Below, in pieces: positions 1 through 64,000 of a stretch of DNA of 64,000 bases. Numbering within the stretch: position 1 is the first letter of the stretch; each line of letters begins with the position of its first letter. The notes beneath the pieces were generated by a model. The model was not told the origin of the DNA and did not search any database. It saw only the letters and a program-made list of their open reading frames with translations. This DNA comes from an uncultured Chthonomonadaceae bacterium. GTDB lineage: Bacteria; Armatimonadota; Chthonomonadetes; Chthonomonadales; Chthonomonadaceae. Both the position numbers and the translations under genes were made by a program. The stretch spans positions 224,001-288,000 of the forward strand of contig CAWIEK010000049.1 in NCBI GenBank assembly GCA_963835065.1, given 5' to 3'.

Positions 1-27
1 CGACGACGCTCTGCGCGACGCAGACCA

Positions 28-888
28 TTGAACGTTAGCGGGATCAAAACGGCTATCGTGTTTGTGGTAGGCTGGATAACGGCACTGGTGAGCGGGATTA
101 CGGGGCTTGGGGCGCAAAGCGCGTATGCGCCGATGCTGACGTGGATGCTGGGGTTTGCTCCCGACAAGGCGCAGGGAACCGCGCTGAATTTCGGGGCGTG
201 GACAGCATTGGCGGCGGTGCTTGGGGCGTATGCGGCGGGCGCGATGCCTGCCCATTTTATCGTAAGCGGCCTTGTTTTGGTGATTGGCGCGATTGTGGGC
301 GCGTTGTTGGCCGCGCCGGTTGTTCGCAAATTGCAGGGGCAGGGATGGCGGCGAACGTTCCAGTCAATTGGAATCGCGCTGATGATGGCGGTGATTGTTC
401 AGGTGTCGCATACGAGCAGCCTGCTTGCCGGGAAGCCGAACATTGCGGAATGGCAGTCGCCGGGCTTGCTTTTGTTGTTGGGTGTGGGCGTTGGGGCGGC
501 AACGCAGGTGTTGGGAGTGGCGGGTGGTACGCTGCTGGTTCCAGCATTGTATTTTTTCAGTGGCCTGCGCAGTGTTTCGAGCGGCGCGAGTGTTTTAGGC
601 AATCACGCGGCTCCGGCTGTGGGTTTGTCGCTGTTCGTGATCGCGCTGGCTTCCGCGTTGCCGGCGATGGCGTACAATCGTAAGGGGTTGGTAGATGATA
701 GTCTGCGGACGCCGATTATTGTGGCGGGATTGCTTGGCGGGTTTTGTGGCGGATGGATACTGCCTTCCATTACGGCGCGGGTTGTGATGGTGGTATCGGC
801 GTTTATCGCCATGTTCCTGTGCGCTCGTGAGTTGGCGCGTATGTCTTTGGAAAGTAATACTGCTGATAGTAGTTCGCCGCAGGTATGA
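28..888 (+). CDS. Sulfite exporter TauE/SafE family membrane protein
   Basis: Very hydrophobic 286 aa with duplicated G-x-G-x-GG / P-x-L motifs (SGITGLGAQSAYAPML; LGVAGGTLLVPAL). Confidence 0.8.
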   Translation: MNVSGIKTAIVFVVGWITALVSGITGLGAQSAYAPMLTWMLGFAPDKAQGTALNFGAWTALAAVLGAYAAGAMPAHFIVSGLVLVIGAIVGALLAAPVVRKLQGQGWRRTFQSIGIALMMAVIVQVSHTSSLLAGKPNIAEWQSPGLLLLLGVGVGAATQVLGVAGGTLLVPALYFFSGLRSVSSGASVLGNHAAPAVGLSLFVIALASALPAMAYNRKGLVDDSLRTPIIVAGLLGGFCGGWILPSITARVVMVVSAFIAMFLCARELARMSLESNTADSSSPQV

Positions 889-986
889 ATATGGGAGGGT
901 GTCGGGTGTTGGGTGTCGGGTGTGTGGGCGCTCTCATTATGCGGTATGGAAACTTGCGGGTGTTGGCTTAGGGAAGGGGCGTGGGT

Positions 987-1892
987 ATGCAGTTCGGATT
1001 CAGCAATCCGTTCAAGAAGATTGCGCAGAAAATTGATCAGATTGTGACCGGGCGCGGACGCATTGACGAGGACTTGTTCGAGGAACTGGAAATCCTGCTG
1101 ATTCAGGCCGACGTGAATGTGCGTACCACGCAAATGATTCTGGCTGAATTGCAGGCGGCGGTTCAGGATGAGCGGATGCAGACCATCGGGCAAGTGACGG
1201 CGCGGATGAAAGCGTATCTCGTAAAAGTGCTGCAGGCGGGAGCGGGGCCGGAGGGCAACCGCTTGAAAGTGGCGGATGCGGCTCCAACGCTGTACTTGAT
1301 TGTGGGCGTGAATGGCGTCGGTAAAACAACCACGATTGGAAAACTGACCCACCGGCTGCAAAAACATCATAAGAAAGTGATTCTGGCGGCGGGGGATACG
1401 TTTCGCGCGGCGGCGATTGACCAGTTGGAGATTTGGGCGAACCGAAACCACACGGAAATGGTACGGCATAAGGAAGGCGCAGACCCTTCGGCGGTGATTT
1501 TCGATGCGATCAAAGCGGCGCGGGCGCGGGGCGCGGATTACGTGATTGCAGATACGGCGGGGCGGCTGCACAACCGCAGTCATTTGATGGAAGAATTGAA
1601 GAAGATCAACCGGATTACGGAACGCGAGTTGGGCAGGCCGGCGGATGAAGTATTGCTGGTGCTGGACGCGACGACGGGGCAAAACGGCATCAGTCAGGCA
1701 AAGCAGTTTTTGAACACGGTTCCCCTGACGGGAATCGCGCTCGCCAAATTGGACGGCACGGCGCGGGGCGGCATCGTCATCACGATTGCCGATGAATTGA
1801 AATTGCCTATCAAGCTGGTGGGAACGGGCGAAAAGCTGGACGATCTGGATGTGTTCGATCCGGGTAAGTTCGTGGACAGTTTGCTGGAGTAG
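987..1892 (+). CDS. ftsY: Signal recognition particle receptor FtsY
   Basis: GVNGVGKTTT, DTFRAAA, DTAGR, DATTGQN and KLDGTARGG SRP-GTPase motifs. Confidence 0.97.
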   Translation: MQFGFSNPFKKIAQKIDQIVTGRGRIDEDLFEELEILLIQADVNVRTTQMILAELQAAVQDERMQTIGQVTARMKAYLVKVLQAGAGPEGNRLKVADAAPTLYLIVGVNGVGKTTTIGKLTHRLQKHHKKVILAAGDTFRAAAIDQLEIWANRNHTEMVRHKEGADPSAVIFDAIKAARARGADYVIADTAGRLHNRSHLMEELKKINRITERELGRPADEVLLVLDATTGQNGISQAKQFLNTVPLTGIALAKLDGTARGGIVITIADELKLPIKLVGTGEKLDDLDVFDPGKFVDSLLE

Positions 1893-1902
1893 ATTAGCTT
1901 TT

Positions 1903-2739
1903 ATGGTCAGACACATTCGGAAGGTTATCTCTGTGGAGGTACATTCGCTTGCCAGTGGCAGCAGCGGCAACGCGATGCTGGTTCGGGCAGGCGATACAAA
2001 TTTGCTGATTGATGCGGGACTGCCGGTACGGACGCTTGCCAACGCCTTGCTCAATCGTGGCGTTGCGGCGGCGGACTTTCACGGCATTTTATTGACGCAC
2101 GAACATAGCGATCATAGCTGTGGCGCGGGCGGATTGGCGCGGCGGAACAAAACGCCCTTAATTGCCAATGCGGCGACGTTTCAGGCGTACACGGAGCGTG
2201 ACGCGCTGCCATTTATGGCGCAGGAACTTGCGACGGGAAACACAACCGCAATTGGCAGCATCGGTATACGGTCGTTTGCGGTCAGCCATGACGCGGCGGA
2301 ACCGGTTGGATATGTGCTGGAAGCGGGAACCACGCGGATTGTATATTTTACGGACACGGGCTGTGTAACGCCGGTGATACGGGAAGCGCTGCACGGGGTG
2401 CATTTAGCGATTGTGGAGGCCAATCACGATCTCGAATGGCTGCGTCGTGGGCCGTATGCGCCGCACATGAAAGAGCGCGTAGCGTCGGATACGGGGCATC
2501 TGTCGAACAGCGATTGCGCGGATGTGCTGGCGGAACGATTGGACGAGGAAGGGACGTGCAGTATTTGGCTGGCGCATTTGTCGCGGGTCAATAATTCGAC
2601 GGCATTGGCGCGTCGAACCGTGCAGCAGCGGATTATGCAGCACACGCGAACGCCGTTTTCCTTAGAGGTGGCGCTGCGGGATCAAGTGAGTTTGACGTGG
2701 ACGCCGGGGAAGCAGGCCGTACAGTTGGCGTTGTTGTAG
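1903..2739 (+). CDS. MBL-fold metallo-hydrolase (YycJ/WalJ-like)
   Basis: SLASGSSGN, THEHSDH, HDAAEP, TDTG, EANHD, GHLSN, LAHLS motifs. Confidence 0.9.
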   Translation: MVRHIRKVISVEVHSLASGSSGNAMLVRAGDTNLLIDAGLPVRTLANALLNRGVAAADFHGILLTHEHSDHSCGAGGLARRNKTPLIANAATFQAYTERDALPFMAQELATGNTTAIGSIGIRSFAVSHDAAEPVGYVLEAGTTRIVYFTDTGCVTPVIREALHGVHLAIVEANHDLEWLRRGPYAPHMKERVASDTGHLSNSDCADVLAERLDEEGTCSIWLAHLSRVNNSTALARRTVQQRIMQHTRTPFSLEVALRDQVSLTWTPGKQAVQLALL

Positions 2740-2744
2740 TTTGA

Positions 2745-2798
2745 CCTCACCCCAACCCCTCTCCTTGCCGCGCAACGCGCTAGGAGAGGGGCTTTTTT
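2745..2798 (+). terminator. REP-like hairpin (CCCCTCTCCT...AGGAGAGGGG) followed by T-run; probable intrinsic terminator
   Basis: Inverted repeat plus TTTTTT directly after the stop codon; related hairpins at 17032-17071 and 26281-26322. Confidence 0.7.
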
Positions 2799-2885
2799 GT
2801 GTTTTACAGGGGTAGTGAAGTGTGGGGAGTATTGGATACGGTTTGAGAGGATAGGGTGTTCTCGTGTAAGTTGTGGCTGTGAAGA

Positions 2886-3266
2886 TCAGGGGAGTACGGC
2901 GATGGCTTCTATTTCTACGTCTACGTCTAAGGGGAGTCGGGCTACTTGGACGCAGCTTCGGGCGGGCTTGATGTCGCCGAAGTATTGGGAGTAGACGGCG
3001 TTGAGGCGGGCGAAGTTGTTCATGTCCGCGAGGAAAACGACGACTTTGACGCAATGTTCCAGATCGGTTCCGGCGGCTTTGAGGATGCGTTCGACGTTGG
3101 CGATACAGAGACGGACTTCGCCTTCAAAATCGTCGCGCAATACTTCTTTGGTTTCGGTGTTCATGGGAACCTGCCCGGAAACGAAGACGAGATTGCCGGT
3201 GATGATGCCGAGAGAGTAGGGAGCGCCGGTGGCGGGAGCGCCCGTGTTGACGGCTTGCTTGTTCAT
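2886..3266 (-). CDS. RidA/YjgF family enamine deaminase
   Basis: APYS, VFVSGQVP, N..Y..YF, PARSCVQVARLP, VEIEAIA motifs; GGAGG SD upstream. Confidence 0.93.
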   Translation of the reverse strand: MNKQAVNTGAPATGAPYSLGIITGNLVFVSGQVPMNTETKEVLRDDFEGEVRLCIANVERILKAAGTDLEHCVKVVVFLADMNNFARLNAVYSQYFGDIKPARSCVQVARLPLDVDVEIEAIAVLP

Positions 3267-3606
3267 GTGAACCTCCATAGAGAAAATAGATCAAACGCGC
3301 TATGTTTCGCCAATAGAGGGGTGAATTCCTGCTGATAAAGGAAAATTGACGCGCAATATTGAACTTGCTTTAAGAGCAATACTGTTCAAGTAGTGTCGTT
3401 TCGTGAAGGTGAAAGGGATTCTATGTAAGGCGGCAGATGCCGTAGAATGTGGGGAGTCCGTGCAATGCCGCGCAAAAAGATTAAGCGGAAAGAAGTCCGT
3501 GTAATAACATTTTAATTTTTTGCGCGGCTGTGATAACGAAGTCCGCCTGCGCGAACTATACCGGCCTTGTGTCGAAGTTTCTAAGGCGCTTGCGAGAGGC
3601 TCCGTT

Positions 3607-4053
3607 GTGGTGAATGACGAACAAAATGGTGATACGCCGCTGTGGAAATCCACTTTGGGCGTGAAGGAGGAAACCGAGGCGCAAAGGCGTTTTGAAGCCC
3701 TGTGGTCAAAGGAATTGCTTCCTAAAGTCCGGGCGTTTTTGCGGGGCAGGGGAGTGAAGGACGACGATCTGGAGGACTTGCTGCTGGATACGAGTTTGAG
3801 GATGTGGCAGGCGCTTTGCAAACCGCGTTCGCCGGAGTTTGCAATCGGCAACATGCAGGCTTATGCGAAAAAAGTGGCCTTTAGCGTACTGACAGAGTAT
3901 CTGAACAGAAGTCTCAAACGGCAGCCGAACAAAAAGAAGCTGCTTCATGCGGTGTGGGATACGCTGAGTGCCGGAGAAGTATTCGCGTGTTGGGAACAGC
4001 GGGGCGAAAAGTGGTGCGGGCTTGCATCATGGGAACGCCCCCGGACACGTTGA
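3607..4053 (+). pseudogene. N-terminal (region 2) fragment of an ECF-type sigma-70 factor, truncated
   Basis: FEALW..ELLPKVRAFLRGRG...DDLEDLL.DT.LRMW...F....AY...VA; no region-4 HTH; runs into an unrelated Rpn fragment at about 4030-4050. Confidence 0.55.
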
Positions 4054-4550
4054 TACAGGCCGGTTCGGCGGTAGCCTTAGCGCTGCGGGCATTGCAGGCG
4101 GCGGACGAACCGAAGGAAGTATTGGAGCAGGCGCTGCATGAGGTCGTCTCTCTTCTGGATGCGTTGCCGCAGAGTGCAAAGGCGGAATGGAGCCGGGCGA
4201 TGCACTTCCTCTACCTGCTCATTCTCAACAAGCGCGATGCCGACGAGCAGGAAGAATTGAAAGACGTGATGGATGAGGCAGTCTTGCAGAAGCGAGACGA
4301 GTTCAAGGAGGTCGAAATGACAGGAGCACAGGCGCTGATCAATCAGGGCAAACGGGAAGGACGCAAGGAAGGAAGACAGGAGGGAAGACAGGAAGGAAAA
4401 CTGGAAACGCTTTTGGAACTGCTGGAAGCCAAGTTCGGCCCGCTCTCGGAGGCAACGGTGGCAAGCGTGAATGCGCTGCCCGCGAACCGCCTTTCTGCTA
4501 TGACGCGGCGCATCTTGACCGCCGCTTCTCTGGCCGAACTGGAACTTTAA
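4030..4550 (+). pseudogene. C-terminal half of an Rpn/YhgA-like (DUF4351-type tail) protein; nuclease domain missing; internal small ORF 4317-4550 intact
   Basis: MTGAQALINQGKREGRKEGRQEGRQEGK...LLEAKFGPL...RILTAASLAEL tail typical of the Rpn family; AAGGAGG at 4305-4311 before ATG 4317. Confidence 0.75.
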
Positions 4551-4634
4551 GACCAACACCGTTCAAACAAGAAAGTTTGATATAGGCCGAGCAACACTTC
4601 GTATGGCCTTGTGTTTTATAGTCAATCTCATAAC

Positions 4635-6495
4635 ATGGATAAACAAGAAGCATCTGGCGCAGATGAAAATGGCGCGTTTGTTCGTTTTGCTCAAGTTGCG
4701 GAGAAGGTAGGCGCGACGACGAAGCGGCTGGAAAAAGCGGCGCTGATTGGCGATTATTTTACGTCGTTAGTGGACGCGGATTTGGCGCTGGCGGCGCGTT
4801 ACTTTGCGGGGTATGCGTTTTCCCTGCGGGATCAGCGCAATATCAATATCGGCACGGCGGCGCTACTGGCGGCGATACAAGCGGTCAGTCAAGTTGCCGG
4901 ATGAGGAATTGCGGCAACGGTTGGTTGTTTTGGGCGATCCGGGCGATATGGCGAGGGAGGTTTTCGCAAAGGGCGCAAACGCGGACATAGCGCCAACCCT
5001 GATGCTGTCGGATGCGGCAAACGCGCTGGAAACACTGGCGGCGACAAGTGGCTCCAAACAGAAAACGCAGCAAGTCACGCAACTGCTGCATCGGGCGACG
5101 CCGCTCGAAGCAAAGTATCTGGTAAAAATGCTGTCGGGAGATTTGCGGATTGGCTTGAAGGAGGGCGCGGTTGAGGACGCTATTGCCCGGCTGGCGCATA
5201 CGGAAGTGGGGCGTATTCAGTGGGTGAATATGCTGACAGGAGACATTGGCGAAACCGCGCTGCTGGCGCGTCGCAATGAACTGGACACGGCAAAACTGCA
5301 TTTGTTTCATCCCATCAAGTTCATGCTGGCGACTCCCGCCGCCGATTTAGTGGACGTGCAAAAACAAATGCCGGAACGGTTTGTCGTGGAAGATAAATTC
5401 GACGGCATACGGGCGCAAGCGCATGTCGCCCCGGCAGTGGAAGGCGAGACAACACTGCACGGCGTGGTGCATAATGGTGTCCGCGTGGCCTTGTTTTCGC
5501 GCACACTGGATGAGATTACAGGCAGTTTTCCTGATTTAGTCGCGCCCCTTGCGGCACTGCTGAAAACGAAAGTGGCAATAGGAGCGGACGCGGATAACGA
5601 TGAAAGTGAAAACGGGAGTGGCCTCCTGACCGGGAGTGAAGCCGCAAGTGATAGTGCGGGGCTGATACTGGATGGAGAAATTGTTCCGGTGCAAGGCGAA
5701 AAGATATTGCCGTTTCAGCAATTGCAGCAACGCTTGAACCGCAAAGTATTTCCGCCGGAACTGCTTGCCAACATTCCCGCCGCGTTTGTGGCTTATGATG
5801 CGCTGTATGCGCAGGGACAGATTTTGCTGGAAGAACCATTTGCAAAGCGTCGAGAACAGTTGGAGCGATTGGACGTGGACGGGCAGACGGTTCGCCGCGC
5901 CGCTTCCCGGACGTTTGCCGATGTGACGGAACTGGATGCCGAATTCGTGGAAGCGCGGGCGCGTGGCAACGAAGGCTTGATGGTGAAAGACCCGGCTTCG
6001 CCCTACAAACCGGGACGGCGCGGGCGCGACTGGCTGAAAATCAAGAAGGCGCTGGCAACGCTGGATGTGGTGGTGACTTCAGTAGAAGTCGGGTCAGGAC
6101 GGCGCAGCAAGTTTCTGTCGGATTATACATTTGCCGTTCGCGCCAGTGAAACGGATGACACGCTGCTTAACGTCGGCAAAGCGTACAGCGGCCTGACGGA
6201 TGAGGAAGTGACGGCCTTGAGCGAGTGGTTCCGGGCGCATACGCTTCAGGAGTTCGCTCATGGCAAGGTGCGCGTGGTGGAGCCTCATATCGTGATGGAG
6301 ATTACGTTTGACCGCGTACAGCCTTCCAAACGGCACAAAAGCGGGTACGCCCTGCGGTTTCCGCGTATCCTGCGCATCCGGCATGACAAGCCCGTTGCGG
6401 AAATTGACACGCTGGCAGCGGTTCGCGCTCTTGCCGAAGAAGCCGGGGCAGAAGAACCGGACAATGAAGCCGGTGCGGAGGCGGAAAGCGCATGA
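4635..6495 (+). CDS. ATP-dependent DNA ligase (apparent frameshift near 4900)
   Basis: EDKFDGIR, LDGE, EGLMVK, YKPGRRG..WLKIK, GYALRFPR motifs; N-terminal domain lies in ORF 4611-4904. Confidence 0.93.
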
Positions 6496-7574
6496 CATCC
6501 CTAAAGGAAACCACCCCTGACCCAACGCCAAGTTTGGACAGCGCACAAACTGCCTTTAATGCGTTTTTAGAGCGGGCGACTCCAGTAACGCGCATTGTCG
6601 GGCTGCACGACTTAGATGCGGATGGCGTAACGGCAGGTGTCGTGTGGCAGCGCGGTCTGGAGCGACTTGGTTATGCGCCGTCGCGTTTAATTCCCAACCG
6701 CGAACGCAACGCTTGGACGCCAGCAACCCGCGAACGGCTGACCGCAATGAACCCGGAAATGCTGTTTGTTATGGATTTGGGCAGTCAGAACACCCCCATT
6801 TTGCCGGACGTGCCGACGTGCTTTATTGACCACCATCACCCGGAAGGCTGCCCGCCCGGCGATACCCTCATCAGCGCATATACATGGAACCCCATTCCCA
6901 ATACCTCCCTGCTCGTGTACGATTTGCTTCTGCCCCGTGTGGATGTTTCCGATCTGGATTGGATAGCCGCTATTGGAGCCTTGAGCGATCTGGGAGACAA
7001 AGCGCCGTTTGAACTGGTGGATCAGGCGAAGAAAAAATATACGGCCAAGTATCTGCGGGAAGCAACATCACTGGTAAATGCTTCCCGCCGCGCCAGTGAT
7101 TACAACCCGGAAGCGGCAGCCCGCGCCCTACTCAGCCATGACAGCCCACGCGCTTTAGTGGAATCAGCTTCTGCCGACGTGGAGTTTCTGCGTACCGCCC
7201 GCGAGGAAGTAAAAGGCGCATTGGAAGAAGCCCGCAAAGCCGCGCCGACATTTGCCGGACAGGTAGCGCTTGTCCGGCTGAACACGCCCTGTCAGGTACA
7301 CCCCCTCATCGCGCAAAGCTGGCGGACGCGCCTGCCCAAATACATCGTCATTGTCGCCAATGAAGGCTACATGCCCGGACGAATAAACTTTTCTGCCCGA
7401 TCAATGGCGGATAAAAACGTGCTGGAATTCCTGCGTGGCTTCGATTTGGGCGAAGGCGAAGGCCATTTCGGGCACGGGCACGATCAGGCGTCCGGCGGCA
7501 GCCTGCCCGTTGACCGCTGGAACCTGCTGCTGGAAAAAATGGGCTTCCCGCCGAATGTGAGAGCCGGAAATTAA
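6492..7574 (+). CDS. DHH/DHHA1 family phosphoesterase (RecJ-like)
   Basis: HDLDADG, MDLG, IDHH, GHGHDQASG motifs; ATGA overlap with the ligase stop. Confidence 0.85.
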   Translation: MTSLKETTPDPTPSLDSAQTAFNAFLERATPVTRIVGLHDLDADGVTAGVVWQRGLERLGYAPSRLIPNRERNAWTPATRERLTAMNPEMLFVMDLGSQNTPILPDVPTCFIDHHHPEGCPPGDTLISAYTWNPIPNTSLLVYDLLLPRVDVSDLDWIAAIGALSDLGDKAPFELVDQAKKKYTAKYLREATSLVNASRRASDYNPEAAARALLSHDSPRALVESASADVEFLRTAREEVKGALEEARKAAPTFAGQVALVRLNTPCQVHPLIAQSWRTRLPKYIVIVANEGYMPGRINFSARSMADKNVLEFLRGFDLGEGEGHFGHGHDQASGGSLPVDRWNLLLEKMGFPPNVRAGN

Positions 7575-7749
7575 CCACCCGCTGCGCTAGAGACACAGAG
7601 ACACAGAGAAAAAGCCGATACGAGAAGGAGAACGAGAGGAGGAGAACCGCTTTTTCTGAGGTTCCTATCTCTTCTCTTCTCCTTTTCTTCTCTTCTTCTT
7701 TTCTCTGTGAAACCTCTGTGCCTCTGTGTCTCTAGCGCAGCGGGTGGTT
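7573..7749. repeat. MITE-like element with 36-bp terminal inverted repeats
   Basis: 7573-7608 AACCACCCGCTGCGCTAGAGACACAGAGACACAGAG vs reverse complement of 7714-7749, 35/36 match; non-coding purine/pyrimidine-skewed interior. Confidence 0.8.
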
Positions 7750-7757
7750 TATTCTCC

Positions 7758-8924
7758 TTATCCCCACCAGAAGGACGTGGCAAGAATGCCGTACAGCCCG
7801 ATCAACGCCAGCCCTTCCAGCCAGTTGGATTCGCCGTCGTAGACGATGATGGTGTTAATGACGGTGGTAAGGCCGAGCGCGACGACGAGCAGGGGCGGCA
7901 AGTTCAGCGTCAGGGGATGGGCGGGGCTGACGACGAGACTGAGCAGGACGAGAGCGGGGCCAAGCGCAAGGGCTACTTGCAGGGAACTGTTGAGGATCAC
8001 GCTGACGGCGAAATCGGATTGGTTTTTATAGGCAAGCTGGATACCGACGACGTTTTCCACCGCATTACCCGCAATAGCAACCAGCACCAAGCCCGTAAAG
8101 GCTTCCGACAGATGCAGGATTTTAATGGCCGGCTGCATGGCGTCCACGAACCAATCGGAAACAAACGCGGAGCCAACGCCGGCAAGCGTGAGCAGGGTAA
8201 CGGCAAGCCACATCGGCCAGGCGTGATGTGGAGGCGCAGGAGCGTTATCGGGAGCAGAAGTATTATCCGTTGCCGGAGCGTTACTGACAGCAGGAATGTT
8301 GTCGTTGGCAGGAGGAATGACATTCGCAGGGGCTTGGTTGGCGGAATAGGGTTCGGAGGTCGGGTTTTTCAGAAAAAACGGGATACTGGCAACAAAGATT
8401 AACAGGAGGACGACGGAACTTGCCACGCTGAGGGAATTGATGTGGGCACTGACGGGCGCGTGTAGATTTTCGGCCAGCGTAGGGATCACGAGTGCGGCAA
8501 CGGCAAGCGCCATAAGCGTGACGAGCAGGCGCGGCTGCTCCTTGTGAAACTTCTGCGTCCCGTTTTTGATGCCGCCGACAAAGAATGCCAACCCAAGTAC
8601 GAGCAGGGAATTGCCCAGAATGGAGCCGACAAGCGCGGCCTGTACCACGGTGACAAGGCCGGCGCGAAGGCTGAAAATGCCGATGAACAGTTCGGGCAGG
8701 TTGCCCAGGGCGGACTGCAAGACGCCGGTTGCGCCAGGCCCGAGTTTGCCGCCAAGCTGTTCCGTAGCCTGCCCCACCATAGCCGCCAGCATTGCCAGCG
8801 CGACGCCGCACACCACAAACAACAGCACGGGGTTGATGTGCAGGCGCGTGAGTACGGCGGCGAGTATGGAAGCGACGAGGGCAATCAGAACGATACGGCG
8901 CTCACCCGGTTTTAAGGTTGACAT
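7758..8924 (-). CDS. Calcium/proton exchanger (CAX/ChaA family)
   Basis: GNLPEL, GSILGNSLL, IAGNAVE, NSSLQVAL, DGESNWLEG motifs. Confidence 0.92.
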   Translation of the reverse strand: MSTLKPGERRIVLIALVASILAAVLTRLHINPVLLFVVCGVALAMLAAMVGQATEQLGGKLGPGATGVLQSALGNLPELFIGIFSLRAGLVTVVQAALVGSILGNSLLVLGLAFFVGGIKNGTQKFHKEQPRLLVTLMALAVAALVIPTLAENLHAPVSAHINSLSVASSVVLLLIFVASIPFFLKNPTSEPYSANQAPANVIPPANDNIPAVSNAPATDNTSAPDNAPAPPHHAWPMWLAVTLLTLAGVGSAFVSDWFVDAMQPAIKILHLSEAFTGLVLVAIAGNAVENVVGIQLAYKNQSDFAVSVILNSSLQVALALGPALVLLSLVVSPAHPLTLNLPPLLVVALGLTTVINTIIVYDGESNWLEGLALIGLYGILATSFWWG

Positions 8925-9132
8925 TCGGCCTCACAAGAAGCGACGTTGAGATATATTTCAGTATGGAGCGCAGAGGAAACCACAGATTAACGGCCTCATC
9001 CCATGCGCGGCAAACGCTCGTAGTGTAAATCCTGGCATTTCCACAACCGGCGCGAACGTGGAAGTGTCTACGTCGTTCTGCTGCAAAATACTCGTAAGTT
9101 CATCCATGATTTGACCAATATTTCGATTCGAG

Positions 9133-12100
9133 TCAATATATATTCAATTTTTGCCCACGCGATTGAAACAGAGATTCAAGCCGCTGTTTTTCCTTGTGGC
9201 TAATGGCTGTGTTGTTAAGATTGATTTCTTGTAATTTATTTAAGTTTTCAAGCGGTGACAAGTCCATAATCCGTGTATTATCAAGATACAAATTTTCAAG
9301 GTTCTTCAAACCTTTAAGCGGTGTCAGATCTATGATCCGGGTATTGTCAAGAAACAACGCTTGCAAGTTGTTCAGGTTAGCCAGAGGGGTGAAGTCGGTG
9401 ATCTGTGTATTGGTAAGAGATAGCCTCTGTAAGCCAGGCATGTTGCAAGGAGTTTGCAGTTCGTGATCTGAGTATTATCAAGAAACAGAGATTGCAACTT
9501 ATTCAGCCCTTCAAGGGTAGTTAAATCTGTGAGTTGAGTATCATCAAGATACAACTCATGCAAATTGTTCAGATTAGCAAGAGGGGTAAAGTTCGTAATG
9601 TGTGTTTTGGTAAGAGACAGCCTCTGTAAGCCACTCAAACCAGAGATGGGTGTCAAGTCCATGATTTGAGTATCATCAAGATATAGTGATTGCAAGCTGC
9701 TTAGACTGGCAAGAAGTGTGAAGTCCGTAATCCGAGTTTGATCAAGGTATAGCGAATATAAACCACTCAGACTTGCAGCGGTGCAAGATTATGAACATAG
9801 GGGCGGTACTCTTTCGCACTATCGAAATGTCCTTGAAGTTGTTGAAGTACGAGTGGAATGGTAAGAACATTGACGGTTTGCGCCATAACAGCGGCGGGTA
9901 GCACGTTTGCCAATTCATCAAGGACAGCAGGAGGAGTATCACGACGCAGAAACTTCCGTAACGCGGCGATTGCCTGTTCACTGTTCATTTTTGCAAGGCC
10001 CCGTGCACAAGCTATCTCTACCTCCACCGACATGTCGCTGCGCCAAGCCAGATGTTCTACGGCAATCTCGCCGCATTCCGCCAGCGCTTTCGCTCTGTCC
10101 ACTGTGTTGACCGGCAGCATCTGTGCTCGTATTGCATCCAGTTTTTGCATAACTTCCGAACGCCAACGGATAACGTACACGCGACGCTGTTTTCAGCGCC
10201 ATCACGTCTCGCCGAGCGCTGTCTTTGCTGTTCCGTCCCGGCAGGTCCAGAATGGCCTGTACGAGTTTCGATCCGAACTCCTCGTCAATGGCGAACGGCG
10301 GCGGCGAACAGCAGGACGGGTTCCCATCGCGCCAAATTCTCCGATTCGACCTTTTGTGCTAGAAAAGCGTACTCGTTGCGCCGCACAAACATCAGCGACG
10401 CCAGGTAATCGCGCAGGGCGTTGTGAACAAATTCCACGTCGTCGTTGCGGCACATCCGCAGCAGCCCGCTACGCTCCAGCAGCCCTTGCAGCACTTCCTC
10501 AGCCCTGTTTCTATCCTGCGCGCCGCCCGGATTTAGCGCGTCCGCGATCTGCACGACTGCGCTTTGCCGGGGAATAACGGTAATTTCCTTTTGCACCACA
10601 TCGTAGGCCAGATTACGCGCCAGCAACAGGCGCATATCTTCATTGAGCGCCGAATACGCGGGGAGCGAGTCCAGCGCCTTCACTTCAGTTAGCCTGTCTC
10701 GATCCCACAACAGCATTTTGCAGGCGCTTTCGCACAGGTCGCGCAGGTTTTCCGGCAGGTTGGTTCGGTACACGCGGTTCAGGGCGCACAAGAGGGCGCA
10801 CAGCAGGGGATTGGAAGCCAGATGCGCTGCCGAATGGTTGATTTCCAGTTCCCGCAGCAGTTGTTTGCGCTTTTGTGCCAGTTTGTGCAGTTTTTCCCGT
10901 GAACCGCCAAGCTGCCGCGCAACCGCGCGATGCCATCGGCGCACGAACTGCCGTTTGCCCTCCGGCGTCAGGTTACGGACGTTGTATTCGGCAAATCCTG
11001 CCTGTTCCAGCGCTTCCGGCTTCAGCGCTTCCGGGCGGCTTGTCGCCACGAACACATTGCCCCCGCCATAATCGTCAATCAAGCCCTGTATCCACGTCAG
11101 CGCCTTGCGCCGTTGCGCCCCCGACAGCTCATCCAGTCCATCCAGCAGCAGCAGTCCGCGTCCGGCTTGCAGAACGCTTTCCGCCCATCCGTCCGGGGCC
11201 TTCAGCCGGGTGGCTCCATGCCGGTGCAGTTCGTCCAGTGTGGGAAACGCGCCCGTTGGAAAGTCCCGCAGCCGCACAAAAAAAGGAACTTTATCGCGCC
11301 ATGCCAGCGCGTCCGACCGTCGCGGCTGCATCTTCTCATGCCGTTCGCCCGTCATCGAAGTATTCGGCGAGAATACAAGCCTATCCTGACCGTGCGCGCG
11401 TGTCGGTTCCCGCGCCGCCTCGATAGCCGCCCACCGCATCAGCGTAGTTTTGCCGCACCCTGCCGGTCCAACGAGCAGGGCGCGCGGCGTGTCGGCGGGC
11501 AGCCCATCCAGCAGGCTTTCGGCGGATACATCGCCGGACGCTTCCGCATCGAAGCGGCCCCGCGCCAGCGTCAGCGTGACGTATGCAACCGACAGCATTT
11601 GCTTGGTGGATTCTTGTTCAAGGTCCGGCCTTTCGATAAACAGTTCCACCCAATCCAATTCTTTCGCCACCGCCGCGCGATACTTCGGCTCAAAGGCCAG
11701 GAACTCCTCACCCTTCGCGCCCATTAACTGCCGAATCGCCTCTCCATGCCACTTGTGTTCCCCGCGCTGCTGATTGTAGGCGTCCATAAACCAGGTCATA
11801 AAACCCGGCATCTCGTGCAGCCTGTCCCACAGCGCCTCGACAATCTGCGTGAGCAGGGCATCGTGAAAATTGCGGTCATGGCCGGAAATAACGGCAAGTT
11901 CCGTCCGGTTTTCTCTACACCATGCCTGCACCACCGCCGGAGACTTCCGCCAGTTATCCATCAGGCTTTCAAACGAAAACCCACATTGCAGCGTGTTCGC
12001 AGCCACCGCCTCAACCGCATGGATATTGACTTTCCCGCCGGTTTGCTCCGCAAGCGAAGCAAGCTGCTTCAAAATGTCCTGCCGCGTGACTTCCAGAGGC

Positions 12101-12258
12101 CCCAGAATATCTTTCGCCCCGGCCTTTCGGTTCCTGTAAGCGCTTGTGAGGTCTACACCCCCGTCAAAAACGCCCTTCACGTCACCAATCGCGAGGGAAA
12201 CAAGCATTTTAAGCACCGTGCCGCCAACTGCGGACAAAGCATTTTCCGGTTTAGACAT
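9133..12258 (-). CDS. NACHT NTPase with C-terminal leucine-rich repeats (bacterial NLR-like), split by about 4 frameshifts
   Basis: Walker A GPAGCGKTT, Walker B LLLLDGLDE, TSRP, NPLL, FVHNALRDYLA; continues through ORFs 9978-10205, 9767-10180, 9372-9695 and 9133-9441 containing about nine 22-aa LRRs (LxxLxLxxTxIxDLTPL). Confidence 0.85.
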
Positions 12259-12553
12259 AATTGGCTACGCTCTTTCAACAGCAGACCGGTAGACAAACCA
12301 CCGAAACTTTGCACAATCCCATGTTTACAGGACAATCGGCCGCAGGCCTAACAACCGGTATTTTATATACCGGGTTCTGTGAGCAGACTTACAAACAGAA
12401 AAAAGAGCCAAACAGCGCAGAAAAAATGAACCTTTTACCCCTGCTCACCTGTCTAATTAGTACAAACGTCTACTGTTCAGGTGTTATACCCACAGGAAGG
12501 TTGAACGTTCGCAGTTCCTATCAACTATCAACTACCAACTATCAACTAAGAAG

Positions 12554-12696
12554 GGAGGTGCCAGTCCTATGTTTCACCCCTCCCGCTCGCCCTGACGCTG
12601 CTGAGGTCACGATGCCTCTCTCCTACAACCAGACACAACGAGACATCGGGCTGGAAGCGCTGTATTGCCAAGATTTCGACGATGACTCTACATACT
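12554..12696 (+). ncRNA. Unknown repeated element copy 1: SD + micro-ORF MFHPSRSP* (12569-12595) + conserved structured segment
   Basis: 12583-12696 aligns without gaps to 35846-35959 at 104/114 identity. Confidence 0.5.
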
Positions 12697-12717
12697 CTTT
12701 TTTCTGCCTACCGCTGC

Positions 12718-13731
12718 TTAATGATCGTGATCGGCGCTCATATCAGGCTGTTTGGCTTCCATGCCGCCCTTGCCGCCCATCATCATGGTGGGCATGTTGC
12801 CGTCATTGGAAGCGGAGCGTTCAGGATTGTTGGCGGCGCAGGATGTGCCGAATTGGGGCAGGGCGTAAGGGAGGGTGGTGCTGCCACGCGCCAGAATGTG
12901 CTTGTGGTTGCCGCCATCCCAGGGCGTGAAGCTGCGGGCGTTGCAATAGTGGCTGACGAACGAGCGGCGCATCCGATGTTCGCTTTTGTTGGAAAGCGAG
13001 CGGTGCAGGACATGTCCGCCGAAAAACGCCACATCGCCGGGTTCCATCACGCACGGCGTTTCGCTGCCCCTGTACTTGGCGGCAATCGGACGCAGGCTGT
13101 TGGTCACATCGTCGTCGTCATTGGAGTGCGCCCCGACGCGGTCCATCGTGGGAATGTTGTCAAGTTCGCGCTGTCCATACCCGTAGCCGGATGTGGGCGG
13201 ATAAATGGGTTCGTTCTGGCTCCCGCGTGTCATCCACATACAGCCGTTTTCCTCGTCTGCGCGGTCCAAGGCAAGCCACGCGCCGCACAGCGAATCGGGA
13301 AAGGTTGGGATATAATAACTGTCCTGATGATACCCCTGTCCTTCCGCGCCGGGCGCTTTCAGGAACAGCATGGTTTGCATGGCAAGCACATCGGGGCCGA
13401 TCAGGGCTTCCAGCACATCCAGAACGCGCGGATGCAGCATGAACCGCTCATGGATTTCCAGTTGCCGATGCAGCATGTGGATGCGCAACAATCGTTTTTC
13501 CATATCGCGCAGGCTGGCATCAGGCGGGGGTGGGGGAACGCCGGGAACTTCAATGCGCCCGTACATCAGTTCTTCGGTATGCGCTTTGAGTTCTTCCACT
13601 TCTGCGCGTGAAACTAAATCGCGGACGATCAGAAACCCGTCACGCCGAAACGCAACGTACTGGTCTACGCTGACGCGGTACGGTGACTCGTATGGCTTGG
13701 AGGATGTGATTGGTTTAATTAGAGTGTCCAT
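12718..13731 (-). CDS. Phytanoyl-CoA dioxygenase (PhyH) family Fe(II)/2-oxoglutarate oxygenase
   Basis: FRRDGFL, YHQD, AWLALD..ENGC, PGDVAFF...LHRS..N.S...RRS motifs. Confidence 0.9.
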   Translation of the reverse strand: MDTLIKPITSSKPYESPYRVSVDQYVAFRRDGFLIVRDLVSRAEVEELKAHTEELMYGRIEVPGVPPPPPDASLRDMEKRLLRIHMLHRQLEIHERFMLHPRVLDVLEALIGPDVLAMQTMLFLKAPGAEGQGYHQDSYYIPTFPDSLCGAWLALDRADEENGCMWMTRGSQNEPIYPPTSGYGYGQRELDNIPTMDRVGAHSNDDDDVTNSLRPIAAKYRGSETPCVMEPGDVAFFGGHVLHRSLSNKSEHRMRRSFVSHYCNARSFTPWDGGNHKHILARGSTTLPYALPQFGTSCAANNPERSASNDGNMPTMMMGGKGGMEAKQPDMSADHDH

Positions 13732-13792
13732 TGAACGTTCCTGTCGGAGATGATCTTACGGGCGCATTTCAGAATTATGGCGCACTTGCCAA

Positions 13793-13936
13793 GTATTGAA
13801 AATACCCGGCAGGAAAGTGCAAGCGTCCTACGGACGCGGGAATATGTTAGTAGAGAATCGCGTCTGCAAGACGCTTGTTTTGTCCTGCCGGGTATTTTCA
13901 ATACCCGGCGCTCCTGCGAGGATTTTCAATCCCCGG
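13793..13936. repeat. REP/BIME-like palindromic element, copy 1
   Basis: 22-bp perfect inverted repeat 13793-13814 / 13883-13904; 13795-13838 matches the reverse complement of the 35522-35565 region at 43/44. Confidence 0.8.
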
Positions 13937-14991
13937 AACGAAGGTACAAATCAGCGAAAACGGGGCAGTGGTCCGAGCCGGCAGAAGTGCCGACCCAACA
14001 ATTCAAAACCTGCCACTGCGGGCTGGTAAAAATATGGTCAATGCGAACGTAGGAGCGGCCTACTTTGGTGGTTTCGCCATAGGTGTAGCCGTATCCTGCT
14101 CCTGCGGCGGAAAAAGCGTCCGACAAGCCCAACGCGAACATATTTTTGCAGACGACGGACTGCACAGGGGCGTTGAAGTCACCCGTTACGATCATTGGCA
14201 GGCGTTCAGTGCGCAGATGTTCGGCAAGCCGCTCTGATTGCCGCAGCCGAATATCCAGGTTTTCGATGAGCAAGTCCATGCCGGCGCGCGGGTGCTTCAT
14301 GGCGTTAAGGCCATAGCGGGGCGATTCAAGGTGGCAGGAGTAAACGACAATCTCTTGTCCGTTCGCGTGAAGCAGGCAACGTTCCACGCGATGATTGTGT
14401 TCCGGGTGCGAAATCCAGCGTATGTCCATATCGGTAAGCGGCAGGCGGCTGGCAATGATGTACTGGTCTACGGCCTGAACATTCCAGCCTGTAAGGAACT
14501 GCCGCATTTCTCCATTTAAGCCCGCCCCCGAATCCTGCATCAGCATCAGGTCGGGCTTGTAGTTGTTAATGTCGTTTTCAATGGCCTTCACGTCCCTGTT
14601 CGCCCACTTGATGTTGTAGGTCATCACGCGCAGGCGCAAGCCTTTGTCAGCGGACGGCTGCGCATGGGAAAACCGGAGATTGCCGCCCATAATCGGGCCG
14701 AACACGAGCAGGCTCAGAACGACAAGCACCCATGTTCGTTTAGCGGGAGCGTATCAGCACCCAGGGATACAATATCAAAAGGGGCAGCGCCCAAACCCAC
14801 TGCGGCAGATATAAATTCAGTCCTGTGAACCACCAGTTTTCCGGCCCAAAGTGATTGGAGGTCAGGAGGATGAGTATGATTACGGAGTAAACCGCCATTA
14901 CCGCCGTGAGGAGGAGTGGGCGGGGCTTAGGTGTCGGCGGTGCAGGGTTGGCCGCAAGGGGCGTTTCATCTTCCGGGCTGATTGAGGGCAT
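13926..14991 (-). CDS. Endonuclease/exonuclease/phosphatase family membrane protein (frameshift near 14735)
   Basis: RVMTYNI, GDFNA, RIDHIF, GSDHCPV motifs; N-terminal TM part in ORF 14740-15024. Confidence 0.85.
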
Positions 14992-15141
14992 AACATATTC
15001 TTTCAGGGTTCGGGATGCGAACAAATCAGGATGTGATAAAAATGTGGCAGGAGCAACGAAGCCACATAGCGAATAAACGCTGCATAGGCTGGCATTGCGT
15101 ATTCCGTTCTTGTATACGGATTTCAGGAGGTTTGTATTTCA

Positions 15142-15921
15142 TTGGCGGCTGATGTTGAAACGAAATGTCGGGTTGTCGGGTTGATACCGGCGCGGCTGGC
15201 GTCCACGCGCTTGCCGGATAAGCCATTGGTGGACATTGGCGGTTGGCCGATGATCCGCCACGTATGGAGTCGGGCGCGGCAGGCGCAAGGATTGGACGAG
15301 GTTGCCATTGCCACGCCGGACGAAGCCATTGCCGAAGCCGCGCAGAAGTTTGGGGCGCGCGTTGTGATGACCTCGGCAAGCCATCCTTCTGGAACCGATA
15401 GGCTTGCGGAAGCGGCGCGTTTGCTTGAACTGGATTCAAACGCCATTGTGGTCAACATTCAGGGCGATGAGCCGCTGCTGGAACCATCGGGAATTGAAGC
15501 CGTGCTGCGCCCCCTGCTGGAAGATTCAGCCTTGACGATGAGCAGCCTGATGTGTCCGTGTCCCGAACGGGAGTTGGACAATCCGGCGTGCGTGAAAGTG
15601 GTTTGCGCCTTAAATGGGGATGCGCTGTATTTTTCGCGGGCGCGGCTGCCGTTTGCCCGCAATGTGAACCAACAGCCGCCTGCGTCCGTGATGCAGCATA
15701 TCGGACTGTACGCGTACCGGAACCACTTTTTACAAACGTTTCTAGCCCTGCCGCCGTCGCCTTTGGAAAAAACAGAATCGCTGGAGCAACTGCGGGTTTT
15801 GGAACATGGCTGCAGTATTCGTATGGTCAGGATCGAGCAAGCGCCGCTCGGCGTGGACACGCCGGAAGATTTAGTGCGGGCGCGGGAATTACTGGCAGGA
15901 TTTTCGCCTGCCAATGTGTAA
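15142..15921 (+). CDS. kdsB: 3-deoxy-manno-octulosonate cytidylyltransferase
   Basis: IPARLASTRLPDKPL, SGTDR, NIQGDEP, ALYFSR, HIGLYAYR, LEQLRVLE, GVDTPED. Confidence 0.96.
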   Translation: MAADVETKCRVVGLIPARLASTRLPDKPLVDIGGWPMIRHVWSRARQAQGLDEVAIATPDEAIAEAAQKFGARVVMTSASHPSGTDRLAEAARLLELDSNAIVVNIQGDEPLLEPSGIEAVLRPLLEDSALTMSSLMCPCPERELDNPACVKVVCALNGDALYFSRARLPFARNVNQQPPASVMQHIGLYAYRNHFLQTFLALPPSPLEKTESLEQLRVLEHGCSIRMVRIEQAPLGVDTPEDLVRARELLAGFSPANV

Positions 15922-15987
15922 CATGGCACACAACCTCTGAGCCTCTTAAACAGGGTTAGCAAACATCAAGGGAGATTAGACGAACAC

Positions 15988-17001
15988 ATGACGACAACAA
16001 ACGGCAATGGCGAGCAGAAGGTTCGCATCGGCATCATCGGCACGGGCGGGATCGCGCAGGGGCATGTGAAGCGGCTCTCGGCGCTTCCCAATGTGGAGAT
16101 TACCGCGCTTTGCGACATCGTGCCCTCGCAAATGGAAAAAACCGTCGAGCGCAATCCGCAGGTGAAGGATGCCAAACAGTTCACAAATTACGAGGAACTG
16201 ATTACTTCAGGGCTGGTGGACGCGGTGAACATTGACACACCGCACACCATCCACTTCGAGCAGATCATGAACAGTTTGGACAAAGGGCTGCACGTCCTGA
16301 CCGAAAAGCCGATGGTCTGCACGGTCAAGGATGCCCATGAGGTGCTGACAAAAATTGATTCCAGCGGCAAGGTGTTCGTGCTGAACTATCAGCGCCACTA
16401 TCAGCCGGAGTTTTTGTACATCAAGAAGGTGATCGAATCCGGGGAGTACGGGCCGGTGCAGTTCGTGCAGGGCTTGCAGGGGCAGGAGTGGAAAAAGGCG
16501 GTTGCGGGAACATGGCGGCAGGACCCGGCTCTGGGTGGCGGGGGACAACTCAACGACTCCGGTTCGCACATGCTGGCCGTTCTGCTGTACGTGACCGGCC
16601 TGAGCGTGGAAGCCGTTGCGGGCTTTATTGATAACCTGGGCGTTCCCGTAGACATCAATTCCGCGTTCTCGTTTCGGTTCATCGGGGGGGCGCAGGGCAA
16701 TGTGTCCATTGTCGGCAATGCGCCTTCCTTTTACGAGGACATTACCATCTGGTGCGACGAAGGCGCTTTCTACATGCGGCAGGGTAAATTGGAAGTGCAG
16801 GACGGCAAGGGCAAGCGAACCGTTCCCACAGCCGAAGAGATGCCCAAAGGCAGCAACCCGGACGAAAACTTCGTCAACGCTATTTTGGGCAAGGAACCTG
16901 TCAACTGCGACGCGAAAATGGGCCTGCGCGTGATTGAACTGACGGAAGCCGCCTGGAAAGCCGCCGCCGATCAGAGCATCGCAACCGTAAAGCGGGCGTA
17001 G
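15988..17001 (+). CDS. Gfo/Idh/MocA family oxidoreductase
   Basis: IGIIGTGGIA, TPHTIH, HVLTEKPM, GGGQLNDSGSH. Confidence 0.92.
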   Translation: MTTTNGNGEQKVRIGIIGTGGIAQGHVKRLSALPNVEITALCDIVPSQMEKTVERNPQVKDAKQFTNYEELITSGLVDAVNIDTPHTIHFEQIMNSLDKGLHVLTEKPMVCTVKDAHEVLTKIDSSGKVFVLNYQRHYQPEFLYIKKVIESGEYGPVQFVQGLQGQEWKKAVAGTWRQDPALGGGGQLNDSGSHMLAVLLYVTGLSVEAVAGFIDNLGVPVDINSAFSFRFIGGAQGNVSIVGNAPSFYEDITIWCDEGAFYMRQGKLEVQDGKGKRTVPTAEEMPKGSNPDENFVNAILGKEPVNCDAKMGLRVIELTEAAWKAAADQSIATVKRA

Positions 17002-17031
17002 TGTCCTCACCGGGTGTCCACTTGTGGACAT

Positions 17032-17071
17032 ACCCCTCTCCTGCCTGCTCGTTCCTCGTCAGGAGAGGGGT
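17032..17071. repeat. REP-like hairpin (CCCCTCTCC family)
   Basis: ACCCCTCTCCTG / CAGGAGAGGGGT inverted repeat after the stop codon. Confidence 0.65.
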
Positions 17072-17237
17072 TATTCGTGTTGATAATCTTCCGGTTATAT
17101 TGAGAAGAGTGAACAAATGACGTAATTTTGTTGTCACAATGTTGGCGGACATTCGTTTGTGAAAATAGGTGAATAAGCAAGTCTGAATCGTCTGGCAGCG
17201 CCCCGAATTTGCCACGAGCTTGCGAAGGGTAAAACCA

Positions 17238-20030
17238 ATGAATCCAATTAAAAAATCGGTTTTGAGCTGGCCGTTGATTTTGAGCCTTATCGCGGGCGGA
17301 AGCGCGATGACTATGGGCATGGCACACGCGCAGGATCAGAACGAACCCGTGCCCTTTGATGCCCGCAACGACAACAACCAACAGCAGGGGGATGTCGGGC
17401 AGGCGGGCGATACGCAGCAGAATTCCAATCAGGGAGTGGTGCGCCTGGCGCGTTTCTCCTATGTGAAGGGAAACGTGACGTGGCGCCCGGATCCGGGCGT
17501 GGATTGGTCGGCGGCCACAACGAACCTGCCTTTGCGCCAGGATGCGCAGATATGGGTTACGGATGGCGGACGCGCGGAACTGCAATTCGATGATGGTAGC
17601 GTGTTGCGGCTTGGCAACGGAGCGCTGCTGACGCTGAAAACTTTGTACAGCGATGAAGATGGCGAGTTCACGCAGATTACGCTCAATGAAGGGCTGGTAA
17701 CGTTGCGCGCCCGGCATGAGCGGGGCGTGTACCGCATTGATACGCCGCTGGCTTCCATAACCGCCAAAGGGCCGGCCAAAGTGCGCTTCGGCATTGCCGA
17801 CGGGCTGGAACTTGCCGTGCGGCAGGGGCAGGCCAATGTGGAAGGCAGCGCGGGGAAAGTAACGCTTGAGTCGGGAGATTATCTTGATTTGCGCGATGCG
17901 CAGTCACCTTTAGACTTGCGCCGCCTGCCCCGCGAGGACAACTGGGATCAGTGGAATCAGGAGCGGGACGCGGTTATGGATGGCAGCGTTTCGCGGCCTT
18001 CCCATCAGCATCTGCCCGCCAATATAGAGATTGTCGCTACCAATCTGGACGATTACGGCTCATGGCGCAATGACCCGGATTATGGCTATGTGTGGTGTCC
18101 GCGCGTCGCGTCTGCCGACTGGCGGCCCTACCACGACGGGCGCTGGACGTGGGTAAACCCATTCGGCTGGACGTGGGTTTCGGATGAGTCGTGGGGATGG
18201 GCGCCCTACCATTATGGAACGTGGGTGTCTCGCGGGTATGGGTGGGCATGGTGTCCCGGCCCGGTCAATCAGTATTGGAGTCCCGCTGTCGTGCATTTCT
18301 CCGAGTACCAGGATCGGGTCGCGTGGGTCGCGCTGGCTCCGCGCGAAGTGCATTATCCCGCCGCGCTGTCCATCGGGTTTCGCAGCGGCAACTGGTCGGC
18401 GTTCTTCTCCATCGGGCAGGCGGCGGTGTACTATCCGACGTACAACAACTACTGCGAAGCGCGTCCGTTCCGCACGGGGTATGTCAACCACGTCACGTAT
18501 GTCAACAACATTACGAATGTGACGAACGTGTATAACACCTCATCGCCGTCCTTCAACCGCTACTACAACTCGGCGGAATTTTACGGCGCGAACCACAACA
18601 CCTATTTGCAGAACAATCGGTTTGTACCCTACAACGCCCGCGCCGGAGCCGGCGTGTCCGTAGTGGCGACGAGCGGGTTCGGACGTAGAACCGCGTATCA
18701 GGTGATTCCACGCGCGGAAAGCGCGTCGTTCTTTACCAACGGGCGAACCGTTACGGCTCCGACAGGACGCGCGATGCCGGTAGCAGGTCCTATCGCCGCG
18801 CGTCCGACGCGGGAATCGCTGACGCCCACCCATGCGTTTATCGTCACTGCGCAGCCGCCGTCACGAGCGGGGTCGCGGGCGATATTCCAGGCTCCGTTGC
18901 CTGCCACGATTGCGCGGCGCGCGGCTCCCATAACGCCTTCCGGCCAGATGATGCGCCAGAATCCGGTCAATCCAACGGCGCAAACGGGACGCTTACTGCC
19001 GCCATCTGTTTCTACCGGACGCGGCAATACGCAAAATGGAAGCGTCAGTAGCCAGAACAACGGCAGCCGCGTCAGCCCGCGCGAGTTGGGGAATGGGACG
19101 CGAACCAGTACGGGCAACGCGACAGGAAGCGCAAATACCGGCGTAACCAATCCACGAACGGGAACATTGCCCCGCGATCCCGGCAATACCAGTTCCTACA
19201 CGCGCGGTCAACGTTCGAGCGGCGATTCCAGCGTTTCCAGCGCGGCGGAAGAAGCGCGACGGGCGCGGGGTTCGCTGGGGCTGCCGTCAACACGGACGGG
19301 CACAGGCAACGGCACTGCCAGCAGTGGCAATCGGGGTTCTGTCAGCGGCAACAGCGGCAATGGTAACACGGGCAGTTTCGGCAGCCCGCGCAGCAATGGT
19401 TCCGATGCGCAGAACAATCGTACCTACCGCGACGCGAATGGGAATACGCGGACGAACCGGCCTAATACCGATAGTTCGGGCACAACGTCTACGCCGCGCT
19501 CCGGTTCCGGGACATCAACATCCTCCGGGCGTCCTGTCCAATTCGGGAACGGAAGACACCCGATGGGCGGCGGAACGGGCTAGAGGGCGCGTCAATGGTT
19601 TCGGGACTTCTTCGCCCGCCACACGAACGGGTGGAGACACTTCACCGCGAACGTACACGCCGTCCACGCGGGGTGACAGCGATACCAATACGCGCAGCTA
19701 TACGCCTCGGAGCGGAGGCGGCAGTACCTCCGGTGGCACTACGACAACGCCGCGCGGCAACAGCTGACGGAAACCCGCGCGCCTACAATCCTCCTGCGCG
19801 TACCTACACGCCGGACGCGCCAAGAAATACGCCCGACCCGGCGCGGCAATCAGGGGGAAACAGCGGTTCGCGCACTTACACGCCGCCCCCGCGTTCGGAA
19901 GGCTCCAGCCGTCCGGCGAATTCCGGGCGTGACCGTTCTAGCGAACGCAGTTCAGGCGAGCAACGAGAAGGCGTCCGGTAAGGACGAGAAGGGTTCCGGC
20001 GACAAGGACAAGGGCGGCAGAGGACGATAG
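17238..20030 (+). CDS. Secreted FecR-domain / DUF6600-like protein with long low-complexity tail (several frameshifts after about 19540)
   Basis: Signal peptide; RLARFSYVKGNV, RAELQFDDGSVLRLG; LDDYGSW...YGYVWCP, WRPYHDGRW, WGWAPYHYG; S/G/T/R-rich tail continues in ORFs 19324-19767 and 19595-19981; the end coordinate is inferred. Confidence 0.75.
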
Positions 20031-20077
20031 GAATAGGAAGTTGATAGTTGATGGTTGATAGTACAAACTGTTTCAAC

Positions 20078-20854
20078 TTAGAGCGTTCTTTGCAGGAATT
20101 GTAAACTCCCTGATGTGGTGAAACACATCAGGGAGTTTGTTTTTGTTACTGATGGATTACTCTGGCGGGAGGGGGATGTGGCAGAGGGAATATCGGTTGA
20201 GAGTGTGGCGTGTTTGGCGGACGGGTCGGGGCGCAGGTGATGCCAGAGCCAGAAGGCGAACAGGGCGAGGATGACAACGCCGATTACCCCGTCGGCTTTG
20301 TGGAAGTAGGGCTTGAGTTTGTCCAGGTTATCGCCTACCTGTATACCGAGCCAGGCGAGGAAGTAGCACCAGGGTACGGAGCCTAGAAACGAGAGGGTGA
20401 CAAACGGCACAAACGGCATTTTCGCGATGCCGGCGGGCAGGGAAATGAAGGTACGGACGACGGGGAGCAGGCGCGCGATGAACACGGCTGCCGGACCGCG
20501 CTTTGCAAACCAAACTTCCGATTTTTCCACATCGTGACGGCGCAGCAGGATGTATTTGCCGTACTTGAACACGAACTCGCGCCCGCCTTTCGCGCCCACC
20601 CAATATGCAGCCGCGCTGCCCAACGCGCAGCCAAGCGCCCCGGCGAGAGCAACGAGGTGAAAATTCATCGGGTTGGGGTTGACGTGGCCTGCGATTGTGG
20701 CAAGTGTGAGCGCGCCGGCAAACGGCATGATGACTTCGCTCGGCAGGGGAATACACGCGCTTTCCAGCGCCATCAGCAGGATTACGCCCAGGTAGCCGCC
20801 ACTGCTGATAACGGATTTGATCCAGTTGCCTAACGCTTCGAGAATATGTTCCAA
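20078..20854 (-). CDS. DedA family membrane protein
   Basis: ESACIPLPSEVIMPFAG, RLLPVVRTFISLPAG; the true stop probably lies near 20157, before the hairpin. Confidence 0.92.
   Translation of the reverse strand: MEHILEALGNWIKSVISSGGYLGVILLMALESACIPLPSEVIMPFAGALTLATIAGHVNPNPMNFHLVALAGALGCALGSAAAYWVGAKGGREFVFKYGKYILLRRHDVEKSEVWFAKRGPAAVFIARLLPVVRTFISLPAGIAKMPFVPFVTLSFLGSVPWCYFLAWLGIQVGDNLDKLKPYFHKADGVIGVVILALFAFWLWHHLRPDPSAKHATLSTDIPSATSPSRQSNPSVTKTNSLMCFTTSGSLQFLQRTL
20103..20144. terminator. Probable bidirectional intrinsic terminator
   Basis: 15-bp stem AAACTCCCTGATGTG / CACATCAGGGAGTTT followed by T-run, between convergent genes. Confidence 0.75.
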
Positions 20855-20959
20855 AACAGTTGATCCTTTGATAGTCTGTAATCTTTGATTTCGTGGCGGG
20901 CGCAGCAAGCAACGCGCCTGCCTAACCTTTTGCAAACCCTTATATGTTTATGTGGCGAT

Positions 20960-22252
20960 TTAGCGCTTTTCAATAAGAGATTGGCTCAGGGTTTCCCAAT
21001 CCAGATCGGTGTCATGTGGTGTACGATTGGAACTGTCCGCAAACAAGGCGGTTGTATGCTGATCGCGGGCTTGCTCGTAGACGCGCAGGACGTTTTGCAC
21101 CATGCGTTCGGGCGTGTAGGCGCGGGCGTTGGCGCGGGCGTTGGCGCACATTCTGGCATGCAGGGTCGGGTTGGTGAGCAGCAGCACAATGCGGGAAGTG
21201 AAAGCGGCAGTGTCGCCATCTGCAATGCGAAACCCGTCTATCCCCTCCTGTACGGTTTCGGGCGCTCCTCCGGCATCTACAACCACGCAGGGCGCGCCTG
21301 CGGCGCGGGCTTCCCCGATTACCAATCCCTGCGTTTCGGAGGCAGAGGGAAAGCAGAACACGTCGCAGGCCGCAAACAATTCATCTAACTCGTGGCGCGG
21401 TATCGGGCCAAGAAATAAAACGTCGTCGTCAAAGGCTTCAGAAGCGGTTTTCAATTCCTCCCAGAGCGCGCCACTGCCCGCAAGCGCCAATTTCGCATCC
21501 GGCACATGGGCGCGAACGCGGCCAAAAACTTCCAGCAGCCAGTCTAAATTTTTTTCGCGGGCGATGCGACCTGCGTACAGCAACAGGGGAGCGTCCATGC
21601 TCACGCCTATACGTTCACGGGCTTTCTGTCGCGCTTGTTCGGTCAGAGTTGCCGGGGGCGGAAGTGGGATGCCGGTTGGCACGACGTTTATAGATCGGGT
21701 TACGCCGTAATTGCGCAGGGTTTGCGCGGCTATTTCCGAGGGGCAGATAATTTCCGTGCAGCGATTGTAATACCAGGGGAGATAATGCTCCATCAGGGAA
21801 ACGGTCATGCTGTCGGGAAGAATCGGGACATAGTGCGTGTATTGGGAGTACAGGGTATGGAACGTGGAAACCAATGGCACATCGCGCCTTATCGCCAGTT
21901 TCCCCCCGGTCAAGCCCATAACAAAGGGAGTATGGGTATGCACGACATCGAGTTTCAAACGGTCAAAATGGGTTTCTAAAGCAATGCGCGGCAGAAAGGG
22001 ATACGCGAGGGGGTATTCCCGGTTGAAGGCGGAAACGAACGAAGGGAAGCGCAAAACATAGGCTTCCGAATCGGGCTGCTGCACATGGGCAGGCGCAAAG
22101 ATGCAGACGTGATTGTTCAGCGCGCGCAGCCCGGAAATCAGGGTCAACACGGACGTGGAAACGCCATTCTGCACCGGATGAAACGACTCGGAAAACATGC
22201 CGATGCGGTAGCCGTTGTGCGGCGGTGTCCTGTGTGGAGGGGTATCAGCCAT
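20960..22252 (-). CDS. GT4 glycosyltransferase (diacylglycerol glucosyltransferase-like)
   Basis: NGVSTSV, HTHTPF, TFHTLY, GRIAREKN, SETQGLVIGEA. Confidence 0.9.
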   Translation of the reverse strand: MADTPPHRTPPHNGYRIGMFSESFHPVQNGVSTSVLTLISGLRALNNHVCIFAPAHVQQPDSEAYVLRFPSFVSAFNREYPLAYPFLPRIALETHFDRLKLDVVHTHTPFVMGLTGGKLAIRRDVPLVSTFHTLYSQYTHYVPILPDSMTVSLMEHYLPWYYNRCTEIICPSEIAAQTLRNYGVTRSINVVPTGIPLPPPATLTEQARQKARERIGVSMDAPLLLYAGRIAREKNLDWLLEVFGRVRAHVPDAKLALAGSGALWEELKTASEAFDDDVLFLGPIPRHELDELFAACDVFCFPSASETQGLVIGEARAAGAPCVVVDAGGAPETVQEGIDGFRIADGDTAAFTSRIVLLLTNPTLHARMCANARANARAYTPERMVQNVLRVYEQARDQHTTALFADSSNRTPHDTDLDWETLSQSLIEKR

Positions 22253-22258
22253 CGTTGT

Positions 22259-23671
22259 TCAGCCGTCTTTCCCGGTATCAAGGATATACTCTTCATCGGG
22301 CAGGCCTGCGATGCGCTCCGCCTGTCGGTCAGCGGCAAGCGCGGCCTGCTGCGTTTCCAGAAACGCGAGTATATCGGAAAGACGAAAACGGCGCTGACGG
22401 GTTTCCTTATCACCGGAAGAATTGCTGTCGCCCGTACTTCTGGCTCCCCGTTCCGGCTCCTTGCGGTAATAGGTAAGAATGCCTTTGTTGGTATAGCGGC
22501 GAACGGTTGTGGGGCAGACATTCAGCAATCGGGCGGCATCTTCCAGAGATAGAATCGGATCGAGCAAACGCTCTATCAATTCGTGCCGTTTCTCCTGAAA
22601 GGGGCGTTTGTAGGAGAATTGGGCCACTTCCTGCTCTTCTTCCAGTCGTTCCAGCGCAAGCAGGGTTTGGACATGGCGCGGAACCGTCGCCCACAGTTCG
22701 GAAGCGGACATACCGGAAGGAACATTATCAGGGCGGATATTACGGGCATGGCGGGCGCGCGAGCGCGGGGTACGGCGCATACTGCCGGTGTCTTGTAAAG
22801 TTTCGGTGTCTTCCGTCGGAAGTTCTTCAGGTTGGGTTACTTCTGTCGCTGCTTCTTCCGGTTGCGCCTGCGCATGTTGTGCTTGCGTGATGGGGTTCTC
22901 GGTTCTGGAGGCAGGGTTGGAAGACGAGGACGAAAGCGGTTCGGTAAACGTGACCGAAGAATTGGCTATTAAATCGGCGTCCATATTGGATGCTGTGTTG
23001 GCAGCCGGAAGTGAAGCGGCGTGAGTAGGGGGCAGGTAATGGGCAAAGGAGGGTATGTCCGCATCCAGATTCAAAATAGGCTGAAACGGATTGGATGAAG
23101 GGTTGGATTCAGGAGCAGGTTCAGAAACAAGGGGCGTGGAAGATTCCGTGGTTTGTCCGGTGACAGTATTTGCTTCCTGAGCAGTGCCAACAAGGGTGTT
23201 CTGGCTGCGGCGGCGAGTGCGATTGTTGACTTCTTGAACAGGTTCGGTATTTGTAGGCGGTAACGTTTGTTCCGGCAGGGGAGTGAGCAGTTCGATGCGC
23301 GGCGCGCGTGGGGAAGGAACAAGAGTTTCGGTTTGCACAGACGGCGCAACAACCATAGTCACAACATTTTGGATGGCGTTGGGCGTTGTTTCCGGCCTTG
23401 CTCCCGCAAGTGGGGTTTGCGCGTAGCGCGGCTCCGGCAGGCCAGGCGTGACGGCAGGAACGTCCTGCTTCTCAGAAGTTGGCTTTTCAGAAACCGGCGT
23501 AGCAGGTACAGGTTCTTCGCGCAGTTCCTGAACAGGAGCCGCAGAAGCAGTACCGGCAACTTCCAAAGGAACCGGCGCAGCAGTTTTTGAGGCGGGAACC
23601 GGTTGCGGTTCGTCATCCAGAAATTGAGACCCGATGTACTTCTGCCATTCGTCCAGCCGCACGATGATCAA
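22259..23671 (-). CDS. Excisionase/MerR-like helix-turn-helix protein with long P/T/E-rich disordered N-terminus
   Basis: C-terminal LSLEDAARLLNVCPTTVRRYTNKG...RQRRFRLSDILAFL. Confidence 0.75.
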   Translation of the reverse strand: MIIVRLDEWQKYIGSQFLDDEPQPVPASKTAAPVPLEVAGTASAAPVQELREEPVPATPVSEKPTSEKQDVPAVTPGLPEPRYAQTPLAGARPETTPNAIQNVVTMVVAPSVQTETLVPSPRAPRIELLTPLPEQTLPPTNTEPVQEVNNRTRRRSQNTLVGTAQEANTVTGQTTESSTPLVSEPAPESNPSSNPFQPILNLDADIPSFAHYLPPTHAASLPAANTASNMDADLIANSSVTFTEPLSSSSSNPASRTENPITQAQHAQAQPEEAATEVTQPEELPTEDTETLQDTGSMRRTPRSRARHARNIRPDNVPSGMSASELWATVPRHVQTLLALERLEEEQEVAQFSYKRPFQEKRHELIERLLDPILSLEDAARLLNVCPTTVRRYTNKGILTYYRKEPERGARSTGDSNSSGDKETRQRRFRLSDILAFLETQQAALAADRQAERIAGLPDEEYILDTGKDG

Positions 23672-23689
23672 CCTTTCTTGTTGTATCTT

Positions 23690-24739
23690 TTAGATGATGA
23701 GCATGGCGTCGCCGAAACTGTAGAAGCGGTACTGCTCGTTGACGGCTTCGGCATACGCGGCAAGAATGTGTTCGCGGGTCGCCAGCGCGGAAATCAGCAT
23801 CAGCAGCGTGGAGCGCGGCAGATGAAAATTGGTAATCAGGGCGTCTACGGCGCGGAACGTGTAACCCGGCGTGATAAACAGGCGCGTTTCTCCCGTGAAG
23901 GCGGCTATCCGCGTCGTTGTCACTTCTTGTGCCGCTGATTCGAGGGCGCGAACGCTGGTCGTACCAACGGCAATCACACGACCTTGTGTTTGATTGATGA
24001 TTTGCGCCGCTTCCTCGGAAACGGACACCCATTCGCCGTGCATTTGGTGGTCGGCGGTATCGTCGGTTTTGACGGGGCGGAATGTGTCTACGCCGACATG
24101 GAGCGTGACGCGGGCAATTTGAACGTTCATCGCCTGCGCCTGCGTCAGCATAGTTTCGGTGAAATGCAAGCCGGCAGTAGGCGCGGCGGCGGAACCATTG
24201 TGCTGCGCATAAACGGTCTGGTAGCGCTCTTCGGCGGCAGTCGGCAGGGGCGTATGGATATAAGGCGGCAGGGGCGAAGAACCCCATAAGCCGACCCGAT
24301 CCCTCGCCTGCGAGTCCGTGAATTCGAGCAGGCGACCCCCTTCATCCGTTTCGCCAACGATCTGCGCCGTTTCCTGTGGCGGTACGCCGTTGAGCGTGAT
24401 TTCGTCGGGGCCGAGCAACGCCAGAGTGGTTCCTTCGCGGAGTGGGCGTCCCGGCTTGACAAGGGCTGCCCATTGCCGCGCTCCGACCGGGCGCAACAGC
24501 AGGATTTCGGCTTCCCTGCCGTTTGCGCGAATCCCGCGCAGGCGGCGGGCGATTACTCTGGTATCGTTGATAACCAGCGTATCGCCGGCGCGAAGGTAGG
24601 TCAGCAAGTCAGGAAATTGGCGGTGTTCGATTTGTCCATCAGCGCGGCGTAATACCAGCAGGCGCGATTCGCCGCGTGGCAGGGGCGTTTGCGCAATCAA
24701 TTCGGGAGGCAGATGGTAGTCGAATAAGTCTGTCCGCAT
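23690..24739 (-). CDS. queA: S-adenosylmethionine:tRNA ribosyltransferase-isomerase
   Basis: FDYHLPPELIAQ, NDTRVI, PLPPYI, YQTVYA, AAPTAGLHF, VGTTSVRALE, TNFHLPRSTL, YRFYSFGDAM. Confidence 0.98.
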   Translation of the reverse strand: MRTDLFDYHLPPELIAQTPLPRGESRLLVLRRADGQIEHRQFPDLLTYLRAGDTLVINDTRVIARRLRGIRANGREAEILLLRPVGARQWAALVKPGRPLREGTTLALLGPDEITLNGVPPQETAQIVGETDEGGRLLEFTDSQARDRVGLWGSSPLPPYIHTPLPTAAEERYQTVYAQHNGSAAAPTAGLHFTETMLTQAQAMNVQIARVTLHVGVDTFRPVKTDDTADHQMHGEWVSVSEEAAQIINQTQGRVIAVGTTSVRALESAAQEVTTTRIAAFTGETRLFITPGYTFRAVDALITNFHLPRSTLLMLISALATREHILAAYAEAVNEQYRFYSFGDAMLII

Positions 24740-24828
24740 GGTTCAACAGCGCGTTTATAGATTGCTTTCGTTGGTGTGAATAATTGATAATGGCGGCAGG
24801 CACAACGTCTGTCGAACAAACTTCGAGT

Positions 24829-24858
24829 ATTGTAGCGTTTACACGTACCGGCTGTCAA
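24829..24858 (-). promoter_or_regulatory. Sigma-70 type promoter upstream of queA
   Basis: Minus strand TTGACA-N18-TACAAT. Confidence 0.55.
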
Positions 24859-24964
24859 CAGTTTTGTATAGGTTTGGGCGGAAAATACGGGCTAAACGAG
24901 AAAAACCGGTTCAACATAGCGTTGCCGCGTTCAACCGAATTTTATAATCCGGTTGAAAACAGTT

Positions 24965-25924
24965 TCAGAAGGAGCCAACCTGAAGCGCGGAAGGAATATC
25001 TTCCGGGGGTACGCCGAGTTCCAGGTAGGCTTGCCGCAATCGCTGCTTGACAAGGGGAAGATCATCGGCGGGAATGTTGAGCAGGCGCGCGTCCGCGTTG
25101 AGTTGGGAGGCTGCCGCAATCAGCATTTCCGGGTTGGGAGCGCCGTCGGGACTGCGGTACGCGAGTTTCCAGGTGGCGGAATCGTTGGGATCGGCGACAT
25201 AAGCGTAGCATTGGGGAAGCGTGGGCGCGGCCTGCGATTCGGAACGCGCGGCGAGGGCTTCGGGATGAAGGACTTCCTGCAAAAGCACGTTGAGCAACGT
25301 CTGACGATCCACGCGGAAGTTGGCTGTGCGCAGCAGTTCGCGGCGCAACAGGTTCAGCATTTCTTCGGAAAGCAGCAGGGCGGCGATGCGTCCGGGATTA
25401 AGGGCGCGAACGTGCTGCCAGTAGTGGACAAGCGCGTTCTGTTCCATGCCCTCTTTGCTGAGAAGGGAAAACAGGGCGGCTTTTTCTTCCAATGAGGAAG
25501 CGTCGAGCAGGGAAACGCGAAAAATCAGTTCGGGGTGGCGGTCCTGCCCGACGCCTAATTGATAGCAGGCCCACACATCGGCGTTGGAAAGCAGCGCCCA
25601 CTGGCAATACGCGGGCGTGTTGGTTCCGCTCAGGCGCAGCAGATGGGCGGCATGGGGAACCGCGCCGAGCGCTTTGACAAGCAGGAGCATGGTCAGCCTG
25701 CCGTTGAGCAGGATGGCGTGATCGGCGTTAGGGCCGCGCACGCTGGTCTCCGCCGTGACATCAAAAAAGGGGTCGTAGCCGAGCATATCGCCGAGCATGG
25801 CTTTTACAATGTCGGCGGTGTCGCGCTCGTTCATGCCGCGCTGCCGCGCCTGCTGGACGATGCGGCTGTATTTTTTGATGCCATCTTGTATGTGGCTGCG
25901 CGTTTGATCGCTGATGCGTAGCAT
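24965..25924 (-). CDS. Hypothetical protein with HsdR N-terminal-like (PD-(D/E)xK) domain, apparently degenerate
   Basis: NERDT...LGDMLGYDPF.DVTAE...ADHAI......LLLVKA...WALLSNADVW..Y pattern. Confidence 0.6.
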   Translation of the reverse strand: MLRISDQTRSHIQDGIKKYSRIVQQARQRGMNERDTADIVKAMLGDMLGYDPFFDVTAETSVRGPNADHAILLNGRLTMLLLVKALGAVPHAAHLLRLSGTNTPAYCQWALLSNADVWACYQLGVGQDRHPELIFRVSLLDASSLEEKAALFSLLSKEGMEQNALVHYWQHVRALNPGRIAALLLSEEMLNLLRRELLRTANFRVDRQTLLNVLLQEVLHPEALAARSESQAAPTLPQCYAYVADPNDSATWKLAYRSPDGAPNPEMLIAAASQLNADARLLNIPADDLPLVKQRLRQAYLELGVPPEDIPSALQVGSF

Positions 25925-25933
25925 GATGCCTCC

Positions 25934-26266
25934 TCAGGGTTCCTCGAATTCCCACAGGGAAACATAAATAGTGCCGTTTTCCACGTCAACCGCGTACACG
26001 GGCAGGCCATAGCCGCCAACCGTAAGACAATCTCCCGATTGGGGATCGAAGGCGTAGCCATGACGGCGGCAGATGATGCGCCCTCGTTCGATGGGCGCGT
26101 TTTGCAGGGAAGCGTTCTGGTGCGGGCACACGCTGCCGACGGCATGGTAGCGGCCCTGATGATAAAACAGGGCACATTCGCCGCCATCCGCGCCAAGTTT
26201 GACGACATAGCCGGTATCCGGCAAAATATCCGCTGTTTGAGCGACGGCATAACGCGCTTTACGCAT
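25934..26266 (-). CDS. Rieske [2Fe-2S] ferredoxin
   Basis: CPHQ and CRRHG ligand motifs; FD..SG.C; LPVY.V.VE.G.IYV. Confidence 0.88.
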   Translation of the reverse strand: MRKARYAVAQTADILPDTGYVVKLGADGGECALFYHQGRYHAVGSVCPHQNASLQNAPIERGRIICRRHGYAFDPQSGDCLTVGGYGLPVYAVDVENGTIYVSLWEFEEP

Positions 26267-26280
26267 GGAAGTATTAGAGG

Positions 26281-26322
26281 CCCTCAACCCCCAGCCCCTT
26301 CTCCCAAAGTTGGGAGAAGGGG
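26281..26322. repeat. REP-like hairpin (CCCCTTCTCCC family)
   Basis: CCCCTTCTCCCAA / TTGGGAGAAGGGG with CCCTCAACCCCCAG leader, similar to 2745-2791. Confidence 0.7.
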
Positions 26323-26328
26323 AGCAAA

Positions 26329-27484
26329 TCAGCCGCCTAATTGACTCATGTTGCGGCCAATGGGCATCATGCCGTCTTCCAGGCGGTGTTCTTTGGGCTT
26401 GTGGAATACGGTCAGGCGGAACAGGTCGGCAATGTCTTCGTCGGTGGCATTGCTGCGCAAAGGGGTACGCAAATCCACTTCGCCGTCCGCCATGAGACAG
26501 GGGCGTAGCTGGCCGTCGGCGGTCAGGCGCAGGCGGTTGCAATTCTGGCACAGGTCATTGGTGATCTGGCTGATGAAGCCTACCGTTCCGATTGCGCCGG
26601 GCAGCCGGTAGGAACGCGCGGGGCCGTTGGTCTGCACTTCGGCGGGCGACAGGGTTCCAAGTGACACACTCGATCTGCTCGCGCATTTCCTGCGTGGAAA
26701 CAAACGACTTGCGCATCTGGCGGGCGTCCAATTGCCCGGTTTGGCTGTCCGCAGTGGGCAGTTTGAAACCGGAGCGGAAGGAAGCGAGATTGGGCTGGGC
26801 GTACAGGGTCATGTTGGTATCGCGGCGATAACCGGGCGCGGCGGCAAGCGCGGACAAGTCCGGCAGTCCGATTTCCGCCTGACTGTCATCGCCCTGACTC
26901 CAGTTGATGGGCATCAATTCGATAAAGCGGACGTCAAACGGCTGTTCCAGCGTCATGCGGGCGAAATCTACGACTTCATCCTCATTCCAGCCGCGCATCA
27001 CGACGCAGTTGAGTTTGATGGGCGACAATCCTGCGGATTGCGCGGCTTCAATGCCTTGCAGCACATCCTCTAAATTGCCCCTGCGGGCTATCCGGGCAAA
27101 GCGTTCCGGCTTGAGCGTGTCAAGGCTGATGTTGACGCGGTTCAAGCCGCTGCGGGCGAACTCGTCCGCGTAACGGGCAAGCAAAAACCCGTTGGTGGTC
27201 AGGGAAAGGTCGCGCAAGCCGGGAAGGGAGCCGATTTTGTTGACAAGCAGATCAATGTCGCGGCGTACAAGCGGTTCGCCCCCGGTCAGTCGGATTTTGG
27301 TCATGCCCAAATCAACCGCGATACGCGCCAGCCGTTCGATTTCCTCATACGTGAGTATTTCGGCTTTCGGAGCGACGGGAGCGCCGGCTTCCGGCATACA
27401 ATACACGCAGCGAAAATTGCAGCGGTCGGTGACGCTGATGCGCAGATAGTCAATGGTGCGGTTGTAGGAGTCGATGAGTGGCAT
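26329..27484 (-). CDS. moaA: GTP 3',8-cyclase MoaA (frameshift near 26660)
   Basis: YLRISVTDRCNFRCVYCMP, LTGGEPL, RFIELMP; C-terminal CQNCNRLRLTADGQLRPCL and MSQLGG in ORF 26329-26703. Confidence 0.95.
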
Positions 27485-27552
27485 AGTTATAGACTATTAT
27501 ACGCTATTGTTGGCGCGTTAGTCTTCAATGTTGTAAAAGACATAACCCAAAA

Positions 27553-29193
27553 TTATAACGGCGGCAGGTCATCGGGATCAATGGGGTCTTTGCCGTTGGG
27601 AACGGGCTTTGTCGGCGGTTTAGGCGCAGTGGGTGTCGTGGGAACAACCTGAATGGGAACGCGCAGGAGGGTTGTGCCGACGATGGCGGTGATGGTTCCC
27701 GCGCCGGGTTTGCTGCCGATGAAAACGCCCTGCTGGGACATAAAGCCGAAGCCGTCGCCCGTACCCCAAAGAATGTTTTGCGGGGGAATGGGTTTGTTGT
27801 CGCCGTCGAGTACCTGAAAGCGGAAGGGTTGGTCCTGACGCACTTGAACGCCCATGATGTCGGAGGGCGCAATGTGCAGGTCTTGTGTCGTAAATGTGGC
27901 TGAGGAAGCGCCGGCAAGCGGAATTGTGGAAGCCGCCTGTGGATTGCCGTAAATGAGCAGGCCGTCGGCAACCGGGCGTTCGCGTCCATCCGATGGGCTG
28001 TTGACGACGCTGCCGCCTATGACCATTGTGGTGGAGCCGCCGCCGTCGAAGTTCATCGCATTAACTGCGCCTAATCGCTTCATAATCGCGGCCATTTCGG
28101 CAAGGGACGCGCCCTGACTCCATTTTGCGCGTCCGTCTACGGTGACGAGCAGAAGATTGCCTTGAGCGTCCACGCCCGCCGCCGTGCGCGGGTGGCGCTT
28201 ATCAATGAAGTCGGCTTTGCCAAAACCTTCGGCTTCGCCATCTACGGCAATCTGGCCGTTGCGCACGAGAACCGGCCCGCCGCCAACCGCCTGCTCTATG
28301 TCCGTCCATACGGGCACGTATCTGCCTCCCCGCGAGAAATCGGCGCGAGAAGCGTATTTGCCACGCGAGGGTGGGGCGGTATTGGGCGTCACATCAAAGC
28401 GGAAGTGGAGAGTATCGCCCTGCCGACAATGCGCGGACAGCCACGCCGCGCCGTTTCCGACCATAACAATCTGAACATTATGCCCGACGGTTTGCGAAAC
28501 GTTTTCACCGGAGCCGAGGGGAGCAACGCTTTCTACAACACCCTGCGCGGTTTGGCCGAGTTTGACAGGCAAATTAACGTCTCGAAGCGTTACCGCCACT
28601 CCGTTCTTTTCAATGGAAGGCATGGCGGTATATGTGGGCGTCAAGACAATCGCGTCGCCGTCATGCGGAACGCGGTTGATGCCGGTCAGACTGAGCGTGG
28701 CTCCATCCGGCGCGAGCAGCGTTCCGACAGAAAGCAGAACGTTTATTTGGATGCCCTGCCTGCCGATGCCCAGGGCGGCGCGATAGCCGAGTGGCTCACT
28801 GAGGAGTTCGCCGTCGCGTATGGCAAGGCCGAGTGGGTCGCCGGTGAAAGGAAAGAAGTCGGCGTTGACGGCGGCAATGGCATTGTGCCGAATGGCAAGG
28901 CTATGCATCTCTTCGCGGCCTTTTGTCGGGCCGGCAAGCGAGATTACATCCTGCGCCTGCCCGGTTTGCACATGGACGCCGGGCGTGTTCAGGTCAATGC
29001 GGAGGATGTTGATAAGCAGGGGCGCGGTTCCCCCGACAAGTTCCTGCGTGTATTGAATTCCGGGCGCAAGCAGTCGCGTACTGGATTGCGCGTGGGAAAC
29101 GCGCGGTAACAACGGCAGCCCTGCCAGCAGGAGCAGAAAACGGGCAGATATGGTTAATTTGAAAAATTTATGAGAAGAAAAGGAAAAAATCAC
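27553..29193 (-). CDS. Secreted phosphodiester glycosidase (NAGPA-like) family protein
   Basis: Signal peptide; AVNADFF, GGGPVLV, RHPRTAAG, VDGR, NFDGGGST. Confidence 0.88.
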   Translation of the reverse strand: MIFSFSSHKFFKLTISARFLLLLAGLPLLPRVSHAQSSTRLLAPGIQYTQELVGGTAPLLINILRIDLNTPGVHVQTGQAQDVISLAGPTKGREEMHSLAIRHNAIAAVNADFFPFTGDPLGLAIRDGELLSEPLGYRAALGIGRQGIQINVLLSVGTLLAPDGATLSLTGINRVPHDGDAIVLTPTYTAMPSIEKNGVAVTLRDVNLPVKLGQTAQGVVESVAPLGSGENVSQTVGHNVQIVMVGNGAAWLSAHCRQGDTLHFRFDVTPNTAPPSRGKYASRADFSRGGRYVPVWTDIEQAVGGGPVLVRNGQIAVDGEAEGFGKADFIDKRHPRTAAGVDAQGNLLLVTVDGRAKWSQGASLAEMAAIMKRLGAVNAMNFDGGGSTTMVIGGSVVNSPSDGRERPVADGLLIYGNPQAASTIPLAGASSATFTTQDLHIAPSDIMGVQVRQDQPFRFQVLDGDNKPIPPQNILWGTGDGFGFMSQQGVFIGSKPGAGTITAIVGTTLLRVPIQVVPTTPTAPKPPTKPVPNGKDPIDPDDLPPL

Positions 29194-29420
29194 CGGCGGC
29201 TACCTTCTAAAACAAGGGGTGAGTGTGAATATAGAGTGTCGTATGACGCGCAGTAGAAGCAATGCGCGTCGCGTAAGTTCAAGAGCGGTACGGGATGAAG
29301 CGTTGCGTTTTCAGGCGCGTTTGGCGTACAATGGTTGTGTTTAATTGGCGGCTTGCATCTCGTCTGCACATTCAGCCGTTGCGCATGGTTTGCTTCAGCA
29401 CAGGAAAGGCGCGGAACCGG

Positions 29421-29684
29421 ATGGAAATGCCAAAACTGCAAATTAAAGCGCCTGCCGCAAGCGCTCGGTGCGCGCAGTGTGGCAGCGGCGAGGTGTCGAG
29501 CCTGCCGTTTTTCGCGCTTGGCTGCGGACAAGTGTACCGCGCGATTGCCGACGATGTGATCTGTCGGCGGTGCGGGCATACCGGGCAGCCGGTATACAAA
29601 GGCAGTGGAAACGCAAAACCGCCTGCGACGGGAACGCAGGCGGGGGCAAAGAGCGCGGAGCAAAAGCCGCCCAAATCGGAGTGA
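29421..29684 (+). CDS. Small putative zinc-ribbon protein
   Basis: CAQCGS...CRRCGH; AGGAAAGG upstream; the stop overlaps the 3' end of tRNA-Pro. Confidence 0.5.
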   Translation: MEMPKLQIKAPAASARCAQCGSGEVSSLPFFALGCGQVYRAIADDVICRRCGHTGQPVYKGSGNAKPPATGTQAGAKSAEQKPPKSE

Positions 29685-29748
29685 CAGGATTCGAACCTGC
29701 GACCTGATCGTCCCAAACGACCCGCGCTACCAACTGCGCCACACTCCG
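29676..29748 (-). tRNA. tRNA-Pro(TGG)
   Basis: CGGAGTG/CACTCCG acceptor stem, GGCGCAGTTGGTAGCGCG D arm, TT-TGG-GA loop, GGTTCGAATCC; CCA not encoded. Confidence 0.96.
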
Positions 29749-29791
29749 GCACGTCCCTGCTTCCACGTTGAATGTGATAGGGACGCCATGT

Positions 29792-29820
29792 ATTATATTC
29801 CAGGCAGGCGCGTAAGTCAA
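29792..29820 (-). promoter_or_regulatory. Sigma-70 promoter of tRNA-Pro
   Basis: Minus strand TTGACT-N17-TATAAT. Confidence 0.8.
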
Positions 29821-29874
29821 GGCTGACGCAGATAATCGCTTCTGCAACCGGCAATACTGGGTTGACAGCAATGA

Positions 29875-31263
29875 TTGCAGTGGGTGAGGAGACACATAGT
29901 TGTGAGCAGAAAGCATTATTTTGTTCTGAAGCGTGTTGGGGCGAAGCCGTTCAAGATTGGCAGACGCTTGCTGCCTGCGCTTGTTGTGGGGCTTGTTGGA
30001 ATTGCAGGATTGAGTCAGGCAGGGGCACAGGAGAAGAAAACGTCCGCCTGGCCGCCTCGCGTATTTCCGATTACCGCCTGGTGCAGCCCGCCGGATGCGT
30101 TTATCAACGTGGAGCAGTACCGCAAAATGGCGGATGTTGGCTTGACTATCGTGATGCCGCCGTTTCAGGGAACGGTGAGCGTGGAGCGCAATCGCAAAAT
30201 TTTGGATACGGCCAAAGCGACGGGATTGAAAGCAATCATTCAAGACCCCCGGATGCCCGCGTCGCTATCAGGCAATCCCAGCGCAAAAGCGACCATAGAT
30301 GCCATTGTGAATGATTACAAGCGATATCCGGCGCTGATGGGGTATTTTCTGGCGGATGAACCGGGCGCGGGAAGTTTTGCGGGGTTAGGCGAAGTAGTCG
30401 CGTACCTCAAGCAGATTGACCCGGAGCATGTGGCATATATCAACTTGTTTCCAAATTATGCGTCCAGCAATCAGCAGGCGGCAAACAGCCAATTGGGAAC
30501 GGATACTTATGATCAGTATTTGGACAAGTTTCTCCAGATCGTGAAGCCCGAAATTCTGAGTTACGACCACTACCATTTTGTGAAAGGCGCGGACCGCCCC
30601 GGCTTTATAGCCAATCTTGCCAGCGCGCAGCGGGCAACGGCTACGGGGTCCGCCTTTGAGCGCCCTACGCCGTTTATGCAAATTGTTTTGAGCGTACAAT
30701 TCGATCCTTATCGTTCGCTAACGGAAAATGAATTGCGCTATGAAGCGATGCAGACGCTGGTGTATGGCGGACAAGGGCTGGCTTATTACACGTACTGGCA
30801 GCCTGATTTTCCGAGTTACGCCAGCAAGGACACGATCATGCTGCGCGATGGAACTCCGGGCACATTATACGAGCCTGTCAAGAAGGTAAACCGCGAGGTT
30901 CAGGAACTGGCGAAGTACCTGTATGGCGCAAGCGTGGTAAAGACGTACCTGACGGGCGAGGGAGCGAATGAAGGCACTCCCCTCGGCAGCGAGGGACCGG
31001 TTCGCATCGAGGGCGCGGGCAATCTGAGCATCGGCTGGTTTCGGGGCGCAAAGGGATACTTGTACGCGCTGTTCACCAATCGAGATTATACAAAAGCGGT
31101 CACAGCCAAAGCAACCCTGCATGTGTCCGATCATCCGACGGAACAACTCAATACGGAAACGGGCAAATGGAAACTGCTGACGCAGCCGCGCACCCGTGAC
31201 GGCGAATTGAGCCTTGACTTGACCTTGCCCCCAGCGGGCGCGGTGTTGATCAGGTGGAAGTAG
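29875..31263 (+). CDS. Secreted hypothetical protein, glycoside-hydrolase-like TIM barrel
   Basis: Signal peptide; GYFLADEP, YINLFP, LSYDHY, G.QGLAYYTYW motifs. Confidence 0.6.
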   Translation: MQWVRRHIVVSRKHYFVLKRVGAKPFKIGRRLLPALVVGLVGIAGLSQAGAQEKKTSAWPPRVFPITAWCSPPDAFINVEQYRKMADVGLTIVMPPFQGTVSVERNRKILDTAKATGLKAIIQDPRMPASLSGNPSAKATIDAIVNDYKRYPALMGYFLADEPGAGSFAGLGEVVAYLKQIDPEHVAYINLFPNYASSNQQAANSQLGTDTYDQYLDKFLQIVKPEILSYDHYHFVKGADRPGFIANLASAQRATATGSAFERPTPFMQIVLSVQFDPYRSLTENELRYEAMQTLVYGGQGLAYYTYWQPDFPSYASKDTIMLRDGTPGTLYEPVKKVNREVQELAKYLYGASVVKTYLTGEGANEGTPLGSEGPVRIEGAGNLSIGWFRGAKGYLYALFTNRDYTKAVTAKATLHVSDHPTEQLNTETGKWKLLTQPRTRDGELSLDLTLPPAGAVLIRWK

Positions 31264-31345
31264 GGTGTCGGGTGTCGGGTGTCGGGTGTTGGAATACGTA
31301 CCTCCAATAGTGAAATTGTGCAAAATTGCTGTCAAGTGCGACACC

Positions 31346-32266
31346 CTATTTCCCAACCATACTGCGCAGGGCGAACATGAGATTGGCGGGGCGTTCGGCC
31401 ATGCGGCGCATCATGTAGGGATACCAGTGGCTGCCGAAGGGCGTGTACACGCGGACGTTGTAGCCGTCGCGGCGCAGTTGTACCTGCGCATCGCGGCGGA
31501 CGCCGTAGAGCATCTGGAACTCGTAGCGGGATGTGGGAATACCGGCAGTTTCCGCGTAGGCTTGCGTGGCCTCGATCATGCGCGGGTCGTGGGTGGCGAT
31601 GCCGGGATAGTTGCCGTCCTTGAGCAGGCGCTGCATCAGGCGGATGTAGTTGTTGTCCACGTCCTCTTTGTTTTGGAAGGCGACGGTAGGCGGTTCCTGA
31701 TACGCGCCCTTGCACAGGCGAACGCGAACGCCCGAAGCAATCAGTTTTTCTATGTCGTCAGCGCTGCGGTGCAGATAGGATTGGATGACGACGCCTACGT
31801 TTTTATGCGGTTCCGGGCCGTCCCATAGTTTATAGAACAGGTCGAGGGTGCGTTGCGTGTAGTCGGAGCCTTCCATGTCAATGCGAACAAATTGATCCGG
31901 CCCGGCGGCGTTGAGCAGGCGGGTCATGTTGCGGAGGCATAAATCGGGGTTGATGTCCAGTCCGACAGATGTAAGTTTGATGCTCACGTTGGCATCAAGT
32001 TGTTCCCGGCGGATGTGCTGGAACAGGCGCAGGTAGGTGTCCATTACGACGGCGACTTCCTGCTCGGTTGTGACGCTTTCGCCTAAGAAGTCAAGCGAAG
32101 CGGTTAAGCCCAAACGGTTGAGGATGCGTACCGGGTCGGTTGTCTGCTCGATGGTTTCACCGGCAATAAAGCGTTTTGCCATCCCGGCGGCCTGCGAATT
32201 GTGACGGGCAAAGGATTCGATAGATTTGTTGTTCGCCATTTGCAGCAGAACCGAACGGGCAAGCAT
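31346..32266 (-). CDS. Monofunctional proline dehydrogenase
   Basis: RFIAGE, LDFLGE, VSIKLT, VRIDME, VRLCKGAY, IATHD, EFQMLYG, YMMRRMAERPAN; GGAGG SD. Confidence 0.94.
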   Translation of the reverse strand: MLARSVLLQMANNKSIESFARHNSQAAGMAKRFIAGETIEQTTDPVRILNRLGLTASLDFLGESVTTEQEVAVVMDTYLRLFQHIRREQLDANVSIKLTSVGLDINPDLCLRNMTRLLNAAGPDQFVRIDMEGSDYTQRTLDLFYKLWDGPEPHKNVGVVIQSYLHRSADDIEKLIASGVRVRLCKGAYQEPPTVAFQNKEDVDNNYIRLMQRLLKDGNYPGIATHDPRMIEATQAYAETAGIPTSRYEFQMLYGVRRDAQVQLRRDGYNVRVYTPFGSHWYPYMMRRMAERPANLMFALRSMVGK

Positions 32267-32389
32267 AAGTATCCTCCAACAATGCGTTACTGAACGCGCC
32301 TGACAAGCAGGCTGTTTGCGCGGGCGAGTTTCAACGCGGCACTGATTATTGGTACGCAATTCGGGGTTCACAGGTTGCCGAGCGTAAGG

Positions 32390-33491
32390 ATGAAAACAGT
32401 GAATTCAATTTATGATTTGGATACGCCGACCCTGCTGGTTGATCTGGATCGGCTGGAAGCGAACATCGGGGATATGGCGCGGGCGGCGCAAAGGGGCGGC
32501 AAGAATTTGCGTCCGCATACGAAAACGCATAAGACGCCGGAAATTGCGCGGATGCAATTGAAAGCGGGGGCGCGGGGAATCACGACGGCGAAACTGGGCG
32601 AGGCGGAAGTTTATGTGGCAGCGGGTTTTGAGGACATTTTTATTGCCAATGAGATTGTCGGCGCATTGAAATATGCGCGGTTGGCTGCGTTGCTGCGGCG
32701 GGCGCGGATTGTGGCGGCAACGGATAGTTTGGACGTGGCGCGGCCTTTAGCGCCAGGCGATGCAGGCGGCGGGGGTAACGCTGCCCATGCGAATTGAAAT
32801 AGATTCGGGACATGGCCGGGCGGGTGTGGCAGCGATGGAGGAAGCCTGCGAACTGGCGCGTTTCATTGCGGATGCGCCCGGACTGGAGTTACAGGGGATA
32901 TTTACGCACGAGGGGCAGGTATACGGCGCAGTCAATGACGAGGAGCGGGGCAGGCTTGCGCAAAAGGCGGCGGCGCGGATGCGGGAAGTGGCGGAAGCGT
33001 TGCGGGCGCAGGGAACGCCGGTTGTGGACATAAGTATGGGGTCTACGCCGGGAGCCATTTTCCTGCCGGATGAAGCGGGTGTTACAGAGATGCGTCCGGG
33101 CGTATATGTCTTTAATGACCGGATGCAGGTAAGTTATGGGGCGCAAAAGGAGAAATGTGCGCTGACGGTGTTGGCAACGGTAGTCAGCGTTCGGGCGGGT
33201 GGGAGGCTGGTGCTTGACGCGGGCAGCAAATCGCTGGCGAGTGACCGCCCGTTTGCAGACGGCACGTTCGGGGAAGTGTTGGAACATCCTGAATTAACGT
33301 TTACGGGCGCAAGCGAGGAGCATGGGCAGGTGACGAGTACCGGCGAATGCAATTTGAAAGTAGGAGATAAGGTGCGGATTGTGCCGAACCATGCCTGTAC
33401 CTGCGTCAACATGCACGATACGCTGACCGCCTTTCGAGGAGAACAGGTGGAAGCGGTCTGGAATGTCGCGGCGCGGGGCAAAGTACGGTAA
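32390..33491 (+). CDS. D-threonine aldolase / DSD1-family PLP enzyme (frameshift near 32750)
   Basis: LDTPTL, LRPHTKTHK, EMRPGVYVFND, LDAGSK, SEEHG, PNHAC. Confidence 0.9.
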
Positions 33492-33674
33492 ATTGAAGTT
33501 AGCCGCAAATACACGCGAATGGACGCAAATAGTTTAACCGTGTGAATGTGAGTGGAACATTGTGCATAGCAATCTGCATAGAAGGCTAACACGCAACTTT
33601 TAGAAGCGCTGGACTGTCGTTGAACGATACAAGGCAGTTATGTTCATGTTGTTTTCCATTTTGATTGAGGAGAG

Positions 33675-35448
33675 ATGTGGGTTATGAAGGCGTCCCAATT
33701 GTTTATGCCGACCCTGCGCGACGTTCCCAAAGACGCGGAACTGAAAAGCCATCAGCTGTTGCTGCGGGGCGGGTTTGTGCGGAATGTGGCGGCAGGCGTG
33801 TACTCGTACCTGCCGCTTGGCTGGCGGGTGCATGAAAAGATCGCGCAAATCGTGCGAGAAGAGGTAAATGCGTTCGGCGGGCAGGAGATACACATGCCCG
33901 TGCTGGTTCCCAAAGAACTGCTGGATGAAACGGGGCGGTCTGCCGTGCCCGTTTTGTTTGCCTTGAAGGACAAGAACAAGCGCGACTTCTTTCTTGGGCT
34001 TCACGCATGAGGAAGTGGTCACGGACATTGCGCGGGGCACGGTCAGTTCGTGGAAACACATGCCGCTTTACCTGTACCAGATACAGACAAAGGAGCGGGA
34101 CGAACCCCGTCCACGCGGCGGGCTGATTCGTGGCCGCGAGTTCACGATGTTCGACGGCTATTCTTTCGACAGCAGCGACGAGAACCTGAGCGTGATTTAC
34201 CGCGCCAATTACCGCGCTTATGAGCGTATTTTTCAGCGCTGCGGGCTGGAGTATCTGGCGGTGGAAGCCGATCCCGGCGCGATTGGCGGCAGCGAAAACC
34301 ACGAGTTCATGGTGCTGACGGAAAGCGGCGAAGACACGGTTCTGCGCTGCGATACCTGCACGTATGCGGCCAACGCGGAACGGGCGGAAGTTCCCGCAAA
34401 TGATGAACGCGGAGTGATGAATGATGAGCAGGATGCTAATTCATCACTCATCACTCATCACTCATCACTAGTCTCAACGCCGGGAGCGCATACGGTGGAG
34501 CAGGTGGCGGCGTTTTTGAAGGTGGATGTGACGGAAATACTGAAGACCATTATTGCGCTTGCGGATGGGAAGCCGGTGGCGGCGCTGGTGCGGGGGGATC
34601 GAGAACTGAACCTGCCCAAGTTCGCGCGGTTTGTAGGCGCGAAAGAGGTGGTGCTGGCGGACGCGGCGACGGTGATGCGGGTGACGGGCGCTCCGGTCGG
34701 GTTTGCGGGGCCGGTGGGACTGGCGGAAGCGGTTCCGATTTACGCGGATAATGAGATCGCCGAGGGAACCGGCTACGTGGTGGGCGCGAATGAGGCGGAC
34801 GCGCACCGAACGGGAGTGGTGTTGGGACAGGATTTCACCCCTGCGGCGCGTGGGGATATTCGCACGGCGGTTGCGGGAGATCTGTGCCCGCGCTGCGACA
34901 CGGGCCATCTCACGGATGCGCGCGGAATCGAAGTCGGTCATATCTTCAAGTTGGGCACAAAGTACAGCAAGGATATGAACGCCCTTTACCAAAACGAAGC
35001 GGGAGAAAAGCATCCGATCATCATGGGCTGTTACGGTTTGGGCGTCAGCCGGACGATGGCGGCGGCAATCGAAGCGCACAATGATGAAAACGGCATGGTA
35101 TGGCCGATCAACATTGCCCCGTTTGAAGTAGCGATTGTGGTCGCCAACATCAAGGATGAACTGCAAATCAACGCGGCGCGGGAGTTGTATGGCAGCCTGA
35201 AAGCGCAGGGCGTGGATGCGTTGCTGGATGACCGCGAGGAACGGGTTGGCGTGAAGTTCAAGGACATGGACCTGATTGGCGTCCCGATTCAGGTTGTGGT
35301 AGGCAAGGGGTTGGCAGAGGGAAATGTCGAGGTCGGTTTGCGGCGAAGCAAGGAAGCGCGGGCCATCGTGCCGGCTGTAAGCGCGGCAACCTACATCGTG
35401 AATCTGGTCGGGGAAGAAAAGGCGCGACTGCGCCCTGCCGACGCCTGA
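33675..35448 (+). CDS. proS: Proline--tRNA ligase (frameshift near 34000)
   Basis: [72 protein letters not shown]. Confidence 0.97.
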
Positions 35449-35572
35449 GCCGGGTATTAAGAACCTATTCCAACAGGCGCGGCAGTTGCGTCCTGCGGAC
35501 GCAAATCTGTAAGAAGATTCTCGCGTCCGTAGGACGCTTGCACTTTCCTGCCGGGGATTTTCAATCCCCGGC
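35448..35572. repeat. REP/BIME-like palindromic element, copy 2
   Basis: GCGTCC-GTA-GGACGC and GCCGGGGATTTTCAATCCCCGGC units shared with 13793-13936. Confidence 0.8.
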
Positions 35573-35634
35573 CAGTATTTCACAGCAAGCGTTTTCATTA
35601 CCTGCCGGGTGCTGTGGGTAAGATTCATGCCCAC

Positions 35635-35754
35635 GTATATTAATGTTAAGGAAGAGCGGGCCGCGTTGCGGCCCGCAATTTTTTCAGGGGCGTACGCCCC
35701 TGAAAAAATTGCGCTTTAGGAGCATCATTCTGTCAACTATACATTATCGGACGT
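35635..35754. repeat. Double-hairpin element with XerC/dif-like arm, copy 1
   Basis: 9-bp hairpin 35656-35676, perfect 40-bp palindrome 35674-35713, TACATTATCGGACGT at 35740-35754. Confidence 0.65.
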
Positions 35755-35817
35755 ATCTCTGAGCGATTTTAGCGTTTACTTACTCAAGAAGGAAGGCTCA
35801 AGAAGGAAAGAAGGAAA

Positions 35818-35959
35818 GGAGGTGTAACAAAATGCCTGTCTATATCCGCCCGCCCTGACGCTGCTGAGGTCACGACGCCTCACCCCTACAATCTGACACA
35901 ACGAGACCTCGTGCTGGAAGCGCTGTATTGCCAAGATTTCGACGATCTCTCTACATACT
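35818..35959 (+). ncRNA. Unknown repeated element copy 2: SD + micro-ORF MPVYIRPP* (35832-35858) + conserved structured segment
   Basis: 91% identity to 12583-12696; same SD / 8-codon / UGA register. Confidence 0.5.
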
Positions 35960-36027
35960 TTTTCTCTACATACCCTTTCCCAACACTACCAGGACTTCCG
36001 CTTGGCACAGGTCAAGTTTCGATGCTG

Positions 36028-37944
36028 TTACTGAGCGAAATTCACTTTGTAGACGTCGGCGTCTTCATTCGAGTGTACCAATTCGAGATAGGGGGGAACG
36101 GAAATTGGATCACTCAGTACGGGATGAAAGGGAAAGTTGGTATCCTGTGTCAGATGCTTTTGCGAAAAAACCACGTATTGAACGCGCATTTCTTTAAGCA
36201 GTTGGGCGCGGATTTCATCGGGAACCGCGGGGTTTGTGATACGAATCAACTTTTGGAGTTTGTCCCCATAGTCGGGTGTTTCGCCCCAGTGCCCGCAATA
36301 CACGCTGCGATGGATCAGGCCGGGCGTGAAACAGGCGAGCGTCATGTCTGCCGGAGCCAAACGGTGTTCGCCGATGCGCAGTACCCAGGGCAGGGGCTGA
36401 ATGGCGGTTCCGGCAGGCGTGTTGGTTTCTATCCAGCGAAGCGCTTCCAGTTCGCCGGGATTTAGGTAGGGACGTTGCCCGGACTGCGCGCGATTGTTCT
36501 GGTAGTTGGTGAGTTCGCGGACGACGAAACGCGCGTTTGTCAGAGCCAGCACGAGGAGGATAATGCCTGCTACAAGATTGACGCTGCGAATTTGACGGCG
36601 GAAAGCGGGATGAGTCAGGAGGCAGGCCAGCCCACAGCCTGCAAGAATGGCGATAGGGAAATGCGCTCCTTGCAGCATTTTTCTTTGAAAGGGAAATTTG
36701 GATACGGGCAGGTAAGAAACTAGAATGTTGATTACAGCCCACACAGCCAGCAGGCGCAATGCGGCTTTGCTAAGGGCAGGGGGATTTTTCGCATCAGATG
36801 AGATTGTAGCAGGTGAGGGTGTGGCGGGCGTGGCTGTTTCTTCAATGGCGTGAATTTGATTGTGTATTTTGGCTTGCTTCAGGGCTTGATAAACTCCGTA
36901 AATAGCCAGTGCCAGCGTCAAACCGTAGCCCATGATAACCCACAGTGGCAATGCGGAAGCGGTAACGACATTGGCGCGTTTGAGGAAGGTGGCTTCGGTT
37001 TGCAGTTGGTAGTAGATATAGGCGACAGCCGGGGCGGTACAAACTCCGGCGACCAACGCTTGCAGCAAGGTTCGCATTGCAGGGTTCGTTCTGATGGCCG
37101 CTTCCCCGGCAACATTGTCGGCGCTAATTTTAGCGCTTTGAAGATTTGACAGTAATGAACAGCAAAGATAGACGATCCAGACGGCTCCGACGCTGAGAAC
37201 ATCGTAGGTATGAGTCAGCCCCAGGACAAAGCCGCACAAGCCCGCGCCAACGGCATAGCGCATCCGTCCGGTTTGTTCGCCTTTGAACAGCAACAGCAGC
37301 GCGCCAATCTGGAGGGCCAGGGAAAAACAAAACAGGGGACTGAGAAGCAGCGACAGAAAGGTAATCGCTTCCGGCTGCCAGAAGTCAATGGGACCGGCGG
37401 GAGTGCCGGAAGTGGGAAACGCTTCCCAGGGCAACGGCAGCCAGCCCAATCCAGATGCAAAGCAGACGCAAAGCAATGCCCAACGCCGAACGGAGGGCTG
37501 CGAGATCGTTGTTCGCAGAAATTCCCAAACTACCATAATCAAGATGACGCCAAAGCCCAAACGAGCAAGGTGATACACGGCAAGAAGCGGCAAATGGGTA
37601 AGACGCGCTATCCAGCCAAGCGCGAGAAAGAGGGGGTTGAGCAGCGTTCCTGATTGCGCATCGGTGGTGAAAAGGTTGAGCGCGCGGAAGGAACCGCCTG
37701 CCGCCTGCCGCATCCAGGACAGATACACGCAACTGTCATCAAGATTGTAGCCGAGCCACATGAACTGCCTGCCCTGCGCCCCCATCCAGCCGATGAGATA
37801 GGGAACCAGCGTCAGCAGCATGGTAAGCAACGCTACCCACAATGCCCAACGGCGTTCCCTGCTGTCGGTGTTCAGGTGTTTGGTGTTCGGGTATTCGGGG
37901 GGAGAGGAGTTGGGCGTTTCCCTGCTTTGCGTTGTATCGGTCAC
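36028..37944 (-). CDS. Polytopic membrane protein, probable GT-C fold glycosyltransferase
   Basis: More than 10 TM segments; luminal NLDD..VY.SWMRQ loop; C-terminal AL.WI..NTP...VYCGHW.ET domain. Confidence 0.6.
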   Translation of the reverse strand: MTDTTQSRETPNSSPPEYPNTKHLNTDSRERRWALWVALLTMLLTLVPYLIGWMGAQGRQFMWLGYNLDDSCVYLSWMRQAAGGSFRALNLFTTDAQSGTLLNPLFLALGWIARLTHLPLLAVYHLARLGFGVILIMVVWEFLRTTISQPSVRRWALLCVCFASGLGWLPLPWEAFPTSGTPAGPIDFWQPEAITFLSLLLSPLFCFSLALQIGALLLLFKGEQTGRMRYAVGAGLCGFVLGLTHTYDVLSVGAVWIVYLCCSLLSNLQSAKISADNVAGEAAIRTNPAMRTLLQALVAGVCTAPAVAYIYYQLQTEATFLKRANVVTASALPLWVIMGYGLTLALAIYGVYQALKQAKIHNQIHAIEETATPATPSPATISSDAKNPPALSKAALRLLAVWAVINILVSYLPVSKFPFQRKMLQGAHFPIAILAGCGLACLLTHPAFRRQIRSVNLVAGIILLVLALTNARFVVRELTNYQNNRAQSGQRPYLNPGELEALRWIETNTPAGTAIQPLPWVLRIGEHRLAPADMTLACFTPGLIHRSVYCGHWGETPDYGDKLQKLIRITNPAVPDEIRAQLLKEMRVQYVVFSQKHLTQDTNFPFHPVLSDPISVPPYLELVHSNEDADVYKVNFAQ

Positions 37945-39083
37945 GAAGGCTGTTTCTCCTGCGCATGTTTGGAAGCGGCAACCAGCGCTCTAGATAAGGA
38001 CGCAAGGCTTTCAATTTCGGATTTGCCGCTTAAGACACCGATTTCAAGGTCGTAATGACGCTGTTCGCCGGGTTCAAGGGACTGGAGCGTACCCGCTTCG
38101 CGTTCCGCCGCGCGGCCCATGACGAGGCAGTTGGCAGGCTCCATTCCCACCACGTAAGTTCCCGCATCCATCATTTTCCACTCAATAAAGCGAGGCAGTT
38201 GGGCAGGTTGGTAGGTGCAGTAAACGCCAAATCCCGGCCCATCACTGCCACCGCTGTCGGCTATGGCATCTGCGATGGCTGCCGTTACCTGGCCGTTGGA
38301 ATTGGCGGCGAACTCGTGGAAGTACACTTGTTCCCGAAAGCCTGCCTGGGGTGGTTGAAAGCCGGCAAAATGGTCTTTGCCTTCCTCCGCATCGGCGTCG
38401 CGCGGCGTGGCGGAAAGGGTAGGGGCAATCAGGCGGGCGGCATCGTTGACAGCGGGAAAGCCGATGTTGATGTGATACAGCATCATGTGTTCGGTTCGTT
38501 TTGCGCCCATGTTTTCTACCGTATCGCGCAGGAACAGGCGCTTTTCACCGAGTCGGGCCGTTATTGTGCGCGTAAGCTGCAAGTTTGCGCCGAACACAGT
38601 GGCTTCGCGCATTTTACCGGAAATGGTGAGCAGGTAATCGTCTCCTTCCCAATGGCCGTCCCAGGCGACATTGGTAGCGGGAATGTTGCTGATACGCCCG
38701 TGCAGGCCATACTGCTGCCCCTGATCTTCGCCGTTGGCTCCGGCGTATGTCAGGCCGCAAGTGACGACAAGGCCACCATAAAATCCGCGCAGCCAGCCGC
38801 GCCCACCTTCGCCTTCGTGATCGAAATACGCGGGGTGCGTGTCCGTTGTTGCCGACCTCCAGGCAAGGGAGCGTCCATTGTAGTGGGCGGAAGAAATATC
38901 CAGGCCGCGAGAAGCCAGAACCGTAAAGTCCAACCCGCCGCCCGTAGAAACATCCAGAGCGAAAACGCCGTCTTCCAGCCCTTCCACAAGCCGGTAGGGT
39001 TTGATGCGGGCGATCTGGCTGATGTCGCCCACTCTGGCGAGAAGTTCCGAACGCGAGAAAGAGCGCCCGTAAAGTAGTGCCAT
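37941..39083 (-). CDS. Aldose 1-epimerase family protein (DUF4432-like)
   Basis: RGLDI, GGLVVTCGL, GLHGRISN, MMLYHINIGFP, YVVGMEPAN. Confidence 0.85.
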   Translation of the reverse strand: MALLYGRSFSRSELLARVGDISQIARIKPYRLVEGLEDGVFALDVSTGGGLDFTVLASRGLDISSAHYNGRSLAWRSATTDTHPAYFDHEGEGGRGWLRGFYGGLVVTCGLTYAGANGEDQGQQYGLHGRISNIPATNVAWDGHWEGDDYLLTISGKMREATVFGANLQLTRTITARLGEKRLFLRDTVENMGAKRTEHMMLYHINIGFPAVNDAARLIAPTLSATPRDADAEEGKDHFAGFQPPQAGFREQVYFHEFAANSNGQVTAAIADAIADSGGSDGPGFGVYCTYQPAQLPRFIEWKMMDAGTYVVGMEPANCLVMGRAAEREAGTLQSLEPGEQRHYDLEIGVLSGKSEIESLASLSRALVAASKHAQEKQPS

Positions 39084-39477
39084 GAAAACTCCTGTTTAAG
39101 CAGTTGATAGTTGATAGTTCGTAGTTGATAGAGATTCGATTTCTGCAAACTATCAGCGCCTCGCTGCTTCGTAAAAATGGTTTGAGTATTATGGATGTTG
39201 GGCATACGCTGGTTATATTCCTTCCTGTGTTCTTGGAAGCAGCCTCCAATTGTGTCACATAAGCATGGGAAAAGCGTTGGGTGAGGAGGACGAAAGAATG
39301 TATTCACGCGGGAATGACCGTACAAGCAGTGATTAGGGAACCGGGCGGGGCGGTATTTCGTCCTATTGGCGATGTATTCCGCCAACGGTTAGCAGTTACA
39401 AAGCGGCAAGCACAGGACACAATGCCCTGTGAGAGTAGGTCTGCTTGTTGGACAGGCAGGTTTGCGGAGAGAGAACC

Positions 39478-40866
39478 ATGAAACACAATCGAATAAACAA
39501 GTATGCCATCGGATTAGCAGCGCTGTGTTCGCTGATGTCGTGGGGCAGTATCATGGGCGCGTCGGCACAGGTACGGGCGGCGGCACAAACGCGAACCATC
39601 GCGCTGGAAGCGGGTTCCGTTATTCCCGTCAAACTGGATGACGCGCTGAGTTCCAAGAATTCGCGCAAGGGCGATACGTTCACGGCGACCATTCGCAACG
39701 ATACCGATACGGATTATTATCGGCTGCCTGCGGGAACGCGGGTGGAAGGCGTTGTGCGGGACGTGCGTTCGCAGAAAGACAAAGATCCCGGTGTGCTGGA
39801 CCTGGACTTTCGGCGGCTGCGGTTCCCGGATGGCAAGTCGTATGCCATTGAAGGATCACTTATTGGATTGGACAACAAGAGCGTGGAAAAGCGCTCGGAT
39901 GGCCGCCTGGTTGCCAAGCCGGGACATTCGACGGATCGCCTGACCTACGTGGGCTACGGCGCGGGAGCCGGCTTGATTGTGGGATTACTGACGAAGCATG
40001 GCATAGAAGATACAGTGCTTGGCGGCGGGCTGGGGTATTTGTTCGGTTCGCTTCAAAAGGGCGGGTCGCAGCCTCGTGATGTATCGCTGAAGCAGGGAAC
40101 GGAACTTGGCGTTCGCATGGATAAGGCGGTCTCCCTGGCGAGCTACAGCAGTCAAGACGATTTCAACAATCGTAATCGCGCTGATGGCAGCCGTAACCCG
40201 AACATCAATAGCCAAAACCAGAATGACGATGTTCGTAATCATCGCGCAGACGGCAATGGCAGCGACAGCAATTCGCGTTATCGCCGGGACGATCAGGGCA
40301 ATACTACCGACACCCGGAACAATCGCCCGGATGATCGCGGCAATCGTGGCAATCAGGATGGCCGGGACATCGCTGCGGATCGGGATCGGGGCAACAGTTC
40401 GGACATCGGCATGATGATCGGGGATCGGAATGTGACTTTCGCGTCCACTGCGCGTCCGTTCCTTTCGAAGGGTGTGGTTATGCTTCCGGTGCGCCCCGTG
40501 CTGGATGCCGCGCATATCCCGTTCACCTATGACGCGCCAAGTCAGCAGGTGCGGGCGACGGGGGATGGCGGCAGAGTCCGCTTGGCGCTCAACAGTTCCA
40601 TTGCCGTTGTGGATGGAAACCGGCGCGTCAATCTGGGTGCGCCCGCGCAGCGATTGAACGGAACGCTGTACGTTCCCATGCGCTTCTTCGGCCTGGTAAC
40701 GGGCAACGAAGCCACTTACGATGCGGGCAGCCGTACGGTGGTGATGAACCCCCGCGACAGCGGCGATAACAACCGGCGCAGCCGCGACGACAATGGCCGC
40801 AACCGGGATGACAACCGCCCCAATCGGGACGATAATGGGCGCAGCCGCGATAATGGCGGAAACTAA
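39478..40866 (+). CDS. Secreted protein with N-terminal beta domain/glycine zipper and C-terminal copper-amine-oxidase N-terminal-like domain
   Basis: Signal peptide; GSVIPVKLDDALSS...GDTF; PF...G.VMLPVR...APAQRLNGTLYVPMRFF...YDAGSRTV. Confidence 0.7.
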   Translation: MKHNRINKYAIGLAALCSLMSWGSIMGASAQVRAAAQTRTIALEAGSVIPVKLDDALSSKNSRKGDTFTATIRNDTDTDYYRLPAGTRVEGVVRDVRSQKDKDPGVLDLDFRRLRFPDGKSYAIEGSLIGLDNKSVEKRSDGRLVAKPGHSTDRLTYVGYGAGAGLIVGLLTKHGIEDTVLGGGLGYLFGSLQKGGSQPRDVSLKQGTELGVRMDKAVSLASYSSQDDFNNRNRADGSRNPNINSQNQNDDVRNHRADGNGSDSNSRYRRDDQGNTTDTRNNRPDDRGNRGNQDGRDIAADRDRGNSSDIGMMIGDRNVTFASTARPFLSKGVVMLPVRPVLDAAHIPFTYDAPSQQVRATGDGGRVRLALNSSIAVVDGNRRVNLGAPAQRLNGTLYVPMRFFGLVTGNEATYDAGSRTVVMNPRDSGDNNRRSRDDNGRNRDDNRPNRDDNGRSRDNGGN

Positions 40867-41017
40867 ATAGTTGATAGTTGATAGTTGATAGTTTGTAGTT
40901 GATAGGGAGGCAGGAACTTCGCGCTTTCACCTCTTCCTTGCTTACTACACTGATGCCAAAGATGCAGGATGAGAAGCCCCAACGCAAATTGTGTTTGGGC
41001 TTCTTGTCGTTTGCCTC

Positions 41018-41046
41018 TTGCAATCCTGTTAAGTATGGTGTATAAT
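41018..41046 (+). promoter_or_regulatory. Sigma-70 promoter of tRNA-Ala
   Basis: TTGCAA-N17-TATAAT. Confidence 0.75.
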
Positions 41047-41097
41047 AGCAGGTGTCGTTCCCAAGACGATAACCATTCTTATGCGAAATAGTGATGC

Positions 41098-41170
41098 GGG
41101 GCTGTAGCTCAGTTGGGAGAGCGCTTCAATGGCATTGAAGAGGTCAGGAGTTCGAGCCTCCTCTGCTCCA
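41098..41170 (+). tRNA. tRNA-Ala(GGC)
   Basis: GGGGCTG...CTGCTCC-A acceptor stem with G3:U70, TAGCTCAGTTGGGAGAGC D arm, GGC anticodon, GTTCGAGC T loop; CCA not encoded. Confidence 0.95.
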
Positions 41171-41173
41171 TCC

Positions 41174-41216
41174 GCGAAAGGCGCGACGCTCAGACGTCGC
41201 GCCTTTCGCTTTTTTC
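41174..41216 (+). terminator. Intrinsic terminator after tRNA-Ala
   Basis: GCGAAAGGCGCGACG / CGTCGCGCCTTTCGC stem followed by T-run. Confidence 0.85.
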
Positions 41217-41329
41217 CGTGATAATTCCACAACCACAAGGAAACTATGCCCGCATTGGTGAATAGTGGGAAGGCAGTTGGTTCAACCCTGCTGACATCAG
41301 AGTGACGTGAGGAAAGGAATCGCATCCCG

Positions 41330-42469
41330 ATGGAACTCAATCTTGATAAAATGATTCTCGACGCATTTGTGGAATCTTCCTCCGACCTGTTTCTCAAATC
41401 GGACAGCCTGCCGTCCATCCGCAAGCACGGGCGGATTGCGCGGCTGGAGGGCTATGAGCAGCTTACGCTGGCGCAGGTGAAGGAACTGGTGTACAGTAAA
41501 ATGACGCCGCACCAGCAGGCGGTTTTCGAGCAGCACCATGAAATGGACCTTGCGTTCTCCGTAGGCAAAGAGCTGCGTATCCGCATGAACATTTACATGC
41601 AGCGCGGCGGCCCTGCGACAGTCTGCCGCTTGATACCCACCAACATCCGGTCCCTGGATGAACTCGGCGTCCCGCCCAAAGTGAAAGATTTTACCACGCA
41701 CCGCAACGGGCTTGTTCTCATAACGGGTCCGACGGGATCGGGCAAGACCACCACGCTTGCCGCCATGATTGACCTGATCAATCAGCATCGCAAAGTCAAC
41801 ATCATTACGCTGGAAGACCCCATCGAATTTGTGCATGTGGACAAGGAAGCGATTGTCAGCCAGCGCGAAGTCGGCATTGACACGGATAACTTCAATGTCG
41901 CCCTGCGCCATGTGCTGCGCCAAGCGCCGGACATTATTCTCATCGGAGAAATGCGCGACCTGGAAACCATGAACATCGCGCTGCAGGCGGCGGAAACCGG
42001 CCACCTTGTTTTTGCCACGGTTCACACGGCGAGCGCGGCGGAAACGCTGGATCGTATTTCCAATATGTACGCGCCGCATGAGCGTCCGATGCTATGGCTG
42101 CGCATGTCGGTCACGCTGCGCGGCGTTTTGTCACAGAAACTGCTGCCCCGAGCCGATGGCAAGGGCCGCGTGGCGGCTATCGAAGTGATGGACGTGACGC
42201 CTACCATTCAGAAGATGCTGGAAGATGGCAAATCCGATGAAATCTATTCGGCCATTCGGCAGGCGGGCACGGAAGCGTACTGGGGCATGCAGACCATGAA
42301 CCAATGCCTGCTGCGCTATTACAAAGCGGGCATCATTTCGGAACAGGACGCGCTTTCCAATGCGGGGCAGCCGACGGAATTGAAGCAGTTGATTCGTATG
42401 GCGTATCAACGCGGCGAAGTGGCCGCGCCGGTCGGTTCGGCACAGAGCAACGCCGCCGCACCACGATAG
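41330..42469 (+). CDS. pilT: Type IV pilus retraction ATPase PilT/PilU family
   Basis: GPTGSGKTTT, TLEDPIE, QREVG.D, LRQAPD.ILIGEMRD, AAETGHLV.ATVH, GMQTM. Confidence 0.9.
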   Translation: MELNLDKMILDAFVESSSDLFLKSDSLPSIRKHGRIARLEGYEQLTLAQVKELVYSKMTPHQQAVFEQHHEMDLAFSVGKELRIRMNIYMQRGGPATVCRLIPTNIRSLDELGVPPKVKDFTTHRNGLVLITGPTGSGKTTTLAAMIDLINQHRKVNIITLEDPIEFVHVDKEAIVSQREVGIDTDNFNVALRHVLRQAPDIILIGEMRDLETMNIALQAAETGHLVFATVHTASAAETLDRISNMYAPHERPMLWLRMSVTLRGVLSQKLLPRADGKGRVAAIEVMDVTPTIQKMLEDGKSDEIYSAIRQAGTEAYWGMQTMNQCLLRYYKAGIISEQDALSNAGQPTELKQLIRMAYQRGEVAAPVGSAQSNAAAPR

Positions 42470-42781
42470 TACACTGCGGATAACGAGCGGCCACATCAAA
42501 GGAGCAGCCGAGTCGTGAACCATTCGGCTGATAAGCCCCCGGCCAACCGGTCTGCGACCGGGATACCCGGACTCAGATAGCCTGTTTGCCTCCCTTTCAT
42601 GTAAGAAGACCTCTTGTATTGGCAATGTCCAATGTGAGAGGTCTTCTTGTTGGTTGTTACCGGGGTATTTTTGGCTTCTATCCGGCAGACTGAGTGAGAA
42701 GGAAGGCGAGACGGGGTACAATAACATCATTACATCAACACAATGTCACTCTCGAAACGTTGAGTATAGGATAATCAGAAC

Positions 42782-43567
42782 ATGGCGGGAATTATGGAGG
42801 GCCGGCGGGTGCTGGTCACGGGTGTACGGAACAAGTGGTCTATCGCCTGGCACACGGCGCTATCGCTGCACCGCGAAGGGGCGGAGTTGGCGTTTTCGGT
42901 GTTTGGGGAACGGGAAGCCGGCGGCGTGACGAAACTGCTGCGCGATGCCGGGTTTGAGTCGCCGATTATTTCCTGCGATGCGTCCGATGAGGCGCAGGTG
43001 GACGCGCTGTTTACGCAGTTGCATACGCCCTTTGAGGGAAAATTGGACGGCCTGCTGCACGGCATCGCGTTTTCCAATAAGGATGATTTGAGCGGGGAGT
43101 ATGTCGCCACTTCCAAAGCCGGGTTTACGCTGGCGCATGAAAACAGCGCGTATACGCTGGTGGCGCTGGCGCGTGGGGCGCGTCCGATGATGCAGGCGGC
43201 GGGCGGGGGCAGCGTGGTCACGCTTACGTACCTGGGGTCTGAGCGCGTGGTTCCGAACTACAACATTATGGGCGTTGCCAAAGCGTCACTGGAAGCGAGC
43301 GTTCGTTACCTGGCTTCGGATTTGGGGCCGGACAACATTCGCGTGAACGCTATCTCGGCGGGGCCAATCAAGACGCTGGCGGCAAGCGCGATTGCCAATT
43401 TTGACACGATGCTCAAACAGTTTGCGGAACGCGCCCCGCTGCGCCGGGCGGTGGACGCGGATGAAGTAGGGGATGCGGTGATGTTCCTGTTGAGTCGGCT
43501 GGCGCGCGGAATTACGGGCGAAGTGATTTACGTGGACGGCGGATACAACATCATGGGAATGCTTTAA
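42782..43567 (+). CDS. fabI: Enoyl-ACP reductase (NADH)
   Basis: SIAW, LTYLGS, YNIMGVAKASLE, RVNAISAGPIKTLA, ITGEVIYVDGG. Confidence 0.95.
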   Translation: MAGIMEGRRVLVTGVRNKWSIAWHTALSLHREGAELAFSVFGEREAGGVTKLLRDAGFESPIISCDASDEAQVDALFTQLHTPFEGKLDGLLHGIAFSNKDDLSGEYVATSKAGFTLAHENSAYTLVALARGARPMMQAAGGGSVVTLTYLGSERVVPNYNIMGVAKASLEASVRYLASDLGPDNIRVNAISAGPIKTLAASAIANFDTMLKQFAERAPLRRAVDADEVGDAVMFLLSRLARGITGEVIYVDGGYNIMGML

Positions 43568-43653
43568 ATTCGGTGTTCGGTATTCGGTAATCGGTAGTTG
43601 GATTCACAGGTATTTTCTTCCAATTTGGGGAAGCCTGTAGATGGAGAACTCGA

Positions 43654-44769
43654 GTGACACAAACGGGGATGATTCCGTTTCCGCGTATTTTGCTGGGGCC
43701 GGGACCGAGCAGCGTGACGCCGCGTGTGCTGGAAGCGCTGGCTCGCGCTCCTATCGGGTATCTGGACCCGGAACTGTTTACATTACTGGAGGCTATGCGC
43801 GGAAATCTGCGGACGGTGTTTGGAACGAAAAACGATTTCACCATTCCTCTGACGGGCACGGGCATGGCAGGCATGGAGTGCTGCCTTGCCAATCTGCTGG
43901 AACCGGGAGATACGGTTGTCATCGGAATTGCAGGCTTCTTTGGCGGGCGCATGGCGGAAATCAGCCGACGATTGGGCGCTCAGGTGATTGAAGTTCAGGC
44001 GGAGTGGGGGCGTGTTCTGGAACCTGAGCAGTTTGCCGCCGCGCTTAAATCGCTGACGAACGTAAAATTGGTCGGCTGCGTACATGCGGAGACTTCGACG
44101 GGCGTACATCAGCCGCTGGAAGCGATTGTCGCTCTGGCGCATCAGCATAGCGCGTTGTTTTTGGCGGACGCGGTAACATCTTTGGGCGGACTTCCCGTAG
44201 ACATAGATAACGTGGGCATAGACGTTTGTTATTCCGGTACGCAGAAGTGCATGGGAGCGCCGCCCGGACTATCGCCACTGACGGTTTCGGAGCGCGCGCT
44301 GGAAACGGCGTGGAACCGGAAAACACCGCTTGCCGATTGGTTCTTCGATTGGAAGCTGTTGCGCGATTATTATGATGGCGCTCATGCGTATCATCATACG
44401 GTTCCCGTAAACTTGTACTATGCGCTTGATGCCGCGCTTGAAGAGATGATGGAAGAGGGTCTGGAAGCGCGGTTTGCGCGGCATCGGGCAGTCAGCGCGC
44501 AGTTGATGTCGGGCCTTTCCAATTTGGGGATTGAGCCGTTCGCGCAGGAAGGGCATCGGCTGCCGACGCTGAACGCCGTAGCAATTCCGAGTGGCGTGAG
44601 TGATGAAGCGGCGGTACGCAAGCGCCTGCTGATGGAATACGGACTGGAAATCGGCGGCGGGTTGGGGGCGTTGAAGGGCAAAATCTGGCGTATCGGCACT
44701 ATGGGCGCTTCGGCGACGCATCGCAATGTGACCCTGCTGCTGGCGGCATTGAAAGAAGTCCTGGATTGA
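43654..44769 (+). CDS. Alanine--glyoxylate / serine--pyruvate aminotransferase (class V)
   Basis: LLGPGPS, VHAETSTG, DAVTSLGG, YSGTQKC, YHHT, WRIGTMG. Confidence 0.92.
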   Translation: MTQTGMIPFPRILLGPGPSSVTPRVLEALARAPIGYLDPELFTLLEAMRGNLRTVFGTKNDFTIPLTGTGMAGMECCLANLLEPGDTVVIGIAGFFGGRMAEISRRLGAQVIEVQAEWGRVLEPEQFAAALKSLTNVKLVGCVHAETSTGVHQPLEAIVALAHQHSALFLADAVTSLGGLPVDIDNVGIDVCYSGTQKCMGAPPGLSPLTVSERALETAWNRKTPLADWFFDWKLLRDYYDGAHAYHHTVPVNLYYALDAALEEMMEEGLEARFARHRAVSAQLMSGLSNLGIEPFAQEGHRLPTLNAVAIPSGVSDEAAVRKRLLMEYGLEIGGGLGALKGKIWRIGTMGASATHRNVTLLLAALKEVLD

Positions 44770-44819
44770 ACGTGCTATTGTGATCAAGCGCATTTACGGA
44801 AGACGCGAGGATTTATCTG

Positions 44820-45812
44820 ATGGGGCTTTTTCCAAAAGAGATGGAAGTTGGCAATGTGAGTTTGGGATCGGCTCCCAAGCGGATGCAGTGGACTCGTGAG
44901 CGGGGAACGCGCCGTCTGCTGGCGGGGCTTGCTATAATCACTGCCGCCTGGTTTGCGTATTCGCAGGTACAGGATCATATCCTGCTGCAAGCGCATTGGG
45001 AACGGCTGGCTCCCAATACACAGGGATTGACGCTTGTCGGTACGCTGAATTCACGGGACAGTTATGATCGCAACCTGATTAAGATTATTACGGCCAACAA
45101 ATCTTCGCGGGTGGTGCTGACGGAATATGGATGGAAGACGATATTCGACGTTCGGAACGGACCGTTGTTTGATGACCAGGCTTCCGGCGCGATTCAGGCG
45201 GCCTTGAAGCAGGATGATGTGGTGGGCTATGCCATGCTGACGCCCTTCCTGCGCGGCGCGCTTGAAAAACAGATGGGGGACGCAAGCGCCTTTAAAGCCG
45301 TGCGCGAGGAACTTCCGATCACGATCCCCAAGCATACCAAAGACGGGCATGAGGAGCAAACTACGCTCGGAAATCTGCTGCGCCGCTATGAGGGGCAGGG
45401 AGCGCAGGAGGGGGCGGAGCCAAGCGATGTGCCGGAATCAGGCAGCGGCAGCGGCAGGGAAAAAGAAATCAATGTTACCATTCCGGCGGAGACTCTGGTG
45501 TTGGCCTGCCCGGTAGTGCTGACGGACAAACAGATTGCCGGCGCGTGGCTGGAAGAGGTACAGGGCAATCTGCTGACGCCAACCTCGTATACAATCCATC
45601 TGGATTTATCGCCGGAAGGCAGATCGCGCTTTTTCCAATGGTCGCATGAGCATGTGAATGAGAACATCGCTTTTGTGCTGAATGGACAAGTGGTTGCCGC
45701 GCCCCGCGTGACGCAAACCCTGAACGTAAGCGACTTTTCGGTCAACAACGTGCAGGATAAAAAGGCGGCTCAATCGGTGGTGGATTATCTTTCGCAGCAC
45801 AGCAGCAAGTAG
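44820..45812 (+). CDS. Membrane-anchored protein with SecD P1-head-like C-terminal domain
   Basis: One N-terminal TM; IHLDLSPEGRSRF...ENIAFVLNGQVVAAPRV resembles the SecD head. Confidence 0.55.
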   Translation: MGLFPKEMEVGNVSLGSAPKRMQWTRERGTRRLLAGLAIITAAWFAYSQVQDHILLQAHWERLAPNTQGLTLVGTLNSRDSYDRNLIKIITANKSSRVVLTEYGWKTIFDVRNGPLFDDQASGAIQAALKQDDVVGYAMLTPFLRGALEKQMGDASAFKAVREELPITIPKHTKDGHEEQTTLGNLLRRYEGQGAQEGAEPSDVPESGSGSGREKEINVTIPAETLVLACPVVLTDKQIAGAWLEEVQGNLLTPTSYTIHLDLSPEGRSRFFQWSHEHVNENIAFVLNGQVVAAPRVTQTLNVSDFSVNNVQDKKAAQSVVDYLSQHSSK

Positions 45813-45869
45813 AAGGTGCATGTAGCCTATTGGGCATAGTCGCCTATAGGCAAGTTCCCCAATAGGTGA

Positions 45870-46006
45870 ACTTGCATAGGAAGTCAGAATAGAGTGGAAA
45901 CAGCGGAGCCGCGTCGCGGCTCCGAATTTTTTGTGCGGGCGTACGCCCGCACAAAAAATTCGTTTGATGGTAAGTCACCTTCCTGTACCACTACATTATC
46001 GGACGT
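45870..46006. repeat. Double-hairpin element with XerC/dif-like arm, copy 2
   Basis: 10-bp hairpin 45904-45924, perfect 40-bp palindrome 45923-45962, TACATTATCGGACGT at 45992-46006. Confidence 0.65.
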
Positions 46007-46126
46007 TTCAAAGAGTTTCAAAGGGTTCCATTAGTACATTAAGGGTTCCCCGCACGAAAGGGATAGGTTCACGAGAAGGGATAGGTTCACGATGTTGTAG
46101 AATTTCTTTGACCGCCCGAAAAGCCA

Positions 46127-46507
46127 TCAGTTGCCGTCGCTGATTCCCCATTTAAACTCTCGATATTGTATCTGCGATACGATCTTTGAAGTTAGCAGTA
46201 CCTTGTCAGTGCGAGGAGTAGGCTTCCTGAAGCCACTCAACAACCGTTTCAATCGTCTAAATGTTCGCACCTCCGTTTTGCATCTCAACGTGTCTGGTAA
46301 AACACTCCAGTTTGAAGGATCAAACTCTATCTCCTTCAGTTTCAAATAGGTCATGTGTCCAGTTAAAGTAAACGCTATTTGGATGTCAGGCTGGTACCCT
46401 TAGAGCATCTGCTTGTTGGTATGATGGAATTGCGGTGGATACGCAGAAGCGATCTCCTGAGCAACAAATGTCAGTCGGGATATCTGATTTTCCGAGAAAG
46501 GTTGCAT
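46127..46507 (-). pseudogene. AT-rich orphan ORF interrupted by an in-frame TAA
   Basis: MQPFSENQISRL...KQML* continues in frame as GYQPDIQ...MTYLKLKEIEF (ORF 46127-46354); low GC. Confidence 0.35.
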
Positions 46508-46531
46508 CAAGGGGCAATGTCTCCAATCTGC

Positions 46532-47401
46532 TTACAAGGACTCGATTTGGTTTATCTGTAGTGATATTAACGTGCCCCCGGCGATCAATAACAGTTCCCG
46601 AATCTGTGGCAGCAGGGCTTGCATGTTTGCCGTCACGGCTTGATGATCTACGGGGTCGGATGTCAGGCCGGCTCCATAGTTCGTGACGATGCCGAGCGCG
46701 GCGTATTCCAGACCGGCTTCACGGGCAAATACCGCTTCCGGCAGGCCGGTCATACCTACCACGTCACCGCCCCATTGCGCGAACAAACGCACTTCGGCGG
46801 GACTCTCAAAGCGGGGGCCATCGCAGCACACATACGTGCCTTGTGGCCGGAGCGTAATACCGCTCTGATGGGCCACTTCCATGACGACCCTGCGCAGGAG
46901 GGGACTGTAGGGCGTGGAAAAATCAACGTGGGACCAGGCTTCATCGGGCGCGAAGTAGGTAAGTGGGCGTGTCCGGGTAAAATCTATAAAATCGTCGAGC
47001 AGCACGAGCGAACCGGGCGCAATATCCATACGCAGCGATCCGACCGCGTTTGTGGCAAATACATAGCGGACGCCCAGTTGCTTTAACGCGGCGATGTTGG
47101 CGCGATAATTGATCTGATGGGGAGCCAATCCATGTGTAACCCCGTGCCGCGCCAGAAAGTAGAGTTTGTACGGCTCGACGTAATTATTGGATACGCTTAA
47201 AACGCGCGCCGAACCATGCGGGGTTTGCAGTTCCATCGGTTCCGCATAAATTTCGGGCGGCATCTCCTCGAAACCCGTCCCGCCAATGATAGCAATATGT
47301 CCCTCCGCGGCATCCGGGTCAATGGCCTGCGCGGACTTTGCTGTTTCGGCTGGTTGATATGTATGATTTTGCATGGAAGTTGTACTGCTGTTATTGTTCA
47401 T
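46532..47401 (-). CDS. Methylthioadenosine/purine nucleoside phosphorylase (MTAP family)
   Basis: IIGGTG, LARHG, NYRANI, AVGSL, GPRFESPAE, DVVGMT..PE. Confidence 0.92.
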   Translation of the reverse strand: MNNNSSTTSMQNHTYQPAETAKSAQAIDPDAAEGHIAIIGGTGFEEMPPEIYAEPMELQTPHGSARVLSVSNNYVEPYKLYFLARHGVTHGLAPHQINYRANIAALKQLGVRYVFATNAVGSLRMDIAPGSLVLLDDFIDFTRTRPLTYFAPDEAWSHVDFSTPYSPLLRRVVMEVAHQSGITLRPQGTYVCCDGPRFESPAEVRLFAQWGGDVVGMTGLPEAVFAREAGLEYAALGIVTNYGAGLTSDPVDHQAVTANMQALLPQIRELLLIAGGTLISLQINQIESL

Positions 47402-47527
47402 ATTCGTCTCACAATCAATGATGGAAAATAGTTTACCTTATTAGAAAAATCCGGTTGTTCGGCTTTCGGCCAATCGTCTTACGGACGAAAGAACTTCTGG
47501 CATATTTACGTCGCAGTGTAGTAGGTC

Positions 47528-47556
47528 TTGACACACAGGGATGGGTTCGGTATACT
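47528..47556 (+). promoter_or_regulatory. Sigma-70 promoter
   Basis: TTGACA-N17-TATACT. Confidence 0.75.
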
Positions 47557-47606
47557 CCCCACTAACTATTCCTGTCAGGAAAATAATTCGCAAGAAAATA
47601 ATCGAA

Positions 47607-48452
47607 ATGACGCAAGCAAGTTCTACACCCGCATCAACAGCCAGACGTGACATCAAGCAGGCAGACGGACGCAGTTTTGATCGCATCGCCGTCCGCACCC
47701 ATAAGGTTCTGTTTGGCGAAGATTTGGGCGAAGTGATTGCGCGATATGCGCAGCCACACCTCACGCCCAATTCCATAATTTGCTTATCGGAAAAGTTCGT
47801 CACGATCTGCCAGAACAACGTGCGCCATATCAGCGACGTTCACGATACCTGGCTGGCGCGTTTGATTGTTAAGTATGTTACCAAACATCGCGATGATATT
47901 GGATACTCGCACCCAAAAAAAATGCAGGTCGCCATTGAACTTGCCGGCTATCCGCGCATAATCGCCGCGGTGATCTTAGGGGGAGCAAGCCGCCTGCTGC
48001 TGAAAAGGCGCGGGGATTTCTACCGCATTGCCGGCAACCGCATTTCTGAAATAGACGGCTTTAATCCGGCGGCTATGAAACCTTTCGATGAGTATGCGAT
48101 GCTTCCGCCCCGGCGTCCGAATGAAACGTGCGATGAACTGGCGGCTCGTTTCCAGTGCGGCTGCTACATCATTGACGGCAACAACATCAATGTGGAAGTG
48201 ATCGGCATGAGCCGCAACATGGCCGATTTGAATGTCAATCTCGCAACCGCCCGCCTTCTGATGCTCGACAACCCTATGGGGCAAAACGACGAACTGACAC
48301 CTATTTTCGTGCTGCGTGAAATAAAGATGGAGACGCCTGCTTCCGTAGCCATTAACTCTGCCGACAGCAAGCCGGAGGCCATTGACGCCCAAATCAACGC
48401 TAAAAGCGCTGATGCCACAGAAGCTAAGCGCACAAGCGGCGCTAAGTCGTAA
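47607..48452 (+). CDS. Coenzyme F420-0:gamma-glutamyl ligase (CofE)-like protein
   Basis: RTH.V, LSEK.V.ICQ, MQ.AI..AG.PRI, RGDFYRIAG...IDG, DNPMGQ..E.TPI. Confidence 0.75.
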   Translation: MTQASSTPASTARRDIKQADGRSFDRIAVRTHKVLFGEDLGEVIARYAQPHLTPNSIICLSEKFVTICQNNVRHISDVHDTWLARLIVKYVTKHRDDIGYSHPKKMQVAIELAGYPRIIAAVILGGASRLLLKRRGDFYRIAGNRISEIDGFNPAAMKPFDEYAMLPPRRPNETCDELAARFQCGCYIIDGNNINVEVIGMSRNMADLNVNLATARLLMLDNPMGQNDELTPIFVLREIKMETPASVAINSADSKPEAIDAQINAKSADATEAKRTSGAKS

Positions 48453-48453
48453 C

Positions 48454-51223
48454 ATGCCAATCCGCGCGGAGAATTACTCGCCTCCATCCATTCTATCTGT
48501 CCGACGCGCTCCGCGCCTTACCGCCTGCGCGTGGGAGTACCCGTTTCTCCTCGCTTTTGCCATGCTGCTGCTCTGGCCGTTGTGCCGGGGGCGTTCGCTG
48601 TACTGGGGCGACATCATGCTGTACTTTGCGCCGATGCTGCATTTTCAGCAGGCCGCGTTACAGCAGGGGCATATTCCGCTGTGGAATCCCACTATTTTGG
48701 GAGGCCAGCCGCTTGTCGGTAATCCACAGATGGGCGTGTTCTATCCGACAACGCCCTTGCTGCTCGTGATGCCCGTCTGGCTTTACATGAGCCTGACCAC
48801 AATTGGACACGTTTTCCTGTGCGGAATCTGCATGAACGCCTACTTACGGGAGTGGACGCAGGATCGCTGGGCGCGACTGGCCGGCAGCCTGACGTACATG
48901 GGCAGCGAGTGTCTGATCGGGCGTATCCAGTTCCCGCCGATGATCTTTTCCGCGCCGTATTTTCCTTTGCTGCTGTGGTGCATTGACCGCTGCCTGGTCG
49001 CCGAACACGCTCACTGCGGCTGCCGCAGAAAGGGAACAGAGAACAGGGAACAGGGAACAGAAGAAGGAAGAAAAGAAGACAGCAGGACAGGGAACAGGGA
49101 ACAGGGAACAGGGAACAGGAATTCGTCTGTTCCGATTGAACCTAAAACAAAACATGAACATGAAACGGAAAACGCGAACGTAATCGAAGCAGTATGTGTT
49201 GAGAATGGCGACTCTACAATTTCGTTGGGTCTACGCTGCGAGACATGCATGCGCGTTCAACGGCAGCGCGTTTGGACGCGCGTTCGATTGTCGCTTGTTG
49301 TCGGCCTGCTGATACTTGCCGCGCATCCACAAATGGCCTACCTGATACTGGCTGTCGGCAGCATTTACACAACGGCGCGTTTGTGGAAGCAAGCGTTACA
49401 TGGCGAACAGACGGCAGGCAAACCGGCGTTATCCGGCAAAACAATCTTTGAACTGCGCGACAGTTCCCATAAATACCCTCGCGCCTCTAATTTACGCGCT
49501 TTCATCCGAACATTGGCTTCGAGCGGCGCGGGACTTTTCGGGGCCGGCCTACTGGGACTGATGCTGTCCGCCGTACAAGCGCTGCCTGCCCTGCAGGTAC
49601 TGCTGGAAAGCCCGCGCGAAAAACTGACGCCGGCGCAGGCCAATCGCTTTTATCTGGAGCCGGCGCATCTGCTGCGGCTGATACTGCCGCGCTTTTGGGG
49701 ACATCCGGCCACTGCGGATTACTGGGGGAGCGGCAATGCCTGGGAACCGGCTTTCTTTGTCGGGTGGCTTCCTCTGCTATTGATTGGTCTTGCCTGCTTT
49801 CGGCTCAGAAAAATCGCGCAAAGTGATGTTCTGGCTGGCAGCCGCGCTGTCGGGAATATGGCTGGCGTTCGGTAATCAAGGCGGGCTTTACTGGCTGGCG
49901 TTCAAAATCGTGCCCGGCTTATCGAATTTTCACGACCCAGCTCGTTTCCTGCTGTTTACGACGCTGGCCTTCGCTGTGCTGACAACAATAGGATGGAACA
50001 TCGGCTGGCAATTCATTTCACGCCGGTTTAAGCGCGAACAATTGTGGGAGAAAATTGGTTTCCTGCGACGTTTTGCATCCTTACAAAGAGCCGGACGTTT
50101 CGTAACGCCAAAACAATCGCGTTTGCTTGTGTTTACCTTGCGGAGTGTCGGAATTGCAGGCATAGCTTTACCCTTGTGGTGGTACGGCAGGGATTGGAAT
50201 CCAACTGTGCCGCATGAGTTTATGGAACGGCAGTCTCACGCGCTTGCTCTTGCGCAGCCACGACCCATTAATGTTACGAAACCAAACGTAACAAATTCAT
50301 CCGATCTAACGAATGGTTCCTTAGACAATTCCCGGCAGCGCATCTATCTTCCCGCCCACGAACCGTTCTGGAAGCGCTATATTACGGATGGGTACAGCGA
50401 TTATGGCTCTGTTGATGCGCTCCATATACAAGCCATGCTGGATACGCTGCTGCCGAATCTAAATATGCAGTGGGGCGTGGACTCGGCCTCCGGTTACGAA
50501 CCGGTTCCGCTTTCCGCGCCGGCCAACGTGGATGTTCTGGGACGACTGGCGCTGCGCAGAAGTGAACCTAATCTGTCACGCCTGCTGTCGCTGATGGGCG
50601 TTGGAACGCTGCTGCTGCCCTCCGAGGACCACATTGCCGCTTCCAGCCTGTCGCCGGAAAATGATCGCCGCTTAGAAGTACGCGCGTGGCGCAATCTGAA
50701 TGTTCTGCCGCGCGCCTGGGTTGTACATTCCCTCCGCCGCGTGGAGGGCAAAACTCGTCTCAGCGCCGCGCTCGCCGCGCCCGACTTCCACCCGGCACAA
50801 CTGGCTTTGATTCAGGATGCGGTTGAAGGGGAGGGGAAGGAAGCCGAACTGGAATGGCCTGCGCCACAAGCGAATGACAAATCTGAGAATAGTTCGACTC
50901 CTACGCCTGTTCACCTCGTGTATTCGGATACACACAGTTTTCAATGGAATGTGGAGGGCGGGGGAGAACCGGGTTTTCTGGTAGCGCGCGCGACGGCGTT
51001 TCCCGGCTGGCAGGCGGAATTGGATGGGCATCCCACACCCCTGCATCGCGTGGACGGGGCGTTGATGGGCCTGTACTTGCCGCCCGGCAGCCATCGCGTT
51101 GCCCTGCGATATGCGCCTGCCTGTTACCGGTTTGGTGGGTACTTATCCCTGCTGGCCTGTGGAATGTTAAGCGCGGCTGCGGGCTGGCTGCTTACTTCCC
51201 GACCAAAAAGAGTCCAAACCTGA
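48454..51223 (+). CDS. YfhO-family GT-C membrane glycosyltransferase (frameshift near 49800)
   Basis: YWGD...YF.P, G.IPLWNP...GG.PL..NPQ...FYP, HPQ, VPG.S.F..PARF, FPGWQA.LDG, LPPG.HRV.LRY.P. Confidence 0.85.
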
Positions 51224-51266
51224 CCTGAAAGAGTCCAAACGTAATCCGTCCGGGTCTAAAGCCATT

Positions 51267-53114
51267 TTGAACGTCTCTAACACCTTCAGAATCATAACTG
51301 CGCTGCTTTTATGGGGGGCGCTGATACTGCTTCGCGTAGTACATCTCGACTCGGACGCTTACGCGCGCCTTTCCTGGAGCAGCGCGCTCCTGACGGACGA
51401 AGGCTTTTATATCCACAACGCCCGCAACATCATTCTGTTCGGACAGATGCGTACCGACGAGTTCAATAACGCGCTGATCATGCCCTTGCTGCATCTGGTT
51501 CAAGTGGTCGTCTTTACTCTGTGCGGCGTCGGAGCGATTCAAGCGCGGCTGATTTCCGTTGCCTGCAGCCTGCTTACGCTTGCCGTGTTCTTTTGCGCCC
51601 TCCGCCGCGCCTTCGGCAGCCGCGCAGCATGGCTCGGCCTTGCCCTCCTCGGCCTTGATCCCGTCTTCGCGCTTTACAATCGCCTCGCCCTGATGGACAC
51701 GCCCGCCTGCCTGCCGTTGTGCGCCGCCTTTTATGCGTGGACGCGAACGAAGGGAAAAGGGAAAAGGGAAAAGGGAAAAGAAGAAATAGAAGACAGAAGA
51801 CAGAAGACAGAAGATACGCAACTCCAGCCTCTATCGGAACAGACGAATTCCTTTTCCCTTTTCCCTTTTCCCTTTTCCCTTCCCTGGCTGTTACTGTGCG
51901 GCGGCTGTCTCGGCCTGGCGTACACCGTCCGGGGATTGGCGGCGGTGATTGTGCCCGTGCCGTTTGTGCTGCTGTTGGTAAGAAGAGAGGGGAGCAGACG
52001 TTCGCGGGTGCGGGATGCGCTGCTGTTGTTCGTCGGGTTGCTGTGCGTCCTCGCGCCGTATGCGCTTTTATGGTATCTGCCGCATCGTCAGGAGATGGCC
52101 CATGCCAATGCGTATTACACGCGCCAGCAACTGCTTCCCCAAAATGGACACGTCCTGCTTGAAAACATAGAACGCGGTTTATTCAACGGTGGGCGTGGGA
52201 TGTTACCCTACTTGCTGAAACACTCTACGGCTTTGACATTGTTAGCGATTTCGTATGCCGCGACCTGTCTGTGTTCCTGGGCAGGGCAATGGCTTGGACG
52301 CTGGAAACAACGCGACACACAACAGAAAAGCAATTTACAACAAAATAATGGCCGACAAGAAGACAATGCAGGATTAAAAAAGACGATAAGCACTGAATTG
52401 TTTCTTGCCGGATGGCTGTTGCCCCTGCTCATTCTGACACTGTGCGTAAATTACGCGCCAAGCCGGTATTATGTTCTATTCTATCCGCCGCTTGCCGGTT
52501 TTGCGGCTATATATGCAGATCAACTACTGAGCCGTGTACAGAAATGTCTACGCGATGGAGCGCAAGGGAATAGACACAAGGCTTTGGCGCATTTGTTCGT
52601 AACGAATTTGTTCATAGTAGGCTGGATTGCGGGCGGCGTATACTGGTACGCGGATTGGCTGCTGCATCTCAGTTACCGGCAGCGGGACGCGGATCGCTGG
52701 CTGGCAGCAAATCTGCCGCCTGACAGCGTCCTGATTGGCGCTGTGTCGCCGGGATTAAGCATGAACAACAGGTTTCGGTGCGTCAACGTCATTGAGAACC
52801 TGTGCAATGATGAACACCCGGTCGAAGACGCCGCGCCCACGCCGCGCTACATCGTTTTGTTGGATCGTGAAGCGGGCTACGCGCCTGTTCCGGCCTCCTC
52901 GTCACCCGGCATCATCTCCTATAGAGATAAATGGGCGGATAGATGGAAGGAGCGCTACTGGCTGCGCCGTTATCCTGACCTTGTGCAGCCGCAGCGCCGT
53001 ATCAAGGCGTTTCCAAATATGCTGAGACCGTTCTTTACCATTGGCGTTTACCCGGTCCCGGAAGCGTATTCACAAAAAACGGGACGGAACGGCAAAGTAA
53101 CTGCGCAGCCCTGA
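51267..53114 (+). CDS. ArnT/PMT-like (GT39/GT83) membrane glycosyltransferase
   Basis: LTDEGFY..NARN, G.G..QARL.S, YNRLALMDT, multiple TMs. Confidence 0.8.
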   Translation: MNVSNTFRIITALLLWGALILLRVVHLDSDAYARLSWSSALLTDEGFYIHNARNIILFGQMRTDEFNNALIMPLLHLVQVVVFTLCGVGAIQARLISVACSLLTLAVFFCALRRAFGSRAAWLGLALLGLDPVFALYNRLALMDTPACLPLCAAFYAWTRTKGKGKREKGKEEIEDRRQKTEDTQLQPLSEQTNSFSLFPFPFSLPWLLLCGGCLGLAYTVRGLAAVIVPVPFVLLLVRREGSRRSRVRDALLLFVGLLCVLAPYALLWYLPHRQEMAHANAYYTRQQLLPQNGHVLLENIERGLFNGGRGMLPYLLKHSTALTLLAISYAATCLCSWAGQWLGRWKQRDTQQKSNLQQNNGRQEDNAGLKKTISTELFLAGWLLPLLILTLCVNYAPSRYYVLFYPPLAGFAAIYADQLLSRVQKCLRDGAQGNRHKALAHLFVTNLFIVGWIAGGVYWYADWLLHLSYRQRDADRWLAANLPPDSVLIGAVSPGLSMNNRFRCVNVIENLCNDEHPVEDAAPTPRYIVLLDREAGYAPVPASSSPGIISYRDKWADRWKERYWLRRYPDLVQPQRRIKAFPNMLRPFFTIGVYPVPEAYSQKTGRNGKVTAQP

Positions 53115-53152
53115 TGGAATTTCGAGAGATTTGTGCTAGAATTGTTGTTGTG

Positions 53153-53662
53153 ATGAAAGTATTGGAGATGATGAAAACCCACGTCACGACCACGCGCCCG
53201 GAAGCCACGCTTGGCGAGGCGATTGATCTGATGGATTTGTATCAAGCGCCGAGCCTGCCCGTTGTAGACGCCGCGCGCTGTTTGTGCGGTATTCTTACGT
53301 CAGAAGATGTTCTGCGCGCCATGATGAGTCAGGCCAACCTTGCGTCTGATACAAATCAGCAACAAGAAACACAAGAATACGGTGAGCCACAAGCCAATGA
53401 ACCGGGTACGGATGCACCGAACACAAATAACTTGCTTGTGGAACGCGCGCTTCGGGCAAAACATGCGGCGCAATACACTGTTCGGGACTACATGACCCCT
53501 GTTGTCATTAGTGTTTCCGAACACGCCGATGTTGAGCAGGCGGCACGGCTGTTATTATCGCGCCAATTGACGCGCCTGCCGGTTACGGACGAATTGGGGC
53601 GCGTCGTAGGCACTGTAAGCCGCGTTGACGTGATACAGGCTGTTTTTGAAGCCTTACTGTGA
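53153..53662 (+). CDS. CBS-domain pair protein
   Basis: Two CBS repeats (LPVVD...GILT..D; VRDYMT...LPVTD..GRVVG.VSR.D). Confidence 0.9.
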   Translation: MKVLEMMKTHVTTTRPEATLGEAIDLMDLYQAPSLPVVDAARCLCGILTSEDVLRAMMSQANLASDTNQQQETQEYGEPQANEPGTDAPNTNNLLVERALRAKHAAQYTVRDYMTPVVISVSEHADVEQAARLLLSRQLTRLPVTDELGRVVGTVSRVDVIQAVFEALL

Positions 53663-53818
53663 TTAGATAGTAGATAGTTTTTAGTTGATAGTTGATAGGG
53701 AGGCAGGAACCGCGAACTTTCAGCGGCCTGCGGCCTTGACAATCTTTGAAGTTTAGCAAGCCTTGAAGTTTAGATTGAAGTTGAAGTTTCGTGTGAAGAT
53801 GAGAAGGGATGTGGAGAG

Positions 53819-55093
53819 ATGCGCGCGCGTTTTGGCAAGAATACCTATCGGCATATCGCGGCACAGGCGGCGTTGCTTCTGGCTGCCGGGCTATCCCTGG
53901 CGCTGGCCGGCTGTAAAGACAAAGACACTTCGGGTACGACAACCGGTGGCGGCGGTGGCAATACGACCACTGCAAGCACGTCCGGGGGCGGGAGTGGCGA
54001 TGAGATCGTCATTGGCGAATACGGCTCCTTCACGGGCAAGCAGTCCGACTTTGGAATCCAGACCGACAACGGTATTCAACTGGCAGTTGCGGAAGCCAAT
54101 GAAGCCGGAGGCGTGGACATTGGCGGCAAGAAGATGAAAATCCGCCTTGTCACGGAAGACGATCAGAGCGACTCCACCAAAGCGGATACCGCCGTCAAGC
54201 GCCTGATTGATGAAAAGAGCGTGACCGCCATACTTGGCGAAGTGGCAAGCGCATGCAGTCAGGCCGGGGGCAAAGTATGCCAGGAACGGGGCGTACCCAT
54301 GATTTCGCCGTCCTCCACCAACGAAACCGTTACGCAGAACCGTGATATGGTTTTCCGCGTTTGCTTTATTGACAGCTATCAGGCTGGAGTGGTTGCCCGC
54401 TTCATCAAGGACGGCCTGAAAAAAACCAATGTCGCCACGTTCACGAACAAATCGGAAAGCTACTCGGTCGGGTTTACCGACGAGTTTAAGAAAAAGTTTA
54501 CGCAGTACGGCGGCAAAATTCTGATGGAGCAGACGTATGGCTCCAACGATCAGGATTATCGCGGGCAGTTGACGGCCATCAAATCCGCCAACCCGGACGC
54601 TATCCTGGTTCCCGGCTACTATTCGGATGCCGCCAGCATCGCAAAGCAGGCGCGTGAATTGGGCATTACCGTTCCGCTACTCGGCGGGGACGGCTGGAGT
54701 TCCCCCGAATTGATCAAGATCGGCGGCAGCGCGCTGGAAGGCTGCTACTTCAGCGATCACATGTCCATTAAAAACCCCGATCCCATCGTGCAGAACTTCG
54801 TCAAGGGTTATTCCGGCAAGTTCAAAACGGAGCCGACCTCTATGTCGGCGTTGGGCTATGACGCGGCCAAAATCCTGTTCGATGCCATGACCCGCGCCAA
54901 GTCAACCGATAAAAAAGCCATTCGGGACGCGCTTGCGCAAACGAAGGATTATACGGGCGTAACCGGCAAAATCACCATTGATGAAAATCGTAATGCCAAA
55001 AAGCCCGCCGTTATCAATGTCGTGAAAAACGGCAGTTTCGATTTCGCCGCGACCATACCCGACCCGGATCAGCCGATGCCGGCAAAGCAGTGA
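53819..55093 (+). CDS. Branched-chain amino acid ABC transporter substrate-binding lipoprotein (LivJ/K family)
   Basis: Lipobox LAGC; GEVAS, PMISPSSTN, FRVCFID, LGGDGW, ALGYDA, GVTGKI. Confidence 0.92.
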   Translation: MRARFGKNTYRHIAAQAALLLAAGLSLALAGCKDKDTSGTTTGGGGGNTTTASTSGGGSGDEIVIGEYGSFTGKQSDFGIQTDNGIQLAVAEANEAGGVDIGGKKMKIRLVTEDDQSDSTKADTAVKRLIDEKSVTAILGEVASACSQAGGKVCQERGVPMISPSSTNETVTQNRDMVFRVCFIDSYQAGVVARFIKDGLKKTNVATFTNKSESYSVGFTDEFKKKFTQYGGKILMEQTYGSNDQDYRGQLTAIKSANPDAILVPGYYSDAASIAKQARELGITVPLLGGDGWSSPELIKIGGSALEGCYFSDHMSIKNPDPIVQNFVKGYSGKFKTEPTSMSALGYDAAKILFDAMTRAKSTDKKAIRDALAQTKDYTGVTGKITIDENRNAKKPAVINVVKNGSFDFAATIPDPDQPMPAKQ

Positions 55094-55098
55094 TAAGG

Positions 55099-55211
55099 CA
55101 GGTTTCAGGTTTCAGGTTTCAGGAAAAACTCTTCATTTAACGTTGATCTAGTAAATTCATCGAGTGGAATGAACAGTGAGTTCTCCCTGACACCTGAAAC
55201 CTGAAACCTGC
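55099..55211. repeat. Inverted heptamer-repeat element (CAGGTTT)n ... (AAACCTG)n
   Basis: Three heptamers on each side in inverted orientation around a roughly 60-nt AT-rich core. Confidence 0.8.
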
Positions 55212-55227
55212 CTCTTGGAGCCTCTTC

Positions 55228-56349
55228 TTGTCTAAGGCAGTAGAGATATTTCTACAACAGTTCGTCAATGGCATCCAGACCGGCAGCGTGTATGCGCTGA
55301 TCGCGGTCGGGTACACGATGGTGTATGGTGTCCTGAAGTTCATCAACTTCGCGCATGGCGACGTGTACATGGTCGGGGCGTACATCGGCCTGTTCGCGGT
55401 TGCGGCTATTCTGCCGCACAATGGGCCGCTGACGCAGGATATTATCGTCCTGCTGCTGTGCATGATGGGGTGCGGGTTGTTGGGCGCGTTTATCGAGCGT
55501 CTCGCCTATCGTCCCCTGCGTAACGGCCTGAGCGGAACCGATGCCTGGCCCTGGGCGCTGTTCTGGGCGCTGTACATCGGCCTGTTTGCTGGCCCGGCTG
55601 TGGAAGCGCATAGTTCCTTTAATGGCGTGGGCGCGTTTTTGATTACGGTAGGGATCAGTTTTGTGGTTTTGACGCCCATCCTGCAGCGTCTGTTTGCCGG
55701 GGTAGGGAAGCGGCTGCGGCCTTCGCGCAATCGCCTGACCGCGCTGATTACCGCCATCGGATTGTCGCTGCTGCTGGAAAATCAGGGGCAAGCCTCGTTC
55801 GGGGCGACGCCGCGCCAGTACCCGGATCAGGGCTTCAAGCCGCAGATACTTTCGATTGGCGCAATTCATGTTGATATTAACGCGGGGCGGCTGATCGTAC
55901 TCGGAGCCGCCGTGATCCTGATGGCGGTTCTGGTCTACATCGTGCGCAAGACCCGGACGGGACGCGCCATACGCGCCGTTTCCTACGACATTGAAGCGGC
56001 GGCGCTGATGGGAATTCCCACGGATCGCATTGTCGCGCTGACTTTCGTAATCGGCTCTGCCTTAGCAGGCGCAGGCGGTTTCCTGAACCACAACCTGGGG
56101 CAGATCAAGTTCGACGCCAACATCGGCATCCAACTTGGCCTGAAAGCCTTTGTAGCCGCTGTGCTGGGCGGTATCGGCAGCATAGAGGGCGCGGTATTGG
56201 GAGCCATGCTGATGGGGCTTGCTGAAAGCTACACGGGTGGTTCCGCGCTCAATGCGTTCAAGGACGGAGTAGGCTTCGTGATTCTGATTGCCGTGCTGTT
56301 GTTTCGGCCTGCCGGTATCCTGGGCCGCAACACGGTTGAGAAAGTTTAG
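55228..56349 (+). CDS. livH: Branched-chain amino acid ABC permease LivH (with roughly 65-aa hydrophobic insertion)
   Basis: YALIAVGYTMVYGVLKFINFAHG, GRAIRAV..D..AA.LMG, KAFVAAVLGGIG. Confidence 0.92.
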   Translation: MSKAVEIFLQQFVNGIQTGSVYALIAVGYTMVYGVLKFINFAHGDVYMVGAYIGLFAVAAILPHNGPLTQDIIVLLLCMMGCGLLGAFIERLAYRPLRNGLSGTDAWPWALFWALYIGLFAGPAVEAHSSFNGVGAFLITVGISFVVLTPILQRLFAGVGKRLRPSRNRLTALITAIGLSLLLENQGQASFGATPRQYPDQGFKPQILSIGAIHVDINAGRLIVLGAAVILMAVLVYIVRKTRTGRAIRAVSYDIEAAALMGIPTDRIVALTFVIGSALAGAGGFLNHNLGQIKFDANIGIQLGLKAFVAAVLGGIGSIEGAVLGAMLMGLAESYTGGSALNAFKDGVGFVILIAVLLFRPAGILGRNTVEKV

Positions 56350-56506
56350 CAAAGTTCAGCTCGGTTACAACTTTTGCTTCGTATATTCCCATATTTCCCA
56401 TTTTTTAGTGTGTTCAAAACCATCGTCCTTACCGTAATACATGCAGTTAGCCATGCAATGATGCTTGCCATACCGCCGTGTGTTCATCCGTTTTCTGTCT
56501 AAGTTC

Positions 56507-58760
56507 ATGATACAAACCGATTCACGCGCTGTTTCCCTTTCTCCTATGGCTGCTTCTCCCGCGTTGCGCTGGCTCAAGCGTCTTGGCTGGCTGCTGGTTG
56601 CCGCCCTGCTTATCGCCATTGGCAGCAGGGTCAATAACAACCTCAAAGAATACTATCAGGATGTTATTTTGCAGTGCGGCTTTGCCATCATCCTGGCGGT
56701 CAGTCTCAACATCGTCAATGGGCTGACCGGGCAGTTTTCCATCGGCCATGCCGGGTTTATGGCTGTGGGCGCGTATACCGGCGCGAGTATTACGTATCAG
56801 GTGGCTCTTCAATCCCATGTTGCCAAACCCGGATTGCCCTGGATGCTGCTGGCAATGGGGGTGGGGGGGGTATGCGCGGCGCTTGCGGGCTATATCGTCG
56901 GCGTGCCGAGTTTACGACTGCGCGGCGATTACCTTGCCATTGTTACCCTGGGTTTCGGCGAAATCATCCGCGTAATTCTGGAAAATATCGGTGACATCAA
57001 CGCCTCCCTGTCCTTTACCGGGGGCGCTTCCGGTTTTCAGAACATCCCTACGCTGTCCACCTTTGGCATCGTGACCGCTACAGCCATCGTTGTGATCGTG
57101 CTGGCGCGGAATTTGAAGTTTTCCTCGCACGGCCTGGCTTTTATGTCCATACGCGAGGACGAAATTGCCGCAGATGCTATGGGCGTCAATACTACCCGCA
57201 TCAAAGTGACGGCTTTTGTCCTGAGCGCGTTTTTTGCCGGGGTGGGGGGCGTCCTGTTTGCGCACTATAAAGCCATCAAACCGGATACGTTTGGGTTCGT
57301 CCTGTCCATGAACTACGTCGTCATGATCGTATTGGGAGGAACCGGCAGTATCACGGGCGCGACAATGGCGGCAGTGGGCCTGACGATCCTGCCGGAACTG
57401 CTCAAACCCATTAAAGACAGAGTTCCCTTTTTCACGGACGAGTACCGGCAGGTCATTTACGCGCTGCTCCTTGTGCTGATGATGATCTTACGTCCGACGG
57501 GCGTGTTCGGCACAGGCGAGTTGAGTTTGGCGGGGCTACGGCGATGGTTCCGGCGTGGCAAAACGCCCGTGACCTCGCTTGCAGAAGGGCTGACGGCGGA
57601 AGGCAACCGCGCGCTGGAAGATGCCACCAGCGAGGCGCTGGAAGAGGGGAGTAAGCCGACAGGCGCGAACGCGGAAGTCACGCGCTCACATTCCTCAATG
57701 TCAGCAATGCAGTCTTCGTTCGCGTCTTCCACTTCTGCGCCCTCTATGCTTGACCGTAGCGATATTCTGCTCGACGTTGCCGATTTGACCCGGCGCTTCG
57801 GTGGGCTGACGGCAGTGGGGAATGTCAATTTACAGCTTCATAAAGGTGAATTGGTTGGCCTGATTGGTCCTAACGGCGCGGGCAAAACCACCGTTTTTAA
57901 TCTACTGACCGGCGTGTATGAGCCTAGCGAAGGCCGTTTGGATTTCGACGATCAACCGTTGGCCGGGCAGCGCCCGACGCTGCTAACAACACGAATAGCG
58001 GGATTGGCGTTGGATACGGTCATTGCGGCGTTCGCGGGCTGGATCATCAGTACCATTATGGCGACTGCGATTGTGCCTGCCGCGACCACGCCCCAAGCGG
58101 TTCATCTGCAAGCCGTCATTCGATGGCTTGGCCCGATCATCGGTATTGCGGCTTCGCTTGCCACGCTGCGCAATCGCCGCAAATTCGTGCCCGGCTACAA
58201 GCCGTATCGCTTTGCGCTACGCGGCATTTCGCGCACCTTCCAAAATATCCGCTTATTTGCCGATTTGACGGTACTGGAGAATGTTCGCATCGGAACCTAC
58301 CTCCGGCGGCAAACCAATGTTTTTGATGCCTTGTTCCGCACAACCCGCCTGGAACGCGAGGAAGCCGCTAACATCGAAAAGGCGCGGCGCTTGCTTGCCG
58401 AATTCAATCTGCTGCGCGTTCAGGATGAACAGGCGAAGAATCTGCCGTATGGCGATCAGCGCCGGCTGGAAATCGTGCGCGCGCTGGCAACCGATCCCGA
58501 AATTGCTCCTGCTTGATGAACCGGCAGCAGGCATGAACCCGCAGGAAAAGGGTCAACTTATGCACCTGATTCGCCGCGTCCGGGACGAATACGGCCTGAC
58601 CATCCTGCTGATTGAGCATGACATGAAGCTTGTCATGGGCATTTGCGAACGCATTTACGTATTGGATTACGGGCGCATCATCGCTGAAGGAACGCCGCAG
58701 GAAATACGCAGCAATCCCAAAGTCGTGGCCGCTTATCTGGGCGAGGAAAGTAATGAGTAG
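56507..58760 (+). CDS. Fused LivM permease + LivG ATPase (frameshift near 58500)
   Basis: [28 protein letters not shown], then [38 protein letters not shown] and LIEHDM in ORF 58281-58760. Confidence 0.9.
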
Positions 58761-58762
58761 GA

Positions 58763-58862
58763 AGGTTTCAGGTTTCAGAAAAGCCTCTCCTTTCAGAGTT
58801 GAACAGTAAACATGAAATGTCATCCTGACACATGAAATGTCATCCTGACACCTGACACCTAA
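58763..58862. repeat. Inverted heptamer-repeat element with internal 20-21-bp tandem duplication
   Basis: AGGTTTCAGGTTTCAG ... CCTGACACCTGACACCT; CATGAAATGTCATCCTGACA twice. Confidence 0.7.
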
Positions 58863-58873
58863 CGGAGTGTGCC

Positions 58874-59581
58874 TTGCTGACGATTACCGATTTGAACGTG
58901 TACTATGGGGCGATACGGGCGCTGGACGGCATCTCGCTGACGGTCAATCAGGGCGAGATTGTCTGCATGATCGGCGCAAATGGGGCGGGCAAAAGCACGA
59001 CTATACGGACGGTCTCCGGGCTTGTGCGGCCGCGTTCCGGCGAAGTTTCGTTTGAAGGCAAGGCTTTGCACCGTCTGCCGCCGCATGATATTGTTACGCT
59101 TGGGGTGGGGCAGTCACCCGAAGGCCGACGGGTCTTTGCCAACATGACGGTACGCGAGAATCTGGATTTAGGCGCGTTTACCCGAGACAAACACAAGGCG
59201 GAAAAGCGCGACGATCTGGAAAAAGCTTTTACGCTGTTTCCCCGCCTCAAAGAGCGGGAAGCGCAGCTTGCCGGGACGCTGTCCGGGGGAGAGCAGCAAA
59301 TGCTTGCCATCGGACGCGCGCTGATGTCCCGCCCGCGCCTGCTGCTGCTCGATGAACCCTCTTTGGGACTCGCGCCCTTCCTCGTCAAGAACATCTTTCA
59401 GATCATACAGGACATCAATCAGCAGGGCGTGACGATCCTGCTTGTCGAACAAAACGCCAATCAAGCGCTCCGCATCGCCCACCGGGGCTATGTCCTGGAA
59501 ACAGGCCGCGTCGTGCTTGCCGACACCGCCGCCGCGCTGCTGCAAAACGACAGTGTGCGGAAAGCGTATTTAGGAGAGTAG
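58874..59581 (+). CDS. livF: Branched-chain amino acid ABC ATPase LivF
   Basis: GANGAGKST, PEGRRVF, LSGGEQQMLA, LLLDEPSLGLAP, LVEQNA. Confidence 0.95.
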   Translation: MLTITDLNVYYGAIRALDGISLTVNQGEIVCMIGANGAGKSTTIRTVSGLVRPRSGEVSFEGKALHRLPPHDIVTLGVGQSPEGRRVFANMTVRENLDLGAFTRDKHKAEKRDDLEKAFTLFPRLKEREAQLAGTLSGGEQQMLAIGRALMSRPRLLLLDEPSLGLAPFLVKNIFQIIQDINQQGVTILLVEQNANQALRIAHRGYVLETGRVVLADTAAALLQNDSVRKAYLGE

Positions 59582-59702
59582 GTTTCAGGTTTCAGGTGTT
59601 AGGTGTCAGGAAAAAGCGCTACCTTGCCTATTACTTGAACAGTAGACTACCCAAGGCAAGTAGATACTCCCCTGACACCTAACACCTGAAACCTGAAACC
59701 TA
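59579..59702. repeat. Inverted heptamer-repeat element, 32-bp perfect arms
   Basis: TAGGTTTCAGGTTTCAGGTGTTAGGTGTCAGG and its exact reverse complement at 59671-59702. Confidence 0.85.
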
Positions 59703-59704
59703 CT

Positions 59705-60553
59705 ATGGACGACCTCACCCGTGCCCTTGCTTTCGGCCTGCTGACCTTGCTGACGATACATGGCAGCATCGAAGACCGCGCCAGACGGAGGGCGGAACTA
59801 CAGGTCAGCGAAAGTTTTCAGCATACCGGAAGGGTGCGCGCGGAAATTCAGGGGCGCGGATGGTTCGGCGTGGAAGCCAATGATTTCTGGTCGGTTGACA
59901 TTTACGGCATGGAATTGAAATCCGACAGGCTGCCGTTTTATGTATACCCGCGTCCGGGCTGGAAGGGGAGTATCCGCCATTTGCGGCTGCATTTGAAGCG
60001 GTTTACGCTCAAGGGACTGCCGATACGCGCTTTCGATGCCGATATACCTTTTGCGACTTATGACATTGGACACGCGCTGTATAAAGGCCGGCTTGTCCTG
60101 CGGGGAACCGGGGCAGGGCCGTCAACCGTTGAAGTGGATGGGGCAGGGCTGCGCGCGTTCATCAACAAAAAATTCAAGGATACCCTTTCGGATGTCAACG
60201 TAAGTTTCCCCGGACGACGTATTCTGATCGAAGGCAAGATACGCCTGTTTTCGGACTACGCGCCTTTCTCCGCAACGGGAACGCTCGTTCCCCGCGCCGG
60301 GCGCTTTCTTGACCTGGCCGAGCCTGAAATGCGCTTGAATGGCCTTCTAATGACTGCTTCGGGCACGCAGAACCTTTTACGGCAAATCAATCCTGTTCTG
60401 GATGCGGATGCGGATTTAGGGTTGGGCGGTTATTTCGAGATGGAGCGCGTGGAAGTCAAGGACGATGAAATCGTGATCACCGGGCGGGCTTCTATACCCG
60501 TTGCGCCCTCTCCCGTTTCTACTCCCATTTCTACAGGAAAGACAGGAAATTAG
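59705..60553 (+). CDS. DUF2993/LmeA-like phospholipid-binding protein (tentative)
   Basis: N-terminal hydrophobic anchor; beta-rich; INPVLD motif near the C-terminus. Confidence 0.5.
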   Translation: MDDLTRALAFGLLTLLTIHGSIEDRARRRAELQVSESFQHTGRVRAEIQGRGWFGVEANDFWSVDIYGMELKSDRLPFYVYPRPGWKGSIRHLRLHLKRFTLKGLPIRAFDADIPFATYDIGHALYKGRLVLRGTGAGPSTVEVDGAGLRAFINKKFKDTLSDVNVSFPGRRILIEGKIRLFSDYAPFSATGTLVPRAGRFLDLAEPEMRLNGLLMTASGTQNLLRQINPVLDADADLGLGGYFEMERVEVKDDEIVITGRASIPVAPSPVSTPISTGKTGN

Positions 60554-60569
60554 GTTAGGAAATCCGTTT

Positions 60570-61727
60570 ATGACAGATACAGATAGGACCGAATTGAAAC
60601 ATACGCCTCTTTATGACGCCCATGTTGCGCTTAAAGGCAGAATGGTGGAGTATGCGGGGTGGGCGATGCCCGTTCTGTATACGGGAATACTGGAAGAGGC
60701 GCGGGCGGTTCGCAGCGTTGCCGGGATATTCGACATCAGCCACATGGGGCGCGTCCACGTGTTTGGGGAGGAAGCGACGACCTTTTTGCAGAAATTGACC
60801 AGCAATGATGTGGGCGCGTTAAAACCCTCGTCTGCGCAGTATTCGCTGCTGATGAACGCGACGGGCGGCATCATAGACGATATTATCATTTATAGGGAAG
60901 ATCGGGACAGCTATCTGGTTGTCATCAATGCGGGAAACGCCGAGAAAGACCTGCAATGGATGCGCAAGCATGTGCCAGATGGGGTTACTATTCAAGATCA
61001 AAGCGAGCAGACGGCGATGATTGCCGTACAGGGACCGCAAACTCCTGAAATGGTAGCGCGGCTTGCCGGCAATCCCGCGTTGCTGGAACGCAAGCGCTTT
61101 CAGTACGCGACGGGGCTGCTATCCGGTATTCCTGCTACGTTTTGCCGTACCGGCTATACGGGCGAAGATGGCTTTGAGTTGATCGTGCCCGCCAAGCAGG
61201 GACAGGACGCCTGGAACGCGCTGATGGCTGCCGGAGCGGTGCCCTGCGGGTTGGGGGCACGCGACGCCCTGCGCATCGAAGCCGGGTATCCGCTGTATGG
61301 GCATGAAATTGATGAAACTACATCACCGGTTGAGGCTGGCTTGATGTGGGTCGTGAAATTGGATAAGGGAGATTTCTTTGGCAAGGAGCAGATAGCGCGG
61401 CAGAAGCAGGAGGGTCCGAAGCGCCGACTGATGGGACTGACTTCTCATGAGCGCATCATCCCGCGACAGGGCTTCCCCCTTTACGCGGCGCAGGAAACAG
61501 GCGGGGCAGGGGAGGGAGCGGAAAAATCCTCCATCGGCGTCATTACAAGCGGCGTTTTTTCTCCTACGCGCAACCACAGCGTGGCAATGGCGTATATTGA
61601 TGTAGAGCATGCCAAACCCGGCACTCGTGTTGAGGTCGCTATACGCGACAAGTTTGCGGGCATGACGGTCGTGCAGAAAAAATCTCTGCTGGAGGCGCAT
61701 GAAACTCCCGAAGAACATTCGCTATAA
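60570..61727 (+). CDS. gcvT: Glycine cleavage system aminomethyltransferase T
   Basis: TPLY..H, AGW.MPV.Y, FDISHMG, GGIIDD, RTGYTGEDGFE, GLGARD.LR.EAG.PLYG.E. Confidence 0.97.
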   Translation: MTDTDRTELKHTPLYDAHVALKGRMVEYAGWAMPVLYTGILEEARAVRSVAGIFDISHMGRVHVFGEEATTFLQKLTSNDVGALKPSSAQYSLLMNATGGIIDDIIIYREDRDSYLVVINAGNAEKDLQWMRKHVPDGVTIQDQSEQTAMIAVQGPQTPEMVARLAGNPALLERKRFQYATGLLSGIPATFCRTGYTGEDGFELIVPAKQGQDAWNALMAAGAVPCGLGARDALRIEAGYPLYGHEIDETTSPVEAGLMWVVKLDKGDFFGKEQIARQKQEGPKRRLMGLTSHERIIPRQGFPLYAAQETGGAGEGAEKSSIGVITSGVFSPTRNHSVAMAYIDVEHAKPGTRVEVAIRDKFAGMTVVQKKSLLEAHETPEEHSL

Positions 61728-61779
61728 TGCGCTATAGACTGAGAAGATACTGAGAAGAGTGAGTGAGGATAGAACAGAA

Positions 61780-62172
61780 ATGGCTACCGTTCCCGGCGAT
61801 TTGAAGTACAGCAGTACGCATGAGTGGGTACGCATTGACGGCGATGTGGCAACCGTTGGCATCACCGATCACGCGCAGGCAGAACTCGGAGATATCGTTT
61901 ATCTGGACTTAACGGAAGTCGGGCGCATGTTAAAGCCGGAAGAGCAATTCGGGGAGATCGAGTCGGTAAAAGCCGTCTCGGAACTTTTTTCTCCCATCTC
62001 CGGCGAAGTGATTGAAACCAACACAGCCATTGCCGACAAAACCGATGTCATCAACACTGATCCCTTCGGGCAGGGCTGGCTGATGAAAGTGCGCTTGAGC
62101 AACTCGGAACAATTGGCTGCCCTGATGACGGCGGCAGATTACGAGAAGTTCGCTGAAGAAAACGGCCACTAA
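61780..62172 (+). CDS. gcvH: Glycine cleavage system H protein
   Basis: HEWV, GITDHAQ.ELGDIV, ESVKAVSE lipoyl-lysine motif, N.DP.G.GW. Confidence 0.97.
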   Translation: MATVPGDLKYSSTHEWVRIDGDVATVGITDHAQAELGDIVYLDLTEVGRMLKPEEQFGEIESVKAVSELFSPISGEVIETNTAIADKTDVINTDPFGQGWLMKVRLSNSEQLAALMTAADYEKFAEENGH

Positions 62173-62184
62173 ACGCTTTGCGCA

Positions 62185-62213
62185 TTGACACTCTGCGGCA
62201 GTTGTGATATACT
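62185..62213 (+). promoter_or_regulatory. Sigma-70 promoter with extended -10
   Basis: TTGACA-N17-TATACT with TG at -15/-14. Confidence 0.8.
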
Positions 62214-62309
62214 GCGTTCAGACACTGCGTTTACAAGACGTATCAAACCATCAATCCGGCGGCTGGTTCCTCATTCGATTAACCGGCCCTTTCAAAAGGA
62301 ACAATACCG

Positions 62310-62738
62310 ATGCCTAAAAAGATTTTAGCGGTGGATGATGAGCGGCACATCGTGCGCCTGGTTCAAGTGAACCTGGAACGCGCCGGCTATCAGGTAGTGA
62401 CAGCCTTTGACGGGCGCGAGGCGCTGGAAAAGGTGGAGTCTGAGAACCCGGATTTGGTTGTCCTGGACGTCATGATGCCGTACATGGATGGTTTCGAGGT
62501 GCTGCAAACGCTGCGCAAGAACCAGAGTACCCGCGATCTTCCCGTGATCATGCTTACCGCAAAGGCCCAGGATGCGGACGTTTTTCGCGGTTGGCAATCG
62601 GGCGTAGATTGCTATCTGACAAAGCCGTTCAACCCGATGGAACTGATTTCTTTTGTCAAGCGCATCTTCACTTCCATGCAGGAAAGCGATGGCGGCAACT
62701 ATATTGACCTCGGCAGTTCCAAGTCCTCCGGTTACTAA
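62310..62738 (+). CDS. Single-domain response regulator
   Basis: ILAVDDE, LDVMMP.MDG, IMLTAK, YLTKPF; no output domain; AAAGGA SD. Confidence 0.93.
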   Translation: MPKKILAVDDERHIVRLVQVNLERAGYQVVTAFDGREALEKVESENPDLVVLDVMMPYMDGFEVLQTLRKNQSTRDLPVIMLTAKAQDADVFRGWQSGVDCYLTKPFNPMELISFVKRIFTSMQESDGGNYIDLGSSKSSGY

Positions 62739-62786
62739 ACGTACAATTATAAGTTTAGTAAGTATTCTGTTCGGAAAGGCAGCAAC

Positions 62787-63305
62787 GTGGCAGCAGGTAA
62801 GAAGTCCAGCGTGATATTATGGACGGGGTTGGCAGCGGCAGCGACCGGCATTGTGGTTGTGGCCGTGTTTGTCAACCTTAAAGAGCGTTCCAGAGCAGAA
62901 GGCAGCGTATCCAACCGGTTACGCGATGTTCAGGACGTTCTCACCGACTGTTACAAGAAGATCACCGAAATCGAGCAGCATCTTCCCGAACTGGTTCAAT
63001 CCAGCCCGAAAAACAACACGCATCCCTCTCAGCCGTTCCAATTCCTGATCCTGAATCCTGATAGTAACCATCAAACCGCTGAGAAAGAAATAGTCCAAGA
63101 ATTGAGGCCACTATCAACCTCAGTTCTTGGACTATTTCTTTTGCTATTAGCATTGTACGATTCCATGTGCCTACATTCTCGCGCAAATCGGATTGAACAC
63201 GGCATTAGGCAGACGCGATATACTTGCGCTTGTTTTCGTTACGCAGAAATAACGCAAAACAAAGAGACATTGGAGCCAACGGATAGAATATGGATTGATC
63301 AATAG
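62787..63305 (+). CDS. Small membrane-anchored hypothetical protein (real 3' end probably near 63050-63070)
   Basis: N-terminal TM plus coiled coil; the ORF as called runs through a long hairpin into AT-rich DNA. Confidence 0.5.
   Translation: MAAGKKSSVILWTGLAAAATGIVVVAVFVNLKERSRAEGSVSNRLRDVQDVLTDCYKKITEIEQHLPELVQSSPKNNTHPSQPFQFLILNPDSNHQTAEKEIVQELRPLSTSVLGLFLLLLALYDSMCLHSRANRIEHGIRQTRYTCACFRYAEITQNKETLEPTDRIWIDQ
63084..63141. terminator. Long hairpin, probable terminator
   Basis: AAAGAAATAGTCCAAGAATTGAGG / CCTCAGTTCTTGGACTATTTCTTT, 23/24 complementary. Confidence 0.6.
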
Positions 63306-63455
63306 AAGAATTCGGGAAACTAAAACGTCCGATAATACAAGGTATGGAAGAAAACAACTTAAGATTTCCCAACTTCACCTCAATTTTGTCATTGCTACCT
63401 ATAGCCGTTTGGACATTGTATGGGCAGCAACAGTAATTCTTTTCATGCAAGTACA

Positions 63456-63506
63456 AAATTAGAACCTGGGCGCAGCATACAATATGCTGCGCCCAGGTTC
63501 TAATTT
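63456..63506. repeat. Perfect 24-bp inverted repeat with 3-nt loop
   Basis: AAATTAGAACCTGGGCGCAGCATA-CAA-TATGCTGCGCCCAGGTTCTAATTT. Confidence 0.8.
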
Positions 63507-64000
63507 CCGTTTTCCGTCTGAAAATCCTACAGATTATCAGGGCTGTTTCTTTGTGTTCCGCGCCAGAAACTCATGCAGGGAATAAATGTGAGTTTGGCTC
63601 GAAACCATATCAGCATCCTTATCGAATTGGCCGTCTAAGTAAACGGTGCCTTCGCTTATGTTTAGCGCGTGAAGCCTCGGATGTCCCATTTTCCACTTTA
63701 GCAGCCTGGAGTCAGCAATGAATTTTCAAGTTTTGTTCTTCTATGCGTTTGTCGTTTGGCTTATCTGGGAGCCAGACACGGAAACGAAATTCACCCTCTA
63801 AGTTGGTCAGAGCTGCCAGGCGCGGATGGTGAAGCGTTGAGCCGAAGAAAACAGGCACGAACTCCTGTGCGCCTCCTGAATTGTTGCCGATAACCTTCCC
63901 GGCGAGAACGACAGACGGTGTGCTACTTTGATATCTGCGTAATGGAGAAATTGCAGATCACATTTCTAAAAACCGGTTCTTCTAACCTCGCAACCTCAAC

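Follow-up and report, generated by a model that had tools for sequence, protein, structure and literature searches.

Two copies of a repeated unit

The window, a 64,000-nt stretch of one contig from the genome of an uncultured Chthonomonadaceae bacterium (G000; two other genomes of the same genus are referred to as G001 and G002), contains two + strand copies of a repeated unit. A preliminary description of this DNA had reported that positions 12583-12696 and 35846-35959 align without gaps with 104 of 114 nucleotides identical, and that both copies begin with a Shine-Dalgarno (SD) sequence, an ATG and eight codons closing with CCC-TGA; alignment and layout are both confirmed. In copy 1, GGAGGTG (12554..12560) precedes by 8 nt the ATG (12569) of the micro-ORF MFHPSRSP* (12569..12595, CCC-TGA-C, stop TGA at 12593), and in copy 2 GGAGGTG (35818..35824) lies 7 nt from the ATG (35832) of MPVYIRPP* (35832..35858, stop TGA at 35856). 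In copy 1, the first base of the stop lies 10 nt ahead of a hairpin, P1 (GAGGU-CACGAU-GCCUC, 12603..12618; 35866..35881 in copy 2), followed by a C/A-rich linker (12619..12639, 20-25 nt long across copies) and by a 3' domain (12640..12694; 35903..35957 in copy 2) in which the weak helices P2 (GAG/CUC) and P3 (UGGAA/UUUCG) close an invariant loop, GCGCUGYAUUGCCA (12657-12670; 35920-35933). Both copies finish with an invariant CATA (12691-12694 in copy 1, where a T-rich tail follows).

The unit begins approximately 150 nt upstream of the block first aligned. Copy 1 has there an A-tract resembling an UP element, visible as A-rich columns in the promoter alignment (12397..12426), a predicted ECF-sigma-type promoter (12428..12456; -35 GAACCT at 12428-12433, 17-nt spacer, -10 GTCTAA at 12451-12456), a second conserved GTCTAC (12468..12473, placed 16-21 nt after the -10 across copies) and, within a variable 5' region, an (AACTATC)n heptamer repeat (12518..12548). 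Copy 2 is 5'-truncated, with neither the ECF promoter nor a sigma-70 match found upstream. Intergenic DNA throughout the genome is rich in heptamer repeats, such as (AACTATC)n and (TTCATCC)n, which also occur within the 5' region and the tail of many copies of the element.

Copy 1 is flanked by a NACHT gene and a PhyH gene, and copy 2 comes after proS. Window positions 9108-12717 form a 3.6-kb stretch, with the NACHT gene and leucine-rich-repeat-like fragments, that ends in copy 1 and is missing at the orthologous site of G002; there, a small gene, whose start remains at window positions 8978-9107, comes straight after PhyH. After proS (35656-35760), a double GC hairpin, which we take to resemble a recombination-site-like repeat, and then ATTATCGGACG are common to G000, G001 and G002; the three sequences diverge just past this point, where copy 2 was captured.

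Family size and distribution

The preliminary description had proposed a search of the genome and the phylum with BLASTN and Infernal. In G000, blastn (E<=1e-5) and an nhmmer profile (E<=0.01) returned the identical set of 162 copies, the weakest scoring 124 bits, so that the repeat is not a chance similarity; the median pairwise identity over the block from the SD to the end is 83%. A covariance model built from 40 copies and run on 68 genomes of the class found, besides G000, 47 copies in G002, 13 in G001 and none in the other 65, and blastn against 40 relatives gave matches in the two congeneric genomes only. Among 151 genomes drawn from the phylum there was, outside G000, just one weak match (E=0.26). 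A 16-nt pattern searched in 5 of 64 parts of the genome contigs gave one full match among 100 loci rescored with the covariance model (picked from 111, with seven titled Chthonomonadaceae excluded); metagenome and viral contigs contained no exact match, and blastn against phages and plasmids matched the heptamer repeat and nothing else. Rfam, at gathering and at E-value thresholds, yielded only tRNAs and chance matches, with no family at the gathering score, in line with the earlier failure to recognise it as a known ncRNA. Among the genomes searched, the element is restricted to one genus.

Constraint on the micro-ORF

The micro-ORF was scored in 155 G000 copies, leaving out seven with hairpin-loop variants. 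All 155 retain the stop (150 TGA, 5 TAA) and a final proline codon, for which CCC, CCT and CCG are used, and the residue at -3 is Arg in 146, His in 6 and Leu in 3. The first ATG past the SD is in frame in 148 copies, in four length classes, out of frame in 5 and lost in 2; a separate tally over all 162 copies counted 155 as intact. In G001 and G002, proline comes last in 39 of 41 copies; each of its four codons is used, as are four Arg codons and each of the three stops, and a G001 subfamily has 15-codon ORFs with GTG or TTG starts that still end in RPP*, one of them with a premature stop. A length of exactly eight codons, as claimed from the window, is therefore true of the two copies there but gives way to 8-11 codons in the G000 family and up to 15 in G001; SD, frame and the x-Pro-stop ending are kept across copies. 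As background, Pro is the last residue in only 525 of 6270 crude gene calls, and R-x-P the ending of 36. The codon changes, stop swaps and frame-keeping indels seen across copies indicate translation, and that the unit is translated is probable, much more so than any single purpose for it. The codon-level constraint on a C-terminal R-x-P or Pro-stop resembles that of arrest uORFs of the TnaC and RAPP type; the Pro (or Gly) that the RAPP motif has in the A site after R-x-P is replaced by a stop in all scored copies.

Recoding at CCC-UGA, suggested in the preliminary description as a +1 frameshift and extendable to read-through or selenocysteine insertion, is extremely improbable. In 129 of 157 scored copies the +1 frame stays open as far as the 3' end, recoding signals have a similar arrangement of spacer and hairpin, and a tRNA-Sec is present in the genome (as is one tmRNA, with the tag ANTNQYALAA). 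However, neither the shift site nor UGA is invariant, given the TAA and TAG stops and the CCG, CCA and CCT codons; no downstream frame is conserved, the 20-25-nt linker breaking it with no constant gene beyond; variation does not fall on third positions of the +1 frame; and the read-through frame is open in just 60 of 157 copies.

Promoter

The G000 copies share a promoter consensus consisting of the A-tract, GAA[AC]C[CT]TT, a 16-17 nt spacer and GTCTAA, which is present in 143 of 162 copies under a strict pattern and in 152 under a relaxed one. The motif has 136 matches inside copies and 12 elsewhere in G000, against 13 for a reversed control. On the terminal branches of a tree of 139 complete copies, the promoter spacer underwent 21 changes per site and the boxes 5-6, with parts of the boxes, like the ATG and the stop, fixed by the filter and uninformative. 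The motif is a predicted ECF-type promoter at the level of the family, with 1-7 or more matches in 33 of the 68 class genomes and controls near zero. When 20 such sites were fetched in relatives, several proved to lie upstream of genes for an ECF sigma, an RpoD-like sigma or BlaI/CopY-like proteins, and at the 20 sites in other genera no element stood behind the promoter. The G000 orthologues of two of these genes, the RpoD-like sigma among them, retain the motif; the orthologue of the candidate ECF sigma has none upstream. We infer the identity of the sigma factor that would read the promoter from its apparent autoregulation in two relatives. One copy of the element adjoins the candidate sigma gene, which lies at G000:C35:29611-30255, an adjacency that is not common to G001 and G002 and was discarded as a meaningful link.

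The second GTCTAC occurs within one mismatch in 144 of the 152 promoter-bearing copies and, as a lead only, resembles half of the palindromes found upstream of BlaI-family genes. Such a palindrome, G[AT]CTAC-N4-GT[AC]G[AT]Y, stands upstream of BlaI/CopY-family genes (L202, L204, L210, L212, L223, L229) and in two relatives overlaps the same ECF-type promoter; the order promoter-GTCTAC-SD in the element resembles those blaI promoters.

The ECF-type promoter is missing from 9 of 36 copies in G001 and G002. Eight promoter-lacking copies include a second shared upstream class, so that the conserved unit comprises the SD, the ORF and the RNA behind it. This second class has CCTTCTAAA ... AACATATAG or TTAATAT (L003, L006, L009, L012, L044, L035, L043, L050) and is accompanied in G001 by a long 5' hairpin and the 15-codon ORF; its reading as an NrdR box, by the consensus for that box, found no support in G000.

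RNA structure and the 3' domain

Three stems had been proposed from the window, of which only GAGG/CCTC is well supported, as P1 (GAGGY/GCCUC). Its positions are paired in 99% of alignment cells, with compensatory and wobble changes (A-U/U-A, U-G/C-G) as well as a fully substituted variant, and it keeps its 10-nt distance from the stop in 150 of 155 copies while the linker behind it varies. The TGAC/GTCA stem over the stop does not survive, having a broken G-C pair in 14 of 40 rows, nor does the 11-bp stem CACGAYGCCTC/GAGACMTCGKG, which is 77.5% paired and not above shuffles. P2 and P3 are paired in 95% and 86% of the alignment, respectively, and are weak; the G-U/G-C exchanges in P1-P3 hold only for the + strand as RNA. 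No further conserved helix or pseudoknot of at least 4 bp besides P1 and P3 was found in the alignment. The SD is predicted to be paired in the free RNA (0.98), and pairing of the 3' tail with the SD is no better than for shuffled tails.

The 3' domain folds with no more than ordinary stability (mean z -0.04 against shuffles; pairing probability of P2/P3 0.2-0.3), so that a rigid fold able to block rescue finds no support beyond P1, and the invariance of the domain lies mainly in its sequence, above all in the loop and the CATA end. On the terminal branches of the tree, spacers changed 10-23 times per site and the 14 non-wobble loop sites not once; about 55 positions past the ribosome footprint likewise show zero change.

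This invariance bears on the possibility that the copies are sibling sRNAs, acting in trans or binding a protein, with the loop of the 3' domain as the effector and a paused ribosome that merely stabilises or processes the RNA, a role with precedent in dual-function and attenuator-derived sRNAs. The unchanged positions beyond the footprint speak for it, as do the arrangement as dispersed paralogues with their own predicted promoters and the association of one core with differing promoters, typical of sibling sRNAs in the part of PMC11697453 drawn on here. The sibling families known from that material, however, have 2-15 copies, not 160; only three full complements of the loop exist in G000 outside the copies; and the peptide ending and the stop-to-hairpin spacing are tighter than mere coverage by a ribosome requires. 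We regard an sRNA family as unlikely.

Mobility and gene conversion

Sixteen of the 162 copies lie within CAGGG-type inverted repeats at both ends, nine of them with a 10-bp target duplication, and identical ends occur on intact ISAs1 elements in G002, confirmed as ISAs1 by PF13808. No ISAs1 transposase was found in the 92% complete assembly of G000. Judged by these ends, the 16 copies, and only these, ride in an ISAs1-derived MITE. A general search for terminal inverted repeats and target duplications returned 12 and 28 copies, against 3-13 and 9-28 in shuffled pairings, and since the remaining copies have no shared ends or duplications above this control they are not MITE-like. In G001 and G002, the element is absent from both sites that it occupies in the window. 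Four sites are shared with G002 on both flanks and carry species-specific alleles, and the 5' modules there often differ as well, a pattern indicative of gene conversion. Conversion is able to remove new mutations even where single copies are not under selection; it would weaken the case for selection on each copy and leaves the site-specific pattern across three species unaffected. Some element sites are older than the split of G000 and G002.

Of the earlier notion of a small mobile RNA family, mobility thus stands in part, as movement of DNA; mobility as RNA finds no support, because the promoter travels with the unit. A retro-mobile RNA (SINE-like, retron or group II) was rejected on the same ground, the upstream promoter being included in 152 of the 162 copies. 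Reverse transcriptases are present, retron-like and CRISPR-linked, none of them beside a shared copy: a retron-like enzyme of 476-503 aa is encoded in all three genomes (L257:1288-2718, L255, L256), with a SWIM/BRCT-like gene as its neighbour in G000 and G001, and a CRISPR-type one lies beside a Cas1-like ORF (G000:C49:681660, L254). A separate hairpin MITE of 80-100 bp with GGGTCYGTAAATCTAT-type ends has 38 matches in G000, and about 45 copies of the element are flanked by its halves. Some copies (G000:C14:10060, C3:217503, C46:161691) are bracketed by imperfect direct repeats, 30-50 bp long, of the sequence around them, an arrangement that suggests homology-assisted insertion.

The element might accordingly be a selfish or hitch-hiking repeat, spread by MITE shells and conversion, with features that aid its own spread or are homogenised and that bring the host no benefit. 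The shelled copies, the empty window sites and the species-specific alleles all fit such a repeat. Yet about 90% of copies are without a shell and do not exceed the shuffled control for ends or duplications, some sites predate the G000/G002 split, and in three species changes cluster at third codon positions, wobble pairs and spacers, none of which DNA transposition needs; we find a purely selfish repeat distinctly unlikely.

Genomic context and spacing

Context was taken from crude gene calls (74% coding). The preliminary description had noted that neither copy has a + strand gene downstream and that each faces a convergent gene. This is true of both window copies, but across the G000 family the convergent arrangement applies to only 100 of 161 copies; the other 61 do have a same-strand downstream neighbour, these neighbours are unrelated, and no gene is constant. 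The inference that the unit stands alone and is not an ordinary leader is supported, and the constant regulated gene that arrest uORFs have in the same transcript is absent. In gaps between tandem genes, copies run antisense to their neighbours more often than sense (62 against 26; p=1.6e-4), as would be expected if the copies fire.

The copies are more evenly spread than chance would have them: 4 gaps between neighbours fall below 10 kb against 26 expected, a value reached in 0 of 2000 random sets, and a control repeat is, by contrast, clustered. For a selfish repeat, this could reflect target immunity or the loss of close repeats. It also fits a role at the level of DNA, in which the copies would be evenly spread binding sites, or some 150 promoters acting as decoys that titrate one ECF sigma, and the 3' segment protein-binding DNA; nearly all promoter-motif matches in G000 sit in copies, and the 3' domain folds weakly. 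A DNA role would, however, leave the codon pattern unexplained, the exchanges in P1-P3 are kept only as + strand RNA, and no replichore bias links the copies to a GC-skew strand (46 vs 53), which makes such a role very unlikely.

Evidence for expression

In metatranscriptome run X19, one 197-nt contig (depth 5.6) lies wholly within the predicted transcript of a related copy, from the 5' variable region to about 15 nt short of the 3' end and with no flanks. It is a weak hint of transcription, shallow and strandless, and could be DNA or a break at a repeat. Each of the sequencing runs screened contained less than 0.2 of the element words; X22 had nothing and X20 may be DNA.

A possible ribosome-pausing small gene

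We tentatively favour, with somewhat less than even confidence, the view that the copies are stand-alone small genes transcribed by an ECF sigma, whose RNA would hold a ribosome paused at x-Pro-stop and so act as a brake or a store. A stress-induced ECF sigma would transcribe the copies, and the strong SD would load a ribosome onto the 8-11-codon ORF, where termination would be slow owing to the C-terminal Pro, Pro-Pro or R/H-x-Pro and the pyrimidine after the stop. With P1 at its leading edge, the ribosome would be shielded from 3' trimming of the RNA and from rescue by tmRNA. The 3' domain would serve as the binding site for a partner, either the ribosome or a protein, and simultaneous induction of many copies would sequester ribosomes and tRNA-Pro. 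The stalling and braking steps are drawn by analogy from precedents in the portions of the literature used here: C-terminal Pro-Pro impairs or slows termination, in Escherichia coli a paused ribosome covers the mRNA as far as +12 beyond the A-site codon, and trimming of the 3' end up to the ribosome edge comes before tmRNA rescue (PMC3834316), R-x-P occupies the P site in the R/HxPP and RAP/P stall motifs (PMC10951233), and overexpression of TnaC depletes or traps tRNA-Pro and inhibits growth (PMC11890864). That some copies have the same core behind a second promoter class also counts in favour of paused-ribosome small genes. Such genes leave the even spacing unaccounted for, and a copy number that varies 12-fold within the genus, together with absence from 65 class genomes, is unusual for a core stress device. 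A more far-reaching version, possible though doubtful, is a new class of ribosome-capturing RNA, induced by an ECF sigma, in which the micro-ORF parks the ribosome, the invariant 3' domain docks or shields it, and about 160 evenly spaced copies form a dosage-controlled ribosome store or dormancy switch.

If the pausing of ribosomes on these transcripts is real, stalling would itself be the product of a unit of ~250 nt, and RNA would offer a means of slowing ribosomes down or storing them. The family would also illustrate how a MITE and gene conversion spread a probably functional RNA gene, and how the predicted regulon of one sigma factor is taken over by a repeat.

Comparison with known systems

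Each part of the element has a precedent; their combination, a stall-type minigene with an ECF promoter, an invariant 3' RNA and 160 copies, is without match in Rfam, and no description of such an element was found in the open-access literature. As to mobility, we compared it with the family features of ISAs1-derived and promoter-carrying MITEs. The 16 shelled copies (450-480 bp, ISAs1 ends, 10-bp duplications) are like ISAs1-derived MITEs, whereas the cargo is mostly shell-free and conserved like a functional gene.

With TnaC, PepNL and YbeL-PP, as presented in the parts of PMC11890864 and PMC3834316 used here, the element shares a short ORF, a C-terminal Pro or Pro-Pro before the stop and a strong SD. 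Those peptides regulate a downstream gene, whereas the element has no constant gene, and it differs further in its 8-11 codons, 160 copies, own promoter and conserved 3' RNA segment. ApdA, ApdP and SecM (RAPP, R/HxPP; PMC10951233) have in common with it R/H-x-P at the C-terminus of the chain; the element differs in that a stop and not a Pro codon would be in the A site, and lacks both a downstream secretion-machinery gene and a long N-terminal domain. The arrest peptides described in the same portions of PMC3834316, PMC10951233 and PMC11890864 all act in cis on a neighbouring gene.

The FopS, Qrr, LhrC and CsrB siblings (PMC11697453), and dual-function sRNAs, are likewise dispersed paralogous RNA genes with their own and differing promoters. 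FopS has 12-15 copies in that account; the element has tenfold more, a conserved stall-type micro-ORF and no known target or binding protein. Finally, toxic minigenes that sequester peptidyl-tRNA share with the element the SD and a very short ORF, and possibly service as a tRNA or ribosome sink; they are phage or artificial units of 2-8 codons without a conserved RNA domain, unlike the element, in which the micro-ORF is joined to one.
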